Source: Paramicrosporidium saccamoebae KSL3
Lineage: Eukaryota; Fungi; Cryptomycota
Direction of reading: 5' to 3'
DNA: 11,067 nucleotides
Assembly (NCBI GenBank): GCA_002794465.1
Contig: MTSL01000077.1
Location: 17,211 to 28,277 of the forward strand
Part shown: positions 1-11,067 of the stretch, in pieces
Position numbering within the stretch: the first letter of the stretch is position 1
How the letters are laid out: each line of letters starts with the position of its first letter
Translations under genes and position numbers: made by a program
The notes under the pieces: model-generated
Databases searched by the model: none
Told to the model about the DNA's origin: nothing
What the model saw: only the letters and a program-made list of their open reading frames with translations

Positions 1-96
1 ACTGGTTCGAATTTGTCATCTACACGGGTCAGCGGTCTATAGGTCCACGTGTCCACCAGCAAAACTAGAAAAGCGGGCCAGATTTTTCAACAACCA

Positions 97-423
97 ATGA
101 ATCTGGTTATACTAGCTTTTATAGGTCTTGTGGCCAGTACAAGGGTCTATAACATACAGGGTCCCGGTAATGAACAAGTAATGGAAATCTATGTCAAGCA
201 AGACGACATTGTAAGATGCGGTGATCCACTCCTCAAGGCTCGATATGCGAAATGGTTCGGTGACGGTTGGGCATTTGGCGACGAGCGGACGATCTATGTT
301 GAATGCGTCGATAATGAAACGTATAAAGTTGCCCAAGTAAATGTTGCAGAATTGTGCATGGCCCCTGATTATCCAACTCCCATGCTGCAGCTTGACCTTC
401 AATCGGAGCCTACTTCTTTTTAG
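97..423 (+). CDS. Small hypothetical, probably secreted protein (108 aa)
   Basis: First in-frame ATG of the 49..423 ORF is at 97 and gives MNLVILAFIGLVAS, a short hydrophobic signal-peptide-like start. The mature part has 3 Cys and several Trp/Tyr. AATAAA at 434..439 follows the stop. No family recognised. Confidence 0.6.
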   Translation: MNLVILAFIGLVASTRVYNIQGPGNEQVMEIYVKQDDIVRCGDPLLKARYAKWFGDGWAFGDERTIYVECVDNETYKVAQVNVAELCMAPDYPTPMLQLDLQSEPTSF

Positions 424-433
424 ACAACACTCC

Positions 434-439
434 AATAAA
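434..439 (+). terminator. Candidate polyadenylation signal of the 97..423 gene
   Basis: AATAAA begins 11 nt after the stop codon, in a 45-nt spacer. Confidence 0.45.
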
Positions 440-468
440 TAATTGTACCCTGGTCCGGTGACCTCGCG

Positions 469-926
469 ATGTCGAGATTCTCCAAACAGCAAGTGGAGAC
501 TGACGCTGCCACTCTGCAACTGGGTGACGGTAGATATTGCATGCACGTCGCTTAAATATAGAGTTCAAGGGCGCTCACTGCTTGCTTCACTCAGAGGTAC
601 TTTTATTGCTGCAGGATGTACAAGAACGACGCCGGGAAGAGGCCATGACCCTTCCGTTGCCACCACCCTCAAAAATATTCACAGAGTGCTTGGAATATGT
701 CAAAACATTTAGCCAGTACACCAACCGAGAATTGGTGCGAGCTATCCGACAAACAATGCTGAGCTCACATCTTTCAGAATTCGAGATGGGACAGATAGGC
801 AACTTGGCGCCATCCACGTCAGAAGAGGCCAAGCAATTGATTCCTAGTTTGGTTGGAAAAATTGAGGATGAAGAGCTGCAAAAGATTCTTGACGATCTAG
901 CCACTACCCGTAGATATGAAGCTTAG
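469..926 (+). CDS. RPB4: DNA-directed RNA polymerase II subunit RPB4 (spliced: exon 1 469..529, exon 2 562..926; 141 aa)
   Basis: The spliced product MSRFSKQQVETDAATLQLGDEFKGAHCLLHSEV...FSQYTNRE...HLSEFEMGQIGNLAPSTSEEAKQLIPSLVGKIEDEELQKILDDL matches recalled eukaryotic Rpb4 motifs (ExDAAxLxLGxEF, LLxSEV, FExxxLGNLxPxxxEEAxxLIPSL, DEELQxILDDL). Length fits Rpb4 of about 140 aa. The ORF track's TTG start at 537 lies inside the intron. Confidence 0.93.
530..561 (+). other. 32-nt spliceosomal intron in RPB4
   Basis: GTAGATATTGCATGCACGTCGCTTAAATATAG has GT...AG ends. Removing it joins GAC G|AG TTC and restores the conserved LGDEF motif in frame. If retained, the exon 1 frame hits TAA within the intron. 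Confidence 0.88.
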
Positions 927-932
927 TTTTGT

Positions 933-938
933 AATAAA
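933..938 (+). terminator. Candidate polyadenylation signal of RPB4
   Basis: AATAAA begins 7 nt after the RPB4 stop, in a 59-nt spacer. Confidence 0.5.
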
Positions 939-985
939 ATCCGTGCGTTTGGTCTCAATAAACCATAGTCGCCAGGGTAGTAGGG

Positions 986-2674
986 ATGAAGCCGTTATTG
1001 AGAATGCATCTCTTACCCATACTTCTGTCTCTTCTCTGGCTTGTCCCGCATATCCAGGCTATCACGATAGTCGCGAACAGTCTGGAAAACATTATTCTAG
1101 ATCACACACAGGAAGATTTGTTTACAATGTTTGGTACTATCCAGGCCCACCCAGATTCGCTATCTATCCTCACCAAGTTGCTGGTTAATAAGCATGTCAA
1201 TCTGCGGAATCTTTATTGTTATTCTTGCCGCAACTGGTCATTCTCCAAATTGAGTGCTATAACTGCATGGAGTCTCAAACTAGACGACAAGATGATTAGA
1301 AACGTGTTTCTAGACAACGAGTGCATATCCAGAACGCAATTTTCAAAGCTTGCAAGGAAGAGACTGCTAGAACTAGGCATTCCCTCAGTCGTGCCCCAGG
1401 ATCTTTCAGAGCTAGAGGACCACGAATGGTCCCCAGTGCTTCAGACTGGTGACCCTAGTTATTTTGATATGTGGTGTCTGCACATCCCTGCCAAACTTCT
1501 TACTGACCAGCTTTTTCAGGCGATTGACCTTTCGTTGATTGTAACCTTGCCCTGTCTCATCTATGGCCACCCTAATAATGAGCTCATTACTGATGCGCTG
1601 ATTAAACAGATTCCGCTGGCAGCAGAAACATCCATCGTTAGATTACTCGATGTGCTCTACAACAGCACGCGCGCGTTTGATGGCTACAGGCGGATTATGG
1701 CGGAACTGCACCAAAGATATTGTCTGGGAAATGTCACATCTTCAATAGGTCAACTTTTGCGTATTCGTCTGAAATGCCAAAAATTTGACTTGCCATCATT
1801 TCACAGCCAAATGATACTCATTCTACAAAACCCACTGTGGCCTGCAAACACGGTCGCCATTCTGCTCAATATGTGGATGGCCATGGCTCCTGCCAATCTG
1901 ATCATGAAGGCCTTGAGGCTGCAGCTTGCTAATGTTTCGATCGGGTCTGCTTCGTCGAGAGACACCATTCTCCCAATCTTGAAAAGGGCATTTACCTCGA
2001 GATCCCAGTCTGAAGGACGCGCGATGCTTGAATTGGTGGGCTTGGATTATGATCAGCAGGTTCTGTTGCTTCCAGAACGTTTTTGGGTGAGCTGGGCTGA
2101 CCAGTTAAATTTGCCATTCTCTTCTAAGAAGGAATACTATCGCTCTCGGAAACTGGTTCCGCTTACATATAGTGATCTGGCTGTTTTGGGTATAGCAAGT
2201 GTGCCGCCAAGCCAATCCCAACACATACTGTTCACATTGATAGTCGCCAAAGTCAGGGCCATAATCTCCAAGAAGAGCGACTTTGGCGCCATTGATTCCA
2301 GAGTCTTCTCAACAACACCACTTATTACTCCCCACCTGGGTGCACCTTTTAATGAGTTACTCAGCCTACTGCTATACAGTTTTGTCCGTTTCGACCAGCT
2401 ACCAGCAAAGTTCAGTCGTCACTACTGTCTCGCTCTCAAAGGAGATCCTGAGCATCTTGGGCGCTACCTCAACTCTGAATTTCAGCGCCTCGGATCCACG
2501 GGACGCATTACAAATTTTTTTCCAGACCAGTATTTAAAACGACATTCAGAATTTTTGACGACAGGCCAAGCTTTACTTAATATTGTTACACGAAAGATGG
2601 CTGCACTGATGGAAAGGCGGGGGCTTGAGCACATGTTTCGTGGAATGACTCTGTGTGAGCTATTATCAGATTAA
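986..2674 (+). CDS. Secreted 8-Cys family protein, paralogue 1 (562 aa)
   Basis: Long uninterrupted ORF. N-terminus MKPLLRMHLLPILLSLLWLVPHIQA is signal-peptide-like. Has the family Cys scaffold (C-x31-C, WC-x25-CL, C-x17-C, YC...LC) plus LVGLDYD and LLYSFVRFD motifs. AATAAA at 2710..2715. Confidence 0.85.
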   Translation: MKPLLRMHLLPILLSLLWLVPHIQAITIVANSLENIILDHTQEDLFTMFGTIQAHPDSLSILTKLLVNKHVNLRNLYCYSCRNWSFSKLSAITAWSLKLDDKMIRNVFLDNECISRTQFSKLARKRLLELGIPSVVPQDLSELEDHEWSPVLQTGDPSYFDMWCLHIPAKLLTDQLFQAIDLSLIVTLPCLIYGHPNNELITDALIKQIPLAAETSIVRLLDVLYNSTRAFDGYRRIMAELHQRYCLGNVTSSIGQLLRIRLKCQKFDLPSFHSQMILILQNPLWPANTVAILLNMWMAMAPANLIMKALRLQLANVSIGSASSRDTILPILKRAFTSRSQSEGRAMLELVGLDYDQQVLLLPERFWVSWADQLNLPFSSKKEYYRSRKLVPLTYSDLAVLGIASVPPSQSQHILFTLIVAKVRAIISKKSDFGAIDSRVFSTTPLITPHLGAPFNELLSLLLYSFVRFDQLPAKFSRHYCLALKGDPEHLGRYLNSEFQRLGSTGRITNFFPDQYLKRHSEFLTTGQALLNIVTRKMAALMERRGLEHMFRGMTLCELLSD

Positions 2675-2683
2675 TCTCGCAGG

Positions 2684-2699
2684 ATATAGTGGAGTATCC
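2684..2699 (+). promoter_or_regulatory. Recurring non-coding motif ATATAGnnGAGTATCC (copy after paralogue 1)
   Basis: 14/16 identical to 4572..4587, which lies at a similar distance after the paralogue 2 stop. Confidence 0.4.
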
Positions 2700-2753
2700 C
2701 GTGCTACATAATAAAGGCTTTACTCGTGGTTTCTCTACAGCTTATATGTAGGA

Positions 2754-2914
2754 ATAACGGGAGCCGTTCTCAGATTAATAGCTGGCCATCTCATTTGAAT
2801 TCAATCTCATAAGGGAAGCCGCTTTCAGATCAATGGTTGACCGTTTCATTTAAATTCAATCTCGAACTAATGGTTGGCCATTTCATTTAAATTCAATCTC
2901 ATAATGGTCGGCCA
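2754..2914. repeat. Degenerate nested tandem repeat (55-bp duplication plus 34-bp core x3.3)
   Basis: The 34-bp core, approximately AATGGTTGGCCATTTCATTTAAATTCAATCTCAT, occurs at 2777, 2832 and 2869, with a partial copy at 2903. The flanks ATAACGGGAGCCGTTCTCAGAT (2754) and ATAAGGGAAGCCGCTTTCAGAT (2809) are 55 bp apart. Confidence 0.9.
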
Positions 2915-2940
2915 ATAAGCCAAAAGCAGCAGGTTGTTGG

Positions 2941-4557
2941 ATGCTTCACTATCACCATGTCATGATATTCTTGGCAATACTGTTCCCAATGCACGCTTCT
3001 GCATTGAAAATTCGAGGAAATTCCGAGCAACTTGTCGTGCAGTCATCCGGAGACGCGGTAACCACCCTGCTGAGAGTGTTGCCAGAATATGAACACAATT
3101 ATTATCCTCTACTTCAGCTGCTTGTTAATAATAAGGCCAATATTATGGAGCACTATGCCAAAAGTTGCAGTTCTTGGACTTATGACATTTTCAACGGGCT
3201 GGTTGACTGGTCTCTTGCTCTACCCTTTCTTTATCAATTTGTCATTCTCCATGGTCAATGCATTGATACCACCCCATTTCGTCAGTTTGCCATTGCTAAA
3301 CTAATGTCTCTGGGACTGGGAGCTGTCCTAACAAAGACAACAAACAGGCATGCAAGTGGATTTTCCACTGCAAATATGATCAAGAACTTTCCTAACTGGT
3401 GTGAAAGGTTTCCAAATCTGTTCATGACGTTCGGTCGAACGCATAGCCTTGATTTGCCATCAATAATTACCACAGAATGTCTAGTCAATGACTATCCAAA
3501 CAAGGCACTTTTGTTAAACGCATTGAATGAGCAGCTCAAGACATCCATCCATAAATCGCTGACTGAGCTTTTGTTAAAGTTGCGTGTTATCAGTCACAGA
3601 AAGCTTGTAAAATTGCGTTCTACCCTTCGCGAGCACATCTGTTCATCCAATTCTGGCACTTTTTTCCACACTATGAACATTCATCTGGTCGGCTGTCCGT
3701 GGCCAAGACAATATACGTACGATTTAAGCTTTTTCGAGGAATTTCTGTCCCTCGATAACGAGTCCTTGATCGTTGGACTACGTGCTATATTAGCAGTGTA
3801 TAACCAGGACATGGTCATAGAGATCCTTAGTGGACTGCCACCCATAAGACTCCATGGTTTCTCCAATCTACTACCCCTCTGTGAAGACCTTTCGCACATT
3901 TCTCTGGAGCATCAACGACAATTTATGATGCATCTAGGAATAGATTATGATTCGTATATGTTGCAAATGCCATACTCGTTTTGGGCAGACAGACCAGACA
4001 TGCTGAAGAAGCTGCATCTAAATTGGAGATTCCAATGGTACGCAAAATGGCATCTAAAACCTGCCATCCCGACCCCCAGTAATTTGACAGCAAAGCCCAA
4101 TCAAATACCTCCGCTGAGACACCTTGGGGGCGCTGGTATTACGGCAGACCGGATTTTGCGTTATCTCTTTAAGCTGACTTCTGAATCTGAGAATTATACC
4201 CAAACAGATCTTTGCGCCTTTCGACCGCGGGTCTGGCTTTCTCGCAAAGACTTGGAGCACTTTCTGGGAGTTTTAGTCTATGCCACCGTCAGGTTCCAAA
4301 GACTATTTGGCATTTTCGATCGTTCCTATTGTGACGCTCTCCATTCCGAAGCCTCGGTGTCACCATTGTTTTATCGGCATGATTTCACAATGCGACCGTT
4401 TCACCCGATCAGTGAATTTGCAAAGGCGGCTCAGGCAAATTTCCAAGCACAGAAGCAAGCCTTGCAGTCCATTAGCTCTAATTGGAAACTATTAACTATA
4501 GTAGAGACGGATGATATATGTCAATTGCTAGCACCTCTCCATGTGACGCAGGATTAG
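2941..4557 (+). CDS. Secreted 8-Cys family protein, paralogue 2 (538 aa)
   Basis: Long ORF. Signal-like MLHYHHVMIFLAILFPMHASA (alternative ATG at 2962). Has C-x30-C, WC-x25-CL, C-x17-C, LGIDYD, FRPRVWLS, LVYATVRFQ, FDRSYC and W-x11-C. Confidence 0.85.
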   Translation: MLHYHHVMIFLAILFPMHASALKIRGNSEQLVVQSSGDAVTTLLRVLPEYEHNYYPLLQLLVNNKANIMEHYAKSCSSWTYDIFNGLVDWSLALPFLYQFVILHGQCIDTTPFRQFAIAKLMSLGLGAVLTKTTNRHASGFSTANMIKNFPNWCERFPNLFMTFGRTHSLDLPSIITTECLVNDYPNKALLLNALNEQLKTSIHKSLTELLLKLRVISHRKLVKLRSTLREHICSSNSGTFFHTMNIHLVGCPWPRQYTYDLSFFEEFLSLDNESLIVGLRAILAVYNQDMVIEILSGLPPIRLHGFSNLLPLCEDLSHISLEHQRQFMMHLGIDYDSYMLQMPYSFWADRPDMLKKLHLNWRFQWYAKWHLKPAIPTPSNLTAKPNQIPPLRHLGGAGITADRILRYLFKLTSESENYTQTDLCAFRPRVWLSRKDLEHFLGVLVYATVRFQRLFGIFDRSYCDALHSEASVSPLFYRHDFTMRPFHPISEFAKAAQANFQAQKQALQSISSNWKLLTIVETDDICQLLAPLHVTQD

Positions 4558-4571
4558 TAAAGCGGTGAAAT

Positions 4572-4587
4572 ATATAGCCGAGTATCC
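4572..4587 (+). promoter_or_regulatory. Recurring non-coding motif ATATAGnnGAGTATCC (copy after paralogue 2)
   Basis: ATATAGCCGAGTATCC versus ATATAGTGGAGTATCC at 2684..2699. Confidence 0.4.
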
Positions 4588-4880
4588 GTCAATATTTTCC
4601 CAAGTATGAAAATGTTGACGCTCTAGCGTACCATGTTCTAGCGTGCTCTCACCGCGCACTACATAAAAGGGCCCACCAGCTGATAGTAAAGTCCCCTAGC
4701 CGCATCAACTAATAGCATTGATAAAGTCTATAATAATCACTCTGCCACACGGCATATGTATTGAACAGTGGAGTATCCATTACGAAAAATACTCGTTCAG
4801 TACCAGGCAATGGATTTACTGCGCCACTACAATACATTGACAATCTCGGCCAATCATTCCACTACTTTACGCCAGGTCTC

Positions 4881-6449
4881 ATGATCCCAGCGGTACTCTC
4901 CGCTCTTTTCTTTAGTCTTCGGAATGCGTTTGTGCTCCGTGCTGCCAATGAGGTAGAGTTTATCCAGCACAACACTACAAGCTCTCTTCAACTAGTCTTT
5001 AGTATTTTCACACTTTCCGAACAGAATATAAGGACCATGGCGAGGCTGCTGGATAATGATTATGCAAATGTGCGCGGCATATATGACAACACCTGCCAGC
5101 ATCTCCAGTTAGACGAGTTTGAACGCATTGTCGGCTACGCTTTGCAGATGAATACAAAAAGCCAACAATTACTGGCCAGTCCGCATTGCATCAATAACTT
5201 GGTGTTTGCTGAAGATGTTAGAGAGTCACTGCTGCTACGCGGAATGCCCTCGGCAATTCCCTTGAATTACTCTGAGATGGATCCCAAACACTGGCCTACC
5301 ATGATCCCATATATGATCCACTGGCATTATGCTGTCCCTTTGCGGTTTCTAACCAAAGAATTTCTTGCATCATTGGATCTGCCAAAACTAATGAGCCGGG
5401 ATTCACTTGTGAAAAATTACAACTACCGTTCAATTCTTTTCCCAGCATTGACTGATCAAGTGTCGACTGCATCGTTGCACTCTTTAACTATCCTGGTTAG
5501 TCGATTCCAGGACACTGATTTTCCTACACTGAGAAACATTATTTGTGCCAAAAACTCCGCGCACGTTCTAGAACAGGTTCACTCTCAAGTACTACGCTGT
5601 TCGCAAGAGACGTGTCTTGAGCTTGACACTCTGATGGAGGTGGCTCTCATGGAGTCACCTTTAGACGCCCGGCTAGCGCTGCTTCGAATCTGGCTGGCCA
5701 GAAGTGGTATTATCACTATCATCGATTGTCTGAGAAGGATGGATATTTCTTGCTTGGGCGCGTCGTCGCCGGCCTTGGAAGAGTTCATAACAAACCCATT
5801 ATTTATAGCACTGGAACTGGCGCAGAAGCAAACCTTATTGGCGCTAGTTGGGATCAATTACGATAGGCTTCTCCTGTCCATCTCCCCCACCATCGCTAAT
5901 GAGCCAAAGGAAAACGTACGACAGCAGTCTACACACTGGAAAATGACCTATTTTCGAAAATGGTATATGACTCTCCCGTTGAAGCAACAAACTGGACCTT
6001 TCGTGGTCCGCCGCTACATTCTTGGGCAGAAAAGAGAACAAAGACTCCAGGATCAACTGCAACTGCAGATTAGGAATCCGGACATGTTCTATACGCAGTC
6101 ACTTGTAGACGGCACAATTTTATTTCGCCCGAGGATATGGCGTTCTGCAATGTCAAGACCAGCGCTGAACCAGCTAGTCTACGTAATACTACGATTTGAC
6201 AAACCAAGAATCCTTTTGGATAAAGAGTACTGCAATTTCATACAGGGTTCAGAGACCACAGGAATATTTGAGAACGATGTCAGGTATCTACGCACCAAGG
6301 AGCACTTGATGCACAATGTTATCCCGCCCGATTCGTCGCTGGCTGCCTCAAGGGAATGCGCTGATCATTTTCGATATATTCATGTAGGATGGTCCATGCC
6401 CACAGTCATGACGGTGTCTGAATTATGCATGGCCTTGTCCAACCGATAA
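4881..6449 (+). CDS. Secreted 8-Cys family protein, paralogue 3 (522 aa; lacks Cys3 and Cys4)
   Basis: The track starts this ORF at TTG 4761. The first ATG is at 4881 and gives MIPAVLSALFFSLRNA, which aligns with the other paralogues' signal peptides. Has C-x30-C, C-x17-C, LVGINYD, FRPRIW, LVYVILRFD, LDKEYC and W-x11-C. Confidence 0.83.
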   Translation: MIPAVLSALFFSLRNAFVLRAANEVEFIQHNTTSSLQLVFSIFTLSEQNIRTMARLLDNDYANVRGIYDNTCQHLQLDEFERIVGYALQMNTKSQQLLASPHCINNLVFAEDVRESLLLRGMPSAIPLNYSEMDPKHWPTMIPYMIHWHYAVPLRFLTKEFLASLDLPKLMSRDSLVKNYNYRSILFPALTDQVSTASLHSLTILVSRFQDTDFPTLRNIICAKNSAHVLEQVHSQVLRCSQETCLELDTLMEVALMESPLDARLALLRIWLARSGIITIIDCLRRMDISCLGASSPALEEFITNPLFIALELAQKQTLLALVGINYDRLLLSISPTIANEPKENVRQQSTHWKMTYFRKWYMTLPLKQQTGPFVVRRYILGQKREQRLQDQLQLQIRNPDMFYTQSLVDGTILFRPRIWRSAMSRPALNQLVYVILRFDKPRILLDKEYCNFIQGSETTGIFENDVRYLRTKEHLMHNVIPPDSSLAASRECADHFRYIHVGWSMPTVMTVSELCMALSNR

Positions 6450-6500
6450 CGCAATGTGCACGCATTGTAACCTGTGAGGAAGCGTATACGGACCAGAATT

Positions 6501-6660
6501 AGGTGGTCCATGATGCAAATAAAGAAACCCCAATGCAAGTAAAAGATCCATAATGCGAGTAGAGGATCCATACTGCAAGTAAAGGATCCATAATGCGGGT
6601 AAAGGGTCCATAATGTGGGTGGAAGAACCATAATGCAAGTAAAAAAGCTATAATGCAGAT
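6501..6660. repeat. 20-bp minisatellite, 8 units
   Basis: Units are in perfect 20-nt register with no indels; consensus AAAGGATCCATAATGCAAGT. Confidence 0.95.
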
Positions 6661-6742
6661 GTATATATGGACCAGGACTATCCCCATCACGCAACATTGC
6701 AAACTTTATAACTCGAGAAAACAGAAATTAATTAACGGCGCT

Positions 6743-8455
6743 ATGAAGCTGAGTTTGGCGATTTGTCCGGTCGGGCTCCTCGGTCTGGTCAGACCTGCAT
6801 TAACGCTACAGGCTAATCTAAATGTCAATTCCTTTGTCACAACCATGACAGAAGGCATTATCCAGACGCTGATAGCAGTTATTCGTCTCGATAAAGCAGG
6901 ACTGGAAGGGTTGCTGCAAGTTGTAACGAACAAGGAGACCAGAGTGCTCCATCTTTATGCGCAGTCCTGCAAATACTGGAAAGCTGTTGACTTGGACAGA
7001 ATACTTGGTTGGACTCGCGAACTGACCCCAGAGAATCGGGATGTAATTCTCGATCCTAACTGTCTTGCCAACGTTGACGCTGCTTTAAACGTATACGAAA
7101 ATCTAATTGCCCATGCGATCCCCTTTAAACCATCAAGGATGTACGGAAAATTTACTACGAAAAACTGGTTGGACGTATTTTCGTACATGCCGCCTGAATA
7201 TCTCTATAAATGGTGCCACAGGATCCCACCTACACTGTTGGAGAAGGATACACTTTCCAGCATCAACCTCGCCAAATATATGAACCACGAGTGCTTAGTA
7301 CGCGATTATGGGACAAAGCCGACCCTTAGTGCCTCTCTGAACAGACAATTATTGCGTGCCCCAGCCCACGACATGTCTCGCCTACTATTAAACATGGAAA
7401 ACGTCTACTATCCAAAACTGCAAGGTTTACGCCGTCAAATAGTCCATGTAGTCTGTAAGACTAAAGGTAACTCGGTGTTTGCTCGTTTAAACGCCGAAAA
7501 ACTCTTGTGCCCTAGTCGTGTCGACCATGATTTTGGGGAAGGACTACGAATCGCACTGACTGGAAGCGACTTGGACAATGATCAGCGCATCCTCCTGGTC
7601 CGTCTGGGATTGTACGTCCTTGGAATACAGGCCTTACTTAATGAACTTCGAGGAAATTGCAACCTGGTGGCTATTGAACCAACACAGGCGCTGATTAGAT
7701 TATCATTGGATATTGTCACAATGGATGTGCGCTTGCGCCGCGAACTATTCGACATTTTTGGCATCTCCTACGACGAATATATTTTGGGCCTCCCAGAGAA
7801 CCGGTTTAGCCGTAGAAAGTTTGAACTTGTCGGATCTCCCATAACATTCCAACTTCAATATCTCAAAAGATGGAATTTCTACCCTAGGCGCTACCTGGAA
7901 AGCAACAGTGCTAGGCCATCTGTGATCCCATTGGTACACATCTCGCACCCAAATGCTGACTATGCATATGTAAAAGATGCCATCACGAGCCTAATTTCAA
8001 ACCGCGGAAAGTTTATTATTCGACGGTATCTATCGCCTGGCAACTCTCCCGTGGTCCGTCCCCGAGTGTGGCTCTCTCCTGTCAATTTTGAGAACTTGCT
8101 CAACTTAATGCTGTACAGTCTAGTCCGGTTTCAGAAGCCTGCGGCCGTGTTGGATCGTCAGTTTTGCGCCCTCCTCCAACGACCAAGAAGCATGCGGGCT
8201 GAATTTAAAGAGGATTTTTTCTATCAAAATACTCCATTGGTGGAGGAACAGGTCCGCCAGCAATTATCTGCGCGCTTCCTCCATGGCACTAGAACGCTAG
8301 ATGAATTTACTAGGCATTACCAGCAATCGATTTCGCTGCTAAATCCTTCTTTTGAGTACGTACATATGCGATGGCGTTTGGCAAGCATTACTAAAAGGTC
8401 TGAATTATGCCTCCTGCTGACCCTCCATGACTTGAATAGTCCAGTCAGCTTCTAG
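6743..8455 (+). CDS. Secreted 8-Cys family protein, paralogue 4 (570 aa)
   Basis: The track start at 6653 is an ATG inside the last unit of the 20-bp repeat. ATG 6743 gives MKLSLAICPVGLLGLVRPALT, signal-like and in register with the paralogues. Has C-x30-C, WC-x25-CL, C-x17-C, FGISYD, VRPRVWLS, MLYSLVRFQ, LDRQFC and W-x11-C. Confidence 0.85.
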   Translation: MKLSLAICPVGLLGLVRPALTLQANLNVNSFVTTMTEGIIQTLIAVIRLDKAGLEGLLQVVTNKETRVLHLYAQSCKYWKAVDLDRILGWTRELTPENRDVILDPNCLANVDAALNVYENLIAHAIPFKPSRMYGKFTTKNWLDVFSYMPPEYLYKWCHRIPPTLLEKDTLSSINLAKYMNHECLVRDYGTKPTLSASLNRQLLRAPAHDMSRLLLNMENVYYPKLQGLRRQIVHVVCKTKGNSVFARLNAEKLLCPSRVDHDFGEGLRIALTGSDLDNDQRILLVRLGLYVLGIQALLNELRGNCNLVAIEPTQALIRLSLDIVTMDVRLRRELFDIFGISYDEYILGLPENRFSRRKFELVGSPITFQLQYLKRWNFYPRRYLESNSARPSVIPLVHISHPNADYAYVKDAITSLISNRGKFIIRRYLSPGNSPVVRPRVWLSPVNFENLLNLMLYSLVRFQKPAAVLDRQFCALLQRPRSMRAEFKEDFFYQNTPLVEEQVRQQLSARFLHGTRTLDEFTRHYQQSISLLNPSFEYVHMRWRLASITKRSELCLLLTLHDLNSPVSF

Positions 8456-9054
8456 ACACAACGTAGAAATACACGTTTTCCGTAACTAACTGAGATTGTG
8501 ATCCATAGTTTCGTTATTCGATAAAACAATGCTGCTGGACAGTATCCGCTTATAATTGGTGGCCCCGGCACAGATCTTTATGCTATCTTGCAATCCGATG
8601 TGTTGTATTGAGGATGGTGGTCTATAAACCACATACTTTAATAGAATTGTGTTATGTGGTGAATTGATTCGCGTTCAAAGAATGAGGACTCTTTATTTAG
8701 AACATTATCAGATGAAACAACTTGGCTTATAAGAACATACCATCCCACAAGAACAGCTCTTAAAGTGGGCGATAGTAGCTCTTATAAGTGTCCCACTGTC
8801 ACACCAGGGCCGTGGATATAAATTTCACAATGAGATATTCTCCCGTACTAATTCTTAAATTTACCTCCCCCCCCTCCCCATAATGGCATCCTAATCGGGA
8901 ACCGGCATCTGATGCACAAAAATCAAATTTACCGGGTTGGGCGGCGACGAGTGACTCATATCCATAGTAATATTCAACCTCATAGTCGCCCCAAATGCTC
9001 GTGATTTACCAGCATAGGCACCGACTACCAGCGGGCCATCCATTATCCATCGGA

Positions 9055-10896
9055 ATGCTCGTGGTTATTACTTTGCTGAGTGTCGTCGCTCATTGTGTCT
9101 ACGGCCTGGTCGGGCGGACTACTATGAGGAATCTTTCGGAAAACCACACTGGTCGCGCCGTGCAAACGGTCATCTCGAGTCTCGCTCGCGATTCCGACGG
9201 CTTTCCGTCGCTCGTTCGAATCCTGACAAATGCTCATTTTCTTGTCGGTTCGTTGTATACGGATACGTGTGCCACATGGTCTATAAATGATTTCGAGAGC
9301 GCAGTAAAGTATAGCAACACGCTGCATCCGCTACAGCGGGATAGGGTATTGCAGCGCGACTGCTTAAATAAGCTGCCGTTTCAGAAAGAGGCATACCAGA
9401 TCCTGCGAGATTCCAAGATCCCGACAAATCTACCCGAATTCATGAAAAGTCTTTTGGACCCGACCGAATGGCTAAAGGTGTTTTCTATCAGGTCGCCAGA
9501 GTACATCTCGAACTGGTGCCTGCTGATTCCCAAGGTGTTGCTCACTGCCGAGTTCTTGTCGAAAGTCAATTTGCCGTATTACATGAGCCCTAAGTGTCTC
9601 AATCAATCCTACGCAAACAAGAACCTTCTTGTGAATGCGCTGACGGAACAAATTGGTACTCGAAATCATTGGTCCTTGCTCAAATTGCTCAATACTCTCC
9701 GGTTTATTAACAGCAAACTTGCCACAGGTGTCAGGACAAAGCTCAAGCAGCGAATATGCGACAATGGGAGCAAGAAAATGTTCCACTTGATGAATGCAAC
9801 ATTCCTCCGGTGCAGCTGGGTCCGTTCGACTCGTCCCGAAGAAGTTTTGGATCTCATGCGGAAAAAGGTGCTCGACGGTGAGACCTTGGTGATGGCAATG
9901 AGAATGTGGATTAAACGTCTCAAAGTGGTGAATACCGTTTCAATGTTGGGTAAGAAGCACCACCAATGGCAGGTTCCCTATTCTCATGATAGCATCGTCC
10001 TGTTACAAGAATTAAGTGATGAAACGATTTTTCGACAGAAAACGTTCTTTGATTTCCTCGATTTAAATATTGAATATGTGGCCTACCATGCGCCGTTTAG
10101 TATTTGGAAAAATCGTAGTGAAGGACAGCTGAGTATATATTCCATGCCGTTGCGGTGGAGACTTTTGTACTATCGGGGATGGCAGATGCTCCCACGAGAG
10201 CGCCGGGCTCCTCGACAATGTCACGAATTTAAGCCATTCCACTACTGGAGTAAGCACAGTTTTGATGAAGCGAAACGCCGAATAGACAAATATTTAGCGG
10301 AGAGGAAATACTTCAACATGCAGTCTGGTTTAGTATTTCCAGTTCCATCAGTCCCTGAGCGCGTCTTGGAATTTGTTATTGGGGTTATGATTGCAAGCAT
10401 TATACAAAAGGGGGTAGACATGCTTCGCTTTGATCCCACTTATTGTGTCTCTCTTAGAACACAGGACATGCTGAGATTTTCGCAATCTAGCCTTCCCAGC
10501 TCAAATGGTTCTATGAGCGATTCTTCATCAGCCGAAGAGGACGGACTAAGATTTTCACAGTCCAGTCGAGGAGACTTGACTACCTCTATGAGTAATTTAT
10601 CACTGTCCAGGGGGGATGCGCTGAGATCCTCGCAGTCCAGTCGGGAAGACTTGTACGCTTCCATGAGCAATTTGTCACTAGCCGAGGATCTTCAAGAGTT
10701 GGAACTGTGTATGGAAGCACATCGTAAAGTCTTTTCAAAAGTCTACAAAGATTGGAAGCTTTCAGCGATGGTGGAAGAATCCAAGTTTTGCGAATTCTTG
10801 TCGACTGATATTGCCAGAGAAGTTTTAAAGTCGGCCATAGTTCATAATGATCCACGAACCCAACTTTACGAAGAGTACGGCTGTTCAACCCAGTGA
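9055..10896 (+). CDS. Secreted 8-Cys family protein, paralogue 5 (613 aa; start could be 8995) with Ser-rich repeat insertion
   Basis: Long ORF. ATG 9055 gives MLVVITLLSVVAHCVYG, signal-like; ATG 8995 adds 20 residues. Has C-x30-C, WC-x25-CL, C-x17-C, FDPTYC and W-x11-C. By hand alignment it shares 32 of 75 residues with paralogue 2 in the Cys4-Cys6 segment. Confidence 0.85.
   Translation: MLVVITLLSVVAHCVYGLVGRTTMRNLSENHTGRAVQTVISSLARDSDGFPSLVRILTNAHFLVGSLYTDTCATWSINDFESAVKYSNTLHPLQRDRVLQRDCLNKLPFQKEAYQILRDSKIPTNLPEFMKSLLDPTEWLKVFSIRSPEYISNWCLLIPKVLLTAEFLSKVNLPYYMSPKCLNQSYANKNLLVNALTEQIGTRNHWSLLKLLNTLRFINSKLATGVRTKLKQRICDNGSKKMFHLMNATFLRCSWVRSTRPEEVLDLMRKKVLDGETLVMAMRMWIKRLKVVNTVSMLGKKHHQWQVPYSHDSIVLLQELSDETIFRQKTFFDFLDLNIEYVAYHAPFSIWKNRSEGQLSIYSMPLRWRLLYYRGWQMLPRERRAPRQCHEFKPFHYWSKHSFDEAKRRIDKYLAERKYFNMQSGLVFPVPSVPERVLEFVIGVMIASIIQKGVDMLRFDPTYCVSLRTQDMLRFSQSSLPSSNGSMSDSSSAEEDGLRFSQSSRGDLTTSMSNLSLSRGDALRSSQSSREDLYASMSNLSLAEDLQELELCMEAHRKVFSKVYKDWKLSAMVEESKFCEFLSTDIAREVLKSAIVHNDPRTQLYEEYGCSTQ
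10465..10689 (+). repeat. Coding tandem repeat, 3 x 75 nt (25 aa), inside paralogue 5
   Basis: DMLRFSQSSLPSSNGSMSDSSSAEE / DGLRFSQSSRGDLTTSMSNLSLSRG / DALRSSQSSREDLYASMSNLSLAED, starting at 10465, 10540 and 10615. Confidence 0.92.
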
Positions 10897-10916
10897 TAAA
10901 GAGTGGGTGGGTGAGG

Positions 10917-10972
10917 GTAAGATAGCAATATAGTAAGATAATAAGACAGTAAGATAGTAAGATGGTAATGTG
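10917..10972. repeat. 8-bp tandem repeat (GTAAGATA) x7, degenerate
   Basis: GTAAGATA GCAATATA GTAAGATA ATAAGACA GTAAGATA GTAAGATG GTAATGTG, in exact 8-nt register downstream of the paralogue 5 stop. Confidence 0.85.
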
Positions 10973-11067
10973 ACGTAGAAGACTGATTAGCATGTCTTTT
11001 GGAAATAGTTCTCTTGTTTGGAGAAGGGATAATCAGAACAATCGATGAAGGATAATGAGATCTTTAC

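Follow-up and report, generated by a model that had tools for sequence, protein, structure and literature searches.

Clade-specific large gene families of Microsporidia were reportedly described by Reinke et al. in 2017. Microsporidian polar tubes dissolve only with reducing agents, PTP2 conserves 8 Cys, and despite their diverged sequences the PTP genes are arranged in syntenic tandem pairs. Trypanosome VSG, Plasmodium DBL domains and RH5 are disulfide-braced helical proteins of the surface or of invasion. Rozellomycota link Fungi and Microsporidia, and to our knowledge no secreted effector, spore-wall or polar-filament protein has so far been identified in Paramicrosporidium. P. saccamoebae parasitises amoebae from within the nucleus and grows as a naked protoplast (PMC5701793). 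In Microsporidia, secreted paralogue families that are confined to a clade and lack structural matches are a recognised host-interface class, and a "large gene family" is defined by at least 10 paralogues per genome, a signal peptide or transmembrane segment in more than 50% of them, and confinement to one clade (PMC10393165).

The stretch of DNA analysed here (the window, 11,067 nt) belongs to Paramicrosporidium saccamoebae (Rozellomycota), contig MTSL01000077.1. The ORF listing contains five co-oriented, single-exon ORFs on the + strand, exactly where the first-pass annotation had placed them, and neither strand of the window has a further ORF of 150 aa or more. The features are as follows.

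469..926, + strand: Rpb4 gene (RNA polymerase II subunit), left border of the array, not a family member
964..973, + strand: exact 10-mer CATAGTCGCC, 13 nt before the w1 ATG
986..2674, + strand: w1, family member 1, 562-aa ORF
2754..2914, no strand: intergenic tandem repeat with 55- and 37-nt units, upstream of w2
2941..4557, + strand: w2, family member 2, 538 aa
4881..6449, + strand: w3, family member 3, 522 aa from ATG 4881
6500..6659, no strand: intergenic tandem repeat, 20-nt unit TCCATAATGCAAGTAAAGGA, about 7 copies, upstream of w4
6743..8455, + strand: w4, family member 4, 570 aa from ATG 6743, identical to P0002
8981..8990, + strand: second exact copy of CATAGTCGCC, 5 nt before the w5 ATG
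8995..10896, + strand: w5, family member 5, 633 aa, P0003
10471..10695, + strand: Ser-rich 25-aa tandem unit, three copies, in w5 (aa 493-567)

The NCBI model of w1 (P0001, 556 aa) begins at ATG 1004, and the signal-like N-terminus of this protein is MHLLPILLSLLWLVPHIQA. That of w2 (P0004, 522 aa, start M17) omits the hydrophobic N-terminus MLHYHHVMIFLAILFPMHASA. The w3 ORF extends over 4761-6449 (562 aa), open from TTG 4761, and the w4 ORF over 6653-8455 (600 aa), its first ATG (6653) lying inside the 20-nt tandem repeat; both genes are likely to start at internal ATGs, 4881 and 6743 respectively, rather than at the first start codon of the ORF. In w5 the signal-like segment runs from M21 (nt 9055). 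The repeat units of w5 carry LR[FS]SQSS at aa 493, 518 and 543, and two of the three (aa 513-562, nt 10531-10680) are missing from the 70%-identical ortholog P0012. The 10-mer CATAGTCGCC, shared by the upstream regions of w1 and w5, is a candidate cis element.

The five genes had been read as one diverged family, and they do align significantly with each other, as every one of the 10 pairs gives a significant BLASTP match (85-135 bits, 20-25% identity), in most cases over more than 350 aa. The limit of five genes did not stand: the same contig carries a sixth copy immediately downstream and a seventh ~6.4 kb upstream, giving seven in total. When 1.84 billion representative proteins were searched exhaustively with the family profile, only 28 members were recovered, with no P. 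saccamoebae proteins beyond the seven copies and no homologs in other fungi, Rozella, Mitosporidium or Microsporidia. Of all members, w4 lies closest to the centre of this profile. All members whose contig was examined are located on P. saccamoebae or syntenic Paramicrosporidium-like contigs.

In all relatives with flanks seen, the array lies between Rpb4 and ELP1, in a slot among housekeeping genes that is conserved, and not in a plastic genome region. Copy number in the slot is 1, 2, 3 or 6 depending on the organism: one to three copies are present in each of at least four uncultured relatives (a single one in organism C, at least 2 after Rpb4 on a short fourth contig), and a fifth relative has a tandem pair of family genes, seen without its flanks. 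The genes w1, w2, w5 and dn6 (the downstream copy) each have their own ortholog in a relative at 57-70% identity, as against 20-25% between paralogues. The paralogues are thus ancient, and the earlier reading of local amplification and extreme divergence, if taken as recent or rapid, fails. Since the divergence of one ortholog pair (60% identical) is about that of the ELP1 N-terminus next to it (66%), arms-race-type evolution is not demonstrated. Between P. saccamoebae and organism B, identity is 94% for UQ_con, 86% for Aldedh, 74% for Rpb4, 60% for RNase PH, 47% for ELP1 and 23-26% at best for the family, which is the fastest-diverging gene of the block. The family is therefore larger and older than the five-gene reading supposed, in an organism that is, as had been surmised, a compact-genome intracellular parasite.

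Regular expressions were used to test the claimed motifs on w1-w5. Y-x-x-[ST]-C-x30/31-C and C-x17-C are present in 5/5 sequences and WC-x25-CL in 4/5, w3 lacking both Cys, in full agreement with the first description. D-x-x-[YF]-C, W-x11-C and G[IL]xYD each match 4/5, and L-x-Y-x-x-[VL]RF matches 3/5. The aromatic block has no match in the form proposed, a Y-x2-W variant matches w2 and w5 only, and its family-wide form is W-R-x-x-Y-Y-R-x-W...P. Leu content is 12.6-17.1% in w1-w5, the Leu-rich composition expected. Besides Cys, the family conserves aromatic, Arg and Pro motifs (W-C-x-x-I-P, M-P-x-x-W-R-L-x-Y-Y-R and R-P-R), while no His/Asp/Glu/Ser constellation is conserved across it.

The eight Cys columns are retained in 76-93% of 24-30 family sequences, w1 keeping 8/8. 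Four real disulfides would be expected to lose their Cys pairwise, and among the 22 full-length members joint losses outnumber single ones by 11 to 5, a count of joint losses reached in 0/20,000 column permutations. Sequential pairing (1-2, 3-4, 5-6, 7-8) is the best among all 105 possible pairings, and in w3 both Cys of pair 2 are gone (WC to WH, CL to SL). The Cys are spaced by 17-81 residues. The fixed disulfide frame proposed at first sight is therefore matched by Cys that behave like real disulfides, and the sequences strongly support C1-C2, C3-C4, C5-C6 and C7-C8 as the predicted bonds.

Signal peptides were called by hydropathy and inspection. A hydrophobic N-terminal segment is present in 5/5 of w1-w5 (maximum Kyte-Doolittle 10-residue mean of 2.3-3.1), and in about 20/22 full-length members the first 40 aa include a 10-residue stretch with a mean of 2.0 or more. 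After this stretch there is usually a small-x-small site with L-x-[ILV] behind it. By comparison, only 3/26 neighbouring genes reach 2.0, one of them encoding a membrane transporter. The hydrophobic N-termini first noticed in five genes are, by hydropathy, signal-peptide-like across the family. No convincing internal transmembrane segment was found in w1-w5 with 19-residue windows at a cut-off of 1.6, a lone window of w1 lying barely above it (1.68 at aa 176). The C-termini of the family vary and contain no KDEL/HDEL ER-retention motif, and no hydrophobic C-terminal or GPI-like tail was found in family members. Apparent secretion and disulfide bonding of the products are well supported on these sequence grounds.

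AF2 models of w4 (pLDDT 86.5, pTM 0.85) and w2 (pLDDT 86.7, pTM 0.84) are all-helical, as anticipated, and their helix layouts are nearly identical. The signal segment forms a detached helix of low confidence. It is strongly supported that each product comprises an N-terminal signal-peptide-like segment and a compact all-alpha body of ~500 aa with one small beta-hairpin. Foldseek searches of the two models against the PDB gave no significant match. The best hits were HEAT/ARM/PUF alpha-solenoids (E ≥0.013, TM ≤0.28, rmsd 14-30 Å), suggesting that local packing is helical-hairpin-like; solenoids were rejected, with no Pfam repeat family matched and no repeat periodicity in the family sequence. 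Nor did Foldseek find a significant match to giant-virus or other viral proteins in BFVD (best E = 0.019, TM 0.16), a transfer being conceivable inside amoebae. No Pfam family matched at threshold in 31 members and the family consensus. PF17007 (HTH_micro) aligned with P0010 alone (aa 17-128; 19.7 bits, E = 4.2e-4, below the gathering threshold of 27.3), and with neither the other 30 members nor the consensus; CFEM (PF05730, a fungal 8-Cys domain) or other Cys-rich secreted domains were not reported in the same 31 members and consensus. A PDB sequence search gave no match. The family thus remains unrecognised by Pfam, PDB sequence and fold, no housekeeping family having surfaced, and the models suggest that its fold may not be represented in the PDB.

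We put the chances at about even that these are secreted, lineage-specific, long-diversified paralogues working at the parasite-host interface via binding. The five genes make up the central part of a tandem array, ancient and of seven copies, of a Paramicrosporidium-lineage-specific family, whose products would enter the parasite ER, become oxidised there and then leave the cell as soluble proteins of 56-69 kDa. More tentatively, they would act by binding and not catalysis, because the conserved non-Cys residues are aromatic, Arg and Pro, with no His/Asp/Glu/Ser constellation. The paralogues would have diversified into distinct long-lived lineages acting at this interface, which for a wall-less intranuclear parasite would be the host nucleoplasm during growth. 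We can only infer an effector role; the proteins are good, if unproven, candidates for host-interaction or spore proteins because they are apparently secreted, confined to close relatives and unlike any known protein. Disulfide-rich proteins are unusual for reducing compartments such as the host nucleus and are better suited to extracellular structures, a counterpoint to host delivery. The conserved housekeeping slot, with a single copy in a distant relative, would also agree with a conserved function in cell biology.

A rather unlikely but live alternative is that the products build the spore or the invasion apparatus as structural subunits (of the polar filament, anchoring disc or spore wall), secreted, disulfide-stabilised or cross-linked, and encoded by non-redundant paralogues. 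P. saccamoebae spores have a polar filament and yet microsporidian polar-filament-protein HMMs matched nothing in the proteome (PMC5701793), so that its components must be unrecognised, fast-evolving secreted proteins. A signal peptide and conserved disulfides would be appropriate for a structure outside the cell that is exposed to the environment, and the four disulfides are at least as easy to reconcile with a spore structure of this sort as with delivery to the reducing host nucleus. The requirement of polar tubes for reducing agents, the 8 Cys of PTP2 and the syntenic tandem PTP pairs point the same way, and non-redundant subunits would fit both the retention by each ancient paralogue of its own ortholog and the presence of the family in every relative seen, at a fixed locus. 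However, 56-69 kDa proteins with a compact globular all-alpha fold (pTM 0.85) are unlike the small or low-complexity Pro/Gly/Lys-rich PTPs, no PTP or spore-wall family appears among the Pfam matches of family members at E ≤1, and a slot copy number of 1 to 6 is odd for fixed stoichiometry. The narrower proposal that the array would encode the building blocks of the Paramicrosporidium polar filament/spore invasion apparatus, as disulfide-locked helical subunits of a fold absent from the PDB, is improbable.

It is also improbable that the proteins reside in the parasite's own secretory/endolysosomal lumen or at its surface (as chaperone, cargo receptor or in lipid/sterol handling), as lineage-specific housekeeping without a direct host target. 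The surroundings, a conserved housekeeping block with Rpb4 on one side and ELP1 on the other, the single slot copy in organism C and an ortholog divergence resembling that of ELP1 would agree with such a role, as would an ordered compact fold whose conserved aromatic/Arg motif could make a putative ligand pocket. Nevertheless, an ER-retention signal, TM anchor and GPI-like tail are all lacking, absence of homologs outside the lineage among 1.84 billion representatives is unexpected for core secretory machinery, and seven diverged paralogues in a genome shaped by gene loss favour a diversifying role. That the proteins are not secreted, the hydrophobic stretch being a membrane anchor or start-codon artefact and the Cys metal-binding or cytosolic structural, is very improbable: start codons are uncertain in w2, w3, w4 and w5, the NCBI w2 model lacks the segment and the signal call came from hydropathy and inspection, but the segment recurs in about 20/22 full-length genes called independently in at least six organisms and is detached from the fold in AF2, and spacings of 17-81 residues with pairwise loss are disulfide-like, unlike CxxC/CxxH metal sites.

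The family is a well-defined, confidently modelled, apparently secreted and lineage-specific set, and may add a fold absent from the PDB. Being defined, modelled and lineage-specific, it offers a concrete starting point on the host dialogue or invasion apparatus of an intranuclear amoeba parasite, and its conserved genomic address makes orthologs easy to find in metagenomes. If the polar-filament reading were true, the family would be the first molecular entry point to this structure beyond canonical Microsporidia, and a single origin of this organelle would become directly testable. Practical importance is limited, the hosts being amoebae and the function inferred.

Compared with described systems, the array shares with alpha-solenoids (HEAT, ARM, PUF) a helical-hairpin-like packing, but its products are apparently extracytoplasmic, with disulfides. 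Its resemblance to VSG, DBL domains and RH5 is one of analogy only, comprising helical secreted or surface bodies with conserved disulfides and a remainder that diverged among paralogues; the two models have no Foldseek similarity to these proteins in the PDB, and the array belongs to an unrelated organism, with few copies and no membrane anchor. With PTP1-PTP6, and especially PTP2, it has in common a signal peptide (in the array a signal-like segment by hydropathy), conserved Cys (eight in PTP2), and sequences that diverge fast while gene order and tandem pairing persist. PTPs belong to the polar filament, an organelle that P. saccamoebae also has, but they are smaller, or of low complexity and rich in Pro, Gly or Lys, whereas the array encodes compact helical proteins of 55-70 kDa. 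Pfam and profile searches detected no sequence relationship to the microsporidian large gene families (NemLGF1, NemLGF2, InterB/DUF1609 and others; PMC10393165). In these, too, the paralogues occur in a single clade of parasites and mostly carry a signal peptide (signal-like by hydropathy in the array), domains are undetectable, AlphaFold models lack structural matches, a host-interface role is presumed and copy number varies between related species. By the definition given in PMC10393165, the array stays below the 10-paralogue threshold with its 7 copies, as against up to about 240 in Microsporidia; its 28 members belong to one clade, the examined contigs all being P. saccamoebae or Paramicrosporidium-like, and about 20/22 full-length members have a signal-like segment as judged by hydropathy alone. 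The array is one ancient tandem in a conserved syntenic slot, in contrast with the many dispersed lineage-specific expansions of the microsporidian families, and differs from them in its fixed four-disulfide scaffold and in a host compartment that is the amoeba nucleus and not an animal cell. The family is a previously undescribed orphan of a familiar kind, a clade-specific secreted parasite family.

The five + strand genes of the window, w1 to w5, belong to a family that is specific to one lineage and was duplicated long ago; its proteins combine a signal-like N-terminus with a compact helical body, and their cysteines co-vary as four pairs. The observation made in the first-pass annotation is confirmed and its interpretation partly supported: the amplification is ancient, and a host-interaction or effector role is a candidate reading. 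Paramicrosporidium saccamoebae is a rozellomycotan, an intranuclear parasite of Saccamoeba that forms microsporidia-like spores (PMC5701793, eLife 2017). The window corresponds exactly to L001 8998-20064 (locus L001 being MTSL01000077.1 bases 8214-29884, assembly GCA_002794465.1), displays a GC content of 41-49% throughout and contains no tRNA or Rfam family. With a minimum length of 150 aa, the ORF list of the window comprises five entries and no more, each on the + strand and with the coordinates originally assigned to it. N-runs (scaffold gaps) border the window on both sides (L001 8826-8997 and 20065-20252), so that the spacing of flanking genes, and possibly the copy number at the edges, depend on the assembly.

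Features accompanying the five genes (window coordinates)
49-423, + strand: unannotated 124-aa ORF with a GTG start, located after the assembly gap and before Rpb4; a hydrophobic stretch comes directly after an internal Met
Within the first 926 bases: end of Rpb4, an RNA polymerase II subunit (PF03874, E = 5e-25)
964-973 and 8981-8990: 10-mer CATAGTCGCC, just ahead of the first ATG in both w1 and w5
2754-2914: tandem repeat of 55/37-nt units, intergenic, upstream of w2
6500-6659: tandem repeat of about seven 20-nt units, TCCATAATGCAAGTAAAGGA, intergenic, upstream of w4
10471-10695 (w5 aa 493-567): three copies of a Ser-rich (28% Ser) 25-aa unit, in the loop between Cys7 and the C-terminal helix
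10917-10968: tandem repeat of the 8-nt unit GTAAGATA, intergenic, downstream of w5

The 124-aa ORF has neither a Pfam match nor a counterpart in any related locus, which suggests that it is probably not a gene.

Homology among the five proteins, as originally observed, was confirmed in all ten pairwise BLASTP comparisons (85-135 bits). The sequences align end to end at 20-22% identity to the first, with 21 invariant columns of which six are cysteines. Nearly all the spacing motifs first described were recovered by regular expression: Y-x-x-[ST]-C-x30/31-C and C-x17-C in all five proteins, WC-x25-CL, D-x-x-[YF]-C, W-x11-C and G[IL]xYD in four each, and L-x-Y-x-x-[VL]RF in three. The aromatic block found no match as first written, its family-wide form being M-P-x-x-W-R-L-x-Y-Y-R-x-W-x-x-x-P.

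Five family members do lie in the window, but the limit of five did not hold, since two more copies are located on the same contig: dn6 (P0013, 516 aa), which follows w5, and up0 (PSACC_01071, P0015, 508 aa), which lies upstream, beyond Rpb4, an aldehyde dehydrogenase gene and a coiled-coil gene. Across the 38.7 kb of this contig that were examined, the family HMM revealed no copy besides these seven. When 1.84 billion representative proteins were searched exhaustively by HMMER with a profile of the five sequences, only 28 reached E <= 1e-3, 19 of them at E <= 1e-30; seven are P. saccamoebae genes, one of them named [quoted passage not shown], and the others, from Logan SRA assemblies and JGI/ENA metagenomes, are unnamed or labelled "hypothetical". 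A word-indexed protein search with 5- and 31-sequence profiles recovered only the query's own protein, and is uninformative at 20-25% identity; a metagenome DNA scan with the w5 subgroup gave no confirmed relative. The larger contigs of the uncultured relatives (organisms B to F) keep the P. saccamoebae gene order, which places the array at a fixed address among housekeeping genes, with one to six copies between Rpb4 and ELP1.

Gene order around the family in P. saccamoebae and uncultured relatives
P. saccamoebae (this contig): Rpb4 - [6 family genes] - ELP1 - RNase PH - UQ_con - EB1, plus up0
Organism B (L002-L004; JGI 3300036987, SRR11844784, SRR12926096): GlnRS - coiled-coil - Aldedh - Rpb4 - [3 family genes] - ELP1 - RNase PH - UQ_con
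Organism C (L007; SRR21707646): Aldedh - Rpb4 - [1 family gene] - ELP1 - RNase PH - UQ_con - EB1
Organism C, dispersed (L008, L009): two more single copies elsewhere
Organism D (L010; DRR438482): Rpb4 - [at least 2 family genes]
Organism E (L011): at least 2 family genes in tandem
Organism F (L013; SRR27341044): [2 family genes, two small genes between] - ELP1 - RNase PH - UQ_con

In the closest multi-copy relative, the syntenic contig has a MULE/SWIM transposase gene upstream of GlnRS (L002 1661-2836); the stretch examined in P. saccamoebae lacks it.

The P. saccamoebae paralogues are only 20-27% identical to one another, while several have closer counterparts in relatives: w1 with P0032 (57%), w2 with P0020 (63%), w5 with P0012 (59-70%) and P0006 (39%), and dn6 with P0021/L014 (58-60%). 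The duplications thus predate the split from those relatives, and the paralogues are, judged from these identities, long-lived lineages and not the product of a recent burst. Orthology is assigned from best-hit identities only, as the neighbour-joining tree gave all deep nodes a bootstrap of <=17% and grouped fragments artefactually. The best family match between organism B and P. saccamoebae is 23-26%, below all neighbouring genes (UQ_con 94%, Aldedh 86%, Rpb4 74%, RNase PH 60%, ELP1 47%); by protein identity, and with no claim of positive selection, the family is therefore the fastest-evolving gene of the block. At L014 the dn6 ortholog is 60% identical vs 66% for the adjoining ELP1 N-terminus. 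Contigs L002, L003 and L004, the only ones that come from a single species, are identical in their family genes; the next relatives share only 57-70% protein identity, so that synonymous sites are saturated and dN/dS would be uninformative.

Hydropathy supports the hydrophobic N-terminus originally noted, with a strong stretch in 5/5 window proteins. Across the family, hydropathy and inspection revealed that a 12-18-residue hydrophobic core opens about 20 of 22 full-length members and typically closes with a small-x-small site followed by L-x-[ILV] (e.g. MKTFMLFLLLLWTSVYG|LTV, MSSRWPVLLFALLAVLSTILVDA|LHV and MLVVITLLSVVAHCVYG|LVG); equal hydropathy was displayed by just three of 26 neighbouring genes, one of which encodes a membrane transporter. 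The window proteins contain no convincing internal TM-like segment, the sole candidate being one 19-residue window in w1 (1.68 vs a cut-off of 1.6). C-termini are variable, with no KDEL/HDEL and no hydrophobic tail, and the putative mature proteins have masses of 56-69 kDa and pI values of 6.5-9.4. In the deposited models w3 starts at ATG 4881 and w4 at ATG 6743, so that both proteins open directly with the hydrophobic stretch; the earliest ATG of the w4 ORF (6653) falls within the 20-nt intergenic repeat. The deposited w2 model (522 aa) begins at M17, the second in-frame ATG, and loses the hydrophobic N-terminus typical of the family (window 2941-2988); a start at ATG 2941 brings back MLHYHHVMIFLAILFPMHASA, and the deposited start codon is likely mis-annotated.

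In the 31-sequence alignment, Cys occupies each of the eight scaffold columns (C1 to C8) in 76-93% of sequences. Both C1 and C2 are missing in P0027, C3 and C4 in w3, P0024 and P0027, C5 and C6 in P0014, P0016, P0017, P0019 and P0022, and C7 and C8 in P0016 and P0019, such that among the 22 full-length members 11 losses are joint vs 5 single. Column permutation gave a mean of 2.65 joint losses, and 0/20,000 permutations reached 11, with the caveat that loss events in related sequences are not fully independent. The sequential arrangement 1-2, 3-4, 5-6, 7-8 was the best of all 105 pairings. Within the limits set by kinship, this is good sequence-level evidence that the scaffold cysteines behave as four disulfides, and hence for passage of the proteins through the secretory pathway.

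AlphaFold2 models of w4 (mean pLDDT 86.5, pTM 0.85; >=90 at 350/570 residues) and w2 (mean pLDDT 86.7, pTM 0.84), built with the family alignment, are both confident and bear out the predicted helical character. Their secondary-structure strings are nearly superimposable, each comprising about 35 helices, most of them short, plus a small β-hairpin around the conserved R-P-R-V-W motif, with the signal segment as a detached low-confidence helix. Foldseek searches of both models against 350,542 PDB chains gave no match at E <= 1e-3, the best E-values being 0.013 and 0.051, the TM-scores <=0.28 and all hits generic α-solenoids, nor did one model match at that threshold in BFVD, which includes giant viruses of amoebae. 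Pfam returned only sub-threshold noise for 31/31 members and the consensus, and neither profile had a PDB sequence match with an E-value under 0.7. The family is thus unrecognised and without known domain by Pfam threshold, PDB sequence and Foldseek significance, as first proposed, and the models possibly represent a new fold. At E = 4.2e-4 and 19.7 bits (cut-off 27.3), residues 17-128 of the metagenomic relative P0010 matched PF17007 HTH_micro, which we take to be microsporidia-specific and on which no literature was found. Being sub-threshold, confined to P0010 and unreproduced by other members or the consensus, the match does not support that identity and is an unconfirmed lead.

The intergenic tandem repeats of the window may represent repeated promoter elements; in L010 (about 2590-2740) the second gene of the array is preceded by a tandem repeat with an unrelated 26-nt unit. 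The upstream motif takes the form CATAGTCGCC/CATAATGG, and the intergenic DNA of the 38.7 kb examined has only two exact copies of CATAGTCGCC. The pattern C[AG]TA[AG]T[CG]G occurs on the + strand upstream of up0, w1, w2, w5 and dn6 and of none of the housekeeping neighbours; it was derived post hoc, so this enrichment is only suggestive. Within w5, triplication of the Ser-rich unit is a recent in-frame expansion, since the 70%-identical ortholog P0012 carries a single 25-aa unit.

Family proteins would enter the ER, be oxidised at that stage and be released in soluble form. Conserved non-Cys positions form aromatic, Arg and Pro motifs and no catalytic-looking set, which favours a predicted role in binding. 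P. saccamoebae grows as a wall-less cell within the host nucleus (PMC5701793), so that secretion by the classical route would deliver a protein into the nucleoplasm of the host. By analogy with Microsporidia, whose clade-specific secreted families have a presumed role at the host interface and no structural matches either (PMC10393165), secreted binding proteins at the host interface are the reading to which we give middling confidence. The main rival, in which the proteins would be structural components of the spore or polar filament, is possible on a more tentative footing. Disulfide-rich proteins suit extracellular structures, and the family resembles microsporidian PTPs, which are secreted, Cys-bearing, fast-evolving and syntenically paired. 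P. saccamoebae moreover possesses a polar filament without assigned proteins (PMC5701793); polar-filament components are a speculative, high-value reading. A housekeeping role in the lumen or at the cell surface, to which the conserved setting among housekeeping genes and the one copy at the Rpb4-ELP1 address of organism C would point, is rather improbable. Non-secreted proteins are the least likely reading.

The family genes are deposited as hypothetical proteins only; the genome paper (PMC5701793) makes no mention of secreted proteins, effectors, gene families or tandem arrays, and nothing on this family was found in the Paramicrosporidium literature on secretome or signal peptides. Membership of the microsporidian large gene families fails on copy number, and assignment to PTP, HTH_micro, α-solenoid or CFEM proteins was not supported. 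The family itself is well founded and of use to the biology of rozellids and Microsporidia; any function is predicted from sequence. We regard it as a new orphan family among the clade-specific secreted protein families of parasites, in which its rigid four-disulfide frame, ancient paralogues and conserved housekeeping address are unusual.
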